Source: Myxococcota bacterium (lineage in GTDB: Bacteria; Myxococcota_A; SURF-8). Taken from it: DNA of 64,000 bases. The position numbers were made by a program, and so were the translations under genes. The notes under the pieces are model-generated. The model made no database searches. It was not told the origin of the DNA and was given only the letters and a program-made list of their open reading frames with translations. The DNA is taken from contig CAXXQS010000001.1 of NCBI GenBank assembly GCA_963674735.2, positions 256,001-320,000 on the forward strand, given 5' to 3'. Shown here piece after piece: positions 1 through 64,000 of the stretch. Numbering within the stretch: position 1 is the stretch's first letter; every line of letters begins with the position of its first letter.

Positions 1-901
1 GCGGACCGGTCGAGCGACCCGTGTTACCGACGGCGGCGATGTGGTCGCCCCGGGCCACTTTGTCACCCACTTTGACCTTGAATGCGGATAGGTGGGCGTA
101 GCGGGTGGTAAGGCCGTAACCGTGGTTAATGACGAGTACACGGCCATAGCCGTCGCGCTGACCGGTAAAAATCACCCTCCCGTCGGCGGGAGCGTAAACC
201 GGGGTTCCGATGTTGTTCGCGATGTCGATGCCTTCGTGGAAAAGCTTGCTGCCCGTGAAGGGCGAGGTGCGATACCCGAAGCCCGAGGTCGTCCAGCCTT
301 CGGAGGGCCGTACCGACGGAATGCGGGAGAGCATCATGTTTTGGTCTTCAAGGAAATTGCTCAGCTCGGCGAGCTCTTTTTCCCGCTCGGTGGAGGTTTC
401 CAGCAGGCGATCGATTTCCTGGCTTAGGTCGGCCGATTCCAGGTTGTGGAGTTTCTCGGTCAATTTGAGCGCCAGAGCTTCGTTGACGCTTCCGGCGTTC
501 CCGATGTTGGAGGCGGTTAATTCTTCGTGACTAAGCGGGCCGATACCGACCTTGCGCCGGTGATCGACGAAGTTGGTCATAATGCGCAGCTTACGGTCGA
601 AACGCTCGATGCGGTCGAGATTGTTTTCGAGCAACAGCAGTTTGGTCTGAACTCCGGCTAGCCGGTTTTTGAGCTCCAGATTTTCGCGCAGGATATGGGT
701 GTTTTCATCGCTGTAATTGGGCCGCCAGAACAAAATCGCCGACCAGGCGATGACGGTCAGCAGGACGAAAACGGATGCGAGAATTGTGCGTCGGATGGAA
801 TTGTGGCGAATCTGGTAGTGCTTAGGTTCTTTGGAGTCGCTCGGCACCACGATGATGGTATACCGTTCTTCCCTCCGCTTAAGCAATGTGGCCAGTTTCA
901 T
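1..901 (-). CDS. M23 family metallopeptidase (3'-truncated at window edge)
   Basis: Manual translation of the minus strand from ATG 901 gives an N-terminal TM helix, a coiled coil, then SGFGYRTSPFTG...HEGIDIAN...YAHL...VGNTGRSTGP, the M23 motifs. Not in the supplied ORF track because it runs off the edge. Confidence 0.9.
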   Translation of the reverse strand, partial: MKLATLLKRREERYTIIVVPSDSKEPKHYQIRHNSIRRTILASVFVLLTVIAWSAILFWRPNYSDENTHILRENLELKNRLAGVQTKLLLLENNLDRIERFDRKLRIMTNFVDHRRKVGIGPLSHEELTASNIGNAGSVNEALALKLTEKLHNLESADLSQEIDRLLETSTEREKELAELSNFLEDQNMMLSRIPSVRPSEGWTTSGFGYRTSPFTGSKLFHEGIDIANNIGTPVYAPADGRVIFTGQRDGYGRVLVINHGYGLTTRYAHLSAFKVKVGDKVARGDHIAAVGNTGRSTGP

Positions 902-1236
902 GATGTTTTTTGATTCTGTCTAGTTTGAAAAATTGGATTGCTCTCCACCCTACGGTTGAGGCGGAGGATAAGTCACTATAGTTACTCGAATAAGTAGCAA
1001 AATCAAACTTTGTTGTCAACTCTTTTCGGCGTCCGCCATCTCCGAAGGCCCCTTGTTGAATTCGTACTGTATCCTTGATTGAGCCTCCGTGCCCGGATTT
1101 TCGAGACTCGAACGGCGTTGTGGGTTCCCGGGTATTCCGATTCGGAGGAAGGGGGAATTTGGGTGAAATTATTATCGGCTCGTAACGATCTCATGCTATA
1201 CTATCGGCCCGGAATATCGGGCAATATTGAGGACGT

Positions 1237-2313
1237 ATGGCAGTCAAAAATGTAAAGAGTACAAAGAATCCCGTTGAAGCGGCGACTGAGTCGATGCCGA
1301 ACGACGAGATGGAGAGCGGGATGGTGAGCGATGGCGACATCGTAGCCGGTCACGATCAGGAAGACGAGGAGGCGCAGCCGATCGAGGAGCCATCCGATGC
1401 GGCGACCTCCGCGCCGGGAACGGCGGTAGTGCTTAGTTCGGCGCGGTCCGTTGCGCGTACCGATCTGCTGCAACGCTACCTGATGGATGTTCGTCGCTAT
1501 CCCTTGCTGAGTCGCGAAGAAGAACACGATCTGGCGGTGAAATACGCGGAGACGCAGGATTCGCAATATGCGCATTTGCTCGTGACGTCGAATCTGCGGC
1601 TCGTGGTGAAAATCGCCAATGATTACCAGAAATACTGGATGAATTTGTTGGACCTCGTTCAGGAGGGTAACGTGGGCTTGATGCAGGCCGTCAAGCATTA
1701 CGACCCCTACCGGGGAGTCAAGCTCTCTTCTTATTCCTCCTTCTGGATCAAGGCCTATATTCTGAAATTCATCATCGACAACTGGTCGCTGGTCAAAATC
1801 GGGACCACCCAGGCGCAGCGCAAGCTGTTTTTCAACCTGAAAAAAGAGCATGAACGCTTCGCCCAGTTGGGATACGATCCCGATGCTTCACGCATCGCCA
1901 AGAGCCTGAATGTCAAGCAGGAAGTGGTGGAGGAGATGCAGCAACGCATGGCGGGGGGGGACTTGTCGCTGGATCAGCCCTTGGGGGATGATTCGGAGGA
2001 AAGCCACCTGGACATGCTGGCCGGCCGGGAGCAGGACATTTCCGATCATCTGGCGGACGTTGAGGTTCGGGATCTGTTCCGCAGCAAGATTGCATCCTTT
2101 CAGGAAAAGTTGGCCGAGAAGGAACGCTACATCTTCGAAAAACGATTGATGGCCGAGCAACCGGAAACGTTAAACCAGATCGGGGAACGCTTCGGAGTTT
2201 CGCGCGAACGGATTCGCCAGTTGGAAGAGCGTTTGATCAAGCGTCTGCGCGACTATTTTCGTGAAGAAGTTCCCGATTTGTCCGATTTTGCAGTAGAACG
2301 GCCCAAAGACTGA
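1237..2313 (+). CDS. rpoH: RNA polymerase sigma factor, sigma-32/RpoH family
   Basis: DLVQEGNVGLM region 2, RpoH box QRKLFFNLKK, and region 4 GVSRERIRQLE. Confidence 0.85.
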   Translation: MAVKNVKSTKNPVEAATESMPNDEMESGMVSDGDIVAGHDQEDEEAQPIEEPSDAATSAPGTAVVLSSARSVARTDLLQRYLMDVRRYPLLSREEEHDLAVKYAETQDSQYAHLLVTSNLRLVVKIANDYQKYWMNLLDLVQEGNVGLMQAVKHYDPYRGVKLSSYSSFWIKAYILKFIIDNWSLVKIGTTQAQRKLFFNLKKEHERFAQLGYDPDASRIAKSLNVKQEVVEEMQQRMAGGDLSLDQPLGDDSEESHLDMLAGREQDISDHLADVEVRDLFRSKIASFQEKLAEKERYIFEKRLMAEQPETLNQIGERFGVSRERIRQLEERLIKRLRDYFREEVPDLSDFAVERPKD

Positions 2314-2477
2314 GTGGGCCGGGGGATCTGATTTTTCAAAACCGAAACCGGGGGGACGAACCGGCCATTTTCCTTGCATGCCGGGTTCGTGGAAAGCATA
2401 ATCGGAGCGTCGATGCGCGAGTGACCGTGTTTCGACGTCTGCAAGCTGCCGCACATTTTTTGGGAGGAGAGTATACG

Positions 2478-5030
2478 ATGAATATTCGTCCATATAGCGT
2501 TCGGCCGTCGCTGCCCAAGCGCCTGTCCCCTCTGATGGACATCGCGAATAATCAATATTGGACCTGGATTCCCGAAGCCGTTCAGCTTTTTCAGCGCATC
2601 GATCTCGATTTGTGGGAGTCCAGCTACCACAATCCGACTTTGATGCTGGGACGTCTGAACCAGGATCGCTTTGCGGAGTTGCTTGGCGATGAAAGCTTTC
2701 TGGCCCACATGGACAACGTGGCGATCGAGTTGGAGGACTACCTGCACTCGACCACCTGGTACAGCCAACATGCCGATAGCAAGCCGAATATGCGGGTGTG
2801 TTATTTCTCCGCCGAATTCGGTCTGCACGAATCCTTGCCGATCTACTCCGGTGGTCTGGGGTTGCTGGCGGGCGATCATTTGAAATCGGCCAGCGATCTG
2901 GGGCTGCCGCTGACCGCCATCGGTCTGTTGTATCGCCAGGGTTACTTTCGGCAGTACCTCAATGCCGAGGGCTGGCAGCAGGAAACCTTTCCCGAACTCG
3001 ATTTCACCAACATGCCCCTCACGCTTCTCAAGGACGAAGAGGGGCGGCCGCTCAGTTTCCGGATTCCGGTGCTCGATCGGCAGGTGACGGCGCAGATCTG
3101 GCTGCTGCAGGTGGGGCGTATCGAGTTGTATTTGCTCGATACCAATACGGAGGAAAACCAGGAGGAAGACCGGCGCATTACCGATCAACTCTACGGGGGT
3201 GATTTGGAAATGCGCATCAAGCAGGAAATCCTGCTGGGTGTGGGCGGTATGCGGGCGCTAAAAACCCTGGGGATTGTCCCGACCGTCTGTCACATGAACG
3301 AAGGGCACTCGGCCTTTTTGGCCCTGGAGCGTATTCGCACCATTATCGAACAGCACGGAATGAGCTTCGCCGAGGCGGCCGAGCTGGTATCGGCGAGCAA
3401 TGTCTTTACCACCCATACCCCCGTTCCCGCCGGAAACGACATTTTCCCGGCGGATTTGGTGGAACGCTATTTCCACTCCTATTACAGCGAGCTGGGATTG
3501 GCCCGCGAACAGTTTCTGGGATTGGGTCGCCAGGATCCATTCGACCACCAGGAACCTTTCTGTATGACCGTGCTGGCCATGCGTTTGGCTGCTTCGCGAA
3601 ACGGCGTGTCGGAACTGCACGGCAGCGTGTCGCGCAATATGTGGAAGCGCATCTGGCCGGGCTTGCCGAACGAGGAAATTCCCATCGACCATATTACCAA
3701 CGGCGTGCATACCGCCGGTTGGGCCTCCAACGAACACGCGCAACTTTATTCGCGTTATCTGGGGCCGCGCTGGCGGTTGCTGTCGCAGGATGAACGAGCC
3801 TGGGCGGGGGTGGACCGCATCCCCGACGCCGAGCTTTGGCGGACGCATGAACGTCGTCGTGAACGGCTGGTGGCTTTTGCCCGTAAGCGCGTCGTGCAGC
3901 ATTTGTCGAATCGAGGCGCGCTGCAGTCCGACATCCGGCGGGCCAGCGAGATTCTCGACCCGGAGGCGTTGACCATCGGTTTTGCCCGGCGGTTCGCCAC
4001 CTACAAGCGTGGAGCCATGTTGCTGAGCGATTCTGCACGTCTGGAAAAGATTCTCAACGATCCCGATCGGCCGGTGCAGATCCTGTTTGCCGGAAAGGCG
4101 CACCCACGCGATCAACTTGGAAAAGAGGTCATCAAGCGGATCGTGCAAGCCGCCCGTGAACCGCGCTTCCGTAACCGGCTGGTGTTCTTGGAGGATTACG
4201 ATATCAACGTGGCGCATTACCTGGTGCAGGGGGTGGATGTATGGATCAACAATCCGCGCCGTCCCCTCGAAGCGTCGGGTACGAGCGGAATGAAGGTGTC
4301 CGTCAACGGCGGCCTCAACGTCAGCGTGTTGGACGGCTGGTGGGTGGAAGCCTATGCCGGGGATAACGGCTGGGCGATCGGAGCGGGCGAAGAGTACGCC
4401 GATCACGACTACCAGGACCAGGTGGAAAGCCGCGCCCTGTATGACCTGCTCGAAAAAGAAGTGGTTCCGATGTTCTACAACCGTGGACGCGACGGCTTGC
4501 CGCGTGACTGGATCGCCCATATGAAGGGCGCCATTCGCAGCATCGCTCCCAATTTCAGCACTCATCGGATGGTAAGCGACTATTTCGAGAAATTCTATGT
4601 TGCGGCCAGCCGGTCGCTGGACCGATTCTCGGCCGATAATTTCAAGGCTGCTCGTGAGTTGGCCGAGTGGAAGAACTCGATTCGCCGCCGCTGGATGCAT
4701 ATCGAAATTCAATCGGTGGAGGCCGGAGCTCCGGGCGATATGGCCGTCGGTGGGACTTTGCCGATCGAGGCGTCGCTAAGGCTCGGTGAGATCATGCCCA
4801 CCGAAGTGTCGGTGGAGGCTTACTACGGACGCCTTGATTCCACTGGGCAAATTCGCGACGGACGCACCTTGCCGTTGAAAATCCATAAAACCGAGGGCGA
4901 TGGCCGCTATCTTTTCGCAGGTCAGATTCCCCTCGATTACGCCGGACGCTGCGGCTATGCCGTGCGCGTGTTGCCCGTCCACCCGCTGATGGTCCAGCGT
5001 TTCGAGCCGGGACTGGTGTTGTGGGGCTGA
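2478..5030 (+). CDS. glgP: Alpha-glucan (glycogen/starch) phosphorylase
   Basis: YFSAEFG, YSGGLG, GFARRFATYKR and EASGTSGMK (PLP lysine) motifs; GGAGGAG RBS before ATG 2478. Confidence 0.95.
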   Translation: MNIRPYSVRPSLPKRLSPLMDIANNQYWTWIPEAVQLFQRIDLDLWESSYHNPTLMLGRLNQDRFAELLGDESFLAHMDNVAIELEDYLHSTTWYSQHADSKPNMRVCYFSAEFGLHESLPIYSGGLGLLAGDHLKSASDLGLPLTAIGLLYRQGYFRQYLNAEGWQQETFPELDFTNMPLTLLKDEEGRPLSFRIPVLDRQVTAQIWLLQVGRIELYLLDTNTEENQEEDRRITDQLYGGDLEMRIKQEILLGVGGMRALKTLGIVPTVCHMNEGHSAFLALERIRTIIEQHGMSFAEAAELVSASNVFTTHTPVPAGNDIFPADLVERYFHSYYSELGLAREQFLGLGRQDPFDHQEPFCMTVLAMRLAASRNGVSELHGSVSRNMWKRIWPGLPNEEIPIDHITNGVHTAGWASNEHAQLYSRYLGPRWRLLSQDERAWAGVDRIPDAELWRTHERRRERLVAFARKRVVQHLSNRGALQSDIRRASEILDPEALTIGFARRFATYKRGAMLLSDSARLEKILNDPDRPVQILFAGKAHPRDQLGKEVIKRIVQAAREPRFRNRLVFLEDYDINVAHYLVQGVDVWINNPRRPLEASGTSGMKVSVNGGLNVSVLDGWWVEAYAGDNGWAIGAGEEYADHDYQDQVESRALYDLLEKEVVPMFYNRGRDGLPRDWIAHMKGAIRSIAPNFSTHRMVSDYFEKFYVAASRSLDRFSADNFKAARELAEWKNSIRRRWMHIEIQSVEAGAPGDMAVGGTLPIEASLRLGEIMPTEVSVEAYYGRLDSTGQIRDGRTLPLKIHKTEGDGRYLFAGQIPLDYAGRCGYAVRVLPVHPLMVQRFEPGLVLWG

Positions 5031-5205
5031 AAAGAAGCGTAAAACGCATCTCGGAGGTCTGGCTGGGAAGAGAAAGCCGGGGTACTTAGTGGATTAACCT
5101 CAATGTAAAAAATGCCGGATCACCAAATGATTGCTTGACGAATGCCTTTTCATTGTGGTAACAAATCGTCAATAGGGTTTAGCTTTTTTCGGGGAGGTAA
5201 AGGTA

Positions 5206-5514
5206 ATGGCGACTGAAAAGAAGGCGATGACGAAGGCTCAGGTCGTGGCGTATTTCGCGGAAAAGTTTGAAATGCCCAAAAAGACCTCGGCGGCGATCCT
5301 GGAAGAATTGGCGGCTTTGGCTGCTAAAGAAACCAAGAAAGTCGGTGAGTTCACCATTCCGGGTATCGGCAAACTGAGCAAGACGAAGCGCAAGGCACGC
5401 AAGGGCCGCAATCCGGCTACCGGCGAAGCGATCAAAATTCCGGCCAAGACCGTCGTGAAACTGCGTGTTTCCAAGGCTTGCAAGGACGCTGTTGTTCCGC
5501 CGAAAAAGAAGTAA
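5206..5514 (+). CDS. hup: HU family DNA-binding protein
   Basis: 102 aa basic protein with RKGRNPATGEAIKIPAK; GGAGG RBS. Confidence 0.92.
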   Translation: MATEKKAMTKAQVVAYFAEKFEMPKKTSAAILEELAALAAKETKKVGEFTIPGIGKLSKTKRKARKGRNPATGEAIKIPAKTVVKLRVSKACKDAVVPPKKK

Positions 5515-5532
5515 CACATTCTGTAGCAAGTG

Positions 5533-5560
5533 AAAAGGGACGGCTTCAGCCGTCCCTTTT
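5533..5560. terminator. Bidirectional intrinsic terminator
   Basis: AAAAGGGACGGC-TTCA-GCCGTCCCTTTT between convergent genes. Confidence 0.85.
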
Positions 5561-5581
5561 AGCGTTTATGGCTTAAAAAAT

Positions 5582-6661
5582 TCAATCGCCCGATGTCGGC
5601 AGGACGATCCGCACGTAGAATTCGATCCAGCTCTGGCCGAGTTGGTTTTCAACGCCGTTGTCGCGCAGGATGCACCAAACCGGTACGAGGTTGGGATCGA
5701 CGCGCGGGTCCACGTTTTCCTGGCCGCTCTGGTTGGATTGGCCTTCGGCCGGGAATTGGTAAAAGGGCGGCTCCCAGGTTTGCTCGCGTTCGCGCCGACC
5801 GCCGAAATCGCCTTCCGTTGAAATCCACTGATAACGCACGGCCGTCTCCATATCGCCTTCATCCTCGGCGTCGAGGACGAAAACCAACGGTTCGGCCCGG
5901 CTGATGTCGTAGACGAACGGCTGGGCGGCCGCCGCCGCACGGCCTGCCGCGATGTCGTCGTGATAACTGGCAACAAAAACCACGTCGTTTTCGTCGGTGC
6001 CGCTGCGCACCGAAACCCGGTTGACGCGCGGATTACGGTTCATCTCGTCGCGTTGGCTGACAATCAGGGTGCGCAAGGCCATTTTCAGCGTGCCATCCGA
6101 AATGAGCGCTTCGATGTCGGCCAGGGCATTCTCCGGGTTGCTGAGGTCGGGCAGGGCGTCCGCATCGATACCCAGCAGCAGCGTCAAGACTTGCGGAGCC
6201 AGGCCGTTGTCATCGAAGGTGTAGGCCTGCGCATCGGGGACGGTGAAGGTGAAGCTGGGTCCGAAGCCGATATTGTCCATGTCGGCGCTGTCATCGAGTG
6301 CCGTCTCGCCGTCTTCGGAATCGAGGCTGCCTTCGCTGACGGTCGTTCCGGCAAAACCGCTGTTGCCCGGTGGCGAAAGCATCCAGAACTGCAGGGGCGG
6401 GGCGAGTGGACCCAGTTGATCGCCCATCAGGAAGGTGGCCGTTACCGTGTCGCCGGGCGCGGCTTCGGGCGGTTCCAGAATGATCGACAGGATTTCCGGT
6501 TTCATCAGCTTGGAAGTGGTGCCGTCTTCGAAGGTATCGCCGCAAGAAGCCGATGTCAGGAGTAGCGCTGAGCAGAGGATTACCGGCACGATCCATTTCT
6601 GTAAGAGATGAGATGTCGTCATAATCGTTGCCTTTGTCTTGTTTCGCCGATTCATCACCAC
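5582..6661 (-). CDS. Lipoprotein associated with the TonB-dependent receptor (start uncertain)
   Basis: Hydrophobic signal ending ...TSASC; directly downstream of the TBDR in the same operon. Confidence 0.7.
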   Translation of the reverse strand: MVMNRRNKTKATIMTTSHLLQKWIVPVILCSALLLTSASCGDTFEDGTTSKLMKPEILSIILEPPEAAPGDTVTATFLMGDQLGPLAPPLQFWMLSPPGNSGFAGTTVSEGSLDSEDGETALDDSADMDNIGFGPSFTFTVPDAQAYTFDDNGLAPQVLTLLLGIDADALPDLSNPENALADIEALISDGTLKMALRTLIVSQRDEMNRNPRVNRVSVRSGTDENDVVFVASYHDDIAAGRAAAAAQPFVYDISRAEPLVFVLDAEDEGDMETAVRYQWISTEGDFGGRREREQTWEPPFYQFPAEGQSNQSGQENVDPRVDPNLVPVWCILRDNGVENQLGQSWIEFYVRIVLPTSGD

Positions 6662-6664
6662 CTC

Positions 6665-9121
6665 CTAAAATTCAGCCCGCAAACCGATGCTGGGTAAGAT
6701 GGGCAAATTTTTGAAATCCACGCGTTCCGAATAATCGTAATTGTAGTTCACCCCGATTGTGTTGGAACGGTAATACACGCTCTGGACATCCAGGTAGGTG
6801 GTCAGTTTCCAGGTGTTGAACACCCAGTCCTTATCCAGGCGGATATCGAGACGGTGATAGGGTTCGAAACGCTCCGACGATTTGTTTTGCTTGTCGTAAA
6901 TCGGCAGGAAGGTGCCGTTGTCGGCGTTCATGATGCTGCCGTTGATGTCGGTGTAGGGTTCGCCGGAGGTAAACTGGAAGCGTCCGCCGATACGCCAGGT
7001 TTTAAGGAACTGGTAAGAGGCCACGATCACCAGATTGTGCGTCTGATCCATATCGAAGAAGCGATACGGGGTGCCGGGGCCGTCGTTGCGCATGGCGCGT
7101 GAGACGCTGTAGCTGATCCAGCCGAAAAAGTTGTTGGCCATGTTGTGGCGCAGCATCACTTCACCGCCCACCACGTAACCCTTCGCGTTGTTGGCATAAA
7201 AATCATCCGGGTTACTGGGGTTTTCGTCGGCGTTGACCAATTTGTCCAGGTATTTATAGTATCCCTGTACGTCCAGCGACAGGAAGGGCAGGATGTCCCA
7301 TTCGAAACCCGCCACGGTATGGACGGCGCGCTCGTAGTCCAGGTTGTCGTTGCCGAAAGGTTCGAATACTTCATCCGGGTCGGGGATGCGTTGATAAAGA
7401 CCTACGGCCGTTTTGAGAGCTAATTGGTCGATAACCTGATAGCGCAGGTTGAGGCGTGGGCTGACGGCGTATTGGTCGATTTCGCTGTAATAATCCACGC
7501 GCAGGCCGGGGACGATGAGTACCGGGTCGAAGGCCAGTTCGTCGTAGATGTAGAATCCTACAAGCCAGTCCTGCCCGGTTTGATCGGTCTGGATTTTCTC
7601 ACTGTTGGAAAAAGAATAGTCGACGTCGCCTTCTTTGGGCGGGCGTGTGAGATTGGAACTGATATGGGCGGTTCGCGGCTCGATCTGGGCGCCGACGTGC
7701 AGGTTGTGGTTTGTCGAGAATTTGAAGGTCAGATCCTCGTATAGTTCGGGGACATACGAATCGAGGTTGAAGTAATACTCCTTGCCGATATAGGCTTTCA
7801 GACTTTGGAAGCGGAAGCCGGGCGAGAAGTCCGAACGGATGAAGTCGTCATCGTAGACGTAATGGGCGAAGACGCTGTGGAACATGGTCTCGAATCCGAT
7901 GTTGCCGGTGAATTCCGGTTCGCTGTCGTTGACCAGATTGCTGACCAGTTCCAGTTTATCGAGTCCGCCGTACCAATCGACGCTGACATAGTGATTTTTA
8001 TTGATCTGCCAGTCCCATTTGAACTGGTAGTCGTAATAAACGGGCAGGGTGGTGAAACTGAAATCGTCGCTGTCGGGCAGCACGGCCGGCAGAATGAGGT
8101 CGATCATCGAGCGGCGGAATGCGAAGGCGATGCCCATGTCGTCGATGATGGGGCCCTCCGCCAGAGCGGTGACGTCCAGCAGCGAGGTGTCGACGTAGCC
8201 GCCCCACTGGTCGAGTTTGGGGCGTTTGGTTTTGAGTTCCACGATTCCGCCGGTGGCATTGCCGAATTCGGCGCCAAAACCGCCCTGATACAGGCTGACT
8301 TCCTTGAGCAAGTCGGAATTGTATACCGACTTCAGACCGCCGAAGTGGAAAAGCTGGGGGATTTCATGGCCGTCGATGATGGTGCGACTGTCCTCGGCGT
8401 TGGATCCGCGAATGACCACGCCCTGGGAACTGGTTCCGCCGCGCGCCACGCCCGGCATGTTTTCGACCACCCGCACCGCGTCGCCGAGTGTTCCGGGGAT
8501 GACGGTCAATTCCTCGATGGAGATGGTTTTACGCGAGACTTCCTTCTTGATTTTCTTGCCGCGAACCACCACTTCCAGGTTTCCGTAAATTTTGGGTTCG
8601 AGGTAATACACCACTTCCACGGCCTCGCCCTCGACGATCGTCTCCTCGGTTTCGAAGTTTTCATAGTTCATCGAGGGTACAATGACGGCGTAGGTGCCGG
8701 TCGGCAGGCCGCGAAACTCGAAATAGGCGTTCTGATCGCTGGTGGCGCTGCGATCGGTGCCCTTGAGATAGACGGTGATATCGCTGAGCAGACGGCGTGT
8801 TCCGCGTTCTTTCAAAATGCCCGAGAAGTTGATAGTTCCCGGGAGGTCTTCGATTGGGGGCGCTGTCGCGTCGTCTTCGATTTCGACTTCCACGCCATCT
8901 TCATCAAGCGAGCCGTCCTCCCATTCGACGATGGGCTCGCTGTCGTCAACGGGGACGTCGGTCTCACTTCCGTCGGTCGCAGAAGCTTCGGCGGCGGGGG
9001 CCGAGTCGTCGGGAGTCTCCACCGGGATTGCGGATGGCTCCTGTGCCGCAACGGAGGCGGCCCAAAGCCAGCATCCGAATAAGACAGAAAGAGCGAGGAA
9101 TTTCAGTCGCGTCATGATCAT
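6665..9121 (-). CDS. TonB-dependent outer membrane receptor
   Basis: Signal peptide, carboxypeptidase-regulatory-like domain, plug (IRGS...IDG), beta-barrel ending GLRAEF. Confidence 0.92.
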   Translation of the reverse strand: MIMTRLKFLALSVLFGCWLWAASVAAQEPSAIPVETPDDSAPAAEASATDGSETDVPVDDSEPIVEWEDGSLDEDGVEVEIEDDATAPPIEDLPGTINFSGILKERGTRRLLSDITVYLKGTDRSATSDQNAYFEFRGLPTGTYAVIVPSMNYENFETEETIVEGEAVEVVYYLEPKIYGNLEVVVRGKKIKKEVSRKTISIEELTVIPGTLGDAVRVVENMPGVARGGTSSQGVVIRGSNAEDSRTIIDGHEIPQLFHFGGLKSVYNSDLLKEVSLYQGGFGAEFGNATGGIVELKTKRPKLDQWGGYVDTSLLDVTALAEGPIIDDMGIAFAFRRSMIDLILPAVLPDSDDFSFTTLPVYYDYQFKWDWQINKNHYVSVDWYGGLDKLELVSNLVNDSEPEFTGNIGFETMFHSVFAHYVYDDDFIRSDFSPGFRFQSLKAYIGKEYYFNLDSYVPELYEDLTFKFSTNHNLHVGAQIEPRTAHISSNLTRPPKEGDVDYSFSNSEKIQTDQTGQDWLVGFYIYDELAFDPVLIVPGLRVDYYSEIDQYAVSPRLNLRYQVIDQLALKTAVGLYQRIPDPDEVFEPFGNDNLDYERAVHTVAGFEWDILPFLSLDVQGYYKYLDKLVNADENPSNPDDFYANNAKGYVVGGEVMLRHNMANNFFGWISYSVSRAMRNDGPGTPYRFFDMDQTHNLVIVASYQFLKTWRIGGRFQFTSGEPYTDINGSIMNADNGTFLPIYDKQNKSSERFEPYHRLDIRLDKDWVFNTWKLTTYLDVQSVYYRSNTIGVNYNYDYSERVDFKNLPILPSIGLRAEF

Positions 9122-9142
9122 GTTTTCCCCCAGCCGGATTGG

Positions 9143-9901
9143 CTAGTCTTCAAGCACGAATCGATAGGGTATGCGGAGTTTGACCGGAACCGGCGTGTTT
9201 CCTTTGAGTCCCGGTTTGAAGGAAGAACCGCGAACGGCGGCGACAGCCGCTTCGTCCAGTCCGTAACCGAGCTTTTTCAATATCCGGACTTTCAACACCT
9301 TACCCGTCTTCGAAATCAGCACTTCCAGTTCGACAACACCTTCGATTTCATTTCGCCGCGCTTCATCCGGATATTTGGGGATGGCGCGGTCCTTAAAAGA
9401 GGGAACACGCGAGAGCTCGTAAACTGGTACCGGGCGGATGCGTTTTTTTGCCGGAGGAAGGGTTTTTACGGCATTGGGATCGGTGTATTCTTTCTCCATT
9501 TCCTTGTTCAAGGTGTTCCCCACACGAACCGAAACACCGGAATCCCCAGTGGAAACACTATCTTTCGTGACACCGAAGACTTCCTTGGGTGGCTCGGTGG
9601 GCGGTTCCGGCGGCGGTGGCTCCACCTTGTTCGGTTTGGGGGGCGGTTTAATTTTCGGTTTTGGTTTTGGCTTGGGTTTTGGCTTCGGTTTTGGTTTGGG
9701 CTCGGGCTGCTTGACTTCCGGTTTCGGTTCCGGCGGTTTGGGTCGCTCCTGAATCGTGACACGGATGGTTTTGTATTGTTCCCGCTCATCGGGGATCAAT
9801 TCGGCCGAGACCGTGAGAAATCCGAAATGGATGACCAGCGAGGCCACGAACGGAATCCACAGAAAACTCCGTTTCCGTGATGTCCGCGAGATATGCAGCA
9901 T
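9143..9901 (-). CDS. tonB: Energy transducer TonB
   Basis: N-terminal TM helix with SxxxH, PK/PE-rich linker, C-terminal YPDEARRNEIEGVV domain. Confidence 0.9.
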   Translation of the reverse strand: MLHISRTSRKRSFLWIPFVASLVIHFGFLTVSAELIPDEREQYKTIRVTIQERPKPPEPKPEVKQPEPKPKPKPKPKPKPKPKIKPPPKPNKVEPPPPEPPTEPPKEVFGVTKDSVSTGDSGVSVRVGNTLNKEMEKEYTDPNAVKTLPPAKKRIRPVPVYELSRVPSFKDRAIPKYPDEARRNEIEGVVELEVLISKTGKVLKVRILKKLGYGLDEAAVAAVRGSSFKPGLKGNTPVPVKLRIPYRFVLED

Positions 9902-9946
9902 CTGATGTCGCCTTATTACAGCTTGAAGCTTTTTCCGCTGCCGGTT

Positions 9947-10132
9947 CTAGGTTGTATAAAACAGGATGATGGTCAAACAGTGGAACTCGTTATCGCTCGA
10001 CTGGCGGCACTCGGTATTGACGATCTTATACTGCGGGTGCTTGCCCAGCCACTCCGTAATCACGTTGCCCAGCGCCTCTCGTTCCTTGGCTTTTGTCGCC
10101 GAGAAAACCTTCACCCCAGTGTACTGGGTCAT
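9947..10132 (-). CDS. Small conserved-looking hypothetical protein (61 aa)
   Basis: MTQYTGVKVFSATKAKERE...QSSDNEFHCLTIILFYTT with GAGGAGG RBS; resembles a small protein family I recall from myxobacteria (not verified). Confidence 0.7.
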   Translation of the reverse strand: MTQYTGVKVFSATKAKEREALGNVITEWLGKHPQYKIVNTECRQSSDNEFHCLTIILFYTT

Positions 10133-10422
10133 CCGCCACCTCCTCACACCCTCCACATGGCTGTGTTCCATGCTGTCGGCTGTCGTGTCCTCGGGGATCG
10201 ACGGGTGCAGCGCTGAAGCTAACCCGTCATATATACACCGGTTTTGCCTCCGATGCAAGCCTGCCACGGTATTCTAACCTTTGGTTTTCAAGCGCAGCAT
10301 TTTCTTAACGGTGCCCGCCGTGATCCCGCCGTTCATCGTCTTTAAAAAAGGATGCGATCCGTGCGGGTTCTATTCCGTAATCGAAGTCTTCGCTAACGAT
10401 TCGAAATGTAACGGGATTCCGA

Positions 10423-11313
10423 TCATCGACGGTAGCAGGGAATGTCCGGTTCGATGTGAATGAGAATGGTGACGGGGAATGTGAAGGTGTTACGGATGGC
10501 TGTTTCCAAGGCCAGCGTGATGTCATGGCTGGCTTCCACCGACATGTTGGGGTCCACCAGGATATGGACATCCACCTGCAGGCCGCGCCCCTGTCGCCGT
10601 GAGCGTAAGTGATGCCAGCCACGGATCTGCGGGTCGCGATTGAGAATGCGGGCGATGCTTTCGGTCGTCTCCTGTCCGGCGGCGTGTTCGGTCAGCTCGC
10701 GCAAACTGTTCAAGGCGATGTTCATCGCTACGCCCATCACCATCAATCCGACCACGATTCCCGCCACCTGATCACCGTAGCCCCAGCCGAGTTGTCCGGC
10801 CACGTACCCCAAAAGCACCGCGAGCGACGACAGGGCGTCCGAGCGGTGGTGCCAGGCATTGGCCTGAAGAGCTTGACTATTCAAGGCATTCGCCGCTTTA
10901 TGTGTGACCTGATACAGCACCTCTTTGGCCAAAATGGAGGCCAGCGCCAAAACAAGAACGGTCAGCCCCGGAAAGCTGGTCTCACGGGCATACAGGGACG
11001 CTCCGGCTTCATAGGCGATGCCGCCCCCGGCAAAAAGTAGTACACCGGCGACGCTGATGGTGGCCAGGGTTTCGAATTTGCCGTGACCGTAGGGATGGGA
11101 AGGGTCGGGGGGGCGTTCGCCCAGCCAGACCCCCACCAGCACCAGGACATCCGTCACCAGGTCCGACAGGCTGTGCACGCCGTCGGCCACCAGGCTGATG
11201 GAGCCGCTGAAATGGCCGCCGATGATTTTGGCGACAGACAACACGAGGTTGACGGCGGCTCCTACGAGGGTCAGCTTGCGGACAGGCGCAAAGGTATGGT
11301 TGTTGGATTCCAT
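10423..11313 (-). CDS. Cation diffusion facilitator (FieF/YiiP-like) transporter
   Basis: SLVADGVHSLSD, HPYGHGKFE and AWHHRSDA motifs plus C-terminal dimerisation domain. Confidence 0.92.
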   Translation of the reverse strand: MESNNHTFAPVRKLTLVGAAVNLVLSVAKIIGGHFSGSISLVADGVHSLSDLVTDVLVLVGVWLGERPPDPSHPYGHGKFETLATISVAGVLLFAGGGIAYEAGASLYARETSFPGLTVLVLALASILAKEVLYQVTHKAANALNSQALQANAWHHRSDALSSLAVLLGYVAGQLGWGYGDQVAGIVVGLMVMGVAMNIALNSLRELTEHAAGQETTESIARILNRDPQIRGWHHLRSRRQGRGLQVDVHILVDPNMSVEASHDITLALETAIRNTFTFPVTILIHIEPDIPCYRR

Positions 11314-11529
11314 CAAGTCTCCATGGATCGGCTTTCGCAGCGCTATTCTACAAGAAGGCGGGAGGATTGCGCTATCAAATATGTCTATGAGACAAGAATT
11401 TCGACCGACGGACAGCCGCCAGCTACGCGCCAACCTATTCTGAAGGCTTGGAAATGCAATGAATATGGGATATATTCCAGTCAATTTAGCATAATCAAAG
11501 AAACATGTGATGGATGGGTGACTGGTGTG

Positions 11530-11712
11530 TAGGGCATTTCAATTCTAACTTTTTCACCGTTTTCCACCCAATATAATTCGGTTTACGGGGTGCCATGGGC
11601 CAAGCCTTTGGCTTGCCCATGCTGTTTTCACGGGCAAACCTGACGGTTTAGCCCGTGCCACCCATCATCGATCGAAGATTATTCGAGACTCAATCAGAAT
11701 TGAAATGCCGTA
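11530..11712 (+). mobile_element. MITE copy 1 (~180 bp; ISAs1-like ends, internal REP-like doublet)
   Basis: TIR TAGGGCATTTCAATTCT...AGAATTGAAATGCCGTA; flanks GACTGGTGTG / AACTGGTGTG (9/10 TSD); homologous to three other copies in the window. Confidence 0.85.
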
Positions 11713-12142
11713 AACTGGTGTGAAGAGTCTCAGTCTGCAAAATCCGTTTGAGAGCGTCCGTCTGTTCCGGGATAGTCTTCTCTCCAATCGAGAAAAGATC
11801 GGGACGTCTGAAGCAGTGGCGTGCTTGAAAAACGGGTTTTCACGCGTTTGGGCGACAGTGAAAGCCGAACGGGATGTCCTGTTGACCTGGAACGAGGCTA
11901 CCGTTTCCGATGTCGATCCGTTTCCTGAATCGGGCAATCCGTTATCCGTATTCGGGCGTTTGAGTGCTCGTATGCTCGTCATGTGGGTTTTTCTGCGACT
12001 TGTGTTTTTGAGTCGCCGTCCTATCTATCATCCCGTGTTCTCCAACCGTCTCATCCTCGCGCCATAACTTAAAGGCGCAAGCCGTTCGTGTTTCGACGGA
12101 CCCACCGCAAGCCTCCGAGTTTCTCTACCCCTGTTCGCACAC

Positions 12143-12170
12143 AAAAAAAACGGCCGCCCGAAGGCGACCG
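12143..12170 (-). terminator. Intrinsic terminator of the giant lipoprotein gene
   Basis: A8 run plus CGGCCGCC-CGAA-GGCGACCG hairpin. Confidence 0.7.
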
Positions 12171-12190
12171 CAAAAAGGGTGTCGGTTCAA

Positions 12191-15100
12191 TTACTCGGCT
12201 AGCGGGCCGGTTTCGCTTACGGCGGTGCTCTTGAAGCCCGAGAAGTCGACCACGTTGGGGTCGCTCTGGATGATGCGATCGGCTACTTCCGAGCCGAACA
12301 CGCCCCAATAGTTTCCGGTGCAGTCGAGGACACCCGCGCGCAGGATGGCCGACATCTCGACCACGCGGGGCGGATCGATGGTGCTGGTGTGGAAGAACAC
12401 CTTGTAAAGCGTCGTGGTGCCGTAAGCGCTGTTGTAATCGTCGGATACGACGCAGTAAAGGCTGGTGGCGTTGTAGCTGGCGATGGAGCTCCACGCACCG
12501 CTGCTGGCGCTGGACCAGGATTTGATGTTGTTGTCGTTGGCGGCGTTTCTAACATAGCCGTAGATGTCGTTGTACCAGTCGGTTTCACTGAACCCGGCCT
12601 TGATGAATTCGATCATCGGTCCGCCCGTGGTGTAGTCGCTGGAGGTGTAAGTGCCGGTGCTCGACGACGATGAGGAGACGGATAGGGACGGTTCCTCGAT
12701 CATGCCGGCCTGTTCGGTGCCGTTGCTGAAAATGTTGTTGTCGTTGATGGTGTTGTCGGGATCGGTGCTGCCGTTGGTGGTGGCCAGGATGCCGTCGGAG
12801 GTGTTGTAGTTGATATTGTTCTTGCTGACGTCACCCAGCGCTCCGCTATACAGGCGGATGCCGACTTCGTTGTACATGATGTTCGATTGCGTCAGATTGA
12901 AGTTCGAGTTGTTGGAATAAATCCCGTTTGCCCCATTGTAGGTGAAGGTCGAGTTGGTGAGGCTGTTGGCCACGCTTTGATTGTTGGTGAAACTCACGCC
13001 GTCGGTGCCGTTCAAGGTGGCCAGCAGGTAGTTGGCCGTCAATACTCCGTGGGTGTAAACGTACAAGCCGGTGGTGGTGTTATCGCGCAGGGTGACATGA
13101 TCGAGGTCCATCGTTCCGGATTCCAGGCGCAAGCCGACATTTCCTTTTTCGACGGTGGCGTGGTCGAGGGTGGCGCTACCGTTGCTGCCCTTGCTGACGA
13201 TATAGCCGAAGCCGCCGTTTACCGGTACGTCGCCCAGGACGGTGATGTGTACCGGGTCGCTCGCGGTTCCGTTGACGTCGAGGGTGCCCTCGTTATTGAT
13301 GAGATACCAGTCGCCGCGGTTGTCGCCGTTCTGGTCGGTGGGAACGAAGGTGACGGTCACCCCGGGGTCGATGGTGAGCAATCCGTGGGAGACGATGTCG
13401 ATATCGCCGGTGATGTAGACGTCGTTCGACCAGGTCTCGTTTCCATCGATGATTTCGCCGCCCTTGTAAATGCCTTTATCCCAGCTTTCGTCGAAAGCGG
13501 CTCCCACGAAACCCTCGATGTCGAGGTAGCTGGAATTCGAATACGAGAGCACCGACAGCACGTCGGGCCATACGCCGAAGTAGTTGTGCCGGATGTCGAG
13601 GACATCGCCGGAGCTGATGAGGGTGACTTGATCGTGGGCGTCGGCACTGACATAGGCCACGTTGCGGACCGTCATCGTGCCGTAGGCGGAGTTGTAGTCG
13701 TCGGAGACGAGGGTGTAAATGCTGGTTGTATTGCGCGAGGTGATGTCGGTCCAGGTGTAGCCGGAACTGCTGCTACGCGAGATCATGTTGTAGTTGTCGC
13801 TGCTGCGGCGTACGTAGCCGTAGATGTCGTTGTACCAGTCGGTTTCCGAGAAGGCATCTTCGATGTAGCGGATGATTTCGCCGCCGGGTGTGGTGTAGGT
13901 CGATGATGTGAAGGTGCCAGTACCTGAACTGGGGGAGGAAACCGATAGATTGATGGTGTCGAGGGTCAGGCTGCCGTCGTCGGCGTTGCCGAAGATGTTG
14001 TTATAATTGATGGCCATCACGGGGCTGTTGCTGCCGTCGGGTATGGCGCGTACGCCTTCGAGCCCGTTGTACTTGATTTGGCATTGGGTGACCGTTCCGG
14101 TGACGTCGCCTTTCAGGTTCAGACCGACTTCGGCGTTGTTGACGAGATCGCTGTTCTGGATGGTGAAGGTGTCGTCTTCGAGGGTGACACCGTCGCCGTC
14201 GTTTTGTTCGATGGTACAGTCGGTGAGGGTCGAGCCTGCGCCGTTGAGCGCGAAGAGGCCCGAGCCGCCGTTGTGATGCAGGTAAAGGTTGGTGGCGTCC
14301 ATCTCCGCCCCGTTCATGTACATGCCGTGTTCCACCGAATCGCGCACTTCGGTGTCGTTGATCGTAACGCCGGATGCGCTGGTGTAAAGATACAGCCCGT
14401 AGGTGTTGAAACGGAACTCGCAGTTCTCCACCAGGGCGTCGGAGTTGATGCGCAAGGCCTGATAGCCATACTCGAAGATGGCGTGGCGGATTTGCGAGCC
14501 GGTGGAGGAACTGGACAGCTCGACTTTGTTCCAGCCCGCCGGGGCGTTGTCGCCCAGCACGGTGAAGGTAACCGGTGCGTCTTCGGTGCCGTTGACGATC
14601 AGGGTGCCGTTGATGACCAGGTCGTAATCGCCGATGCCGTTGCCCTTGCTCTTTTCGGTGTCGACCTGGACGAAAACGATGGTGGTGTTCGAGGCGATGG
14701 TGAGTGTGTTACCGGCGGGTACCCAGGCATCGCCGGTGATATTGATGGTGCCCATCCAGGTCGTGGTGGTGATTTCGCCATACACGTCCTGAATCATCTG
14801 GAAGTTGACGCTTCTTGAGGCGTCGTCGCTTTGGAATACGGCGTCGCGGACCTGCATGGTGATGGTGTGCTCGCCGTCGGTGGCGTAGGTGTATACGTCG
14901 ATTTTATCCGTGCTCCAGTCGGTGTCGTAGCTGCCGTCGTTGTCCCAGTCCCAGCGCACTTCCAGGTCATCCACGGCGGTTTCGGTGTCGCTGACGCCGC
15001 TGGCGTCCACAGTGACTTCCAGGTTTCCGGTGATGATGGCGGTGAACGTGGCGGTGGGCGGATCGTTGCGTACGTCGAGGTTGCGACCGGCCGAGACGCC

Positions 15101-17911
15101 GACGCCGGATTCGTTGTCGGTGGCGCGCGCCTGCAAGACGATGGTGTTGCCGGTGGGCGCTTGCTCCGGAACGATATAGGTGAAGCGGTAGGGAACGGTG
15201 TCGTCGGCCGGTCCGGTAGGCGTTCCGTCCACCAGCAATTCCACCTGCGTAATGGTGCGACCGGGGGCCGGAGTCGCGCCCGCTTCGATGATCAGCTCGT
15301 TACCCTGGGTGACAATCAGATCCTCGATGGGACGCACGATGGTGACGTCCGGGGAGTTGCCGTCGCTGACGACCACCAGGCAGGTTGCCGTATCGGTGTC
15401 GGCATCGTCATCGGTCACGGTGAGGGTGACGGTGTAGCTGTCGGCGGCGGTATAGGTGTGATAAACAAGCGGATTGGAGCCGGAACCGGTGCTGCCGTCG
15501 TCGAAGTCGAAGTGATAATCGACGATCGTGCCGTCGCTGTCGGTGGAGGCGCTGGCGTTGAAGGTGAGGTTTTCGCCGATATCCGCCATCGCCGGACAGC
15601 TTAGTTGCGCGGTGGGGCCTTCGTTGGTCGCCCCGTTTGCCGCGCCGGGAGTCGGCACGTCGAGATCGGTGAAGTCGCTCAGGTTGTCGTCGGTATCGGT
15701 CTGGTTCGTATCGCGCGCCAGGGAGTGACCGGCCGAGACATCGGGGGCCGGATCGCCTTCCCCGGCGAAGACATCTTCACCGGGCGTGAAAACGCCGTAG
15801 CCCAAGGCGTCGATCACCTGGTTCTGCCACAGCAGTTCGATGCTGTCGGGGCCGTTTTGGTAATCCGCATCGGTGTCCATCAAATCGGCTTCATCCGCGA
15901 TGGCGGCGATGGCGCTGGGCGGGCAGATGACGAAGTAGCCGTCGCCTCCCACCGTGCCGGTGAGGTTGATGGTGTTATAGGTTTCGCCGTTGGCGCCGTT
16001 GACGCCGCGTAACGAGAAACCGTCGAGGTCCATATCCGCCGCACCGAAAAGTTCGACGAAGGTGTCGCTTTCGCTGGCCAGGCCGTCGTACATCACTTCC
16101 GAAATCAGCAGGATGCCCGGCTGATCGTCGAGGCACTCGCCGTCGGTGCAGGTTTGATTCTGGCCGCAGGCGGTCGGATCGCCCCAAGCCGAGCCGTTGG
16201 CGTTGCAGACGATCACGCCGTTGGCGTTGTCGCAATCACGTTCGCTGGGGCTGCAGATCTGGTTGTAGCACACGCCCGCCTCGCAGTATTTCCCGGTTCC
16301 GCAAGCCGTGGGTGAACTGAAGCCCGTGCCGGTGGTGTTGCAGACGACGATGGAATCGCCTTCGCATTGCGGGACGCCCGGCGTGCAGATCTGGTCTACG
16401 CAGCCGCCGTCGATGCAGACTTGCTCCGTGCCGCAGTCGATGGCCGTTTGCCAGCCAGATCCGTCCTCTTCGCAGACATGGTAGCCGCCGAGGTCGACGC
16501 ATTCGGTTTCGGCGGGTTCGCATTCCTGGTTCCAGCAGAAGCCGTTCAGGCAGTACTGATTGCTGCCGCAGTCGCCGGGATCGCCCCAGGCCGAGCCGTC
16601 GCTGTTGCAGACGATAACCGCGCCGTCGTCGTTGCACTCGCGGGCTTGCGGGGTGCACACCTGGTCTTGACAGGCTCCGGCGCTGCAGTATTGATCGTTG
16701 TCGCAGGCTACCGGCAGGCCGTAGCCGTCGCCGCTGCCGAGACAGGTGAGCACGTTGCTGCCGCTGCAAATCGTATCGCCGGGATTGCAGACGGTGGGCA
16801 GGCAGGAGTTGGTCAGGCACAGTTCCCCGTTTTCACAGGCCACGGGCGCGTTGTAGCCCGAGCCGACCTCGTTACACACTTTTTCGTTGTTGTCGTCTTC
16901 GCAGACGATGCTGCCGGGCGTACAAAGCTGGTTGTAGCACACGCCCTCGTCGCAGTAGCGACCCAGTCCACAGTCTTCCGGTGCGTCGAAGCCCGAGCCG
17001 TCGGAGAGGCATTGGCGGCGAGCGGTGTCGCCGTCGCAGGACCAGGTGTTGGGTACGCAGGCCTGGTCTTTGCATTCACCGCTATCGCAGTATTGATTTG
17101 CGCCGCAATTCGTGGGCGCGCCCCAGCCCGATCCGTCGGAAGCGCAGGTAGCGGTGGCGTTGCCCAGGCAGCCGATTTCATCGGGATCGCAAATCTGGTC
17201 GTGGCACGTGCCGTTGCGGCAGTAGGAATCCGCGCCGCAACTGATCGGGTCGCCGTAGTCCGACCCGTCGTTTAGGCATACTTTGTAGTTGAAATCGTCC
17301 TCGCAGAGCGCGTCGCTCGGGTCGCAGATCTGATCGAGGCATACGCCGGCGCGGCAGAATTGCTCGGTGCCGCAATCTTCGGGAGCGAGAAAGCCGCTGC
17401 CCGACGCGTTGCAGATAAAGACGCTGTTGCCGTAGCATTTACGCAAGTTGGGCGTGCAGATTTGCGGCTGATCGCCTTCCGCGTCGCCGTCAATTTCATC
17501 TTCCGTATCGCCGTCCGTGTCGTCTTCCGTATCGCCGTCGGCATCGCCATCGCCATCGGATTCGCCATCGCCATCGCCGTCTGGCTCGTCGCTGTCGCTA
17601 TCGCCGTCGGCATCGCCGTCTGGCTCGTCGCCGTCGCTATCGCCGTCGGAGTCTCCGTCTGGGTCGACGCCGTCGCTATCGTCGTCGGAGTCGCCGTCTG
17701 GGTCGACGCCGTCGGCTTCTGTATCGCCATCGGGCAACAAGGCGTCGCCATCGGTATCGCCGTCGGGCTTGTCCCCGTCGGGCTCGTCTCCGTCGGACGA
17801 ATCGCCATCGGGATCGTCGCCGTCGGTGTTGCCGGCGTCATCGCCGCCGCAAGCGGATAGAACGAGTAGACTCGCGAGAAGGATCACGAATAATAGCCAT
17901 CGATTCTGCAT
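12191..17911 (-). CDS. Giant surface lipoprotein (1906 aa): DGD linker, Cys-rich repeats, lamin-tail domain, PKD/Ig domains, parallel beta-helix
   Basis: Lipobox LSAC; ISEVMYD..FVEL (LTD-like); YHFDFDDG/WDWDNDG (PKD-like); N..G(I/L) beta-helix repeats. Confidence 0.88.
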   Translation of the reverse strand: MQNRWLLFVILLASLLVLSACGGDDAGNTDGDDPDGDSSDGDEPDGDKPDGDTDGDALLPDGDTEADGVDPDGDSDDDSDGVDPDGDSDGDSDGDEPDGDADGDSDSDEPDGDGDGESDGDGDADGDTEDDTDGDTEDEIDGDAEGDQPQICTPNLRKCYGNSVFICNASGSGFLAPEDCGTEQFCRAGVCLDQICDPSDALCEDDFNYKVCLNDGSDYGDPISCGADSYCRNGTCHDQICDPDEIGCLGNATATCASDGSGWGAPTNCGANQYCDSGECKDQACVPNTWSCDGDTARRQCLSDGSGFDAPEDCGLGRYCDEGVCYNQLCTPGSIVCEDDNNEKVCNEVGSGYNAPVACENGELCLTNSCLPTVCNPGDTICSGSNVLTCLGSGDGYGLPVACDNDQYCSAGACQDQVCTPQARECNDDGAVIVCNSDGSAWGDPGDCGSNQYCLNGFCWNQECEPAETECVDLGGYHVCEEDGSGWQTAIDCGTEQVCIDGGCVDQICTPGVPQCEGDSIVVCNTTGTGFSSPTACGTGKYCEAGVCYNQICSPSERDCDNANGVIVCNANGSAWGDPTACGQNQTCTDGECLDDQPGILLISEVMYDGLASESDTFVELFGAADMDLDGFSLRGVNGANGETYNTINLTGTVGGDGYFVICPPSAIAAIADEADLMDTDADYQNGPDSIELLWQNQVIDALGYGVFTPGEDVFAGEGDPAPDVSAGHSLARDTNQTDTDDNLSDFTDLDVPTPGAANGATNEGPTAQLSCPAMADIGENLTFNASASTDSDGTIVDYHFDFDDGSTGSGSNPLVYHTYTAADSYTVTLTVTDDDADTDTATCLVVVSDGNSPDVTIVRPIEDLIVTQGNELIIEAGATPAPGRTITQVELLVDGTPTGPADDTVPYRFTYIVPEQAPTGNTIVLQARATDNESGVGVSAGRNLDVRNDPPTATFTAIITGNLEVTVDASGVSDTETAVDDLEVRWDWDNDGSYDTDWSTDKIDVYTYATDGEHTITMQVRDAVFQSDDASRSVNFQMIQDVYGEITTTTWMGTINITGDAWVPAGNTLTIASNTTIVFVQVDTEKSKGNGIGDYDLVINGTLIVNGTEDAPVTFTVLGDNAPAGWNKVELSSSSTGSQIRHAIFEYGYQALRINSDALVENCEFRFNTYGLYLYTSASGVTINDTEVRDSVEHGMYMNGAEMDATNLYLHHNGGSGLFALNGAGSTLTDCTIEQNDGDGVTLEDDTFTIQNSDLVNNAEVGLNLKGDVTGTVTQCQIKYNGLEGVRAIPDGSNSPVMAINYNNIFGNADDGSLTLDTINLSVSSPSSGTGTFTSSTYTTPGGEIIRYIEDAFSETDWYNDIYGYVRRSSDNYNMISRSSSSGYTWTDITSRNTTSIYTLVSDDYNSAYGTMTVRNVAYVSADAHDQVTLISSGDVLDIRHNYFGVWPDVLSVLSYSNSSYLDIEGFVGAAFDESWDKGIYKGGEIIDGNETWSNDVYITGDIDIVSHGLLTIDPGVTVTFVPTDQNGDNRGDWYLINNEGTLDVNGTASDPVHITVLGDVPVNGGFGYIVSKGSNGSATLDHATVEKGNVGLRLESGTMDLDHVTLRDNTTTGLYVYTHGVLTANYLLATLNGTDGVSFTNNQSVANSLTNSTFTYNGANGIYSNNSNFNLTQSNIMYNEVGIRLYSGALGDVSKNNINYNTSDGILATTNGSTDPDNTINDNNIFSNGTEQAGMIEEPSLSVSSSSSSTGTYTSSDYTTGGPMIEFIKAGFSETDWYNDIYGYVRNAANDNNIKSWSSASSGAWSSIASYNATSLYCVVSDDYNSAYGTTTLYKVFFHTSTIDPPRVVEMSAILRAGVLDCTGNYWGVFGSEVADRIIQSDPNVVDFSGFKSTAVSETGPLAE

Positions 17912-18687
17912 GGTGCACCTCTTGATCGTTTCCGTCTATTTTTCGGTTAGGTGTATGGGTTTTTGTTACAATTCGCCGTAGCATACGCATTTCGGATCGG
18001 AGAGTCAAACCATTCTTGGCCGATTTCCGACCGGTTTTTTGTGGAGATCGAAATGGAATTCGGGAGGGAAAACTAGGTTTGGAGTGGCGAACAATGCATG
18101 CGTGGCGAAAAGAGTTGAGAATAAATCAAGTGGAGAAAAAATAAGGATATACTATCCAAGAGGACGGGCGCGTGCAGAGGAAGACGATTGTTACCAAGGA
18201 TGGACTTGAAGAAGGATTCCAGGCGCTCGATGCGCTCGATGCGTTCGAAAAAGCGCGACTGAAATGGTCTCAGGAAGTATGCCGACAGAAATACTAAGAA
18301 TGCCCTAATACGTCACACATGTTGGGAGTCTCTTGCGTTAAATTGCAAGGAGCCGGGTGAAGCTGGGGAGAGGCTGCCAGGGTAAACCGGTCGATAAAGA
18401 CAATAAATACAGCTAAATAGCGAAAGGTTTGCTTCGACTGAACGGATCGTGACGCAACCGGCGCAACGATTAGAAATAAAATGAAAATAGTATAGTGAAT
18501 ATAAAACAATGAAGAGATTAGTTAGGGCTTCCAAAGAGGGTGTCGTAACTCGCTGTAATTGCTTATGATATTTGAATGTTGGCTGGAAGGCGACGAGCCG
18601 GGTCTGGGAGAAACCATAAAATCCTTTAAAAAGTCCATGAAAACAGTGAGATAGAAAGAGACCCCGTTGCCATCACCCGGGGAATCG

Positions 18688-20469
18688 CTACTCGTAAAAG
18701 CCGTCGAGGATGTCGCTGTATTTTTGGTCGATGGTGCGGCGGCGCAGTTTTTCGGACGAAGTCAGCTCGCCGCCATCTACCGAGAACCGTCCGGGTAAGA
18801 TCGCGAATTTCTTGATGGATTCGGGACCGGAAAGGTCCTGGTTTTTACGCTGAATGGCTTCTTCGATCAGTCGGCGCACTTCTTCGCGCTGCGTCAATTC
18901 GGCGAAATCGGTGTGCGGGATGTTCTTTTCCTTAGCCCATTGCGTGAGATTCTGCCGATTGAGCGTAATCAGCGCCGAAGTGAAATTGCGCTGGTCGCCG
19001 TGCACGTAAACGCGGTCGATGAAGGGATCGGCCTTGAGGTGGTTTTCGATATTCTGGGGCGAAATGTTTTTTCCGCCCGACGTGATGATGATGTCTTTTT
19101 TTCGGTCGGTGATGCGTAAAAAACCATCCTCGTCGATTTCGCCGATATCGCCGGTGGAGAGCCAGTCGTCCTGCAGAACCGAGGCGGTGGAATCGGGAGA
19201 TTTCCAGTATTCCCGCATGACTACGGGGCCTTTGAGGCGGATTTCGCCGTCCCCGGCCAGCTCGATTTCGACGCCGTGAATGGGTTTTCCGACCGACCCG
19301 ATTTTGTTGTCCGTCACGGTATTGATGGTGGCGGCTCCGGCCACTTCGGTCATGCCGTAGGCTTCGAGAACCGTCAAACCGGTGGCATGAAAAAAGGACG
19401 CGACCTCTTTCTGCAACGGCGCACCCGACGAAACCAGAAACTTGATGCGGTCGCCGAATTTCTGGCGGAAGCGGTCGAAAAACAGTTTGCGCGCGGCTTG
19501 ATATTTGCCGTTCAACACCAACGGAATGGGTTGGCGCTGATCCTTCAGGCGGCTGACCTGGCGGCCGACGTCCAGGCACCAGTTGAGAGTGGTGCGCTGC
19601 ATCCCGCCGGACAGCGCCACCTCGTTGAGCACGCCGGAATAGATTTTCTGAAACACGCGCGGCACCGCCGCCATCATGTCGGGATTGGTTTCCTGCAGAT
19701 TCATCATCAGGCGGTCGTAGCTTTCGGCCAAGGCCAACGTGATGCCCGTAAATAAATTGAGGTATTGCACCGTGCGCCCGAAAATATGAGACAGTGGCAG
19801 GAAGTGCAGCGTGGTTTGATCCTCGCGCAATTGAACCATTTGTTGCAGGGCGTACTGCTGTGCCAGAATCTGTGCGTGTGCATGCACGACCCCCATCAGC
19901 GGGCCGCCGGTGGAGGTGTAGACGATGGTGGCGAGGTCGTCGAGCCCGACCTGTTCCGACAGCGATTTATAAAGGCCGGGTTCGGCCTGGCGGCCTTGTT
20001 CCACCACCTGGGAAAGCGTTGTGACGCCGTCGTCCTCATCGGGGGCCGGGCCTTCGATCAGGATGATTTTCTCAAGCGCGGTCAGCTTCTCGCGTACCTG
20101 AAGCACGCGATCGAGCAGCGTGAGATTTTCGACGATCAGGAACTTGGCGTCGGAGTGGGTGACGATGTATTCCACGTCGCCTTTGGGGCTGGTGTGGTAG
20201 ATGGGCACCACCACGCCGCCGCAACCCAGTGCACCCAGATCGCAAAAAAGCCACTCCACCCGGTTATCGCTGAACAGGGCGATTCGTTCGCCTTTTTCAA
20301 GACCGAGAGCGTGCAGGCCGCGCGCAATGAAGCGCACCGTTTCGTAGTAGCGGTTCCACGAAACCTTGACCCAGTTACCGGTTTGCGTGTTTTTATATGT
20401 GAGGGCCGTTTGGGGCCCGGAACGCTCGACGCGCCATTTGAACATCTCGTTGATGCTCGTAAACTCCAT
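18688..20469 (-). CDS. Long-chain acyl-CoA synthetase / AMP-dependent ligase family protein with a degenerate P-loop
   Basis: LPLSHIF, EAYGMTE, TGDIG and DRKKDIIITSGGKNISPQ motifs; A3 motif reads YTSTGGPLMGV. Confidence 0.85.
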   Translation of the reverse strand: MEFTSINEMFKWRVERSGPQTALTYKNTQTGNWVKVSWNRYYETVRFIARGLHALGLEKGERIALFSDNRVEWLFCDLGALGCGGVVVPIYHTSPKGDVEYIVTHSDAKFLIVENLTLLDRVLQVREKLTALEKIILIEGPAPDEDDGVTTLSQVVEQGRQAEPGLYKSLSEQVGLDDLATIVYTSTGGPLMGVVHAHAQILAQQYALQQMVQLREDQTTLHFLPLSHIFGRTVQYLNLFTGITLALAESYDRLMMNLQETNPDMMAAVPRVFQKIYSGVLNEVALSGGMQRTTLNWCLDVGRQVSRLKDQRQPIPLVLNGKYQAARKLFFDRFRQKFGDRIKFLVSSGAPLQKEVASFFHATGLTVLEAYGMTEVAGAATINTVTDNKIGSVGKPIHGVEIELAGDGEIRLKGPVVMREYWKSPDSTASVLQDDWLSTGDIGEIDEDGFLRITDRKKDIIITSGGKNISPQNIENHLKADPFIDRVYVHGDQRNFTSALITLNRQNLTQWAKEKNIPHTDFAELTQREEVRRLIEEAIQRKNQDLSGPESIKKFAILPGRFSVDGGELTSSEKLRRRTIDQKYSDILDGFYE

Positions 20470-20645
20470 CCTAAAACTCCTCAGTCGGAATCCCCCAGTC
20501 GTTACTGGATGGTTGCCTGTAATGGGGAAATTGAAGCACAGCAGGGCAGGGATGTCAAGACAAGCGAAGCGATTTCGGGTATTTGGTGAATACACCGATC
20601 CGAAAGCGGTGGCAGATGTCGATTTCGTCATCGATGACTAGCGGG

Positions 20646-20673
20646 GTAGGTCGGACAGATTTTCTGTCCGACA
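20646..20673 (+). repeat. GTAG-type REP (family 1), left of RAYT
   Basis: GTAG-GTCGGACAGA-TTT-TCTGTCCGAC. Confidence 0.9.
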
Positions 20674-20680
20674 TTTCCCC

Positions 20681-20710
20681 TTGATATTCAATTGCCACAA
20701 TTGATACAAT
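20681..20710 (+). promoter_or_regulatory. Putative sigma70 promoter of RAYT with a palindrome in the spacer
   Basis: TTGATA-18 nt-TACAAT with extended TGn; spacer contains TCAATTG-CCA-CAATTGA; ATG lies 6 nt after the -10. Confidence 0.55.
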
Positions 20711-20716
20711 CCTCAC

Positions 20717-21253
20717 ATGAAAAATCTAAGACGGTTTTACATTGAAGGCGGCACATACTTCTTCACTGTCGTCACCAATAAACGCCGAAAATTACTGTGC
20801 AAACAGGAAACACGTCTTGCGTTGCGGACTGCCGTAAACGATGTCCGTTCAGCGCACCCGTTTAATGTCGTTGCATGGGTGTTGTTGCCGGACCATTTGC
20901 ATTGCATCTGGACCCTGCCATCGGATGACGCCGATTTTTCAATTCGCTGGAGCTTAATCAAACGAAGGGTTTCTTATCAATTGAGAGACATATTCGATAT
21001 TCGCTCGGATCGAACAGTGAAACAAGTGAGAAGACGTGAAGCCGGATTCTGGCAACACAGGTTTTGGGAACATGCAATAAAAGACGAAAATGATTTGATT
21101 CGTCATTTTGATTATATCCACTTTAATCCGGTGAAACATGGTTTAGTTGAAAACCCGACCGACTGGGAGTGGTCAACCTTCCACAAATACTTTCGAGTGG
21201 GATATTATAATGTAGCGAGAATGCCGGTAGATGAAGATATTGACGGAGAATGA
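20717..21253 (+). CDS. rayT: REP-associated tyrosine transposase (RAYT, TnpA-REP)
   Basis: GGTYFFTVVT, LPDHLHCIW (HuH), FWQHRFWEH and YIHFNPVKHGLV motifs; flanked by inverted GTAG-REPs; lower GC than neighbours. Confidence 0.93.
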   Translation: MKNLRRFYIEGGTYFFTVVTNKRRKLLCKQETRLALRTAVNDVRSAHPFNVVAWVLLPDHLHCIWTLPSDDADFSIRWSLIKRRVSYQLRDIFDIRSDRTVKQVRRREAGFWQHRFWEHAIKDENDLIRHFDYIHFNPVKHGLVENPTDWEWSTFHKYFRVGYYNVARMPVDEDIDGE

Positions 21254-21406
21254 CTCTTGTTTTTGTCGGACAGAAAATCTGTCCGACCTACCATAGCTTT
21301 CGAGTGGGATATTATAATGTAGCGAGAATGCCGGTAGATGAAGATATTGACGGAGAATGACTCTTGTTTTTGTCGGACAGAAAATCTGTCCGACCTACCA
21401 TAGCTT
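21190..21406 (+). repeat. 107-bp tandem duplication of the RAYT 3' end, giving two inverted family-1 REPs (21264-21291, 21371-21398)
   Basis: CTTTCGAGTGGG...GTCCGACCTACCATAGCTT is present twice with a 107-bp offset. Confidence 0.92.
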
Positions 21407-21460
21407 GCCCGTGTTCGAAGATCCTGAACATGGGCAAGCTGCGCTTCGTCCATGCCGCCC
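21403..21460 (-). repeat. Truncated REP-like doublet (family 2) related to the MITE interior
   Basis: Reverse complement GGGCGGCATGGACGAAGCGCAGCTTGCCCATG...CACGGGCAAGC resembles MITE-internal GGGGTGCCATGGGCCAAGCC...GCTTGCCCATG...CACGGGCAAAC. Confidence 0.6.
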
Positions 21461-21535
21461 ATCCAATATTCAACGATCAGGGCTTGTCACGGCCACTTTC
21501 GATGCGCCTGGCTTGAAGCTGCGAACGAATCCCGC

Positions 21536-21937
21536 TCAGCCTTCGAGAACGACCGTCTGAACTTCGATTTCGGGCGGGTTTTCGATGGTTTTTTTCACCA
21601 TGCACTGATTGGCGGCGCGCAGGACGGCGTCGCGATACTTCGCGGGGAAGTCCGGCGGCAACACGATATCGACTTCGATGGTGTCGACGTAGCCGGTCAT
21701 ATCCGGGATAACGCGTTCCTTGATTTTGATGTTTTCTACGGGAATATCGCGGCTCATACAGAATTTGGCCACGTAATAACCGGCGCAGGCTCCCACCGAA
21801 GCCAGGAAATATTGAAACGGATCGGGGGCGGTGTCGTCGCCGCCTTCTTCGGGCTTTTGGTCGGTTTTGATTTCGAATCCGGCGATGGTCGCGTTCACTT
21901 GCAGCCGTCCGGCGAGTTCCACATCGATTTCCAACAT
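21536..21937 (-). CDS. OsmC family protein
   Basis: GGDDTAPDPFQYFLASVGAC ... QCMVKKTI two-Cys OsmC/YcaO-associated pattern. Confidence 0.88.
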   Translation of the reverse strand: MLEIDVELAGRLQVNATIAGFEIKTDQKPEEGGDDTAPDPFQYFLASVGACAGYYVAKFCMSRDIPVENIKIKERVIPDMTGYVDTIEVDIVLPPDFPAKYRDAVLRAANQCMVKKTIENPPEIEVQTVVLEG

Positions 21938-22118
21938 AGGTATTCCTTTATGGCAGGCGTTGTTCGGGGTTGGTGCTCGTGCCGACGCCTCCACGGCACG
22001 TTGCATGTGACGCTCTCTATACTCTATTTCGGACGCTTTGTGAAGCGGCTTTAACAGCTTTTCAGGGGAGCGAGCGCTGAGAATGAAAGTGAGGCCAACC
22101 GACGGGTGATCGTTGTGA

Positions 22119-22291
22119 TACGGCATTTCAATTCTGATTGAGTCTCGAATGATGATGGGTGGCACGGGCGAAACCGACGGGTTTGCCCGTGAAAACAGCA
22201 TGGGCAAGCCAAAGGCTTGGCCCATGGCACCCCGTAAACCGAATTAGAGTTCGGTGGAAAACGGTGGAAAGCTTGGAATTGAAACGCTTTA
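22119..22291 (-). mobile_element. MITE copy 2
   Basis: Inverted copy; perfect 10-bp TSD ATCGTTGTGA at 22109-22118 and 22292-22301. Confidence 0.9.
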
Positions 22292-22420
22292 ATCGTTGTG
22301 AAGTTTATGTTGATTTTAGTAAAGTTTAGTGATATTATATTAAATGTTATATATTGAAATGACTCTTTCGCCCCACCGCTGCGGGACAAGCGTGACCGGC
22401 GGGGCGGGCAAACAAGGAGC

Positions 22421-22774
22421 ATGGCCATGTCACAACCCGAAACACAACCCAAGTCGGTGGTCGAGAGCTTTTTCGAGTCGAAGCCGGAATTGAAGGAATG
22501 GCGCGAGGTGCTGCAAGTGGATTTCAGCGACCTGGATGCCGGAGAGGATAACGTACGCAACCTGACCGGTATTTTGTGCGTGGTACTGGTGATGGTGGTG
22601 ATGGTGTTCGCCGGGACGGCCTGGTTCATTTCCGGTAACGTCAGCGAGCGCCGTCAGGCGGAACAGGAGAACCGGCGTTTCGACGCGGCCCTATCCGAAC
22701 ACCAGCCTGTGGCGGAAAGCGCAAATTGGTTGGCCGGGCTCGAAGCGCGCGCCGATACGCGCCAGGAGCGCTGA
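22421..22774 (+). CDS. Hypothetical single-pass membrane protein
   Basis: AAGGAG RBS; one TM segment (ILCVVLVMVVMVFAGTAWFI); AT-rich upstream region. Confidence 0.7.
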   Translation: MAMSQPETQPKSVVESFFESKPELKEWREVLQVDFSDLDAGEDNVRNLTGILCVVLVMVVMVFAGTAWFISGNVSERRQAEQENRRFDAALSEHQPVAESANWLAGLEARADTRQER

Positions 22775-22805
22775 CGATGATGACCTGGCTGATCTTTTTC
22801 GGGAT

Positions 22806-22898
22806 TTACTTCTTTTTCCGCAGAAACATGTAGAGAATCGCCACAAACATTCCCGCCATGATGATCTCGATCATATGGGTGCGCAACAGCGTCATCAT
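22806..22898 (-). CDS. 30-aa hydrophobic micro-protein MMTLLRTHMIEIIMAGMFVAILYMFLRKKK
   Basis: GGGAGA RBS 9 nt upstream; promoter TTGCCT(22960-65)-17 nt-TATAGT(22937-42); one TM helix plus basic tail; below the ORF-track cutoff. Confidence 0.6.
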   Translation of the reverse strand: MMTLLRTHMIEIIMAGMFVAILYMFLRKKK

Positions 22899-22976
22899 CG
22901 GTTTGAATCTCCCATCCTAAAGTGCCGTGAGCCGCCACTATAGCCCAAAGACTCGCGACAGGCAAGCGCCGTCAAC

Positions 22977-23157
22977 TAAGGCGTCAATTCTAAGCTTTTC
23001 AGCGTTTTCCACCCAGTATAATTCGGCCTACGGGGTGCCATGGGCCAAGCCTGTGGCTTGCCCATGCTGTTTTCACGGGCAAACCTGGCGGTTTCGCCCG
23101 TGCCACCCATCATGAATCGAAGATGATTCGAGACTCAATCAGAATTGAAATGCCCTA
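22977..23157 (+). mobile_element. MITE copy 3
   Basis: Perfect 10-bp TSD CGCCGTCAAC at 22967-22976 and 23158-23167; left TIR has a 2-bp deletion. Confidence 0.9.
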
Positions 23158-23162
23158 CGCCG

Positions 23163-23960
23163 TCAACGCCGCCCGCGCGCCTTTGTGAAAAAGTCGAAAG
23201 ACATCCGGATTTGCGACGGCGTGAGGTTGTGTCCGGCACCGTTTATGATTTCATGCTGCACGGAAATCCCGAGTGCGTCGGCGGCATCCGTAAATATTCG
23301 CGCCCATTTTTTGCGGCTTTCGGAATCCTTGCTGCCGACGGTGACGAGGAATTGCGTTTGCGTGAAGGTTTCGGGCGCGGTGTAACCCCCTGCCGCGTGG
23401 GAGGCGGACGCGACGCACGATGAGGGATATAAAAGGGCGAAGCGGTGGGCGAATTGAGCGCCGGCCGAGAATCCGAACACCATGATGTGGTCGCGGTCGA
23501 TCGGTTCGCTGGCTGCCAGCCGGTCGAGAATCGCGTGTAAGGCGCGGCCGGACCAGGCCTGCGGGAATTGGTAGCTCACCCGGTCGCGAAAATTCTGATG
23601 GCTGCTTTTAAAACTGGGGGCGACGATGATATAGCCATGTTCAGACGCGAAGCGAGTGTAGGGCGCTTTCATGAATCGACGGCCATCGGCGTTGAACCCC
23701 CCCAGCAAAACGAGCGTCCAGGGCCGGGCGTCGGCTTGCAGAGCGGGGCGATAGACGTGATAGGTGAGTTCAGATTGATGGGGGTTGCTCGTCTCGATGG
23801 TGTCGCTCCAGATTTTTTCCGCGAGCGTGTTTGTTTCGTGTCCGTTTGCATCGGATTTCGGCGCATCGACGGTCGAGCGGCTGTTATCGGTTGCGTAATG
23901 GAGCGCGGCGGCAAAGAGAAGCAGGAAGCAGATCCCCTTCAGGGTAGGACTCAATTTCAT
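23163..23960 (-). CDS. Secreted alpha/beta hydrolase (esterase/PHB-depolymerase-like)
   Basis: Nucleophile elbow GFSAG, VGSKD and GAGH; N-terminal signal/TM. Confidence 0.8.
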   Translation of the reverse strand: MKLSPTLKGICFLLLFAAALHYATDNSRSTVDAPKSDANGHETNTLAEKIWSDTIETSNPHQSELTYHVYRPALQADARPWTLVLLGGFNADGRRFMKAPYTRFASEHGYIIVAPSFKSSHQNFRDRVSYQFPQAWSGRALHAILDRLAASEPIDRDHIMVFGFSAGAQFAHRFALLYPSSCVASASHAAGGYTAPETFTQTQFLVTVGSKDSESRKKWARIFTDAADALGISVQHEIINGAGHNLTPSQIRMSFDFFTKARGRR

Positions 23961-24112
23961 TTCGACTCCCTTTTTGGTGTGAACCGACAACCCCTGTCAC
24001 ACGCAACAGCGGTATGAGTAAAACGATGCCCGGAATGAGCCGAATGATATCCTGTTCATGAAAAATAAGTCAAGAGGATCGTGAGGGTGGACGCCCGTTG
24101 CGTACTGAGCGC

Positions 24113-25012
24113 TCAGGATTCGTCGTGGTTTTTCAAAACGCCTTTGACGTACAGTTCCCCGGCGCGGTAGCTGCTGCGCACCAGCGGACCGGCCGCCACG
24201 TAATCGAAACCCAGCTCGCGTCCGAGTGCCTCCAGGCGCGCGAAGTCATCCGGACTGTAGTAGCGGTCCACCGCCAGGTGTTTCGGGGTGGGGCGTAAAT
24301 ACTGCCCCAGGGTGACGATATCCACTCCGACGGCTTTCAAATCTCGCAGCGACGCGACGATTTCATCGTCCGTCTCGCCCAGCCCCAGCATGAGAGACGA
24401 TTTGGTCAGGCGTGTGGGATCGAGTTGTTTGACCCGCCCGAGAAGGTCGAGCGAGCGGGCATAGGACGCGCGTCGGTCGCGGGTGAGCGGCGTCAGGCGT
24501 TCGACGCATTCGAGGTTGTGCGCCACCACGACCGGGCGTGCGTCGAGCAATGTTTGCAGGGCGGCTTCATCGCCGCCGAAATCCGGGATCAGCACTTCCA
24601 CGTGGGACGCGGGCAGCGCCGCGTGAATGGCGCGCACGGTGTCGGCGAAATGCCGCGCGCCGCCGTCGGGCAGATCGTCGCGATCCACCGAGGTGAGGAC
24701 GATGTAATCGAGTTCCAATTCGGCCACGCAGGCGGCCACGTGGCGCGGTTCGTCGGGATCGAGCACACCCTGGGGGTTGCCGGTCTTGACGGCGCAGAAA
24801 CGGCAGCCGCGAGTGCAGGTGTCGCCCATGATCATGATGGTGGCGGTGCCGCCGCCCCAGCATTCGGCCACGTTGGGGCAGTGGGCTTCTTCGCAAACGG
24901 TGTGCAGATCGAGTGTGTGCAGGCGCGATTTGACGAAGCGATAGCGTTCGCCGCCGGGGGGGCGGGACTTCAACCAGGCGGGTTTGGGAGCGCGGGGCGT
25001 ACGGATCGGCAC
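24113..25012 (-). CDS. lipA: Lipoyl synthase
   Basis: CEEAHCPNVAEC, CTRGCRFC and RSSY motifs. Confidence 0.97.
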   Translation of the reverse strand: MPIRTPRAPKPAWLKSRPPGGERYRFVKSRLHTLDLHTVCEEAHCPNVAECWGGGTATIMIMGDTCTRGCRFCAVKTGNPQGVLDPDEPRHVAACVAELELDYIVLTSVDRDDLPDGGARHFADTVRAIHAALPASHVEVLIPDFGGDEAALQTLLDARPVVVAHNLECVERLTPLTRDRRASYARSLDLLGRVKQLDPTRLTKSSLMLGLGETDDEIVASLRDLKAVGVDIVTLGQYLRPTPKHLAVDRYYSPDDFARLEALGRELGFDYVAAGPLVRSSYRAGELYVKGVLKNHDES

Positions 25013-25226
25013 GGGAACCTCCTGGGCGAATCGGTGGTCATCGAGGCAGTCCTAGCACGTCTCGCAGGTGGCGTCAATGCGTCTTCGGTTGTCGCGGCTG
25101 TCGGGGGGAGAAATCGTTTGGCTATCGCTTTCCAAGGCGTAGCACGTGGATGGGGTAGGCGAACCTCGACCCGTGGGAAACCTCACTGCAGGTAATGGGT
25201 GCAGCGGGAGAGCGCTTGAGGAGGAA

Positions 25227-25409
25227 TCAGAACTTCAATTCTTCGGGGGCGCCGTCTTTGTCGTACTTGGTGTCGAACGGATCGGCACAATGGGCGTACA
25301 ACTCGTCGTCCATCAGCTCTTCGAGGTTTTCGTAAAAACTTTTCACTCGCAGGTATTCCTCTTTTTCGAATTCGGCATAAGAAGAATATTTTTTCTTCGG
25401 ATTCGACAT
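25227..25409 (-). CDS. Small acidic hypothetical protein (60 aa)
   Basis: GGAGG RBS; MSNPKKKYSSYAEFEKEEY...; co-oriented directly after the RHH gene. Confidence 0.65.
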   Translation of the reverse strand: MSNPKKKYSSYAEFEKEEYLRVKSFYENLEELMDDELYAHCADPFDTKYDKDGAPEELKF

Positions 25410-25431
25410 GGCTTTCCCTCCCTGCTTTGGC

Positions 25432-25644
25432 CTATGCACCTACACGCCGAGTGCGGCGACGCTTGGTCGTCGCATAGGGCGTCCCCTCGAATTCTTTGCG
25501 ATATTTGGTCAATAAATCTTCCACGGCTTCCCGTAAATATTCACTTTGCGTGATGCGCGTATTGCGACTCAGTAGCTGCAGCATTTCCTTATGCCGACGG
25601 GGAATCACCACGTTGGTTGCCACGTTGTTCTGACGTTCTCGCAT
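25432..25644 (-). CDS. Ribbon-helix-helix DNA-binding protein
   Basis: Beta-strand ATNVVIP, helices EMLQLLSRNT and QSEYLREAVEDLLTKY; GGAGG RBS. Confidence 0.8.
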   Translation of the reverse strand: MRERQNNVATNVVIPRRHKEMLQLLSRNTRITQSEYLREAVEDLLTKYRKEFEGTPYATTKRRRTRRVGA

Positions 25645-26135
25645 AGCGCCTCCGGACACGACCGGTGTTACATACACCATTACACAATATATAGCATAAC
25701 ATGACATAGCAAGATGATGTTGTTGATACCACCACAAACATGTATGAATGTCAAGCTAAAAATGAATTGAATGGAAATAAGCTTAGTGTTTGAAATCATG
25801 GAGAAAAATGAGGGAAGCTTCGGCGGGCGGGCGGGATGGCGAACGGGCTTTAACGACACGCGGATCGACGGGATGAAATCGCGGGGAACGGAAACGGATT
25901 GGCTGGGCGAAGGCCCGAGTCATGCCGAAAACGGCCGCGAAATAAACGTATAATAAAAACTACAAACGGCGATTGAGCGGCTAATGGGGGCGAATCGACG
26001 AGCGGGCGTGGGTGGCCTTGTCTATTCGGTGCGAGCGAGGACGTGCGAGGCACGAAATGTCGGTCGGGCCGGGTTTATCTGTGGTTTTTCCGAGGCAGGA
26101 TGGTTATCGCGAAAATTGCGACGGCAGCCCGCCCG

Positions 26136-26849
26136 CTAAAGGTCGTCGGGTGATTTGGGCTTGTTCTTCCCCGTGCTGGACGAGGATTTCTCGACCTGGA
26201 TATGCTGGTTGAGGATGGAGCCTTCGGCTTGCGGGTAGTGGTCGGGTTCGAGTCCGCTGAAATGAACGACCCGTTCACCTTCGGCGCTGATGAGCCGCGA
26301 GGCCTGGCCGCGCTGGGCGATCAGGTGCACGAGCAGGCGCGTGTAGCCGATGTAGTAGCGGTCGTTCCAGTGGATCGGCAGCCAGATCCAGGACGTGAAC
26401 AGGGTAGGGAATTGCAGAAAGATATTCGCCGCCAGTGCGCCGCCGTTCAGACGTTCGCGCACGACTTTTTCCTTGGCCCCGGTGGAGGCGATGGAGATCG
26501 TACAGCGGTAATCGGCCTTACGTGGGTCATCGGTTTTGTGGAAGATTCGGATGCCGGAACGGGCCATCTTGCCTTTGACCTGTGTGGCGATGTAGTTGTT
26601 GAGTTGATTGTCGGTGTGGGGAAACACGCCGTTGATGTCGCAGATGGCCGAGGCTCCCGACAGGTCGTCGAAATCAAGCCGGTCGACGGCCTGGTCGATG
26701 GCGCGGGCCAGCACATCCTGTTGGGTGGCGGACTGCACGCCGCTGTAGGCGGTGACCAGCGGCAGGGCCGTCCGGTTGCTGCTGCAGGCGGTAAGCCAGA
26801 TGAAGATCAAAACCGGAATGACGAGACGCAGTGTGCTTTGGAGCATCAT
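26136..26849 (-). CDS. Hypothetical lipoprotein
   Basis: Lipobox LTAC. Confidence 0.7.
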   Translation of the reverse strand: MMLQSTLRLVIPVLIFIWLTACSSNRTALPLVTAYSGVQSATQQDVLARAIDQAVDRLDFDDLSGASAICDINGVFPHTDNQLNNYIATQVKGKMARSGIRIFHKTDDPRKADYRCTISIASTGAKEKVVRERLNGGALAANIFLQFPTLFTSWIWLPIHWNDRYYIGYTRLLVHLIAQRGQASRLISAEGERVVHFSGLEPDHYPQAEGSILNQHIQVEKSSSSTGKNKPKSPDDL

Positions 26850-27110
26850 CTTTTTCTCGTTTCTTGCTTGACGAAAGGTTTGTTTAACCTGGAAATCCTA
26901 TCCGAAGCGCCGTTCGGAGTCAAGTTCGCCTTTTCATCGAAAAATTAGGTTTTCAAATTCGAACGGGCGGAGTAAACTGAATCATATGGAACGAACAGAT
27001 GTTTGTGGCCGTGCCGAATGACTGGCCTGTGAAAACGAGGAGTGTCACGTTATCGTCCGGGGTGTGGCTGGAGTGCCGGGCCGGGGCATGAAGTTGGTAA
27101 GGAGTATGAG

Positions 27111-29780
27111 ATGTTGAAGTGGATGGTTTTCGTCGTTGTATGGGGAACGGTGGCCGTTGGTTGTATATCCTTGGGCACCGATACCGGCAACCTCGGGCAG
27201 CCTTGCAACATCGACGATGATTGCGGGGGCGAACTGGTCTGTATCGACAACGTTTGCAGCGAAATGCTGCTACCCGGTACCGGCGATTTGGATCTGGACT
27301 TCGGCCAAGGGGATGCCGACCCGGAGCTGTCGTCCGATGGCGATGCCGATGACCCGGAGGCGGAGCCTGATGCGGAAAGCGATGGCGACGAAAATGGAGC
27401 GGAGGCAGATGCCGATGATACCGACCCGGATGTGGATGGCGATGATGACGCCGACCTGGATGAGGATGTCGATATCGATGCAGATGCCGACAGCAGCGAC
27501 GTGGTCGAGGATAGCGATGAATTCGATGCGGAGGAGACCGAGCACGTCGAAGATATGGAAGTCGAAGATGAGGAAGGCGATAGCGCCGGAGTTCCGATCA
27601 TTCAGATCGACCCGTACGGGACACAAGCCGCTCCTATTTACTTCGAGGACATTCTGGTCTCCGAATGTTCGGAGGCGCTGACGCTAGAAATCACCAATAT
27701 CGGCGACGGTGTGCTGGAAATCGATAGCCTGGAGACTGTCTTTATCAGCATCGCCGGGGGGTATCTCATCGACAATCAAGAGCCGGAGCCCTTTGTCGGC
27801 CTGCGACCGATCAGTTTATTTCCCGACGATATCGCCAGTTTCGATGTCAGCTATTGCCCGCAACATCTGACCGTTTTGCAGAACATGATGCTGCGTATTT
27901 CATCCAATGACCCGCAAACGCCTCTGCTGGATGTTTATTTCAAAGGCACCGGGGTCGAGTGTGAGTGGGGGACGGTGGATCTGGATCCCGACGTTCCGGG
28001 CTGTGAGACGACGTGCTATCCCGATCCGGTTTACGAGATCTGCGATAACAAGGACAACGATTGCGACGGTGTCACCGACAATGGATTCGATATCGGCAAC
28101 GCCTGCGAGGGGACGGGTGAGTGTGGGGCGGGGACGCTCGAATGCCAGACGGACCTGCTGGCCGATTGCTCCACCAATCCCGGCGGCAGCGAGGATGAGA
28201 GCCGAACGGAAGTCTGCGACAATAAAGATAACGACTGTGACGGGTACACCGATGAAACGTTTGATGTCGGCGAGGCGTGCACGGGTTTGTTCGGCGTGTG
28301 CGCGCAAGTGGTGGGTGTGTATGAGTGTCTGAACGAAACCAGCTTGGTGTGCTCGGTCGATTACCAAGGCTCGGGTTTTGTCGGAAGCGTCGAGAGCTGC
28401 AACACACTCGACGACGATTGCGACGGCACCATCGACAACGGCACCTATAATTTGTGGCAGGCAGGCTTGGTGCCCGGAGAGACGCCCGACACCTGTACGA
28501 ATTGCATCGATGAGCCCTGCCTGTCAGACGGTGTATGTGGTGAGCAGGTTGGGTTCTGGGAATGTCTGAGTGCGGCGGCTCACCCGGAGATTGCCGAGCC
28601 GGAATCCTGGCTGCAATGTTCCACCGATTTGGGTGGCAGCGAAGAATTGGCGACGGAGGAGGTTTGCGACAACCTGGACAACGATTGCGACGGCCTGACC
28701 GACGAAGGCTTTTTCGAGCTGAATTCGGAGGGTGAACCCATTCACGCCCCGTGCGACGGCATCGGCTGGTGCGAATGGGGCAACCTGATTTGCCGTCCCG
28801 ACAAAACTGGTTCGGATTGCTCGACCAACCCCGGTATGCCCGACTACGATTACCGGGTGGAACTGTGCGATAACCAGGACAACGACTGCGACGGTCTGAC
28901 CGACGAAGAATGGCCCGAGCTGGGCGATGATTGCGTAATCGGCACCCCGAATTGCTGTGGAATTGTGGAATGTTCGCAGGATGGTTCGGGAACGGTTTGC
29001 GGGATCGTGCCGGATCCGTTTACGCCGGAACTGTGCGATAACCAGGATAATAATTGCAATGGAGAAACCGATGAAAATTTCGATATCGGATATATGTGCA
29101 TCGGGATCGGCGAATGCGGGATCGGCGTGATCGAATGCGTGTCCACCACCAGCGCGACTTGTTCGACCAACCCGGGTGCGTCGGAGGATGAGAGCCAGCC
29201 GGAAGTTTGCGATAACCGAGATAACGACTGCGACAGCCAAATCGACGAGGACTTCAGTGTCGGGGATCTTTGCGAAGGTATCGGCGAATGCGGGTGGGGA
29301 GTTCTCGAATGCGCAACGCCGACAACGTCACGTTGTTCGACGGACTTGGGTGGCTCTCAATACGCGGGCCGATCGGAGCTGTGCGATAGTCTGGACAACA
29401 ATTGTGATGGAGAAACGGACGAGAACTGGCCGCAGCTGGGCCAGAGCTGCGAGAACCCGTATTCGGGTTGCGGCGGGAGCGGGGTGTGGCGCTGCACGCC
29501 CGATGAGACGGGCATTTATTGCGATTGGACGCCCGATCCCGATGCGGATGAAATCTGCGATAACCTGGATAACGACTGCGACGGCGTGACCGACGAAGAT
29601 TTCGGGGTGGGTCTGCCATGCGACGGTGTGGGCGAATGCGGGATCGGAGTACGCGAGTGTGCCAGTGAAATGACCGCGCGTTGTTCGACCGAAGCCGGAG
29701 GCAGCCAGGACCAAAGCGAGACTGAGATCCCGGATGGCCTGGACAACGACTGTGACGGGCAAATCGACGAAGCTATCTAG
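27111..29780 (+). CDS. Cys-rich lipoprotein with acidic linker, Ig-like domain and about ten CDxxDNDCDG (MopE-related/metal-binding) repeats
   Basis: AVGC lipobox; repeated EvCDnxDNDCDGxtDE units; AAGGAG RBS. Confidence 0.88.
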   Translation: MLKWMVFVVVWGTVAVGCISLGTDTGNLGQPCNIDDDCGGELVCIDNVCSEMLLPGTGDLDLDFGQGDADPELSSDGDADDPEAEPDAESDGDENGAEADADDTDPDVDGDDDADLDEDVDIDADADSSDVVEDSDEFDAEETEHVEDMEVEDEEGDSAGVPIIQIDPYGTQAAPIYFEDILVSECSEALTLEITNIGDGVLEIDSLETVFISIAGGYLIDNQEPEPFVGLRPISLFPDDIASFDVSYCPQHLTVLQNMMLRISSNDPQTPLLDVYFKGTGVECEWGTVDLDPDVPGCETTCYPDPVYEICDNKDNDCDGVTDNGFDIGNACEGTGECGAGTLECQTDLLADCSTNPGGSEDESRTEVCDNKDNDCDGYTDETFDVGEACTGLFGVCAQVVGVYECLNETSLVCSVDYQGSGFVGSVESCNTLDDDCDGTIDNGTYNLWQAGLVPGETPDTCTNCIDEPCLSDGVCGEQVGFWECLSAAAHPEIAEPESWLQCSTDLGGSEELATEEVCDNLDNDCDGLTDEGFFELNSEGEPIHAPCDGIGWCEWGNLICRPDKTGSDCSTNPGMPDYDYRVELCDNQDNDCDGLTDEEWPELGDDCVIGTPNCCGIVECSQDGSGTVCGIVPDPFTPELCDNQDNNCNGETDENFDIGYMCIGIGECGIGVIECVSTTSATCSTNPGASEDESQPEVCDNRDNDCDSQIDEDFSVGDLCEGIGECGWGVLECATPTTSRCSTDLGGSQYAGRSELCDSLDNNCDGETDENWPQLGQSCENPYSGCGGSGVWRCTPDETGIYCDWTPDPDADEICDNLDNDCDGVTDEDFGVGLPCDGVGECGIGVRECASEMTARCSTEAGGSQDQSETEIPDGLDNDCDGQIDEAI

Positions 29781-31483
29781 CGGCGCGGTTTCTTACTTTT
29801 TGTCGAACGTTTTTTCAACGGCCGGGATGCGCTTCCCGGTCGTTTTCGTTTGGGCTTGCCACCGAAACGATCTTCCGCTGATTCGTCTCGTCTGAACTCG
29901 CCACGTTCGCTGCCGCGTGCGGGTCGGCTGTCGCCGCGCTTGAACTCACTGCGCTCGCCGCGTGCGGGTCGGCTGTCGCCGCGCTTGAACTCACTGCGCT
30001 CGCCGCGTGCGGGTCGGCTGTCGCCACGCTTGAACTCACTGCGCTCGCCGCGTGCGGGTCGGCTGTCGCCACGCTTGAACTCACTGCGCTCGCCGCGTGC
30101 GGGTCGGCTGTCGCCGCGTTTGAACTCACTGCGCTCGCCGCGTGCGGGTCGGCTGTCGCCGCGTTTGAACTCACTGCGCTCGCCGCGTGCGGGTCGGCTG
30201 TCGCCGCGCTTGAACTCGCTTCGTTCGCCGCGTGCGGGTCGGCTGTCGCCGCGCTTGAACTCGCTTCGTTCGCCGCGTGCGGGTCGGCTGTCGCCGCGTT
30301 TGAACTCGCTTCGCTCGCCGCGTGCGGGTCGGCTGTCGCCACGCTTGAACTCGCTTCGCTCGCCGCGTGCGGGTCGGTTGTCGCCACGCTTGAACTCGCT
30401 TCGCTCGCCGCGTGCGGGTCGGTTGTCGCCGCGCTTCAATTCGGAAAGCTCGCGGGTCGCGGGGCGTTTTCCGCGACTGGGACGCTCATCGGCAGTCTTG
30501 AAATCGGAGCGTTTATTGCGTGTCGGGCGTTCATCGGCGCTTTTCATCCAAGCGGGTTTCATTGAAGGTTTCGCTTTACTTGGCGAAGACTTGCCGAGCT
30601 TGGGTTTTTGGGGCTTGGCTTTGGCCCAGCCTTTACGCGTCGGAGCCTTGCGTGTCGGAGCCGACAAACCGGCCGGGCGCGATTTTTCGAGGGGATCGAT
30701 GGCGGCCAGGGGAGACGAAGGTCTGGAACGGGTATTGAATCCGTCCGATATGGTCGCGGAGTCGATCAAACCGGTCATTTCGTAGAGGTCCAGTACTTCT
30801 TTGGGGCTCAGCGGACGCACGTCGCCCGGATTCATGTCGTCCACACGCAGGTTGGCGAACGCGGCGCGGCGCAGTTTGAGAACCGTGCTGCCCACCGCTT
30901 CCACGATGCGGCGCACCTCGCGGTTGCGGCCTTCCGTGAGGATGAACAGGTACCAGCTGTTTTTATCGGTGTCGCGTATCTTTTCGATGATCACCGGCTG
31001 GGTGGGGCCGTCTTCCAGTTCCACTCCATTGGCAATCATGGCCACCTGGCGGCTGTTGAGCTTGCCCTGCACCTTTACTTCGTATTCGCGCGGGACGCGG
31101 TGGGAGGGATGGGTGAGGCGGTGCACCAGTTCGCCGTCGTTGGTGAGGATCAGCGCGCCTTCGGTATGGTAATCCAGGCGACCCACGGAAACCAGACGGC
31201 GTTTTTCCTGAATCAGATTGAAGACCACCGGTCGGCCCGCTTCGTCGCTGTGCGAGGTGATCATGCCGTCGGGTTTGTTGACCAGCAGATACAGCTTTTT
31301 CTCGAATTGCAGCTTATCGCCGTCCACGTCGATGCGCTGTTTCTCCGGGTCGGCGGTCGTGCCCAGTTCGCGGACGACTCGGCGGTCCACACGGACGCGC
31401 CCGGCGAGGATCAATTCCTCGGCTTTGCGGCGGGAGCAGCGGCCCGTTTGGGCGATCAATTTTTGCAGGCGTTGTTTCGGCAT
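29777..31483 (-). CDS. rluB: 23S rRNA pseudouridine synthase RluB-like with a long repetitive C-terminal tail
   Basis: S4 domain RLQKLIA..SRRKAE, GRLD catalytic motif, EGRNREVRR; follows scpAB. Confidence 0.9.
   Translation of the reverse strand: MPKQRLQKLIAQTGRCSRRKAEELILAGRVRVDRRVVRELGTTADPEKQRIDVDGDKLQFEKKLYLLVNKPDGMITSHSDEAGRPVVFNLIQEKRRLVSVGRLDYHTEGALILTNDGELVHRLTHPSHRVPREYEVKVQGKLNSRQVAMIANGVELEDGPTQPVIIEKIRDTDKNSWYLFILTEGRNREVRRIVEAVGSTVLKLRRAAFANLRVDDMNPGDVRPLSPKEVLDLYEMTGLIDSATISDGFNTRSRPSSPLAAIDPLEKSRPAGLSAPTRKAPTRKGWAKAKPQKPKLGKSSPSKAKPSMKPAWMKSADERPTRNKRSDFKTADERPSRGKRPATRELSELKRGDNRPARGERSEFKRGDNRPARGERSEFKRGDSRPARGERSEFKRGDSRPARGERSEFKRGDSRPARGERSEFKRGDSRPARGERSEFKRGDSRPARGERSEFKRGDSRPARGERSEFKRGDSRPARGERSEFKRGDSRPARGERSEFKRGDSRPARGERSEFKRGDSRPARGSERGEFRRDESAEDRFGGKPKRKRPGSASRPLKKRSTKSKKPRR
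29912..30437 (-). repeat. 45-bp tandem repeat x12 (ERSEFKRGDSRPARG)
   Basis: GCCGCGTGCGGGTCGG recurs every 45 bp from 29912 to 30407. Confidence 0.95.
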
Positions 31484-31601
31484 GGGTGATCCTTATTCTT
31501 TCAGGTGGTGCTTGGCACGAAACGGCCCAACACCCTCCACCGGTTTGGGCGGAGCTTTCATCCGCGCGCGCCGGTCGGTCGAGCAATGGTGCGAAAACGT
31601 C

Positions 31602-32525
31602 TCAATCCGACTCGCGGTCGGACCTTTCTTCCAATTCGGGGTTCGGATCGACTGCGGGAGAGGGGGCGTCGTCGCTCGGCTGGGCGGGCTCGGACACGGG
31701 CAGCTCACCGGCGATCACTTCGATATCGGCGACGGCTTCGGCGGTTTCGTCCTCTTCCTCGTCGTAGGGCTTGCGTGTGAGAATCTCTTTGATGGTGGCG
31801 TCGGCGGTTTGCACGGCGTCTTCCAAATCTTCAGCCACCTTTTCGAGCTCGACGGCGGTTTTGCTGATATCCGCGCCACCGAAATGGACGTCGTAAAGCG
31901 GGTTCGCGTCTTCTTCCGGGACGTCGCGGCCATAGGTGGCCTCCACCTTCGACTGGTGTTCCTCACTGAGTTCCTGAAACTCCTGCAAGGTGGGCAGATC
32001 TTTCAAACTGCGCAGGCCGAAGGTTTCGAGGAAATCCTTGCTGGTGCCGTAGATCAGCGGGCGGCCCGCCTCTTCGCGTTTGCCGAGAATGCGCGCCAGA
32101 CGCTTGTCCAGTAAAAGCTTGAGCACGCCGCCCACATCCACGCCGCGAATTTCCTCGATCTCGGCGCGCGTGACCGGCTGGCGATAGGCCACGATGGCAA
32201 GGGTTTCCAGGGCTGGCCGTGACAGTCGCAGGGGCTTTGTTCGGAACAGCTCGCGGATGTACTCGGCGCAAATCGGATCGCTACGGAACTGATAGCCGGT
32301 ACCCACTTCAACCAGATGTATGCCGAGGCTCGGGTCGTTCCACTTGTGCAACAGCGTATCCAGAACCTGTTTGATTTCCTGACTGCGCACGTTCGCCAAC
32401 AGGCGTCGGATCGCCGAAAGCTTGAGCACGCGGCCATGGGCGAAGATCAGGCCTTCGATGATCTGGGTCAACTGGGCTTCCGGTATAGACCATTCGGGCA
32501 GCGTGTCGTCGAGATCGGTGGCCAC
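31602..32525 (-). CDS. scpB: SMC-Scp complex subunit ScpB (may extend to 32863 across a frameshift)
   Basis: [44 protein letters not shown]. Confidence 0.93.
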
Positions 32526-32903
32526 GGCTTTCGGTTGCGACTCATCGACCGGCGCGTCATCGACCGGCGTGTCATCGACCGGCGTGTCATCAAACTGCGC
32601 TTCTTCCGGCTCGGTCTGTTCCGTATCGCTGGGCGGGTCGACTCGGGCTCCTCCGCTTCAGCGCTTTCCGTTTCGTTTGGTTCCGCTATCGCCGTTTTTT
32701 CAGGTGCGTCGTGTTCGGTCATGACCGCTTCCGTCGGCGCGTCATCGCAATCTGCGGAACTGGGAACGTCGTTTGTGGATTCGTCGGGAGCCGTCGGCGT
32801 TTCCGGGGATTGCTCCGGTTTGCCGGGGGCGTCATCCAACTTGTCTGTTTTAAAGTCGTTCATCGCCTGAGTGTCCTGAAAGAAAGCCTTGTTTCAGCAT
32901 TCT

Positions 32904-33779
32904 TCATGTCGTTTCGCCCGAATCCGCCTCGGTGATGGCGGGGGCGTCTTGTACGGGTTCTTCTTCCAAGGTTACGCGTTCCATGATGGATTTATCATCG
33001 GGGGCATCCGGACGCATGGACAAGTAAATCTCACCCTGCACGCTGGTTTGAAACAGCCGCACGACGCGCATGCGGGCCAGTTCGAGAATGGCGAGAAAGG
33101 TGGTAACCAACTCCGGCCGGGTGTAGATGTCCTTGAAAAGATGACGAAAATCAACCCGTTTCGCGGCTCGCAGCTTGCTTAGCACGTCGCGGATCTTGTC
33201 TTCAACCTTGTAATTGTCGAGCTGCACCTTGTGCGGGGCATGAAGCTTGATTTTGTCGAGCAACTCCTGGAAAATACTAATCAATTCGAAAACCGAGACA
33301 TCTTCGATGTCCTGAGCTTCCGCGTTATCGCTTTTGGGGCGTTCGGGGGAGCGGACGTACACATCACGGTTCAACAGCGGTTTGCTGTCCAACTGCTCGG
33401 CGGCGGTTTTGTACTTTTGATACTCCAGCAGCCGTCGGACCAGTTCCTCGCGCGGGTCCATCAGGTCGTCGTCCGCCTCATCCTCGGGATCGTCGCTGGG
33501 GGGCAGCAGCATCTTGCTTTTGATATGCGCCAACGTGGCGGCCATCACCAGGAAGTCGCCAGCCAGATCCAGATTGAGCTTTTGGATAACCGCCATATAT
33601 TCCAGGTACTTCGCCAGGATTTCCGCAACCGGGATGTCGAAGATATCCATCTCGTGCTGCTTGATCAGGTGCAGCAGAAGGTCGAGCGGACCCTCGAAAC
33701 GCTCCAGTTCGACCATGAAACTGGTGGGCGATGATTCGAAGTCCATTGCTGGGGTGTTGGGGGTCGATTCCGTGCTCAC
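32904..33779 (-). CDS. scpA: Segregation and condensation protein ScpA
   Basis: FEGPLDLLLHLI, FLVMAATL, FLAILEL; AAGGAG RBS before GTG 33779. Confidence 0.95.
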   Translation of the reverse strand: MSTESTPNTPAMDFESSPTSFMVELERFEGPLDLLLHLIKQHEMDIFDIPVAEILAKYLEYMAVIQKLNLDLAGDFLVMAATLAHIKSKMLLPPSDDPEDEADDDLMDPREELVRRLLEYQKYKTAAEQLDSKPLLNRDVYVRSPERPKSDNAEAQDIEDVSVFELISIFQELLDKIKLHAPHKVQLDNYKVEDKIRDVLSKLRAAKRVDFRHLFKDIYTRPELVTTFLAILELARMRVVRLFQTSVQGEIYLSMRPDAPDDKSIMERVTLEEEPVQDAPAITEADSGETT

Positions 33780-34001
33780 ATTTTTCTCCTTTGCGAGTTC
33801 TGCGTTTGTAGCTTGGATGGCGCGGAATTGCAAGCGCTTTCATTCAGGAAAACACAGGGAGGGCACTATTATTAGCGGGTGACGGAAAGAAAGGTCGATC
33901 GGCAAAGAACGACAGCCGGGAGGTGAGTCGTTTTTCGAGCCAAACTTCGGGAGATGAAGCGGGATGTGTTTTGCAACATGCCGATATTTATACGAAAACG
34001 G

Positions 34002-35843
34002 CTACAGCGGATCGGGCCCCGGACCATCCGCGGTGCGGGGGAGCAATCGTTTTGCGTCGATCATCGTCAGCCGACCGGCGTGGGTGATGGAATGAACGCC
34101 GATGATGGATTCGTCCCAATCCGGTTCGATGACCGACCTTTCCCGCTCTTCGTACTCTCGCTCGTTCAAGCGGACGACCTGGTGAACGCGGATTCCATAT
34201 CCGTAGTTTTCCGAACAATCTTGTCCGGGGCGATACAGGTTGCCGTTGTGCTGGAACAGCGCGCCCGCCATGCGTGCGCGGCGCACATCCGAAACGATGG
34301 GATTGTAGGGATGCGGACGCCATGGGCCGTGAATCGAATCGGAATAGAACAGGAACAATTCGTCGCAACTCGACATGCCCTCGGTTTCCATGATGTTCGT
34401 GAACAGCCACCATTTTCCGTCATGGCGATGCAAAACGGTATCGACGGCATGCACGTTGTCCAGCAAAGTTTTTTCAAAGGTCCAACGGTTGGGGAATTCC
34501 TCGCATCGGTACAAATCGATGCGGCGTTTGGATGCCGATTCGGGGACCATGTAGAGCTTTCCTTCCGCTTCGAAGACGAAGGGGAAGGAAAGGTGCCAGG
34601 GCTCTTCCAACACGACCTGCGGCGAGCCGAGCGTGCCGTCGGCTTCCATTGTCATCACCGAGATGTGGCCTTTTTTCTGCCGGTAAAGGACTTCTTCGAA
34701 GAAGATGTAATAGCGGCCGTCCCGTTCGATGGCGTGCGGGTCCGCCCAGAAACGATCCGGGGGAGGGAGAATCGGCTTGTAGCGCCAGAAAGAGGTCGCG
34801 AGTTCATCGCGCAGATCGTATAGCAGGAACCAATGCTCGAAGTTTTGTTCAAGTGTCTCGATGCGCTGATGAAAACGGGCTTGATGCTTTTCGAGCAGGG
34901 GACCGAAGGTTTTGTTCGGGGGGACGCTGTAATTCGGCTTGGAATAGAAAAACAGATCCTGGTTATAGGGACGACAGCGCCTGAAAAATTCCTCCTCGCC
35001 AACCTCGTGTAATTCTTGAAGCTTGCGCGGGATGAACAGCATCGTTTTCCAGTACATCGGATTGCGCGAGAGATAGACGTAATCGGGCATGGTGGCCGAC
35101 CAGGAGCGAAAGAGAACCGTTCCGTTGTCCAGGTCTTCGGTCAGGATCTGCAGAATCGATCCGGTGACGGGATTTCCCTCGAAAACCTCCCAGAATCCGG
35201 CCGGTCCTCCGCGATACTCGAAATTGTCGCCGTGGTGAAGCGACCAGACGCCGTACTTGGCGGCCTGTAGGATCGATCCCTTGAGAATGCGGAACCCAAG
35301 GCGAATCAAGACGTCCAGGTGCTGTTCGCGTATCCGTTCGACTTCTTCTTCGTTGAAGCGATCCACAAAGCCCGACCGTTTCGGATGCACGTTTAATACG
35401 TCGACATCGTTAAACAAATCCGATAGGTCTTTCGGCTTGAAAGCCCACCTGTCTACCGATTTGGGGAGGTAACGTTCCTCGTTTTGCATCCAATTCGCAT
35501 ATTGCGAGATGCTGGTGTCGTCTTGCTCTTGAGGGGGAAGCGCTTCGCCTCTGAGTCGTCGTTTCGCGTCGGCCATGGCCTGGCGCGTGTGCGTCCGGGT
35601 TATGGAAAGCCGTCGCCGTATCGGCAGCGGGAGCTGGTCCTTGATGAATGAGGCCAGGTTTCGCTTTCCAGGCGACTGCGCAGGGGGCGGCGAAGGGGGC
35701 TGGGCCGGTTGCGTGGGTTGTTCGTTCAGAATCACCAGGCAAACTTCCGCATAATCGCCGTTTTGGATTTTTTCCAACATTTCGCGCGTCCACGCAAGAC
35801 CTTGGAAAGAATCCAGCATCACCCCGATTCGAAGCTTGTTCAT
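34002..35843 (-). CDS. Formyltransferase-like domain fused to a GINT1-type beta-propeller (glucosamine inositolphosphorylceramide transferase family)
   Basis: SLHHGD..YRGGP formyltransferase-like motif; FWADP, HLSFPFVF, ARMAG, RPGQDC..YG motifs. Confidence 0.75.
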   Translation of the reverse strand: MNKLRIGVMLDSFQGLAWTREMLEKIQNGDYAEVCLVILNEQPTQPAQPPSPPPAQSPGKRNLASFIKDQLPLPIRRRLSITRTHTRQAMADAKRRLRGEALPPQEQDDTSISQYANWMQNEERYLPKSVDRWAFKPKDLSDLFNDVDVLNVHPKRSGFVDRFNEEEVERIREQHLDVLIRLGFRILKGSILQAAKYGVWSLHHGDNFEYRGGPAGFWEVFEGNPVTGSILQILTEDLDNGTVLFRSWSATMPDYVYLSRNPMYWKTMLFIPRKLQELHEVGEEEFFRRCRPYNQDLFFYSKPNYSVPPNKTFGPLLEKHQARFHQRIETLEQNFEHWFLLYDLRDELATSFWRYKPILPPPDRFWADPHAIERDGRYYIFFEEVLYRQKKGHISVMTMEADGTLGSPQVVLEEPWHLSFPFVFEAEGKLYMVPESASKRRIDLYRCEEFPNRWTFEKTLLDNVHAVDTVLHRHDGKWWLFTNIMETEGMSSCDELFLFYSDSIHGPWRPHPYNPIVSDVRRARMAGALFQHNGNLYRPGQDCSENYGYGIRVHQVVRLNEREYEERERSVIEPDWDESIIGVHSITHAGRLTMIDAKRLLPRTADGPGPDPL

Positions 35844-36000
35844 CGTGATTCCTTGGCTTGGAGCGGCGAATCAGCCGGTCGCTTCACTCATACGCATTCC
35901 CGAAAGTCAGATCGTACTCTAGCCAGAGTCCGCCGATTCGTCAACCCTGCCGGATAGCGCTGGACTGGCCCCCTTCGGCTCGATCGAATGCGCCGCTCTT

Positions 36001-36768
36001 TTATTTGCCTTCATGTTCGTGTTTGTGCGGAGCATCCGGCGCATGCAGGAGGTCGTGCTTATGCTTGTGGGCTTTTTCTCCGTGTTCCGCATGCTGGGCG
36101 GCATCGACATCCGCATGGGTGTGCGGATGCACGTGGGCGTGCTCATGGTCGTGCGAATGGGTGACGCCGTCTTTGTGCGTATGCTCGTGGGCGTGCGCGT
36201 GGGAATGATCGTGCTCGTGGGCGTGCGGGTCGTTATGGGCGTGATGATGATGGCTCTCGGAGTCGTCGTGGTCGTGGGGCACTCCCAGCATGTGCTGCAG
36301 CAAATGCTCTTTGCCCTCCAGGCTTTCCGCCCAGGCATCGCTGGCATCGTCGCGGGAGTCGATGGTTTTCAGGTAAGGCTTGATATCGAGAATCGGGGTG
36401 CCGTCGTAGAAATCGAGCGGCGAGGTGTAGATGGTATTTCCTTCCACCTTCAGTACTTTTACGATGCTCAAACCCAAGGGGCTCGGTCGCTTCGGGGAGC
36501 GGGCGGCGAAAATGCCGATCTCGACGCCATCGAGCCACGGGGGGCGCGCCGAAAGGGGGGCTTTTTCCTGCCAGGCGAAATATCCCACCACGTAAATGTG
36601 GGAACAATCCGCCACACGATCCAGGCCGTCGCTGTAAGCCGGGTCGATCTCGATGCGGAAAAGCCCCGGTTCCACATCGCGCCGAAGGGGTTGATGGGGC
36701 GTGAAATCGGGATCGTAAGGGGTATGGGCCTGTCCGATAAACCGCATTTTCAGCAACTGTTCCGTCAC
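36001..36768 (-). CDS. TrmO/TsaA-like SAM-dependent methyltransferase family protein with a His-rich C-terminus
   Basis: GIFAARSPKRPSPLGLS and DGTPILDIKPY motifs; ~80-aa His-rich tail. Confidence 0.82.
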   Translation of the reverse strand: MTEQLLKMRFIGQAHTPYDPDFTPHQPLRRDVEPGLFRIEIDPAYSDGLDRVADCSHIYVVGYFAWQEKAPLSARPPWLDGVEIGIFAARSPKRPSPLGLSIVKVLKVEGNTIYTSPLDFYDGTPILDIKPYLKTIDSRDDASDAWAESLEGKEHLLQHMLGVPHDHDDSESHHHHAHNDPHAHEHDHSHAHAHEHTHKDGVTHSHDHEHAHVHPHTHADVDAAQHAEHGEKAHKHKHDLLHAPDAPHKHEHEGK

Positions 36769-36893
36769 GAGCCATCTCCTTGATTGAGGTGCATTATTTC
36801 AGCAATCACGGAATATATCCGGCCACTGATCGTACCACTCTTAGAAGGGATTGTCCCCCAAAAACTTCCCAAAACCGGACAAGGAGGTACGCC

Positions 36894-37508
36894 GTGAGCG
36901 AGCAGGATTTGAAGCCCAAGCGATTAGGAAGCGCCATCGAGATCGCCACCGAAAAAATCAAGTCCCTGGATGCCGAAAAACGGGCCCGCGACATCGGTGT
37001 TGAATGGGATGGCGAAGCTTTTCTCTTCAGGTATTTCGGACGCCCCGTCCGGGTCGTCCAGGCCACCGGAGAATGCACGGTCGACGGGCGTTCCGCCCCC
37101 GGTTTCGATACGGTGCTGATCATGCACTATTTAACCGGCGCCACCCCCAACGATCTGGATCATTGCTGGATCTCGTTTCGCGAGTTGCCCGACGGGATGC
37201 CCTACCTCGCGGCCTTTCTCGAACGCGCACCGGGTGTGATCGCGAAAACCTTCGACGGCGATCCCGATTGGTTTTCCCAGGCGCTGCAGAATCTGGGGGC
37301 GACACGTGACCCCGCCTTGCCCGGGCTGGCCTTCACGCTGTCGGCCTTTCCCCGGCTGCCGCTGGCGGTGATTTTTCACGAGGGCGAGCCGGGCTTACCC
37401 GCCGATGCGACGATTCTGTTCGACTCCAGCGCGCCTTTGCATTTCTGCGCCGAAGACCTGGCGGTGTTGGGTGAACGACTGGCCAACCGGCTGGCGCACA
37501 GCGCGTGA
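36894..37508 (+). CDS. DUF3786-like protein
   Basis: ILMHYL, WISFRELPDG, FPRLPL, ATILFD..EDLAVL pattern; AAGGAGG RBS. Confidence 0.75.
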   Translation: MSEQDLKPKRLGSAIEIATEKIKSLDAEKRARDIGVEWDGEAFLFRYFGRPVRVVQATGECTVDGRSAPGFDTVLIMHYLTGATPNDLDHCWISFRELPDGMPYLAAFLERAPGVIAKTFDGDPDWFSQALQNLGATRDPALPGLAFTLSAFPRLPLAVIFHEGEPGLPADATILFDSSAPLHFCAEDLAVLGERLANRLAHSA

Positions 37509-37545
37509 AAGCTTAATACGCAATAAATACAAAAAAGGTCCGGTT

Positions 37546-37563
37546 CCTTGACGTACGTCAAGG
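37546..37563. promoter_or_regulatory. HcpR/FNR-like operator upstream of hcp
   Basis: Perfect palindrome CCTTGACGTACGTCAAGG (TTGAC-N4-GTCAA) about 100 bp before the hcp ATG. Confidence 0.8.
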
Positions 37564-37661
37564 CGGTCTCATCGCTGCTTTGGCAAAGTGTGAAACAAGG
37601 CTGAAAGCCAATGTGTTTAACGGCACGACGAGTAACACGACAACCAAGCAAAGGAGACGAC

Positions 37662-39299
37662 ATGTTTTGCTATCAATGCGAACAGACCGCGAAGGGGACC
37701 GGCTGTACGGTCAAGGGCGTGTGCGGAAAGGATCCCGAAGTCGCCATGCTGCAGGACTGGCTGCTCTACGGTATTAAGGGGTTGAGCGTGATTGCCCACA
37801 AAGCCGGGCAACTCGGTGTCCGCGATGAGGCGATCGACCTGTTTGCCGTCAAAGGGTTGTTCAGTACGATTACCAATGTCAATTTCGATCCCGAACGCCT
37901 GCGGGGTCTGCTGGCCGTACTGGAACATCAGCGCGAACGCGCCCTGACGCTTTACCGAGAAGCCTGCCAGGCGAAAGGTGTCACCCCCGAAAGCTTCGAT
38001 CCGATTGCCTGGCATGCCGAAACCGACGTTGCGGCTCAGGAAGCGAAAGCCGACGTGATTTCGATTGCGGCGCGCAAAGACAAGCTGGGTGAAGACATCA
38101 CCGCGCTTCAGGAACTGATCACTTACGGACTCAAGGGACTGGCGGCCTATGTCGATCATGCCCAGGTTCTCGGCCAATCCGATCCGGCGGTTTACGCCTT
38201 TGTACACGAGGGTATGGCTTTTCTCACCGAAACCCACGAACTGGGGGAGTGGGTCGGGATGGCGCTCAAGGTGGGGGAAGTGAACCTGCGCGCCATGGAA
38301 CTGCTCGACGCTGCTAATACCGGCACCTACGGCCACCCGGAACCTACCCAAGTGCGGGTGACGCCCATCAAAGGCAAGTGTATCCTGGTCTCGGGGCACG
38401 ACCTGAAAGACCTGAAGGCGCTGCTGGAGCAGACGGAAGGGAAGGGCATCAATGTCTATACGCACGGCGAAATGCTGCCCACCAATGCCTACCCCGAGTT
38501 GAAAAAACACAAGCATCTGGTGGGTAATTACGGGGGTGCCTGGCAGGATCAACGCAAGGAATTCGAAGCTTTTCCGGGCGCGATTCTCATGACGACCAAC
38601 TGCATCCAGCGTCCGACCGACACTTACAAGGTCCGCATCTTCACCACCGGTCTGGTAGCCTGGCCGGGCGTCACGCATGTTGCGTCGCAGGCGTTCGCGC
38701 CGGTGATCGAAGCCGCGTTGGCCGCTCCCGGCTTCACTGAAGACGCTCCCGAAAAGCGTATCTGGATCGGCTTTGCACGCAATGCCGTGATGGAGGCCGC
38801 CGGAAAAGTGGTGGAATTGGTCAAAGCGGGCAAGGTGAAGCATTTCTTCCTGATCGGCGGTTGCGACGGCGCGAAGAGCGGCCGCAACTACTACACCGAT
38901 CTGGCTCAGGCGGTGCCCGACGACGCACTGATCCTGACGCTGGCCTGCGGGAAATACCGCTTCAATAAACTGGAGTATGGCGACATCGAGGGCATTCCGC
39001 GTCTGTTGGATGTGGGTCAGTGCAACGATGCGTATTCGGCCGTGCAGATTGCGGTGGCCTTGGCCGAGGCTTTCGAGACGGATGTCAATTCGCTGCCGCT
39101 CTCGTTCATTTTGTCCTGGTACGAGCAGAAGGCGGTGGTGATTTTGCTGAGTCTGCTGCATCTCGGCATCAAAAATATCCGCCTGGGACCGACGCTGCCC
39201 GCCTTCGTGACCCCGGCGATTTTGGATGTGCTGGTGGAGAACTTCGCGATCAAGCCCATCACCACGGTAGAGGAAGATCTGGCGGCCATTCTCGGGTAA
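37662..39299 (+). CDS. hcp: Hybrid cluster protein (hydroxylamine/NO reductase)
   Basis: MFCYQCEQT..GC...GVCGK, SGHDL, THGEM, GGCDG, GQCND and SWYEQK motifs. Confidence 0.97.
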   Translation: MFCYQCEQTAKGTGCTVKGVCGKDPEVAMLQDWLLYGIKGLSVIAHKAGQLGVRDEAIDLFAVKGLFSTITNVNFDPERLRGLLAVLEHQRERALTLYREACQAKGVTPESFDPIAWHAETDVAAQEAKADVISIAARKDKLGEDITALQELITYGLKGLAAYVDHAQVLGQSDPAVYAFVHEGMAFLTETHELGEWVGMALKVGEVNLRAMELLDAANTGTYGHPEPTQVRVTPIKGKCILVSGHDLKDLKALLEQTEGKGINVYTHGEMLPTNAYPELKKHKHLVGNYGGAWQDQRKEFEAFPGAILMTTNCIQRPTDTYKVRIFTTGLVAWPGVTHVASQAFAPVIEAALAAPGFTEDAPEKRIWIGFARNAVMEAAGKVVELVKAGKVKHFFLIGGCDGAKSGRNYYTDLAQAVPDDALILTLACGKYRFNKLEYGDIEGIPRLLDVGQCNDAYSAVQIAVALAEAFETDVNSLPLSFILSWYEQKAVVILLSLLHLGIKNIRLGPTLPAFVTPAILDVLVENFAIKPITTVEEDLAAILG

Positions 39300-39647
39300 A
39301 TCGAGCATGAAAGCCTTACGCTGTTGAGTGATTCTGCAACCGGCCCGCCGAAAACGGGTCGGTTTTTTTTTGGGCGCGCGTCGTGGTCGCGGCGTTGGTA
39401 ACGGGCTTCGACTCTCATGGATGTCCGAACGAGAATGTTTGATCCCCATGATTTTTCGCGAAAACGGGAGATGGGGCATTCCCTTTCTTTTCTCGTTAGA
39501 TGTCTTTTAGCGGTTGCGCCTTCGGTCTTGTTCTGGTAACTTTTGAGGTTAGATTGAGGTTGGTTTGAACGGCGGTTACTGCCGCGGATACGCTGTTCGT
39601 TTTCATCGATTCCTTCGTGCTTGCGGTATATCGGAAGAGGTAGATAG

Positions 39648-41420
39648 ATGTTGGCTTCGCGCTTGTTTGTCCGGCTGGTTGTTTCGGCCGCCCTCCTGTT
39701 GCTTGTTTCTCCCTTAAATGCCGAAATTCAAACCGAAATGAGCGTGGCGACACCGGCGGTGCGTGCCGCCTACGATTTCGGAGAGTGTGAGACCATCGAC
39801 GGCGTTTGTTATCAGCCGTTACGTGTCACCCTCGACCGGCACCCGGACGCTTTCGAGCCGAAAGCCGATGAACCGGTGAAACTATGGCGCATCGACGGCA
39901 AGACCGGTGCCGAGACCTATTTCGAGTTCGATCGGGCCGATGCTCCCGAATTCATTCCGCAGGACTGGATGGACGCGGAAGCGAACGAGGCGCCGCCGTC
40001 TTTTAAGAACAACATCCGTACCGCCATCGACGAAACCGATGAATACCCCTACAGCTCGGTGCTCAAGCTTTACATGCAGGTCCCCGGCACCCAATACGGT
40101 GCGGTTTGTTCCGGCATGATGGCCGGGGCGACCAACGTGGCGTTGACGGCGGGGCACTGTGTTTACAGCAACGACGCCGACCAGGGTATCCCCGAGGGCG
40201 CGCTGGATGTGATGTACGTGATTCCCGGTATGAACGGCGAAGTACATCCCTTCGGGATCGCCTCCGACGAAGAGTTGTGGGTGCCCGACGCCTGGAAGTC
40301 GGGCGGCAACAATGCGTTCAATTACGATTGGGCCGTGTTGCGCCTCAATCGCGATGTCGGCGAACGCACTCACTGGATGACCCTCGTCGCCGATAATGTC
40401 TCGGACAATTACTTCTACGGCGAGACCATCCACGTGCTCGGTTATCCGGGCGATTTGCGCGACGGCGAGTATATGTATCACGTTCAGGGGAATTTTCTCG
40501 GCGTTTCGGGCAATGTCCTCTATCACGATGCGTATGTGTACCAGGGGAACTCGGGTGGCCCTACCTACATTAATACCGGAGCAACGAATCCGTACCAGAT
40601 TGTCGGCATCGTTTCGCACAGCACCTATTACGCCGGAAGAGAAGTCACCGGCTCCACCATGATCAAGTCGGCGGTGACGACAGCTTTGCGCGAGGCGGCC
40701 GATTGCGGGAACGGTTGTGCGGTCGGTGAGCGGGAGTGCGTGAACGGGACGAATTACCGGGAATGCATCACCAATTCCTATGGCTGCAACGTGTGGAGCT
40801 GGAATACGGTATGTGTGGGTGGCAAAGTCTGCGTGAATGACGGCCAATGTACCGGCGGTTGCGAACACACCTGTACTGAAGGAAAGAAAACCTGCGGTTC
40901 CGATACGGGCGTGTCCGTTTGCGAAGTCGGCAACGAAGGTTGCTGGGTCTGGAGCGAGCCCGAGGAATGTGCGCGCGGGGAGGTGTGTGACGGTGGAGAA
41001 TGTGTCGATGGACCGGCCGATGGCGATATCCCGGTGGACGGTGATACCCCGGCCGATTGCTCGGGAAGCTGCCAGCCGGGCGCAGACGCTTTTTGCGTGT
41101 CGTCCATGGTTCTCTGTGAGTGCCGCGCCATGCAGTGGACCTTGAGCGATTGCTCGTTATACTGCCTGGAGGACGGGATGACCCTCAAAGGGTGCAGCTA
41201 TCACCCTGGCCAGCAAGCCGAGGTTTGTCTGTGCCAAGACCACGATACGCCGGTTGATGGCGATGCGCCCGATGGTGATGATTCGGACGACGATGGGGAC
41301 GGCAAAGGGATGACGGTCGGGAACGGTGGCTGTCGGCAGAGTGGCAATGGACCGCTTTGGGGGCTGGGGCTGCTTCTTTTAGTTTGGGGCGGTTTGATCC
41401 GGCGACGCGTCACCGGCTGA
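39648..41420 (+). CDS. Trypsin-like (V8-type) serine protease with Cys-rich region and MYXO-CTERM-like sorting signal
   Basis: TAGHC, YDWAVL, GNSGG triad motifs; C-terminal GGCRQS...LLLLVWGGLIRRR. Confidence 0.88.
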   Translation: MLASRLFVRLVVSAALLLLVSPLNAEIQTEMSVATPAVRAAYDFGECETIDGVCYQPLRVTLDRHPDAFEPKADEPVKLWRIDGKTGAETYFEFDRADAPEFIPQDWMDAEANEAPPSFKNNIRTAIDETDEYPYSSVLKLYMQVPGTQYGAVCSGMMAGATNVALTAGHCVYSNDADQGIPEGALDVMYVIPGMNGEVHPFGIASDEELWVPDAWKSGGNNAFNYDWAVLRLNRDVGERTHWMTLVADNVSDNYFYGETIHVLGYPGDLRDGEYMYHVQGNFLGVSGNVLYHDAYVYQGNSGGPTYINTGATNPYQIVGIVSHSTYYAGREVTGSTMIKSAVTTALREAADCGNGCAVGERECVNGTNYRECITNSYGCNVWSWNTVCVGGKVCVNDGQCTGGCEHTCTEGKKTCGSDTGVSVCEVGNEGCWVWSEPEECARGEVCDGGECVDGPADGDIPVDGDTPADCSGSCQPGADAFCVSSMVLCECRAMQWTLSDCSLYCLEDGMTLKGCSYHPGQQAEVCLCQDHDTPVDGDAPDGDDSDDDGDGKGMTVGNGGCRQSGNGPLWGLGLLLLVWGGLIRRRVTG

Positions 41421-41959
41421 AAACGAGACCTTTTTCGGACGAAATCGACGGGTTTATCCACATAATTTAGATCCGATGGGCCGCTTGCCTTGGGCAGACG
41501 GCTCGTTTTTTTGGCCGGAACCGGCCTTAGTCGTACAATTTTTGGAACACCAAGTTAGTCGCAATGGTTATGAATGGTGGATTCTATGGTTATCGAAAAG
41601 GATCGGGCGGAGAAGAGATGGTGGGGCTTGAAGCTGTAAAAAGCAAATATAATCAATCCGTTACGGGGAGTCTTGCTGAGCCTTTTTCTTTGATAACCTA
41701 TCGGAATGGGTCTAAGAACAAAATACCATTGAGCTGGGAAGCGTTTTTTCTTGAACTTCTTAGCGGTTTCCCTTATCCCTTCTAATTGTTTTCCGCGACC
41801 AGCGAAAAGAGTTCGAAGGAAAGGATCGGTTACAAGAGCGTGTATCAGCCTCGGATTTATCGTATGAGCGTAAATTTGATGAGGTTCGATCATCAACCAG
41901 ATGACGGGGTTTTCTCCCGTGTAGGCTCATTCCATCAATAGAAGGAAGGAGATTCGGAA

Positions 41960-42400
41960 ATGCCTAGTTTTGTAATCACTGAGAAATGTGACGGGTGCAA
42001 AGGGCAAGATAAGACAGCTTGTATGTATATCTGCCCCAACGACCTAATGGTTCTGGACAAGGATCGCATGAAGGCGTACAACCGCGCGCCGGAAATGTGC
42101 TGGGAATGCGCTTGCTGCGTCAAGATCTGTCCCCAGCAGGCGATGGATCTGCGCGGCTATGCCGACTTCGTGCCCCTGGGCGCCTCCTGCGTCCCGATGC
42201 GCGGCTCGGATAGCATCATGTGGACCGTCAAGTTCCGCAATGGTATGGTGAAACGGTTCAAGTTCCCGATTCGCACCACCCCTGAAGGTTCGGCCAAACC
42301 GGCTGGCGATTTTGGTGATGGCGAAGGATCGTTGAACGACGAGACTCTGTTCTCCGAGCCGGCTTCCCTGGGCTGTGCTGTCCCCACCTTGAAAAAATAA
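41960..42400 (+). CDS. aprB: Adenylylsulfate reductase beta subunit
   Basis: MPSFVITEKCDGCKGQDKTACMYICP, CWECACCVKICP, RFKFPIRTTPEGS. Confidence 0.98.
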   Translation: MPSFVITEKCDGCKGQDKTACMYICPNDLMVLDKDRMKAYNRAPEMCWECACCVKICPQQAMDLRGYADFVPLGASCVPMRGSDSIMWTVKFRNGMVKRFKFPIRTTPEGSAKPAGDFGDGEGSLNDETLFSEPASLGCAVPTLKK

Positions 42401-42424
42401 GTGATGGAAGGAGGAGGTGTTACC

Positions 42425-44338
42425 ATGGCTAACTTTGAAACTGTTGAAGTCACCACTGATCTTCTGATCGTGGGTGGTGGTATGGCTGCCTGTGGCGCGG
42501 CTGTTGAAGCGGCGTATTGGGCCAAGAAAAACAATCTGAAAGTCACGTTGGTTGACAAAGCGGCGATGGATCGTTCCGGCGCCGTCGCGATGGGTCTTTC
42601 GGCCATCAACCAGTACGTCGGTGTCGCCGCTGGCGATAACACCGTCGAAGATTACGTGCGTTATGTCCGCCGCGACCTGATGGGTGTCACCCGTGAGGAC
42701 TTGGTTTACAACATCGCGCGTCACGTCGATGGTACCGTGCATCTGTTCGAAAAATGGGGCCTCCCCATCTGGACGGACGAAGCCGGCAAATACGTGCATG
42801 AAGGCCGTTGGCAGGTCATGATCAACGGTGAATCCTACAAGATCATCGTTGCTGAAGCCGCCAAGAATGCCCTGGCCGAGGCCGGTGGCGAATATCTCGA
42901 GCGCGTGTTCATCGTTGAGCCGATCATGGACGGCGACCGTGTCGCCGGCGCCGTGGGCTTCAGCACCCGCGAAGAGAAATTCTATGTCTTCAAGGCGAAA
43001 GCCGTGATGTGCGCCCTCGGTGGTGCGGTTCACGTGTTCCGTCCCCGTAACGTCGGTGAAGGCTTCGGCCGTAGCTGGTATCCCCCGTTCAACTCGGGTT
43101 CCTCGGCTTATTTCACCATTAAAGCCGGTGCCGAAATGACCTGCCAGGAAGTGCGCTTCATTCCCGTGCGCTTCAAAGATGGTTATGGTCCGGTCGGTGC
43201 GTGGTTCCTGCTGTTCAAATCCGCCGCGACCAACGCGTTCGGCGAAAACTACATGCAGACCCATGCTGACGAACTGCAGAAATATGCCCCCTACGGTACC
43301 GGCAAGCCGATCCCGGCCTGCTTGCGTAACCACCTCGGCATGATCGATCTCTTCGCCGGTAAAGGCCCTCTGTACATGCAGACCGCCGAAGCCATTCAGC
43401 GCATCGCTGAAGGCGTGAAAGCCGAGCACGCTGCCGATCCGAAGGCCGCCGACAAGGCGTTCAAAAAGAAGATGAAGCATCTGGAAGAGGAAGCCTGGGA
43501 AGATTTCCTCGACATGACCATCAGCCAGGCGCTGCTGTGGGCCGCCACGAACACCGAGCCTGAGAAGGCCCCGTCCGAGATCGCCCCGTGCGAGCCTTAC
43601 TTCATCGGCTCCCACTCCGGCGCCTCCGGTGCCTGGGTTTCGGGTCCGAGCGACCTCGCCCCCGACGAGTACAACTGGGGCTACGCCAACATGACCACCG
43701 TGAAGGGCCTGTTCGCCGCCGGTGACGCCTCCGGCGCCAGCAGCCATAAGTTCTCTTCCGGTTCGCATGCTGAAGGCCGTATCGCTGCCAAGGCCGCGGT
43801 GAAGTTCATCCTCGAGAACAACACCCAGCCGAACGTCGACAGTGCTTTCGTTGACGCCGCCCGTGAAACCATCCTGAAACCGCTGGATCTGTATGCCGCG
43901 CATTCGGGTGAAACCACGGATCCGAACGTCAATCCGAATTACCTCATGCCGCGCCAGTTCATGGATCGCCTCCAGAAGATCATGGACGAGTACGCCGGTG
44001 GCGTGAGCATGCAGTTCACCACCAACCAGAATCTGCTGGAACGTGGTATGGAACTGATGGAATTCCTGAGCGAGGACTCCACCAAGATCGCCGCTTCCAA
44101 CCTGCATGACCTCATGCGTACCTGGGAGAACGTGCATCGTATGTGGCAGGCCGAAGCCCATCTCCGCACCCTGCTCTTCCGCGAAGAGACCCGTTGGCCG
44201 GGTTACTACTATCGCGGTGACAAAACCGAGATGGACGAAGAAAACTGGAAGTGCTTCGCCAACTGCAAATGGGATCCCGCTTCGGGCGAATGGACGATGA
44301 TGAAACGTGAAATCATCGGCATCGGCATCGAAGACTAA
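42425..44338 (+). CDS. aprA: Adenylylsulfate reductase alpha subunit
   Basis: DRSGAVAMGLSAINQY, WQVMINGESYK, RFKDGYGPVGAWFL, HKFSSGSHAEGRI. Confidence 0.98.
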   Translation: MANFETVEVTTDLLIVGGGMAACGAAVEAAYWAKKNNLKVTLVDKAAMDRSGAVAMGLSAINQYVGVAAGDNTVEDYVRYVRRDLMGVTREDLVYNIARHVDGTVHLFEKWGLPIWTDEAGKYVHEGRWQVMINGESYKIIVAEAAKNALAEAGGEYLERVFIVEPIMDGDRVAGAVGFSTREEKFYVFKAKAVMCALGGAVHVFRPRNVGEGFGRSWYPPFNSGSSAYFTIKAGAEMTCQEVRFIPVRFKDGYGPVGAWFLLFKSAATNAFGENYMQTHADELQKYAPYGTGKPIPACLRNHLGMIDLFAGKGPLYMQTAEAIQRIAEGVKAEHAADPKAADKAFKKKMKHLEEEAWEDFLDMTISQALLWAATNTEPEKAPSEIAPCEPYFIGSHSGASGAWVSGPSDLAPDEYNWGYANMTTVKGLFAAGDASGASSHKFSSGSHAEGRIAAKAAVKFILENNTQPNVDSAFVDAARETILKPLDLYAAHSGETTDPNVNPNYLMPRQFMDRLQKIMDEYAGGVSMQFTTNQNLLERGMELMEFLSEDSTKIAASNLHDLMRTWENVHRMWQAEAHLRTLLFREETRWPGYYYRGDKTEMDEENWKCFANCKWDPASGEWTMMKREIIGIGIED

Positions 44339-44352
44339 GACCTGGTATTCCA

Positions 44353-44389
44353 AACCTCCAGGCGTCTTCGGGCGTCTGGAGGTTCTTTT
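44353..44389 (+). terminator. Intrinsic terminator after aprA
   Basis: AACCTCCAGGCGTC-TTCG-GGCGTCTGGAGGTT-CTTTT. Confidence 0.8.
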
Positions 44390-44437
44390 GTTTACCCCAC
44401 TTCATCGCGACGTACGCAAACAAAATAAGGTATACTC

Positions 44438-45649
44438 ATGACGACCCCCGACCCCGCTCTGTGTCCCCACTGCCAACAGAAGATGAGCCGCTGGAAATCT
44501 CCCACGATTTCGTCCTGGGGCGGCAATTACCAATGGGTGTGCTTCAACGACGATTGCCCCTACTTCGTCAAGGGGTGGGACCATCTGCTGAATACCGCCA
44601 ATCAGCATGCCTCGTATCGTCATCGTTACGATCCCTCGACCGGCGAATCGGGGCCTCTGCCCGTGTGGTCGCATGATGCGTTGAAGGATCAGATTTTACC
44701 GGATACGGATGCCGAAGAACAGCCGCGCGGAGCGGTGGAATTCGGTGTCCGCAAGTCGCCCGTTTCGGCCGATGCCGCCGAGTCTGCTCCGACGTCCAAA
44801 GACGAACCGGAAGACAAGATGGATTCCGTCGAGCGTATGAAAGAAGACATTATCGAGAACTATACGCGGCTGACTCCCGAGGACAGCATCCAGTTCACCT
44901 GCAATGCCGGTGTTCCGTGCTTTACCCGCTGTTGCCGCGATATCAACATTTTTCTGACCTCCTACGACGTTCTGCGCCTGAAGCGCCGCCTCAATATCAC
45001 GTCGGAGGAATTTGTCAGCAAATACACACTGGCCCTGCCGGTCAATATCCGCCATCGCATTCCCATCATTGTTTTGCGTATGAGCGACAACGAAGAAAAA
45101 ACCTGTCCTTTCCTGGGCGAGGGTGGTTGTACGGTTTACGAAGACCGCCCTTGGGCCTGCCGCATGTACCCGCTGGGTGTGGCGTCGCAGAAAACGCAAG
45201 AGAATCCCGAGGGAGAGGAATTCTACTATCTCATCGAAGACAAGCATAAGTGCCAGGGGCACGGAGTCGGGACGCCCGTCAAAATCGCCGATTATATCGC
45301 CGATCAGGGTGTGGTCGAATATGAGGAAATGAACGTGCCGTTCAGAGACCTCACGCTCCACCCCTTCTTTACCAGTTCCGATCAATCCCTGCCGCCGCAT
45401 CAGGCGCAGATGTTTTTCATGGCCGCCTACAACATCGATATGTTCCGCCGCTTCCTCTTCAACAGCCGCTTCTTCGAGGTGATGGATGTGGAAGAGGGAC
45501 TTCAGGAACGGCTTGCCAGCGACGAGGACGAACTGTATCGGTTTGCGTTCCGTTGGATGCGCTACAGCTTGTTCAATGAAGGCGACATGAAAGTCAAGTC
45601 GGAATTGGTATCCCAACGCCGCAAGGAGTTGGACAAGGCCACGAAGTAA
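44438..45649 (+). CDS. Zinc-ribbon domain fused to a YkgJ/UPF0153 cysteine-cluster domain
   Basis: N-terminal CPHC...VCFNDDCPYFVKGW; C-terminal C..CFTRCC...CPFL....CTVYEDRPWACRMYP. Confidence 0.82.
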   Translation: MTTPDPALCPHCQQKMSRWKSPTISSWGGNYQWVCFNDDCPYFVKGWDHLLNTANQHASYRHRYDPSTGESGPLPVWSHDALKDQILPDTDAEEQPRGAVEFGVRKSPVSADAAESAPTSKDEPEDKMDSVERMKEDIIENYTRLTPEDSIQFTCNAGVPCFTRCCRDINIFLTSYDVLRLKRRLNITSEEFVSKYTLALPVNIRHRIPIIVLRMSDNEEKTCPFLGEGGCTVYEDRPWACRMYPLGVASQKTQENPEGEEFYYLIEDKHKCQGHGVGTPVKIADYIADQGVVEYEEMNVPFRDLTLHPFFTSSDQSLPPHQAQMFFMAAYNIDMFRRFLFNSRFFEVMDVEEGLQERLASDEDELYRFAFRWMRYSLFNEGDMKVKSELVSQRRKELDKATK

Positions 45650-45753
45650 GTGCGGTTTTGTGACGGACCGCCCGGAATCGAGTGGAAGGCAAATCGGAAG
45701 CCGTTGGCAAGTGGTTTGCTGCAAATAGGATGTCATTCGCTAAGGAGTGATCT

Positions 45754-47010
45754 ATGACGGAGGAGAAACACAATAGTGTAATGGTCGTTGGTGGCGGCAT
45801 CGGCGGCATATCGACCGCGGTGGAAATCGCCGAGATGGGTTACGAAGTAATCCTGGTCGAGAAAGCGCCGTCGCTTGGGGGCCGCGTTGCGCGGTTGACG
45901 AAGTACTTCCCCAAAATGTGCCCCCCCTGGTGTGGACTGGAAATCAACTACCGCCGCATCAAGGAAAACAAGAAGATTCGCGTCTTCACCCTTGCCGAGG
46001 TTCAGAAAATCTCGGGCGCGCCGGGTAACCTGGAAGTTCAGGTCGCCCTCAAACCGCGCTATGTCAAGCCCCAGGCCGATCGATTCGAGAAGGCTATCGA
46101 GGCTTGCGAGGTGGAAGTGTCCAACGAATTCAACCTGGGCATGGACAAAACCAAGGCGATTCATTACTACCACGACATGGCTTATCCCCAGTTCCCGGTG
46201 GTCGAAGCCAAGGACGATCCGGGCGTGAAGGCGGCCATCGAGGCTTCCGGCTGCACCGCGTTCGACCTGGACGAAGAGCCGCAGGACATGACGTTCAAAG
46301 TCGGTGCGGTGGTGTGGGCCACCGGTTGGACCCCCTACGATGTCTCGCAGGTATCGTATTTGGGCTACCAGCGCTATCAGGACGTCATCCAGAATGTCCA
46401 GATGGAACGTCTTTGTTCCGTCAGCGGTCCCACCGAAGGCAAGCTGTTGCGCCCCTCCGATGGCCGTGAAGCCAAACGGGTGGCCTTCGTGCAATGCGCC
46501 GGTTCCCGCGATGCCAATTATCTCGGTTACTGCTCCAACGTCTGCTGCTCGGCTTCGATGAAGCAGGCGCTGTATGTGCGCGAGAAATACGAAGATGCCG
46601 AAGCCTGGATTTTCTACATCGATTTGCGCTCCGGTCGCTATGTCGATTTCCTGAAAAAGGTGACCGACGACGACAAGATCCACCTCATCAAAGGTAAAGC
46701 CGGTGCCGTGGCGCAGGACCCGGAGACGGGCGACGTGATCGTCACCGTCGAGGACGTGACCGAGGGCGTGACCAAAAAGTATGCGTTCGACATGGTCGTG
46801 TTGGCCTCCGGTATGGTGCCCGAAACCGCCGGGAACCCGATACCCGCCGAGGGCATCGAGTACGACAAGTACGGGTTCGTCACCTCGGACCCGGCCCAAA
46901 CCGGCATCTTCCCTTTGGGCTGCCTGCGTAAACCGAGTGACGTCTCCGTGACGGTGCAGGACGCGACAGGCATTTCGATCAAAGCGATTCATACTATCTT
47001 GGGTGGGTGA
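45754..47010 (+). CDS. qmoA: QmoA (HdrA-like flavoprotein)
   Basis: GGGIGG FAD motif, KYFPKMCPPWCGLEIN, VQCAGSRD..YCSNVCC; downstream of aprBA. Confidence 0.93.
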   Translation: MTEEKHNSVMVVGGGIGGISTAVEIAEMGYEVILVEKAPSLGGRVARLTKYFPKMCPPWCGLEINYRRIKENKKIRVFTLAEVQKISGAPGNLEVQVALKPRYVKPQADRFEKAIEACEVEVSNEFNLGMDKTKAIHYYHDMAYPQFPVVEAKDDPGVKAAIEASGCTAFDLDEEPQDMTFKVGAVVWATGWTPYDVSQVSYLGYQRYQDVIQNVQMERLCSVSGPTEGKLLRPSDGREAKRVAFVQCAGSRDANYLGYCSNVCCSASMKQALYVREKYEDAEAWIFYIDLRSGRYVDFLKKVTDDDKIHLIKGKAGAVAQDPETGDVIVTVEDVTEGVTKKYAFDMVVLASGMVPETAGNPIPAEGIEYDKYGFVTSDPAQTGIFPLGCLRKPSDVSVTVQDATGISIKAIHTILGG

Positions 47011-47014
47011 AGCC

Positions 47015-49186
47015 ATGGACCATAAAGTAGGATTTTACATTGACGGAGGCTGCGGCCTGGATGAGCGGTTGGAACTCAGCCGTCTCGAAAAGGTCGCTAC
47101 GAGTGAATACAAGGCGGTGGTTTGCAAACAGCTCGCCAACGCCTGCAGCCCCGAGGGTCAGGACGAAATCGGTAAAGACATCGCCGAAAACGATCTGAAC
47201 ACTATCGTGATCGCGGGTGTTTCGGCCCGTCATGCCTGTCCGTACCTCGATTTCCCCGAGTGCGTGGTTGAACGCGTCAATCTGCGCGAGCAGGTGGTGT
47301 GGACCCACGACCCCGAGTTCCTCGTGGAAGAGATGGAAGAGGACGAGGACGAAGTCGAAGAAAACATCAATATGATGGCCGAAGACTATGTCCGCATGGG
47401 CATCGTGCGCGCCACCATGAGCGATCTGCCTGAAGCTCACAAAATCGCTTCGCCGCGCCGCGTGCTGGTCATCGGCGGTGGCGTGTCGGGTATGAGCGCC
47501 GCGTTGAACGTGGCCAAGGCCGGTTTCGAAGCGGTGCTCGTCGAAAAGCAGGACGTACTGGGTGGCTGGGCGACCAAGCTGTTCCGCGATCTGCCCAAGC
47601 AGGCCCCCTTCGAGAATCTTCCCGAACCGCCGATCGGCGGCATGGTGGAAGAGGTGAACGGCCACGCCAACATCACCGTTTACACCGGTTGCGAAGTGTC
47701 CTCCGTTGCGGGCGCACCGGGTGAGTTTGCCGTGGAACTTTCCAACGGCGAAAAATTCGACGCGGGTTCGATCATTCTGGCGGTCGGCTGGAAGCCCTTC
47801 GATACGGCCAAGCTCGACCCGAAATACAAGTACGGCGAGAATCCGAACGTCGTGACCAGCCTCGAACTGGAAGCGATGATCAAGGAAAAAGGCAAGCTCG
47901 TGCGTCCCTCCGACGGCGGCGACGTGAGCACGGTGGCGTTTGTCACCAACGTCGATTTCACCGACGATGTGGACCAGTCGCCTTACCTGGCCAACGTACA
48001 CAGCATCGTGGCGCTGAAACAAGCCCATTATCTGCTGGAGCAGGCCCCGGAAGCGACGCCGTATCTCTTCCACGATCACGTGAAAGCGGCCGGTTTGTAC
48101 GAAGATCTGTACCGCTACATTCAGGACGAAGGCCTGGTGCTGGTGCGCGGTCCTTTGAGCGGTGTGGACGAAGGTGCGGAGAAACCGCTGTATCTGCAGG
48201 GTGAAGACACGCTGCTGGGTACACCGGTCGAGATGGAAGCCGACTTGGTCGTGTTGAGCCTGGGCATGGTCCCGGTGACGCAGGACGAGGAAGTGCTGCA
48301 TCTGCAATATCGTCAGGGTCCGGAACTGCCGGAGCTGGCTTACGGTTATCCGAACTCGCACTTTATCTGCTTCCCCTACGAAACGCGCCGTACCGGTATC
48401 TACGCTTGTGGTACCGTGCGCGAGCCGATGGAAGTGGGACGGGCCATCGACGATGCCGCCGGTGCTGCCTTGAAGGCCGTGCAGGCCATCGAGCTGGTCA
48501 CTCAGGGTGCGGGCCTGCATCCGCGCGTAGGCGATTTCAGCTTCCCCGAGATCAACTTCCAGCGTTGCACCCAGTGCAAGCGCTGCACCGAAGAATGTCC
48601 GTTCGGCGCTTACGACGAAGACGAGAAGGGCACCCCGAAACCCAACCCCTCGCGCTGCCGCCGCTGCGGTGTGTGCATGGGCGCCTGTCCCGAACGCGTC
48701 ATCAGCTTCAAGAATTACAGCGTGGGCATGATCGGTAACATGATCAAGTCTCTCGAAGTTCCGGACGAATTCGAGGAAAAACCGCGTATTCTGGTTCTGG
48801 CTTGCGAAAACGACGCCATGCCGGCATTGGACATGGCGGCGGTCAATCGCTTGAACTATAGTAGTTACGTGCGGGTGATCTCGCTACGCTGCCTCGGTTC
48901 GATCAACCTCGTGTGGGTGGCCGACGCGTTGGCGAAGGGCATCGACGGTATCATGTTGCTGGGCTGCAAGCATGGCGATGATTACCAGTGCCACTTCATC
49001 AAAGGTAGCGAGCTGGCCAACACGCGTATGGAGAAGGTGTCGGAAACGCTCGATCGTCTGATGCTGGAATCGGAGCGAATCCGCGTGGATGAGGTAAGTA
49101 TCACGGATTACAAGGATCTGCCCGGACGCATCAACGCGTTTGTGTCGGATATTTGCGAATTGGATCCGAATCCTTACAAGGAATAA
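47015..49186 (+). CDS. qmoB: QmoB (HdrA-like flavoprotein with ferredoxin and MvhD domains)
   Basis: YRQGPELP, SHFICFPYETRRTGIY, CTQCKRCTEECPFG, C-terminal GCKHGDDYQCHF. Confidence 0.95.
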   Translation: MDHKVGFYIDGGCGLDERLELSRLEKVATSEYKAVVCKQLANACSPEGQDEIGKDIAENDLNTIVIAGVSARHACPYLDFPECVVERVNLREQVVWTHDPEFLVEEMEEDEDEVEENINMMAEDYVRMGIVRATMSDLPEAHKIASPRRVLVIGGGVSGMSAALNVAKAGFEAVLVEKQDVLGGWATKLFRDLPKQAPFENLPEPPIGGMVEEVNGHANITVYTGCEVSSVAGAPGEFAVELSNGEKFDAGSIILAVGWKPFDTAKLDPKYKYGENPNVVTSLELEAMIKEKGKLVRPSDGGDVSTVAFVTNVDFTDDVDQSPYLANVHSIVALKQAHYLLEQAPEATPYLFHDHVKAAGLYEDLYRYIQDEGLVLVRGPLSGVDEGAEKPLYLQGEDTLLGTPVEMEADLVVLSLGMVPVTQDEEVLHLQYRQGPELPELAYGYPNSHFICFPYETRRTGIYACGTVREPMEVGRAIDDAAGAALKAVQAIELVTQGAGLHPRVGDFSFPEINFQRCTQCKRCTEECPFGAYDEDEKGTPKPNPSRCRRCGVCMGACPERVISFKNYSVGMIGNMIKSLEVPDEFEEKPRILVLACENDAMPALDMAAVNRLNYSSYVRVISLRCLGSINLVWVADALAKGIDGIMLLGCKHGDDYQCHFIKGSELANTRMEKVSETLDRLMLESERIRVDEVSITDYKDLPGRINAFVSDICELDPNPYKE

Positions 49187-49240
49187 CCCAACGCGATTGC
49201 GGAACCGATCCGTGTGTTTCGCTCATTATAGGAGCATGGT

Positions 49241-50410
49241 ATGGAACCGAAAAATCCATTTCCCGAAGTAACCGAGGCGATTATCGGCTGTGGAGCCAAT
49301 ACGCTGAAGTCCTGCATGCAGTGCGGTATGTGTACGGCGGCCTGCCCCTGGCGGCTGGTCGAGGGTGAGATCTCGGAACAGTTCAACAACCGCAAGCTGC
49401 AGCATATGGGCCAGCTCGGTGTCGACGGCTTCGAGACGGAAAACATCCTGTATGCCTGCACCACCTGCGGTATTTGTGTCGATCGTTGCCCGCGTGAAGT
49501 GAATGCCATCACGAATACGCGCATCATGCGTGCCATGATCGCCGAAACCTCCGGTCTGCCCAAAAGCGTGCGTCCCGCCGCCGGTAGCTTGAGCGACAAC
49601 GGCAACCCCTGGCAGGGTCCGCGTGCGGAACGCACCAAATGGACCGAGGGGTTGGACATTCCGGCGTTTACCGAAGACACCGAATACTTCCTCTTCGTCT
49701 GCTGCACGAGCTGCTACGACAAGCGCAGCATGAAGATTGCGCGCGCCATCGGCAAGCTGCTCAAGGCGGCAGGCGTGAACTTCGGCATCATCGGCAACGA
49801 AGAGAACTGCTGTGGCGAGTCGATCCGCAAGGTCGGCGGCGAGGAAAACTTCCAAACCGTGGCCGCGGCGAATGTCGAGCTGTTCAACAGCAAGGGCGTG
49901 AAGAAGATCATCACCACGTCACCCCATTGCCTGTGGACCTTCAAAAACGAGTACCCGGAGCTGGGCGGCGAATACGAAGTGGTGCATTACACCGAGATTC
50001 TGTCCGACCTGGTGAAGGAAGGCAAGCTCACCTTCAAAAACGACCTGGGCAAGAAAGTGGCCTTCCACGATCCGTGCTACCTGGGCCGCCAGTCGAAGGT
50101 GTTCGATCCTCCCCGCGATTTGATGGAGAAGATCCCGGCCGCCGAGACGGCCGAACTGATGCGCTCGCGCACCGACAGCCTGTGCTGCGGCGGTGGCGGC
50201 GGTCGCGTGTGGATGGAGACGGAAGTCGGCGCGCGTTTCGGCGACCTGCGCATTTACGAGGCGCTGGACAAAGGCGCGAACGTGCTGGCCACCGGCTGTC
50301 CTTACTGCATCATCATGCTCGAAGCCTCCAACATGGCGTTGGGCAAGGATGAAGAGCTGGAGATCAAGGATCTGTCCGAGCTGCTCTGCGCGGCGGCCAT
50401 GGACGACTAA
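49241..50410 (+). CDS. HdrD-like soluble Fe-S protein (two 4Fe-4S clusters plus CCG domains) in place of qmoC
   Basis: CMQCGMCTAACP, CTTCGICVDRCP, ENCCG, HDPCYLGR, CCGGGGG, CPYC; no TM helices. Confidence 0.9.
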   Translation: MEPKNPFPEVTEAIIGCGANTLKSCMQCGMCTAACPWRLVEGEISEQFNNRKLQHMGQLGVDGFETENILYACTTCGICVDRCPREVNAITNTRIMRAMIAETSGLPKSVRPAAGSLSDNGNPWQGPRAERTKWTEGLDIPAFTEDTEYFLFVCCTSCYDKRSMKIARAIGKLLKAAGVNFGIIGNEENCCGESIRKVGGEENFQTVAAANVELFNSKGVKKIITTSPHCLWTFKNEYPELGGEYEVVHYTEILSDLVKEGKLTFKNDLGKKVAFHDPCYLGRQSKVFDPPRDLMEKIPAAETAELMRSRTDSLCCGGGGGRVWMETEVGARFGDLRIYEALDKGANVLATGCPYCIIMLEASNMALGKDEELEIKDLSELLCAAAMDD

Positions 50411-50452
50411 GCGCGTCTGCGTCGGATCATCCGACGCTGTTTGAAACGAACG

Positions 50453-50481
50453 AACCCGCAGGTTACGGCCTGCGGGTTTTT
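50453..50481 (+). terminator. Terminator of the qmo operon
   Basis: AACCCGCAGG-TTACGG-CCTGCGGGTT-TTT. Confidence 0.8.
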
Positions 50482-50615
50482 CGTTGGGGGGAGAAAACGG
50501 TTCCTGTTGGATTGTGCTTGCCGACCGTCTTCCCGGTTGTGACTTCGCAATATCTGTAAAAAAAACGGCCGGTCTTTCGACCGGCCGCGCTTGTTTGTTC
50601 GGTTGTTTCGCGAGC

Positions 50616-52331
50616 TTAGCGGGTGGTGGCCTCGTCCAGGACCGATTCGTCCCACTGGCTGGGATCGCGCACGATGTCGCAATCGACCCACTGAGCCGAA
50701 TTGGGGTTGGTCAGGGGCGACCAGCAGTTTTCGAAAATCTGCCCCAGATCCTCCGAGCGCCACCAGCAGACGCGCTCCTCATCGACGGTTTTACAGTTGG
50801 GTGGATGATACGCGCCCAGCTCGCCTTCGGGCACCGACGCGGCCCAGGGGTCCCAGTAGGGCCATTCCATATATTCCTCGATGGCCTTCAGATAATAACT
50901 GTGAATGCTGCGCACTTCGGCGCTGGTGAGCGGGTACCCGTAGGACTGCGCCTGCGTATAATACAGGGCCAGGTTGCGGTACCAGTCGTCGGGGTCGTAC
51001 TGAAACTGGGATTCGGGCAATTCCTGGTCGAGGGTGATCCGTTCTTCGAGGCCGTCCAAGAGTTTTTCGACGGCGGCATTTTCGTGATTCACCAAAGCGT
51101 TGGCGATGTGGGCCAAATGGAAATAGCGACAGATCCGTTTGTTGTAGCGGTTGAATTGGAAGGACAGCTGGTCGTACTGATTGGGTTCGCCGCGTCCGCA
51201 ATCTTCCGCGCCGCCCTGATGATAGGCGATGTTTTCGGCTGCCTGACGCGCGCTGCATTCCGCGCCCGGAATCAGGTCGCGATACATCATGAGCGCCGCC
51301 AGGTCGCCCTGCTCGGCGTTGAGTGCGGGATCGTCGGTGAAGCCGGGCATATAGATTTCGCCGTTTTCGTCTTTCGTGCGGATGTGGTAGTCGGAATCGA
51401 CGATGTCCTTGGCGAAGGCTTCAAGCAACTCCAGCGCTTCGCCGCAGGCCTCTTGGACCGCCTCGTTACCGCTACGGTCAACGGCGTAGCGCAGATTCGG
51501 AATGAGGCGGAAAACATGCGGCACGTCGTCTTTCGAGCGTAGGCTGGTGACCCATACGTCGTCCCAGAATGGATTGTCGGGGTAGGCGTAGCGGTAGCAG
51601 TTCCAGCGGTCGTAAGGCGAACGCCAGCCGTCGTAGTTGACCGCCTTGCGTTTGCCGTCGTGGGTGAGGAATTCGTGGTTCATGGCGATCACGTTGCGGG
51701 TCATCAGGTGGTGCACCGTATCGTTTTCGTCTTTCACCATGCCCAGCATGGAAGCCGACATGCCTTTGCACAGCTTTTCGGCGGCCAGGGCAATCGTTGC
51801 ATCTTCGTCCACCAGCATGTGAGCGGCCAGCACGTCGCCGAGCACGCGGCTCATGGGAATGTGCAGATTATGCCCGCCATCCGTCAGGTTTTCGGGATGG
51901 TAGAAGGTGACCAGGTCGCCTTCCTTCTTGAAACGTTCATTATACCAGAACTGCCAGTCGCGTTGACCGGTGGAGGCGTCGACACCGTGGGTGGTGTACA
52001 GGACGAAGTCGAAATAATTGATCTTCTTAAGGAAACCCATCACCCGGCGGGTGAAGGCCTGGATCTCCTCCGTCGTGACGGGGTCGCCCACATCTTCGCG
52101 TTCATAGCTGATGGCCAGGGTTTCCGGCAGACCTTCGGGGCGGGCTTCTTCGTCGGGGTCGGCTTCGATATCGCCATCAGGGGTGTCGCCATCGGGCGTC
52201 TCGTCCGTGTCGCCGTCGGGAATCACATCGCTGTCGCCGTCGCTTTGGCTGTCACTGTCGTCGCCGCAAGCGACGAGGAACAGTCCGGCCACGAGTGTCA
52301 ACACCAGCAAGAATCTCAGAGAGCCTGTCAT
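50616..52331 (-). CDS. Hypothetical lipoprotein with DGD linker
   Basis: Lipobox LVAC followed by DGD repeats; no recognisable catalytic motif. Confidence 0.8.
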   Translation of the reverse strand: MTGSLRFLLVLTLVAGLFLVACGDDSDSQSDGDSDVIPDGDTDETPDGDTPDGDIEADPDEEARPEGLPETLAISYEREDVGDPVTTEEIQAFTRRVMGFLKKINYFDFVLYTTHGVDASTGQRDWQFWYNERFKKEGDLVTFYHPENLTDGGHNLHIPMSRVLGDVLAAHMLVDEDATIALAAEKLCKGMSASMLGMVKDENDTVHHLMTRNVIAMNHEFLTHDGKRKAVNYDGWRSPYDRWNCYRYAYPDNPFWDDVWVTSLRSKDDVPHVFRLIPNLRYAVDRSGNEAVQEACGEALELLEAFAKDIVDSDYHIRTKDENGEIYMPGFTDDPALNAEQGDLAALMMYRDLIPGAECSARQAAENIAYHQGGAEDCGRGEPNQYDQLSFQFNRYNKRICRYFHLAHIANALVNHENAAVEKLLDGLEERITLDQELPESQFQYDPDDWYRNLALYYTQAQSYGYPLTSAEVRSIHSYYLKAIEEYMEWPYWDPWAASVPEGELGAYHPPNCKTVDEERVCWWRSEDLGQIFENCWSPLTNPNSAQWVDCDIVRDPSQWDESVLDEATTR

Positions 52332-52520
52332 GGCATGATCCTTTCCACAAAAAAAGTTTGGACGAGTATGGGGGCTCGTTTGGGATGGGTCAAGAAAAAA
52401 GGTGATTTAGCGGAGGTGGATCTACACGAGCCGGGAAGCGCTATTGCGATCCGTTGCCAACCATGAAAATAAAAGCCCGATCATGCGACCGGGCTTGGGA
52501 ATGCGGTTTGTTCGTGCCTG

Positions 52521-53447
52521 TTACTTTTTCTTTTTGGCGGCCGCAGACTTTTTGGCTTTCGCTGCAAAGCGGCCGACTTTCAAGTAATGGCCGAGGTTGG
52601 CGCTGGGTTTGAGCACGGGACGAATCACCGGATCTTTGGCCGTGATCAGGGCCGTGACGCCCGGGCCATGTCCCGAAATCTTACAGTCGGAATGAATGAC
52701 GATTCCGATGGTGACCGCGCCCTTGCGCCAGTTGCGGCCGTAGCGGTTGTCGTGGTCGAGGATGGCGACGATGTCGCCAAAGCGCATCGATTTCAGATTG
52801 TATTCCTCCAGCGCGCCCTCATCCTGGGTCATGATATCGTAGTCGCCTTTGTTTGGCGTAACCGAACCGATCCCACTGCCCATGAGGTAGCCCGGAACGA
52901 AATGCGTTACCGGCACTTCCAGAACGCCGTCCTTCTTGTTTTCCTTCAGTCCCATGGTTTTGAGTAGCTGCGGACCGAGGTTGTACACGCGGATGCCGGG
53001 GTAATCGAGAAACTCGGTGCCTTGACCGACGGCGCGGACGAGAATCTTGTCGTCGTGTGTCAGCTTGTCGAGTACATTGTCCGGAAACTCGATGATGACG
53101 TGTTCGATGCCGCCGTGGTGACCGATTACGACGCCTTTGGTTCCCTTGGCCTGCCCACTGATGATCGTCGCCTGGTTTCCGGCGCAGGCATAGGCGTTGT
53201 AAGCGGAATTGACCAGTCCGTTACGCTCTTTTTCGCTGGCGCAGCTCGACACGCAAGGCTCGATATGGTCGCCCGCCCAGCCGAAAACCGGGTCGCCCAC
53301 TTTGATGTTATAGGTGATACCGCCGGTTCCGGGATGGGCGAAGGGCAGGCCTTCGGCATCGAAGCGCATGACGCCGCGCGAAATGGGATTGGCGATTTTG
53401 CCTTGTACGCTGATCTCAATCAGCTTGTCGAGGTTGGTTCGGATCAT
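52521..53447 (-). CDS. DUF4438 family protein
   Basis: PGTGGITYN..VGD, GDHIEP, GHHGGIEH, MGSGIG, GDYDI and SGHGPG motifs. Confidence 0.85.
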   Translation of the reverse strand: MIRTNLDKLIEISVQGKIANPISRGVMRFDAEGLPFAHPGTGGITYNIKVGDPVFGWAGDHIEPCVSSCASEKERNGLVNSAYNAYACAGNQATIISGQAKGTKGVVIGHHGGIEHVIIEFPDNVLDKLTHDDKILVRAVGQGTEFLDYPGIRVYNLGPQLLKTMGLKENKKDGVLEVPVTHFVPGYLMGSGIGSVTPNKGDYDIMTQDEGALEEYNLKSMRFGDIVAILDHDNRYGRNWRKGAVTIGIVIHSDCKISGHGPGVTALITAKDPVIRPVLKPSANLGHYLKVGRFAAKAKKSAAAKKKK

Positions 53448-53628
53448 GGATTTCTCCTGTTGACGGGTGGAACACGAGTTTCAAGCCTACTTCATTTTTC
53501 ACACAGGTCAACAAGAAAGCGTGCTGGGCAGGGCGATGAATGAAATTGACGCATTGCGGCTTGACAAGGTATCATTAATAGTCTACTAAGTGTAGAACAA
53601 TACAATGAAATCGGAGGTGCGGTTCATC

Positions 53629-56600
53629 ATGCCTAAGCTATCGCATGTTTTGTGGGGAGTCTTCTTTGTGTTGGCTTTGACGGTTGCCGGTTGTGGTGGC
53701 GGCGGCGACGACGATCCGGGCCTGGATGGGGATACCGGCGTCGACGGTGATACGGACGGCGACACGGATGGTGACACGGACGGCGATACGGACGGTGATA
53801 CCGACGGCGATACGGACGGCGATACCGACGGTGATACCGACGGCGATACGGACGGCGATACGGACGGTGACACCGACGGTGATACGGACGGTGATACCGA
53901 TGGCGACACGGACGGCGATACGGACGGCGACACGGACGGCGATACGGACGGCGACACCGACGGCGACACCGACGGCGACACCGACGGCGATACGGACGGT
54001 GATACGGACGGCGATGTCGAAGATGAAATGGAAGTCGAAACCGAAATGGAGGTGGAAGCCGAGGTGGAAACCGAGATGGAAGCTGAAGTGGAGGTCGAGG
54101 TAGAAGCCGAGATGGAAGCCGAGATGGAAGCTGAAGTGGAGGCCGAGGTAGAAGCCGAGATGGAAGCCGAAGTGGAAGCCGAATCCGAGACCGAGATTGA
54201 CGCGCTATGCGACAAGGCCTTGCTCCTCCTGGCTTGCGGTGACTTTGCCGATGGCAACAATGCAGAAACGGTGGATGATTGGACGGCCTATTCCTGCCTG
54301 CCGAATGAATCCACCGAAAGCGGCGGCGAAGAGGTGTATGGGTTCGACGCGGCCTGCGACGGCACGGTGTCGATTACGATTACCCCCGATATTCTGATCG
54401 GTGTGGATGGCGATGTGTCGTTCGAAGACGGCGACGAGTCGCCCTATCTGTACGACCTCGATCTGTTCGTTCTCGATGATTGCGATCCCACAAGCTGCCG
54501 TAGCGCCGCAAGCTCGCTCGGTGTGATTCGCCACGATGTCGAAGTCAGCGCAGGGGAGCGCCTCTACTTCGCCATCGATGCGGGATTCGCCTTCGACGAC
54601 GAGGAATGCGACGGCGATAGCGACGACGAATGTGAGGTGGATGGCGACGTGGAAGACGAGGATGACATCGTTTATCTCAACGGCGGACCCTACCGGGTGT
54701 CGGTGGAATGCGTCTGTTATGCCTGCGAGGACAACGACGACGACGGCCACTTCGGTTACGATCCGGTTTATTGCCCCAGCGGTACCGATTGCGACGACGG
54801 CTTGGGGGAGGTGAATCCAGACGAGCCGGAGGTCGCCTGCAACGGCATCGACGACGATTGCAGCGGTTTCGATGATTGCAGTCATGTCGTGTGCGTGGAC
54901 GAGGACCAGGACAGCTTCTATCGCTACGACGCCCAGTCCTGCCCCATGGGCACCGATTGCCAGGACGGTCTGGCGGACATCAAGCCCGGCGCGGCGGAAA
55001 TCGAGTGCGACGGTAAAGACCAGGATTGCGACGGCATGGATTGGTGCCCCGGATCCGGCCAGCATTGCGATCCCTGTTTCGGGGCTTGCAAAGCCGGGCA
55101 TGCATGTCTACCCAACTTTATGGGGATGATCTACATCGAGGATGAGCTGCCCAACCCGCTGATGATCTGCCTGAAGGATTGCTCGGAGGACGGACGCTGT
55201 CCGGACGGCTCCGTTTGCACTTACATGACGGAAGGCTCCTATTGTCTGCCGCAAACCGAACGGGTTTGCGATGGCGATAACCTGGTGGTTCGCGATACCT
55301 GCGGCAACGAACTGGACACACGCAGCTGTCCGGCCGGATCCTGCGATAGTGAGGCCGAGGTGTGTCTGACGGTCTGCGACAGCACGCATGAAACGCTCGA
55401 CTGCGGCGAACATGAAGCCGGTCACACCGCCAACGGCGTCTCGATGATGCTGGACTATAACTGCCGGGGCAACCTGCCGGGCCGGGAGTTGATTTACGAG
55501 GTGACGCCCGTCTGCTCCGGCGTGTTGCATGCGGAATTGAGCCTCATCAGCGACACCGATCTGGTGTTGTTGGCTCTGGCGGATTCTTGCGATAACGCCT
55601 CCTGTGTCGCCGCCAGCGGTGATGACGGCTATCAGCGCGACGTGACCTTCAACGTGGTTGCGGGTGAAACCTATTACCTGGTGGTGGACGGGTCGGATGA
55701 GGACGAGACCGGACGTTTCGATCTGGCGGTGGACTGCGCCTGCACGAACGAGTTGAAGAACCACTGCGGATCCTGTAGCCAGGATTGGCAGTGCAATTAC
55801 GGGGGATCCTGCAAGGTCTACCCGGGCGAAGACGATCCGCCGGTTGGGGTGTGTATGGCCGATTGTTCCTTCAACGGAACGTGTCCCGCCGAGTCCGTGT
55901 GCTACGAAATCGAGCCCGGCGCGTTCCATTGCGTGCCCGATAGCGCCGGACAATGTCTCGACGATGTCTTGTGGCTAAACGACAGTTGCGGGCGTGCGGC
56001 CAAGTTGCAGACCTGCCCGGCCGGTACTTCCTGCGACGCCGAGGCGTTGCGCTGCGCCGATGGCTGTGTGGATGAGGATCAGGATGGTTATTTCGCCATC
56101 GACGAGATCGACTGCCCGGCCGGTGACGACTGTAATGACGATGCGTTCGGCATCAATCCCGGTGCCGAGGATATCTACGATAACGGGGTGGACGAAGATT
56201 GTCTGGGTGGCGATAACGTGGCCACGGCGACGCAATGCCAGCCCTGCGAATATGGAAATTGTGCACCGGGCTATCAGTGCGTCAGTTGGCCGGGCGACGA
56301 TTACGCCTTCTGCATTCAGATGGGCTGTTCGGACAGCGGCGATTGTCAGGGCGAGGATATCTACGATCTCACCTGCTGGTATAACGGCGACGATCCGCCG
56401 GTGTGCATGCCGCGAGACGATGATGAATTCAATACCTGCGTGCAGGACGTCTTCACCGCCACCGACGGATGCGGACACGTCTACCTGCAGGAAGACTGCG
56501 ACATTAATTGTTATCCAACGGAAGGCTGTGTGAACTACTGCGACGGCGGGGCGGATGTGCCCGCCTGCGACATGGTGCTCGCGGGCGACACGCGCACCGG

Positions 56601-57489
56601 AATCAGTCACACCACGTATTATTACAACTCGGAACGCACCTACCGCCACTTGGAAGGCCCCGAGCTTTCCTACACCTACGTCGCGGCGGCGGACGGCGAG
56701 ATGTCGGCGCGCCTGGTGAGCGACCATGATCTGCGCTTGATCGTGCTCTCAAGCAGCTTCGGGCGTTGTCGTACCTATAAAATGATTGAGTCGTCGTCTT
56801 TCGATAGCGGCGTGGTGTCCTGGCTGGTGACGGAAGGAAGCACCTATTTCCTGGTGGTCGACGGCTACGAAGGCGCTGCGGGAGAATTTGAAATCGAGTT
56901 GATCTGTCCGCAATCGGCCTGCGAAGATCTCGATAACGACAGCTACAAGGGATTCGACATCGTCGATTGTCCCACCGGGCGCGACTGCGACGACGACAAC
57001 GAGAATATCAACCCGGATGGGGTGGAGGTGGAATGCGACCGCATCGACCAGGATTGCGACGGCTTCGATGCCTGCGACAATCCCACCTGCGATGTCGATC
57101 ACGAAATCACCTGCAACGGCGGGCCGGTCCACGGCGACAACACCGGCGAGCCGAATCACATCCATGTTTACGATGACCCGGATGCCGGAGAACCCTGCTC
57201 GCACTACTATTCCGACGAGGAAACGGCGGGCGAGGTGGTCTATCACCTGACGGCTTCCTGCGATGGCACGCTGAAGGCGGAGATGGCGTTTGACGACGAT
57301 GCCCTGCTGGGTGTGTTCATCCTGGAAGGCGCGTGCGAAGCGGCAGCCTGCAAGACCTTCGGGTATCGCATGAACGTGCAGGCGGCCGAAACCGCCATGG
57401 TGGCGGGCGAAGACTATTACATCGTGGTGGACGGCGTTCGCGGCGAGGACGGCGGTTTCGATCTCGACGTCACCTGCACCTGCGATTAG
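53629..57489 (+). CDS. Large Cys-rich lipoprotein: (DGDT)n and E-rich linker, MopE-related repeats, several PPC-like beta-sandwich domains (alternative start 53605)
   Basis: Lipobox VAGC; DCDD...NP...E.C.GID.DC repeats; recurring G..YY.VVDG motif. Confidence 0.88.
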   Translation: MPKLSHVLWGVFFVLALTVAGCGGGGDDDPGLDGDTGVDGDTDGDTDGDTDGDTDGDTDGDTDGDTDGDTDGDTDGDTDGDTDGDTDGDTDGDTDGDTDGDTDGDTDGDTDGDTDGDTDGDTDGDTDGDVEDEMEVETEMEVEAEVETEMEAEVEVEVEAEMEAEMEAEVEAEVEAEMEAEVEAESETEIDALCDKALLLLACGDFADGNNAETVDDWTAYSCLPNESTESGGEEVYGFDAACDGTVSITITPDILIGVDGDVSFEDGDESPYLYDLDLFVLDDCDPTSCRSAASSLGVIRHDVEVSAGERLYFAIDAGFAFDDEECDGDSDDECEVDGDVEDEDDIVYLNGGPYRVSVECVCYACEDNDDDGHFGYDPVYCPSGTDCDDGLGEVNPDEPEVACNGIDDDCSGFDDCSHVVCVDEDQDSFYRYDAQSCPMGTDCQDGLADIKPGAAEIECDGKDQDCDGMDWCPGSGQHCDPCFGACKAGHACLPNFMGMIYIEDELPNPLMICLKDCSEDGRCPDGSVCTYMTEGSYCLPQTERVCDGDNLVVRDTCGNELDTRSCPAGSCDSEAEVCLTVCDSTHETLDCGEHEAGHTANGVSMMLDYNCRGNLPGRELIYEVTPVCSGVLHAELSLISDTDLVLLALADSCDNASCVAASGDDGYQRDVTFNVVAGETYYLVVDGSDEDETGRFDLAVDCACTNELKNHCGSCSQDWQCNYGGSCKVYPGEDDPPVGVCMADCSFNGTCPAESVCYEIEPGAFHCVPDSAGQCLDDVLWLNDSCGRAAKLQTCPAGTSCDAEALRCADGCVDEDQDGYFAIDEIDCPAGDDCNDDAFGINPGAEDIYDNGVDEDCLGGDNVATATQCQPCEYGNCAPGYQCVSWPGDDYAFCIQMGCSDSGDCQGEDIYDLTCWYNGDDPPVCMPRDDDEFNTCVQDVFTATDGCGHVYLQEDCDINCYPTEGCVNYCDGGADVPACDMVLAGDTRTGISHTTYYYNSERTYRHLEGPELSYTYVAAADGEMSARLVSDHDLRLIVLSSSFGRCRTYKMIESSSFDSGVVSWLVTEGSTYFLVVDGYEGAAGEFEIELICPQSACEDLDNDSYKGFDIVDCPTGRDCDDDNENINPDGVEVECDRIDQDCDGFDACDNPTCDVDHEITCNGGPVHGDNTGEPNHIHVYDDPDAGEPCSHYYSDEETAGEVVYHLTASCDGTLKAEMAFDDDALLGVFILEGACEAAACKTFGYRMNVQAAETAMVAGEDYYIVVDGVRGEDGGFDLDVTCTCD
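53743..54015 (+). repeat. 12-bp tandem repeat, about 22 units (GACGGYGAYACS = DGDT)
   Basis: Directly visible in the sequence. Confidence 0.95.
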
Positions 57490-57515
57490 CGTCTGCGGAA
57501 TGCGTATCGGTTATC

Positions 57516-57544
57516 AGGGCCGCTCCTTCGGGGGCGGCTCTTTT
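57516..57544. terminator. Intrinsic terminator
   Basis: AGGGCCGCTCC-TTCG-GGGGCGGCTC-TTTT. Confidence 0.75.
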
Positions 57545-57570
57545 CGTTTGTCAACGGGCGGAAGCCGCGT

Positions 57571-58125
57571 TCAGGCCGGAGCTTGCAGGGATTTCAGATA
57601 GGCATCCAAGCGGAACGACAGCTTGACGTATTCAGCCGCCTGTTTGGAGGACACGCGGTAGTTGTCGGCATGCACCGCTTTGTTGCGCAGCTGCCGCAGT
57701 TCGCGGAACACCCGTGCCTTGTTGTCGTTCAGCAGATCATGCTCGATCAACAGCAGCTCGATGGCCTTATGCGGAGTGGGGCTGTCGGCGGGGATGGACA
57801 GCTTGCGTTCCTGCAGCAGTGCGTGCGAGCGCTGTTCGATCTGCTGCCAGGCCTCTTGAACCGCGGCCTTGGGGGCGATGGAGGCCAATTCCAACAGGTC
57901 GACGTCCTTGTGGGTGGCCGATTCATCCACACGGGGCAGGTTTTCCTGCCGGATGCCGTCTTCGATCTGCCGAATGTCCTGCTCGAAGGTGATTTCCAGA
58001 TCTTTGTACTTCACCTGTTTCGATTTTCCGATCAGGTTTCCGAGGGGTTTACGCAATAATGCAATCGTGATCAACAGGGTCAACGCCCAGATTCCGTGTT
58101 TGATGATGGGAACCCATTCCGCCAT
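57571..58125 (-). CDS. N-terminal TM protein with a C-terminal HEPN-like (DUF4145-like) domain
   Basis: TM segment WALTLLITIALL; helical domain with LRQLRNKAVH (Rx4H); GGGGAG RBS. Confidence 0.7.
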   Translation of the reverse strand: MAEWVPIIKHGIWALTLLITIALLRKPLGNLIGKSKQVKYKDLEITFEQDIRQIEDGIRQENLPRVDESATHKDVDLLELASIAPKAAVQEAWQQIEQRSHALLQERKLSIPADSPTPHKAIELLLIEHDLLNDNKARVFRELRQLRNKAVHADNYRVSSKQAAEYVKLSFRLDAYLKSLQAPA

Positions 58126-58193
58126 GACCTTCTCCCCAATCTGATTCGGATGCAGGCAGCATAGCGCGCTACAAACGCAGGGTCAAGTGTGAG

Positions 58194-58376
58194 CAGGGCG
58201 TTTCAATTCTGATTGAGTCTCGAATCATCTTCGATTGATGATGGGTGGCACGGGCAAAACCGTCAGGTTTGCCCGTGAAAACAGCATGGGCAAGCCACAG
58301 GCTTGGCCCATGGCACCCCGTAAGCCGAATGATAGGAGGTGGAAAACGGTGAAAAGCTTGGAAGTGAAACGCCCTG
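58194..58376 (-). mobile_element. MITE copy 4
   Basis: Ends CAGGGCGTTTCAATTC...GAAGTGAAACGCCCTG; degenerate TSD CAAGTGTGAG/CAAGCGAAAG (7/10). Confidence 0.85.
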
Positions 58377-58427
58377 CAAGCGAAAGTTGTCGGCTTGCGG
58401 CTGCGGCTATACGCAAACGGCAACCGC

Positions 58428-59147
58428 TTACAGATCGAAATAGTAGCCGATCTTGAGCGACACTTCCCCGCTGACGGGCAGGGGCTTGAAACTGTCGGAT
58501 CCGGCGTGAATGCGGGGATTGTTGATCGGCACATGCAGGCCCACCCAGGGGTTGAGATAGAGATTGTCGTAAAACTTCCAGATGTAGCCGCCGCCGAGGG
58601 TGTACACGAGGTTCAGCCAACGCTGGGTGGCGGCCGAGGATTTGTGTACGATGCGGTTTTCCCACAGCTCGAAACCGGTGCCCACCCACCAGCCGTCGAA
58701 CGCTTCGCCGAAGACGTAATCCACGATCAACGCGCCGACCGTCGTTTGCTGGTCGCCAAAGGCGTCGTTGCCCACCAGAAAATCGGGCATGTTCATGCGT
58801 GCGCCCACGAGTCGAATTTTGATGGAATCGATGCCCACCCAGGTTTGCCCCGACATCCCGAAATGGCCGCTCGCCGCACTCATGGCGACGGGCAGCAAAT
58901 CGAGTGTGAAGCCCAGCGCCAATTTGCGGCGCGAGGGCAGGGGCGGAGCATCGAGTCGGGACTCAACAATCGGGGAGGCGATCGGGTCATCCGTTGGTGA
59001 CGAAACCTCATCGGCGGACGCCGCCGCTCGGCTTGGAGAGAGAGACCACAAAAGCAGAATCAGGATGGAGCACAGATAAGGCGGAAACGGATTGAGCTGA
59101 GGTCGTCGATTGACACAAGGCGGATTGTTTTGAAAGCGGCACAGCAT
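58428..59147 (-). CDS. Putative small outer-membrane beta-barrel protein (start uncertain)
   Basis: Signal-like segment, alternating amphipathic strands, GGGYIW..LYLNPWVG, C-terminal KIGYYFDL. Confidence 0.7.
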   Translation of the reverse strand: MLCRFQNNPPCVNRRPQLNPFPPYLCSILILLLWSLSPSRAAASADEVSSPTDDPIASPIVESRLDAPPLPSRRKLALGFTLDLLPVAMSAASGHFGMSGQTWVGIDSIKIRLVGARMNMPDFLVGNDAFGDQQTTVGALIVDYVFGEAFDGWWVGTGFELWENRIVHKSSAATQRWLNLVYTLGGGYIWKFYDNLYLNPWVGLHVPINNPRIHAGSDSFKPLPVSGEVSLKIGYYFDL

Positions 59148-59170
59148 GAGAGACTCCCTTCATTTTTACG

Positions 59171-59217
59171 TGTCACCGGCAGGTGACAAGGCCGAGAGTA
59201 AGTCACTTACTGGTGAC
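59171..59217. promoter_or_regulatory. Tandem palindromic operators GTCAC-N6-GTGAC
   Basis: TGTCAC-CGGCAG-GTGACA (59171-88) and GTCAC-TTACTG-GTGAC (59202-17), 30 bp apart, between divergent genes. Confidence 0.6.
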
Positions 59218-59331
59218 ATGTCAAGTGAAAAAATGAAAAACGTGAAACCGGCGGGAAAGCCGGATCGGAATGGAATTATCGGACGGGTTGCCGGATCTAA
59301 AAGAAAGGCACGCGATCAGGAGGTACTGACG

Positions 59332-60186
59332 ATGATATTGGTCACAGGAGCAACCGGAACGGTCGGACGTCAGGTGGTTGAGTCGTTGCGTAGCAAGGGG
59401 GTTCCGGTGCGCGCCGGACTCCGCGACATCGAAAAGGGGGGGCGTTTGTGGCCCCACGGCGTCGAATGGGCAAAGCTGGATTTCGATCAACCCGAAAGCC
59501 TGGCGAAGGCCTGCGAAGGGATTCGGAAAGTTTTCTATGTGTCACCCTTTTCACCGGATATGGCGGAACAAACCGGCCACCTGGTGCAACAGGCGTTGAA
59601 AAGCGGGGTGACGCATATCGTGCGACTGTCGGTGTACGGCGCGGATGAGGAGAAACCTACGGCGTTGCAACGCGGGCACCGGGACGCGGAGCGTTTGATC
59701 GAGGAATCGGGGCTGGCCTACACGTTTTTACGGCCGAATTCGTTTATGGAAAACTTCATCCATCATCATGGTGCGGCGATTCGTTCCCAAAACCAGGTTT
59801 TCATGCCCATGGGAAAGGGGCGCGTGAGCTATGTGGCCGTGCGGGATATCGCCGATGCGGCGGCGGAGGTTTTGACGAGCGAAGGCCATGCCGGCAAGAG
59901 CTACACGCTCACCGGACCGCAGGCGCTCGATGGGCGGGATGTGGCGTTGGCGCTCTCCGAAGCGCTCGGACGATCGATCGTCTTTACCGATATTCCGGAA
60001 GACACCGCACGCGCGGCCATGTCGATGATGCCGCGGTGGTTGGTCGATGCGCTGCTGGAGTTGCAGGCCGCCTGCAAAGTGGGGAAATTCGCCGAGGTTT
60101 CCGAATCGGCGCGCCGTCTGGCCGGGCGTCCGGCGACTCCATTTATGAACTGGGCGCGCGAGCATGTCGAGGCCTGGGTGGGCTGA
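59332..60186 (+). CDS. NmrA-like / atypical SDR NAD(P)-dependent oxidoreductase
   Basis: MILVTGATGTVG, LRPNSFMEN, VAVRDIAD, YTLTGP; AGGAGG RBS. Confidence 0.9.
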   Translation: MILVTGATGTVGRQVVESLRSKGVPVRAGLRDIEKGGRLWPHGVEWAKLDFDQPESLAKACEGIRKVFYVSPFSPDMAEQTGHLVQQALKSGVTHIVRLSVYGADEEKPTALQRGHRDAERLIEESGLAYTFLRPNSFMENFIHHHGAAIRSQNQVFMPMGKGRVSYVAVRDIADAAAEVLTSEGHAGKSYTLTGPQALDGRDVALALSEALGRSIVFTDIPEDTARAAMSMMPRWLVDALLELQAACKVGKFAEVSESARRLAGRPATPFMNWAREHVEAWVG

Positions 60187-60227
60187 TCCTCGTATCGGAG
60201 TCGCTCGGAGCGACTTGGCTTTCGTGG

Positions 60228-60253
60228 GTTGGAGCGTGTCTCCGACGGGCTCC
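60228..60253 (+). repeat. REP-like palindrome (family 4), identical to 61562-61587
   Basis: GTTGGAGCGTGTC-TCC-GACGGGCTCC. Confidence 0.75.
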
Positions 60254-60281
60254 AGGTGCTGAAATCACTCATCGTCCAAAA

Positions 60282-60356
60282 GTAGGATGGGCAACTTGTT
60301 GCCCACCTTTAATGTGTTAATCATGATGTAATGATGGGCAACAAGTTGCCCATCCT
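60282..60356. repeat. Inverted GTAG-REP doublet (family 3); second REP interrupted by IS110
   Basis: GTAGGATGGGCAACTTGTTGCCCACC ... GATGGGCAACAAGTTGCCCATC-CT; the missing AC lies after the IS at 61533-34. Confidence 0.88.
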
Positions 60357-60370
60357 TGTATTATCCCTTT

Positions 60371-60579
60371 CAAGCGACTGTCATCGTTTGTGATGATAAG
60401 ATGAAACGACCTCCCGTAGCAAGCGGGAGGCCGTGGTGGGCGGCGAGATCGTCCCATCCTGGGGCCTGATGAGCCCGTTTTGTAGCCGGATCCGCCGTCC
60501 GTTTCGTCCGGGAAAACCCGAACAGTCGCAGGGGCCATTGTAATCGAAATGAGCCCGTATTGGCAAGGAAGGGTGCGCC
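60371..60579 (+). ncRNA. Predicted IS110 bridge RNA
   Basis: 5' hairpin 60410-30; target guides CCCATCCT (60453-60) and GTAG (60482-85); donor guides ACAGTCGC (60522-29) and CAAG (60564-67), each pair separated by a GGGC..GCCC stem. RNA ends are inferred. Confidence 0.85.
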
Positions 60580-61515
60580 ATGAAGAAATGGATCGGGATC
60601 GACGTCAGCAAAGCCGTTTTCGATGTCGCCGTCGACGGCGAAAGCACGTGCGTCCGCTACGCTTACACCAAAGCCGGCATGACACGCTTCGTCCGTTCGT
60701 TGAAGCGGATCGAGGTGGAGGGCGTCGTGATGGAAGCCACCGGCGGCTACGAACGGGAGCTGTGCAAACGTCTTCAGAAAGCGGGTTGGCCGGTGGCGGT
60801 GGTCAATCCCCGGCGCATCCGGGATTATGCCCGCGCCGTCGGCGTGATGGCGAAAACGGATCGACTCGATGCGGGCATCATCGCACGCTACGCAGCCGCC
60901 ATGCGTCCCGCACCGAACGAAACGCTCGGCGAAACCGCCCTCCTGTTAAAAGCCCTGTCTTCACGGAGGCGGCAGCTGGTCGCCATGCGCACGATGGAGA
61001 AAAACCGCACCGAACACGTGGGCGATCGGACGATCGGACAAAGCCTGCACCGCATTCTGGAGGTGATCGAACGGGAAATCGAGCGGCTGGATCGGGCCAT
61101 CGCGGCGGCCATTGCATCGGATCGGGAGCGCAGCGACCGGGCCGCGCGGCTCCAAACGATGCCGGGCGTCGGCGCGTGCACGGCGAATCTTCTGGTGACG
61201 GATCTGCCGGAGCTGGGGATCTACAACCGGCGGCAGATCGCGGCGTTGATCGGCGTGGCGCCCATGAATCGGGACAGCGGAACGTTTCGGGGTAAACGCA
61301 TGACCGGCGGCGGTCGTCATCGCCTGCGCACGGCGCTCTACATGCCGACGCTGGTGGCGATTCAACACAACCCGGTGATTCGCGGACACTACCAGCGGCT
61401 GGTCGGACGCGGCAAACCGAAGATGACGGCGGTGGTGGCCTGCATGCGAAAATTGGTCCTCATTCTCAACACGATGATGCGGAAAAACGAAGCCTGGAAC
61501 CCGAATTTCGCTTGA
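60580..61515 (+). CDS. IS110 family DEDD recombinase/transposase
   Basis: GIDVSK, VMEATG, KTDRLDA (DEDD), PGVG and DSG (Tnp serine) motifs. Confidence 0.96.
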   Translation: MKKWIGIDVSKAVFDVAVDGESTCVRYAYTKAGMTRFVRSLKRIEVEGVVMEATGGYERELCKRLQKAGWPVAVVNPRRIRDYARAVGVMAKTDRLDAGIIARYAAAMRPAPNETLGETALLLKALSSRRRQLVAMRTMEKNRTEHVGDRTIGQSLHRILEVIEREIERLDRAIAAAIASDRERSDRAARLQTMPGVGACTANLLVTDLPELGIYNRRQIAALIGVAPMNRDSGTFRGKRMTGGGRHRLRTALYMPTLVAIQHNPVIRGHYQRLVGRGKPKMTAVVACMRKLVLILNTMMRKNEAWNPNFA

Positions 61516-61561
61516 CACCGATAACAGTCGCTACTCACTACTCACTAATCATCATTCCCGT

Positions 61562-61587
61562 GTTGGAGCGTGTCTCCGACGGGCTCC
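61562..61587 (+). repeat. REP-like palindrome (family 4), second copy
   Basis: 26/26 identical to 60228-60253. Confidence 0.75.
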
Positions 61588-61592
61588 TAACT

Positions 61593-61620
61593 AAAAACGG
61601 GCCGGTTTGATACCGGCCCG
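61593..61620 (-). terminator. Terminator of the M3 peptidase gene
   Basis: AAAAA-CGGGCCGGT-TTGAT-ACCGGCCCG. Confidence 0.75.
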
Positions 61621-61641
61621 CGTGAGATTTCGTGGCTTCGA

Positions 61642-63486
61642 TCAGGCGTCCAGGGTTTTGATCCAGGTTTTGTATTGTTCGGCCATCTCTTCGAAGCTGG
61701 CGGTTTCGGTGGTGGCGATCACCTTTGCACCGTGCACCATGCGAATCGTTCCGTCGAGTTCCACCGGTCCGCTGCTGGCCGGGACGTCTTTCAGCTTTTC
61801 GACCTTGCGCCGTTGTTCCGCCACCGCTTCGTCAACGGTCAATGCCGCGTCTGCGACCAAAGCATCCATGTTGAAGGGTTTGCCGGTAAGCTGGGCCACG
61901 GCGTCCACGAACGGAATGCCGTTGCCGGGACGCCAGTAGGCCGCCTGCAGCGCCGGACCGATCTTGGGGTTGTCGGTAAGGAAACCATAGGTGGTCAGGA
62001 AATAATGCCGCGTTTGGGCCACGCCCGCCAGTGCCAGCACGTAACCGTGATAAATGCAGCTCGCTTCGCCGGAGAGCAGGTGCGGGACAGCCAGGGTGGG
62101 ACGCGCGCAGCGCGGCAGTCCCAACAGGCGCTGTTCGATTTCCACAAAAGCGGCCATCACCTTTTCCTGGGTGAGGTCGGCTTCGTCCATTTCGTAGAGC
62201 GCCTTCTCGGCGTAGCAGATGATCAACAGCGAGCGGATAAACGAGGCTTTGGCCGGTTGGTTGAGCTTCGTGGAATTTTCGATCACCTCCCAGGGGATCG
62301 GATTGCCGTCGCGGTCCTTGGCGTAGCGTGTCAGCCAGTCGGCGTCGTCCAGCAGCGAATCGCAGAACATCGATTGGGTTTCGGCGAAGGCGGCCGAGGT
62401 GGGGGCGAATTCCTGGCTGAAGCACGGCGCGCCCATCAGGACATTCGAGAAGTGGGCGGCGTGTCCACCCTCGTGGAAGAGCGTCTCGGCGGCGCGTTTT
62501 CCGCTGCCGATCTGGCCCGGTACGGCGTTCGACGTGAAGTTGACGCGTGCCCGTTCGCGCCCCTCGGCGTCCTCGAAAGGGGCCACCGGGGCGTGGCAGA
62601 AGCCGTTTTCATACTTGCCTTTGCGCACCATCAGGTCGAGTTGCAGTAGGGACTGTTCGTAGCGGATACCCAGCGCCATGAAGCTTTTGCCCCAGCGTAA
62701 GAGCGCGTCGTCGAACTGCATGTAGGGATCGATGTCTTTCATGGCGTCGCCCTGGGTGAAGTAGCGGAAATTCCAGGGCTTGAGCGCCGCTTCCCCATGC
62801 TGGGCGGAGACACCGGCGATGTAGCGGGTTTGCGCGTCGCGGGTGCGGGCTTCCAGGTCGTCGAGCAATTCGAACAGTTTCGCTTTGCCGAAGCCTTCGG
62901 TGGTGCTGACTTTCCAGTCGTAGTAATCTTCATAGCCCAGCAATCGGGCGAAGCGGTTACGCGCTTTGACGATCTCGAAGAAGCCGTTATCGATCACATA
63001 GCTTTCAATCGATTCGAGTCCTTCAAAGGCGGCTTTGCGCAGCGCTTCGTCGTCCGCCGACCCGATTTTCAACGCCAATTCCACCGAACTGGCGGCCTGA
63101 TGCGCGCCGCTTTGCGGGTCGGTGTAGCCAAGCGGCATGCCGCCGCGTGCCTTGGCCAGTTCGCTTTCCATGCCGATGATGGTGTCCGACAGCGCCCGGG
63201 CCTCTTCGTTCTCGATGACGTTGGCTTCGAAAAAGCGGATCCAGCCGTTCAAGGTGACGGTCTGAGCCTCGTCGGCATTCCCCGACGCCAGCAGCTCGCG
63301 GCATTGATTGAGCTTGGTTACGTCGTTCTTGAAGGCATTGAGCGCGCCTTCGGCCTTGTTGAAGGGGGCGTATTCGTTGGAGATGCCCATCTTGGTTTCC
63401 CAAAACAGTTCTTCCTTGGCGACGTGCAGGCGGTGGTATTCGCGGTTCAAGGCGACGATGGCCTGGGTGATTTCGTTGTGGGTCAT
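61642..63486 (-). CDS. M3 family metallopeptidase (oligoendopeptidase-like)
   Basis: RKGKYENGFC, TLFHEGGHAAH (HExxH), FAETQSM. Confidence 0.9.
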   Translation of the reverse strand: MTHNEITQAIVALNREYHRLHVAKEELFWETKMGISNEYAPFNKAEGALNAFKNDVTKLNQCRELLASGNADEAQTVTLNGWIRFFEANVIENEEARALSDTIIGMESELAKARGGMPLGYTDPQSGAHQAASSVELALKIGSADDEALRKAAFEGLESIESYVIDNGFFEIVKARNRFARLLGYEDYYDWKVSTTEGFGKAKLFELLDDLEARTRDAQTRYIAGVSAQHGEAALKPWNFRYFTQGDAMKDIDPYMQFDDALLRWGKSFMALGIRYEQSLLQLDLMVRKGKYENGFCHAPVAPFEDAEGRERARVNFTSNAVPGQIGSGKRAAETLFHEGGHAAHFSNVLMGAPCFSQEFAPTSAAFAETQSMFCDSLLDDADWLTRYAKDRDGNPIPWEVIENSTKLNQPAKASFIRSLLIICYAEKALYEMDEADLTQEKVMAAFVEIEQRLLGLPRCARPTLAVPHLLSGEASCIYHGYVLALAGVAQTRHYFLTTYGFLTDNPKIGPALQAAYWRPGNGIPFVDAVAQLTGKPFNMDALVADAALTVDEAVAEQRRKVEKLKDVPASSGPVELDGTIRMVHGAKVIATTETASFEEMAEQYKTWIKTLDA

Positions 63487-63699
63487 TCGCTTTCTCCCTT
63501 CGCGGAAAGTAGTCGATAAGCGGCGGGGAGCGTGGTTTTCCGCCGAGCGGCACCACCCTGTCACCTTTTTTGCGGCTTGTCAAGCGAAGCCCGTTCTTCT
63601 CGTCGGGCAATCGAAATAGGTGGGATTGTTCAGGAAAAACAGGCAAAGAAAGGGCTCCGCAAGGGGAGCCGAGAAGGGTTGTGGGAGACAAAAACCGCT

Positions 63700-64000
63700 T
63701 TAAAATCCGGCGGCGATATCCTCAAGCTGGTCGCGGTCGAGAATGTGAATGCTGTCTTTGGTGGTTTTGAGGATTTCTTTTTTCGAGAGGCGGCTCATGG
63801 TGCGGATGGCCGTTTCGATGGTGGTGCCGGTCAGATCGGCGATGTCCTGGCGCGAGAGCGAAATGTGCATCATGATCTGCCCGTCGCCGCTGGTTTCGCC
63901 GATTTTTTCGCCGAGTTTCAGCATCATATTGGCGATGCGCGTGTCGACTTTCCCAACCGACAGCTCGCGGATCAATTCCTGCTGGCTGCGCAAACGTTGA
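63700..64000 (-). CDS. Crp/Fnr family transcriptional regulator (5'-truncated)
   Basis: RIANMMLKL...LSRQDIADLTGTTIETAIRTMSRL Crp-type HTH. Confidence 0.9.
   Translation of the reverse strand, partial: QRLRSQQELIRELSVGKVDTRIANMMLKLGEKIGETSGDGQIMMHISLSRQDIADLTGTTIETAIRTMSRLSKKEILKTTKDSIHILDRDQLEDIAAGF

What the first reader, a model, noticed from the sequence alone, without database searches (positions are those of the whole stretch)
60355..60386. IS110 left end carries an inverted copy of its own donor junction: possible built-in anti-guide or decoy
Seen: 60371-60386 (CAAGCGACTGTCATCG) is the reverse complement of CGATGACAGTCGCTTG, a 15/16 match to the circle junction CGATAACAGTCG-CT-TG, including the core. 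Three consequences are inferred. (a) In the circle it forms a 16-bp inverted repeat with the -10 box in the 12-nt loop. (b) It is the predicted 5' end of the transcript and is complementary to the donor guide ACAGUCGC, so it could fold back and silence the donor-binding loop until processed. (c) The integrated element keeps an intact donor-like site on the bottom strand, which could act as a decoy, an autorepression site over the TSS, or a substrate for inversions with REP targets. I do not know of this being described for IS621-type elements. Caveat: 14 of the 16 nt pair with the right end alone, so it may be a subterminal inverted repeat.
Basis: partly seen in the sequence, partly recalled or inferred. 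Interest (0 to 1): 0.8.

Follow-up and report, generated by a model that had tools for sequence, protein, structure and literature searches.

The report
Inverted donor copy inside IS110 end
A bridge-RNA-guided insertion sequence carries, just inside its left end, a backwards copy of the right-end sequence that its own guide RNA reads; the repeat is real and kept in a few relatives, but its function is untested.

Summary
Window 60371-60386 is the reverse complement of the circle junction (right end 61519-61530, core CT, first two left-end bases) at 15 of 16 positions. It lies in an IS621-type IS110 element (60357-61532) that has 8 near-identical copies in this genome, all inserted in the same REP palindrome.

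It is not chance and not part of the target. It is also not a general IS110 feature. Among 51 distinct relatives with mapped ends, only this element and two relatives from the same order carry a significant inverted junction copy, at the same place (LE 15-26/30). A weaker 8-mer version (at least 7 of 8) is found in 6 of 17 elements of the lineage with donor ACAGTCG. Multi-copy relatives with a decayed segment show it is dispensable.

The strict covariation test was impossible, because every carrier has the same donor.

The complementarity runs past the guide footprint into the right end. Relatives place the motif at or before the predicted transcription start. I therefore favour, at about 0.3, a DNA-level role: on the joined ends, especially a top-strand single-stranded circle, the segment folds back and supplies the strand that the left donor guide reads. 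No RNA or biochemical data were available.

The parts
60333..60354 (+). REP palindrome that forms the left flank of the insertion. Its last 6 nt (60349-60354) are the left target half.
   Evidence: The same 22 nt precede all 8 copies. Many REP copies occur in the genome. It scores as a hairpin.
60355..60356 (+). Left copy of the CT core.
   Evidence: Present in all 8 copies.
60357..60579 (+). Left non-coding end (LE), which encodes the bridge RNA.
60359..60364 (+). -10 box TATTAT of the junction promoter. It pairs with the -35 box in the right end only when the ends are joined.
   Evidence: One search lists the same hexamer. Its function is inferred.
60371..60386 (+). THE FINDING: an inverted copy of the right-end left donor half (LD), the core and the first 2 nt of LE (15 of 16). 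Its 8-mer at 60374-60381 is complementary to the left donor guide.
60406..60434 (+). 5' stem-loop of the bridge RNA.
   Evidence: Inverted pair I14. A hairpin sits at this place in all 5 near relatives.
60437..60501 (+). Target-binding loop. The left target guide (60453-60460) is identical to 60349-60356. The right target guide GTAG (60482-60485) is complementary to CT+AC at 61531-34.
   Evidence: Consensus fold with compensatory pairs and motif positions.
60517..60573 (+). Donor-binding loop. The left donor guide ACAGTCGC is at 60522-60529. The right donor guide part CAAG is at 60564-60567.
   Evidence: [quoted passage not shown]
60580..61515 (+). IS110-family DEDD/serine recombinase gene, 311 aa.
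   Evidence: PF01548 at 3e-22 and PF02371 at 8.3e-19.
61512..61517 (+). -35 box TTGACA of the junction promoter. It overlaps the stop codon.
   Evidence: Inferred.
61519..61532 (+). Right-end arm of the inverted repeat: 12 nt of RE including LD ACAGTCG (61524-61530), plus the core CT (61531-32).
61533..61535 (+). Conserved right target half (ACT), the remainder of the REP arm.
   Evidence: ACT in 7 of 8 copies and ACG in 1.

Best explanation
The segment is a lineage-restricted subterminal inverted repeat of an IS621-type, bridge-RNA-guided IS110 element. It places on the top strand, 4-12 nt downstream of the right donor half, a copy of what is normally the bottom strand of the left donor half plus core.

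Shown here:
- The repeat is real.
- It is kept at the same place in relatives whose recombinases are only 57-59% identical.
- It is absent from most of the family.
- It is dispensable.

Inferred mechanism: it acts at the DNA level once the ends are joined. In the top-strand single-stranded circle that two recent preprints propose as the copy-out intermediate, it folds back on the right end. That restores a duplex over LD and core and gives the left donor guide a strand to pair with. The right donor half and the -10 box stay single-stranded in the loop. A single-stranded circle would then be a complete donor for the RNA-guided recombinase.
For: 1. Real and not chance.

2. Under constraint:
- LE 15-26 is 10 of 12 identical to G009 and to G006. 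The bridge-RNA loops are 114 of 138 identical, and the rest of the leader only 36-40 of 59.
- At least 7 of 8 of the inverted LD 8-mer is found at LE 10-25 in 6 of 17 elements of the ACAGTCG lineage. None of 4000 random 8-mers did this in more than 4 elements.

3. A relation to the right-end DNA rather than only to the RNA guide:
- In this element 6 of the 7 positions outside the 8-nt guide footprint still match the junction.
- In G006, RE -11 is A instead of G and the facing LE base is T instead of C, when one bulge is allowed (my reading).
- In the sister clade the motif sits at LE 10-17, right after the -10 box at LE 3-8. It would therefore be mostly untranscribed from the junction promoter.

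4. Hairpin stability: -14.9, -12.1 and -10.0 kcal/mol for own, G009 and G006, z -5.8 to -3.8.

5. Pairing across the junction recurs in the family:
- RE -8 with LE +6 is complementary in 39 of 44 elements, as three different pair types.
- L058, L060 and L080 have 8-10 bp junction hairpins of another geometry.

6. Literature, passages read:
- For CazIS110, top-strand ssDNA donors integrate, but the LD-RT junction forms about 20-fold less well than with dsDNA (Sun et al. preprint). That is the side for which a single strand lacks the guide's pairing partner.
Against: - There is no experiment and no RNA or circle data for this element.
- All carriers share one donor, so strict covariation is untested. 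There is only one compensatory position.
- In G009 the RNA duplex with the guide region (-19.0 kcal/mol, 13 paired positions by my count) fits better than the DNA repeat (11 of 12, then a bulge).
- In L259 the base flanking the motif matches the RNA loop rather than the junction.
- In the sister clade the junction hairpins are weak (z -2.4 to +1.2).
- G004 (8 copies) and G003 (at least 4 intact copies) have a decayed segment or none.
- For IS621 a 22-bp donor suffices when the RNA is given in trans (Durrant et al., passage).
- The ssDNA-circle model itself rests on preprints.
Confidence: 0.3

Rival explanations
1. RNA anti-guide. The junction-promoter transcript starts at about 60371-72, so its first 10 nt pair with the left donor guide. 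This silences the donor-binding loop until the leader is removed or displaced, a self-restraint on transposition.
For: - The minimum-free-energy fold pairs 60374-81 with 60522-29 in this element and in G006. The summed pair probabilities are 7.5 and 10.2.
- Leader-to-guide duplexes score z -3.4 (own), -4.4 (G009) and -3.8 (G006).
- By my tally, 4 of the 10 substitutions in the 8-mer across relatives are C-to-T, which keeps a G.U pair.
Against: - The start site is only predicted.
- G009's own minimum-free-energy fold does not use the pairing, and neither do G004 or G003.
- In the sister clade the motif lies at or before the predicted start.
- In this element the similarity continues into right-end sequence that has no partner in the RNA loop.
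- The consensus fold of 8 relatives has no such helix.
- G.T is also the mildest DNA mismatch.
Confidence: 0.25
2. Relic with little or no present function. An ancient inverted duplication of the junction is inherited and slowly decaying.
For: - The distribution is patchy. The segment is decayed in G004, G003 and most of the sister clade.
- Copy number does not track its presence: 8 copies with it in this genome, 8 without it in G004.
Against: - At 45-62% protein identity, neutral non-coding sequence should be randomised.
- The 8-mer is nevertheless kept at 7-8 of 8 in 6 of 17 elements from two clades, at two different offsets.
- It is as conserved as the guide loops in G009 and G006.
Confidence: 0.2
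3. Double-stranded decoy or autorepression site. The RNA-protein complex binds the LD-core half-site beside the left boundary and the start site. This competes with the true right end, blocks the promoter, or gives inversions.
For: - The half-site matches LD 7 of 7 and core 2 of 2.
- Half-matched sites are used by IS621 and IS110 according to the Xie et al. preprint (abstract, section 6) and the Hu et al. preprint (abstract only).
Against: - None of the 8 copies has the hybrid ends expected after inversion. The 16 motif hits are exactly 8 + 8 in their normal context.
- The true donor site already overlaps the promoter spacer, so a second operator is not needed.
- No binding data exist.
Confidence: 0.1
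4. A protein-recognised subterminal inverted repeat of the IS1111 kind, serving end recognition by the recombinase.
For: IS1111 relatives have 11-13 bp subterminal repeats (Siddiquee et al., passages).
Against: - The geometry differs: the right arm includes the cleavage core and the left arm starts 14 nt inside the element.
- The non-coding region is upstream of the gene, as in the IS110 type.
- End recognition in this type is explained by RNA guides, and the guides are matched here.
Confidence: 0.05

Closest known systems
IS621 / IS110-type bridge-RNA recombinase elements (Durrant et al. 2024, Hiraizumi et al. 2024 and 2026)
   Same: - Same two Pfam domains.
- A left-end non-coding RNA with a 5' stem-loop, a target loop and a donor loop.
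- CT core.
- A promoter split across the joined ends.
- Insertion into a REP palindrome without duplication.
- Guides that match the flanks and ends.
   Different: - About 40 extra nucleotides lie between the -10 box and the 5' stem-loop.
- These include an inverted copy of LD plus core.
- I found no mention of such a copy in the passages and sections I read.
- It is absent from 48 of the 51 relatives examined.
Subterminal inverted repeats (sTIR) of IS1111-family elements (Partridge and Hall 2003, known here only from citations; Siddiquee et al. 2024)
   Same: A short, near-perfect inverted repeat just inside the ends. The arms face each other across the junction of the circle.
   Different: - IS1111 repeats leave 7 bp on the left and 3 bp on the right outside the arms. 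They accompany a downstream non-coding region.
- Here the right arm runs through the donor half and the core. The left arm starts at LE 15, and the RNA is upstream of the gene.
- Siddiquee et al. state that in the IS110 type such repeats are absent, or short and imperfect.
IS200/IS605 elements (IS608, ISDra2), which move as single-stranded circles and use subterminal hairpins
   Same: The idea that a fold-back structure on one strand of a circular single-stranded intermediate makes the end recognisable.
   Different: - Those elements use an unrelated HUH transposase that reads the hairpins directly.
- This comparison comes from the abstract listing and from general knowledge. It is an analogy, not a membership claim.
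Cis-encoded antisense or occluding leaders that restrain transposition (for example in IS10 and IS200; recalled, not checked here)
   Same: A short complementary RNA segment that masks a functional RNA site.
   Different: Here the masked site would be a DNA-reading guide in a bridge RNA. No evidence shows that the leader is part of the mature RNA.

Membership tests
IS110 family, IS110/IS621 type (bridge-RNA-guided) | Recombinase with a DEDD (RuvC-like) domain and a Transposase_20 domain | tested here: met
   PF01548 at 3e-22 and PF02371 at 8.3e-19.
IS110 family, IS110/IS621 type (bridge-RNA-guided) | Long non-coding region upstream of the gene that folds into a target-binding and a donor-binding stem-loop with internal loops | tested here: met
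   The consensus fold of 8 relatives has 31 pairs, 7 of them with compensatory changes. The two stem-loops are at 60437-60501 and 60517-60573. No Rfam family reached its threshold.
IS110 family, IS110/IS621 type (bridge-RNA-guided) | Guide segments that match the target flanks and the element's own ends around a shared core dinucleotide | tested here: met
   - Left target guide: 8 of 8 with the left flank plus core.
- Right target guide: GTAG against CTAC.
- Left donor guide: 8 of 8 with RE plus core C.
- Right donor guide: CAAG against CT+TG.
- The guide and the right end change together across relatives: ACAGTCG, ACAGTTG, ACAGCCG, ACAGTCA.
IS110 family, IS110/IS621 type (bridge-RNA-guided) | Site-specific insertion without target duplication, and a promoter formed only when the ends are joined | tested here: met
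   All 8 copies are in the same REP position and orientation. The -35 box in RE and the -10 box in LE would lie 17 nt apart. Promoter activity itself was not tested.
IS110 family, IS110/IS621 type (bridge-RNA-guided) | A circular intermediate and an RNA bound by the recombinase | not testable with these tools
   No RNA run is listed. The contigs show no circle junction, but contigs drop rare forms.
IS1111 family | 11-13 bp subterminal inverted repeats with 7 bp left and 3 bp right extensions | tested here: not met
   The arms are at LE 15-30 and at RE -12 through the core. The geometry differs from that quoted.
IS1111 family | Long non-coding region downstream of the transposase gene | tested here: not met
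   Only 15 nt of RE follow the stop codon. The 223-nt non-coding region is upstream.

The most novel reading that the evidence does not exclude
The element carries in cis the complementary strand of its own left donor half. Its excised top-strand single-stranded circle then snaps into a hairpin and becomes a complete, guide-readable donor. The distal 4 bp beyond the mismatch at RE -8 act as a clamp while the guide invades the proximal stem. This would be a natural 'self-complementing' ssDNA donor for a bridge recombinase. It would also be independent evidence, from sequence evolution, that single-stranded circles are real intermediates. A mirror version of the same novelty is that the same 8-mer acts as a natural removable anti-guide in the RNA leader.
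Probability: 0.25. Interest if true: 0.8.

Novelty: new variant of a known kind. Interest (0 to 1): 0.5.

Why it matters
Bridge recombinases are being developed as programmable genome-writing tools. Whether they move through double- or single-stranded circles is currently disputed.

A natural element that keeps an inverted copy of the exact sequence read by its donor guide points to one of two things:
- It may be a way to make single-stranded donors fully recognisable, which would be useful for hairpin ssDNA donor design.
- It may be a built-in switch that masks the donor guide, which would be useful for conditional bridge RNAs.

The finding also shows that IS110-type elements are not uniformly free of subterminal inverted repeats, contrary to the usual family description.

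If the segment turns out to be a relic, the finding is a minor annotation detail.

Tried and rejected
Explanations rejected:
- Chance. Rejected.
- Part of the REP target. Rejected because the segment lies inside the unit shared by 8 copies with different flanks.
- The segment acting as the -35 box of an internal promoter. The scan finds no plus-strand promoter-like site that uses it. I saw -10-like boxes further in by eye only.
- Intrinsic terminator of round-the-circle transcripts. There is no conserved U tract after the stem in G009 or G006 (my reading).
- Reconstitution of an ssDNA promoter. LE 31-38 does not pair with the -35 region (my reading).

Searches that did not help:
- The Rfam scan gave only sub-threshold chance matches.
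- Attempts to enlarge the near clade:
  - The phylum search found matches in 5 of 401 genomes, all in the window's own order.
  - Plasmid tblastn gave at most 44% identity.
  - Viral contigs gave at most 40% identity.
Of the 80 loci kept, nearly all looked by eye like chance hits inside GC-rich coding sequence, and only L143 looked like an IS. This wasted the one chance to find closer relatives.
- No RNA holder is listed among the sequencing runs.
- Laying contigs of 3 runs from one study showed the IS as a collapsed unitig (word depth about 79 against about 11 for the flank). It showed no circle or inversion joint, but contigs cannot show rare forms.
- The literature search for anti-guide, decoy or sequestering language together with 'donor-binding loop' returned only unrelated papers in its top 12. 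It is therefore weak evidence that the idea is not in print.
- Supplementary files of the IS110 papers are closed and were not seen. Their ortholog tables could bear on how common the repeat is.

Rows dropped before counts:
- 19 of 85 loci had no guide and right-end match.
- About 15 more had no callable left end, an out-of-range left end, or were duplicates, which leaves 51 elements.
- L072 and L079 are kept among those 51 with doubtful left-end calls.
- One search used the 44 elements whose left end starts with TGT[AG]T.
- One search used 17 elements: 5 from the window's own order and 12. It left out four other ACAGTCG elements (L074, L077, L134, L135), which showed nothing significant.

The report uses the values.

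Full report
WHAT IS THERE

The window holds an IS110-family element.
- The open reading frame at 60580-61515 encodes a 311-aa protein with the two IS110 recombinase domains.
- The genome has 8 copies at 98-100% identity.
- Aligning their flanks fixes the ends. Every copy is preceded by the same 22-nt REP palindrome ending in CT. Every copy is followed by CT and then ACT (ACG once). After that the flanks differ.
- The left end (LE) therefore starts at 60357 and the right end (RE) stops at 61530. A CT core lies on each side, at 60355-56 and 61531-32.
- The 223-nt LE has the anatomy of a bridge RNA. A consensus fold of 8 relatives gives a target-binding stem-loop (60437-60501) and a donor-binding stem-loop (60517-60573). 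It has 31 pairs, 7 of them with compensatory changes.
- The guides fit:
  - 60453-60460 equals the left flank plus core.
  - GTAG at 60482-85 complements CT+AC on the right.
  - ACAGTCGC at 60522-29 equals the last 7 nt of RE plus core C.
  - CAAG at 60564-67 complements CT+TG.
- Across 85 loci of relatives, the donor-guide 7-mer is found again just after the gene in 66. It changes together with the right end: ACAGTCG, ACAGTTG, ACAGCCG, ACAGTCA.
- A TTGACA box at 61512-17 and a TATTAT box at 60359-64 would lie 17 nt apart once the ends are joined. This is the split promoter described for this family (Durrant et al. 2024, passages read).
- Membership in the IS621-type group is therefore well supported. 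Rfam has no matching family above threshold.

THE OBSERVATION

- 60371-60386 is the reverse complement of the joined sequence (RE 61519-61530, CT, then TG) at 15 of 16 positions. Even with up to 3 mismatches allowed, only 0.6 matches are expected per 64 kb.
- The repeat finder lists the 14-nt part that lies in the right end alone at 93%.
- Folded as single-stranded DNA, the joined ends give a hairpin with:
  - 11 pairs covering LD, the core and LE 1-2;
  - an A.C mismatch opposite RE -8;
  - 4 more pairs (RE -9 to -12 with LE 27-30);
  - a 12-nt loop (LE 3-14) that contains the -10 box.
- The energy is -14.9 kcal/mol with z -5.8, the strongest of 51 elements.
- All 8 copies have the segment unchanged.
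- The 'donor-like site' on the bottom strand is a half-site: LD 7 of 7, core 2 of 2, RD 3 of 5.

HOW WIDESPREAD IS IT

- Close relatives exist only in the window's own order. Matches were found in 5 of 10 genomes there and in 5 of 401 genomes sampled from the phylum, which are the same five genomes. They give four other elements: G004 (62% protein identity), G009 (59%), G006 (57%) and G003 (54%).
- A scan of reference genomes added 80 more distant loci, at 39-50% identity by the scan's own figures.
- For 51 distinct elements with callable ends, I searched LE 10-80 for the best ungapped match to the reverse complement of that element's own junction. I compared each result with 300 shuffles.
  - Only three are significant: this element (15 of 16 at LE 15-30), G009 (11 of 12 at LE 15-26) and G006 (11 of 12 at LE 15-26), all with p at or below 0.007.
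  - The next best has p 0.097.
  - No element with another donor sequence carries an inverted copy of its own donor.
- The feature is therefore not a family property.
- The test also cannot be done inside the clade, because every carrier has LD ACAGTCG.

IS IT UNDER SELECTION

- Against this element, LE 15-26 is 10 of 12 identical in G009 and in G006. That is comparable to the guide loops (114 of 138). The rest of the leader plus the 5' stem-loop is 36-40 of 59 in a gapped alignment.
- I then fetched a sister clade from another phylum: 11 of 285 genomes had a match, and their recombinases are 44-51% identical to this one.
- In 17 elements of the ACAGTCG lineage, the inverted 8-mer (complement of LD plus core C) is matched at 7 or 8 of 8 in 6 elements and at 6 or more in 9. 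It always lies between LE 10 and LE 26.
- Of 4000 random 8-mers, none reached 7 of 8 in more than 4 elements. The elements are related, so this overstates independence.
- The motif sits at two different offsets (LE 18-25 in the own order, LE 10-17 or 15-22 in the sister clade), within leaders that otherwise do not align.
- I read this as weak but real purifying selection on the 8-mer.
- It is dispensable. G004 has 8 copies and G003 at least 4 intact ones, with 6 of 8 and 5 of 8 matches.

DNA OR RNA

The donor guide equals the donor by definition, so anything complementary to one is complementary to the other. Only the flanking positions discriminate between the two.

For a DNA-level relation to the right end:
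- In this element, 6 of the 7 positions outside the 8-mer follow the junction (CAA on one side, ATCG on the other). By my count, at most 2 of them could pair with the flanks of the RNA loop.
- In G006, RE -11 is A rather than G, and the facing LE base is T rather than C if one bulged base is allowed. This is one compensatory change.
- In the sister clade the motif begins 2 nt after the -10 box. A transcript from the junction promoter would therefore start inside or after it.
- Pairing across the junction is a wider theme in the family:
  - RE -8 with LE +6 is complementary in 39 of 44 elements (A:T 4, C:G 22, G:C 13), against 0.41 after permutation.
  - RE -9 with LE +7 is complementary in 41 of 44, against 0.61.
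  - L058, L060 and L080 have 8-10 bp hairpins centred on the core.

For an RNA-level role:
- The predicted full-length RNA of this element and of G006 pairs the segment with the guide in the minimum-free-energy fold.
- Leader-to-guide duplexes are stronger than shuffles in G009 (-19.0 kcal/mol, z -4.4), G006 (-17.3, z -3.8), L056 (-13.6, z -3.8) and this element (-15.8, z -3.4).
- G009 fits the RNA loop better than it fits its own right end.
- Four of ten substitutions in the 8-mer are C-to-T, which keeps G.U pairs (my tally). G.T is also the mildest DNA mismatch, so this does not decide the matter.

The sequence evidence leans slightly toward DNA. It does not settle the question.

MECHANISM I COMMIT TO (confidence about 0.3)

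- Two preprints report that IS110 elements excise mainly the top strand.
  - Xie et al. find a single-stranded LD-RD product for IS621 and propose an ssDNA circle (abstract, section 6).
  - Sun et al. find that top-strand ssDNA donors of CazIS110 integrate and bottom-strand ones do not. On ssDNA the LT-RD junction forms as well as on dsDNA, but the LD-RT junction forms about 20-fold less well (abstract, passages).
- In the established model, the right donor guide reads the top strand and the left donor guide reads the bottom strand. I take this from the sections of Hiraizumi et al. 2026 read, and otherwise from recall of the 2024 papers.
- A top-strand circle therefore lacks the partner of the left donor guide.
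- The segment described here is exactly that partner, written on the top strand 12 nt downstream of the right donor half (4 nt in the sister clade).
- On a single-stranded circle it would fold back and rebuild a duplex over LD and the cleaved core. It would offer the guide its target and leave the right donor half in the loop.
- The 4 pairs beyond the mismatch at RE -8 could hold the hairpin shut while the guide invades.
- Every step after 'the hairpin can form' is inference.

RIVALS

- The RNA anti-guide (0.25) would be a self-restraint device. It needs the leader to be in the RNA, which is unknown.
- A relic (0.2) fits the patchy distribution but not the retention of the 8-mer.
- A dsDNA decoy, operator or inversion site (0.1) has no support from the 8 copies. 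The motif occurs 16 times in the genome, 8 in each normal context, with no hybrid ends.
- A protein-read repeat of the IS1111 kind (0.05) does not fit the geometry. Siddiquee et al. describe 11-13 bp repeats with 7 and 3 bp extensions, and say that in the IS110 type such repeats are absent, or short and imperfect.

NOVELTY

- I found no description of an inverted donor copy in the left end of IS110-type elements. This rests on the search listings, the passages of Durrant et al., Sun et al. and Siddiquee et al., and the sections of Hiraizumi et al. 2026.
- One search was too unspecific to count.
- I rate the finding as a new variant of a known kind.
- For IS621, a 22-bp donor is enough when the RNA is supplied in trans. 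Any role for the segment is therefore accessory.

VERDICT

The feature is real, lineage-restricted and probably selected. It has two plausible pairing partners and no functional data. Interest 0.5.

Noticed in passing
44 relatives' ends (loci L032-L135); in the window, RE 61520-61523 with LE 60362-60365: The bases just outside the 14-nt donor pair across the junction and covary. RE -8 with LE +6 is complementary in 39 of 44 elements, as A:T, C:G or G:C. RE -9 with LE +7 is complementary in 41 of 44. This is a short IS1111-like subterminal repeat in IS110-type elements. It has no obvious promoter or guide explanation.
   Followed up: partly
L058, L060, L080 (junction of RE and LE): A Gammaproteobacteria group has an 8-10 bp inverted repeat centred on the core. 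The stem pairs RE -14 to -5 with LE 3 to 12. The junction hairpins score z -2.9 to -5.2. The geometry differs from the window's repeat.
   Followed up: no
window 60389-60400, and the same place in G009, G006, G004, G003, L056 and the Planctomycetota loci L067, L073, L076, L078: Elements with a long left end have a second -10-like box, often preceded by TG, a few bases before the 5' stem-loop. It may be an internal promoter that would give a bridge RNA without the leader. I saw it by eye only, and the scan tool did not call it.
   Followed up: no
window 60228-60253 and 61562-61587: A second repeat family (about 26-31 nt, itself partly palindromic) flanks this copy on both sides. It occurs at many places in the genome at 93-97% identity. 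The first 50 nt or so of the right flank are shared between this copy and the copy in L002.
   Followed up: no
window 60282-60356: Two REP palindromes in opposite orientation form a longer hairpin just left of the insertion. This explains the sub-threshold microRNA-like Rfam hits. Several other copies also sit in such REP pairs.
   Followed up: partly
L133, LE start: The first 13 nt of the left end (the right donor half plus a -10-like box) are repeated three times in tandem.
   Followed up: no
L032 (G004), LE 29-45: The G004 element has a second near-copy of the left-end start (a TGTATAAT box followed by GCGAC) about 28 nt inside the element. Its minimum-free-energy RNA fold pairs that GCGAC with the donor guide.
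   Followed up: no
L064, L070, L075, L079, L088, L121, L132 (right flank): In the Marinobacter-type elements (donor ACAGTCA), the sequence after the right core is TGTTAT or TGTATA. It resembles the element's own left-end start, so their target's right half looks like the donor's right half.
   Followed up: no
L047, L050, L053 (G003): Two copies of the G003 element have a frameshift near residue 240, and one copy lacks the left end and the first 200 codons or so.
   Followed up: partly
window 60537-60566, minus strand: A promoter-like site (TTGCCA, 18 nt, TACAAT; 10 of 12) lies antisense within the donor-binding loop region. It may be chance.
   Followed up: no
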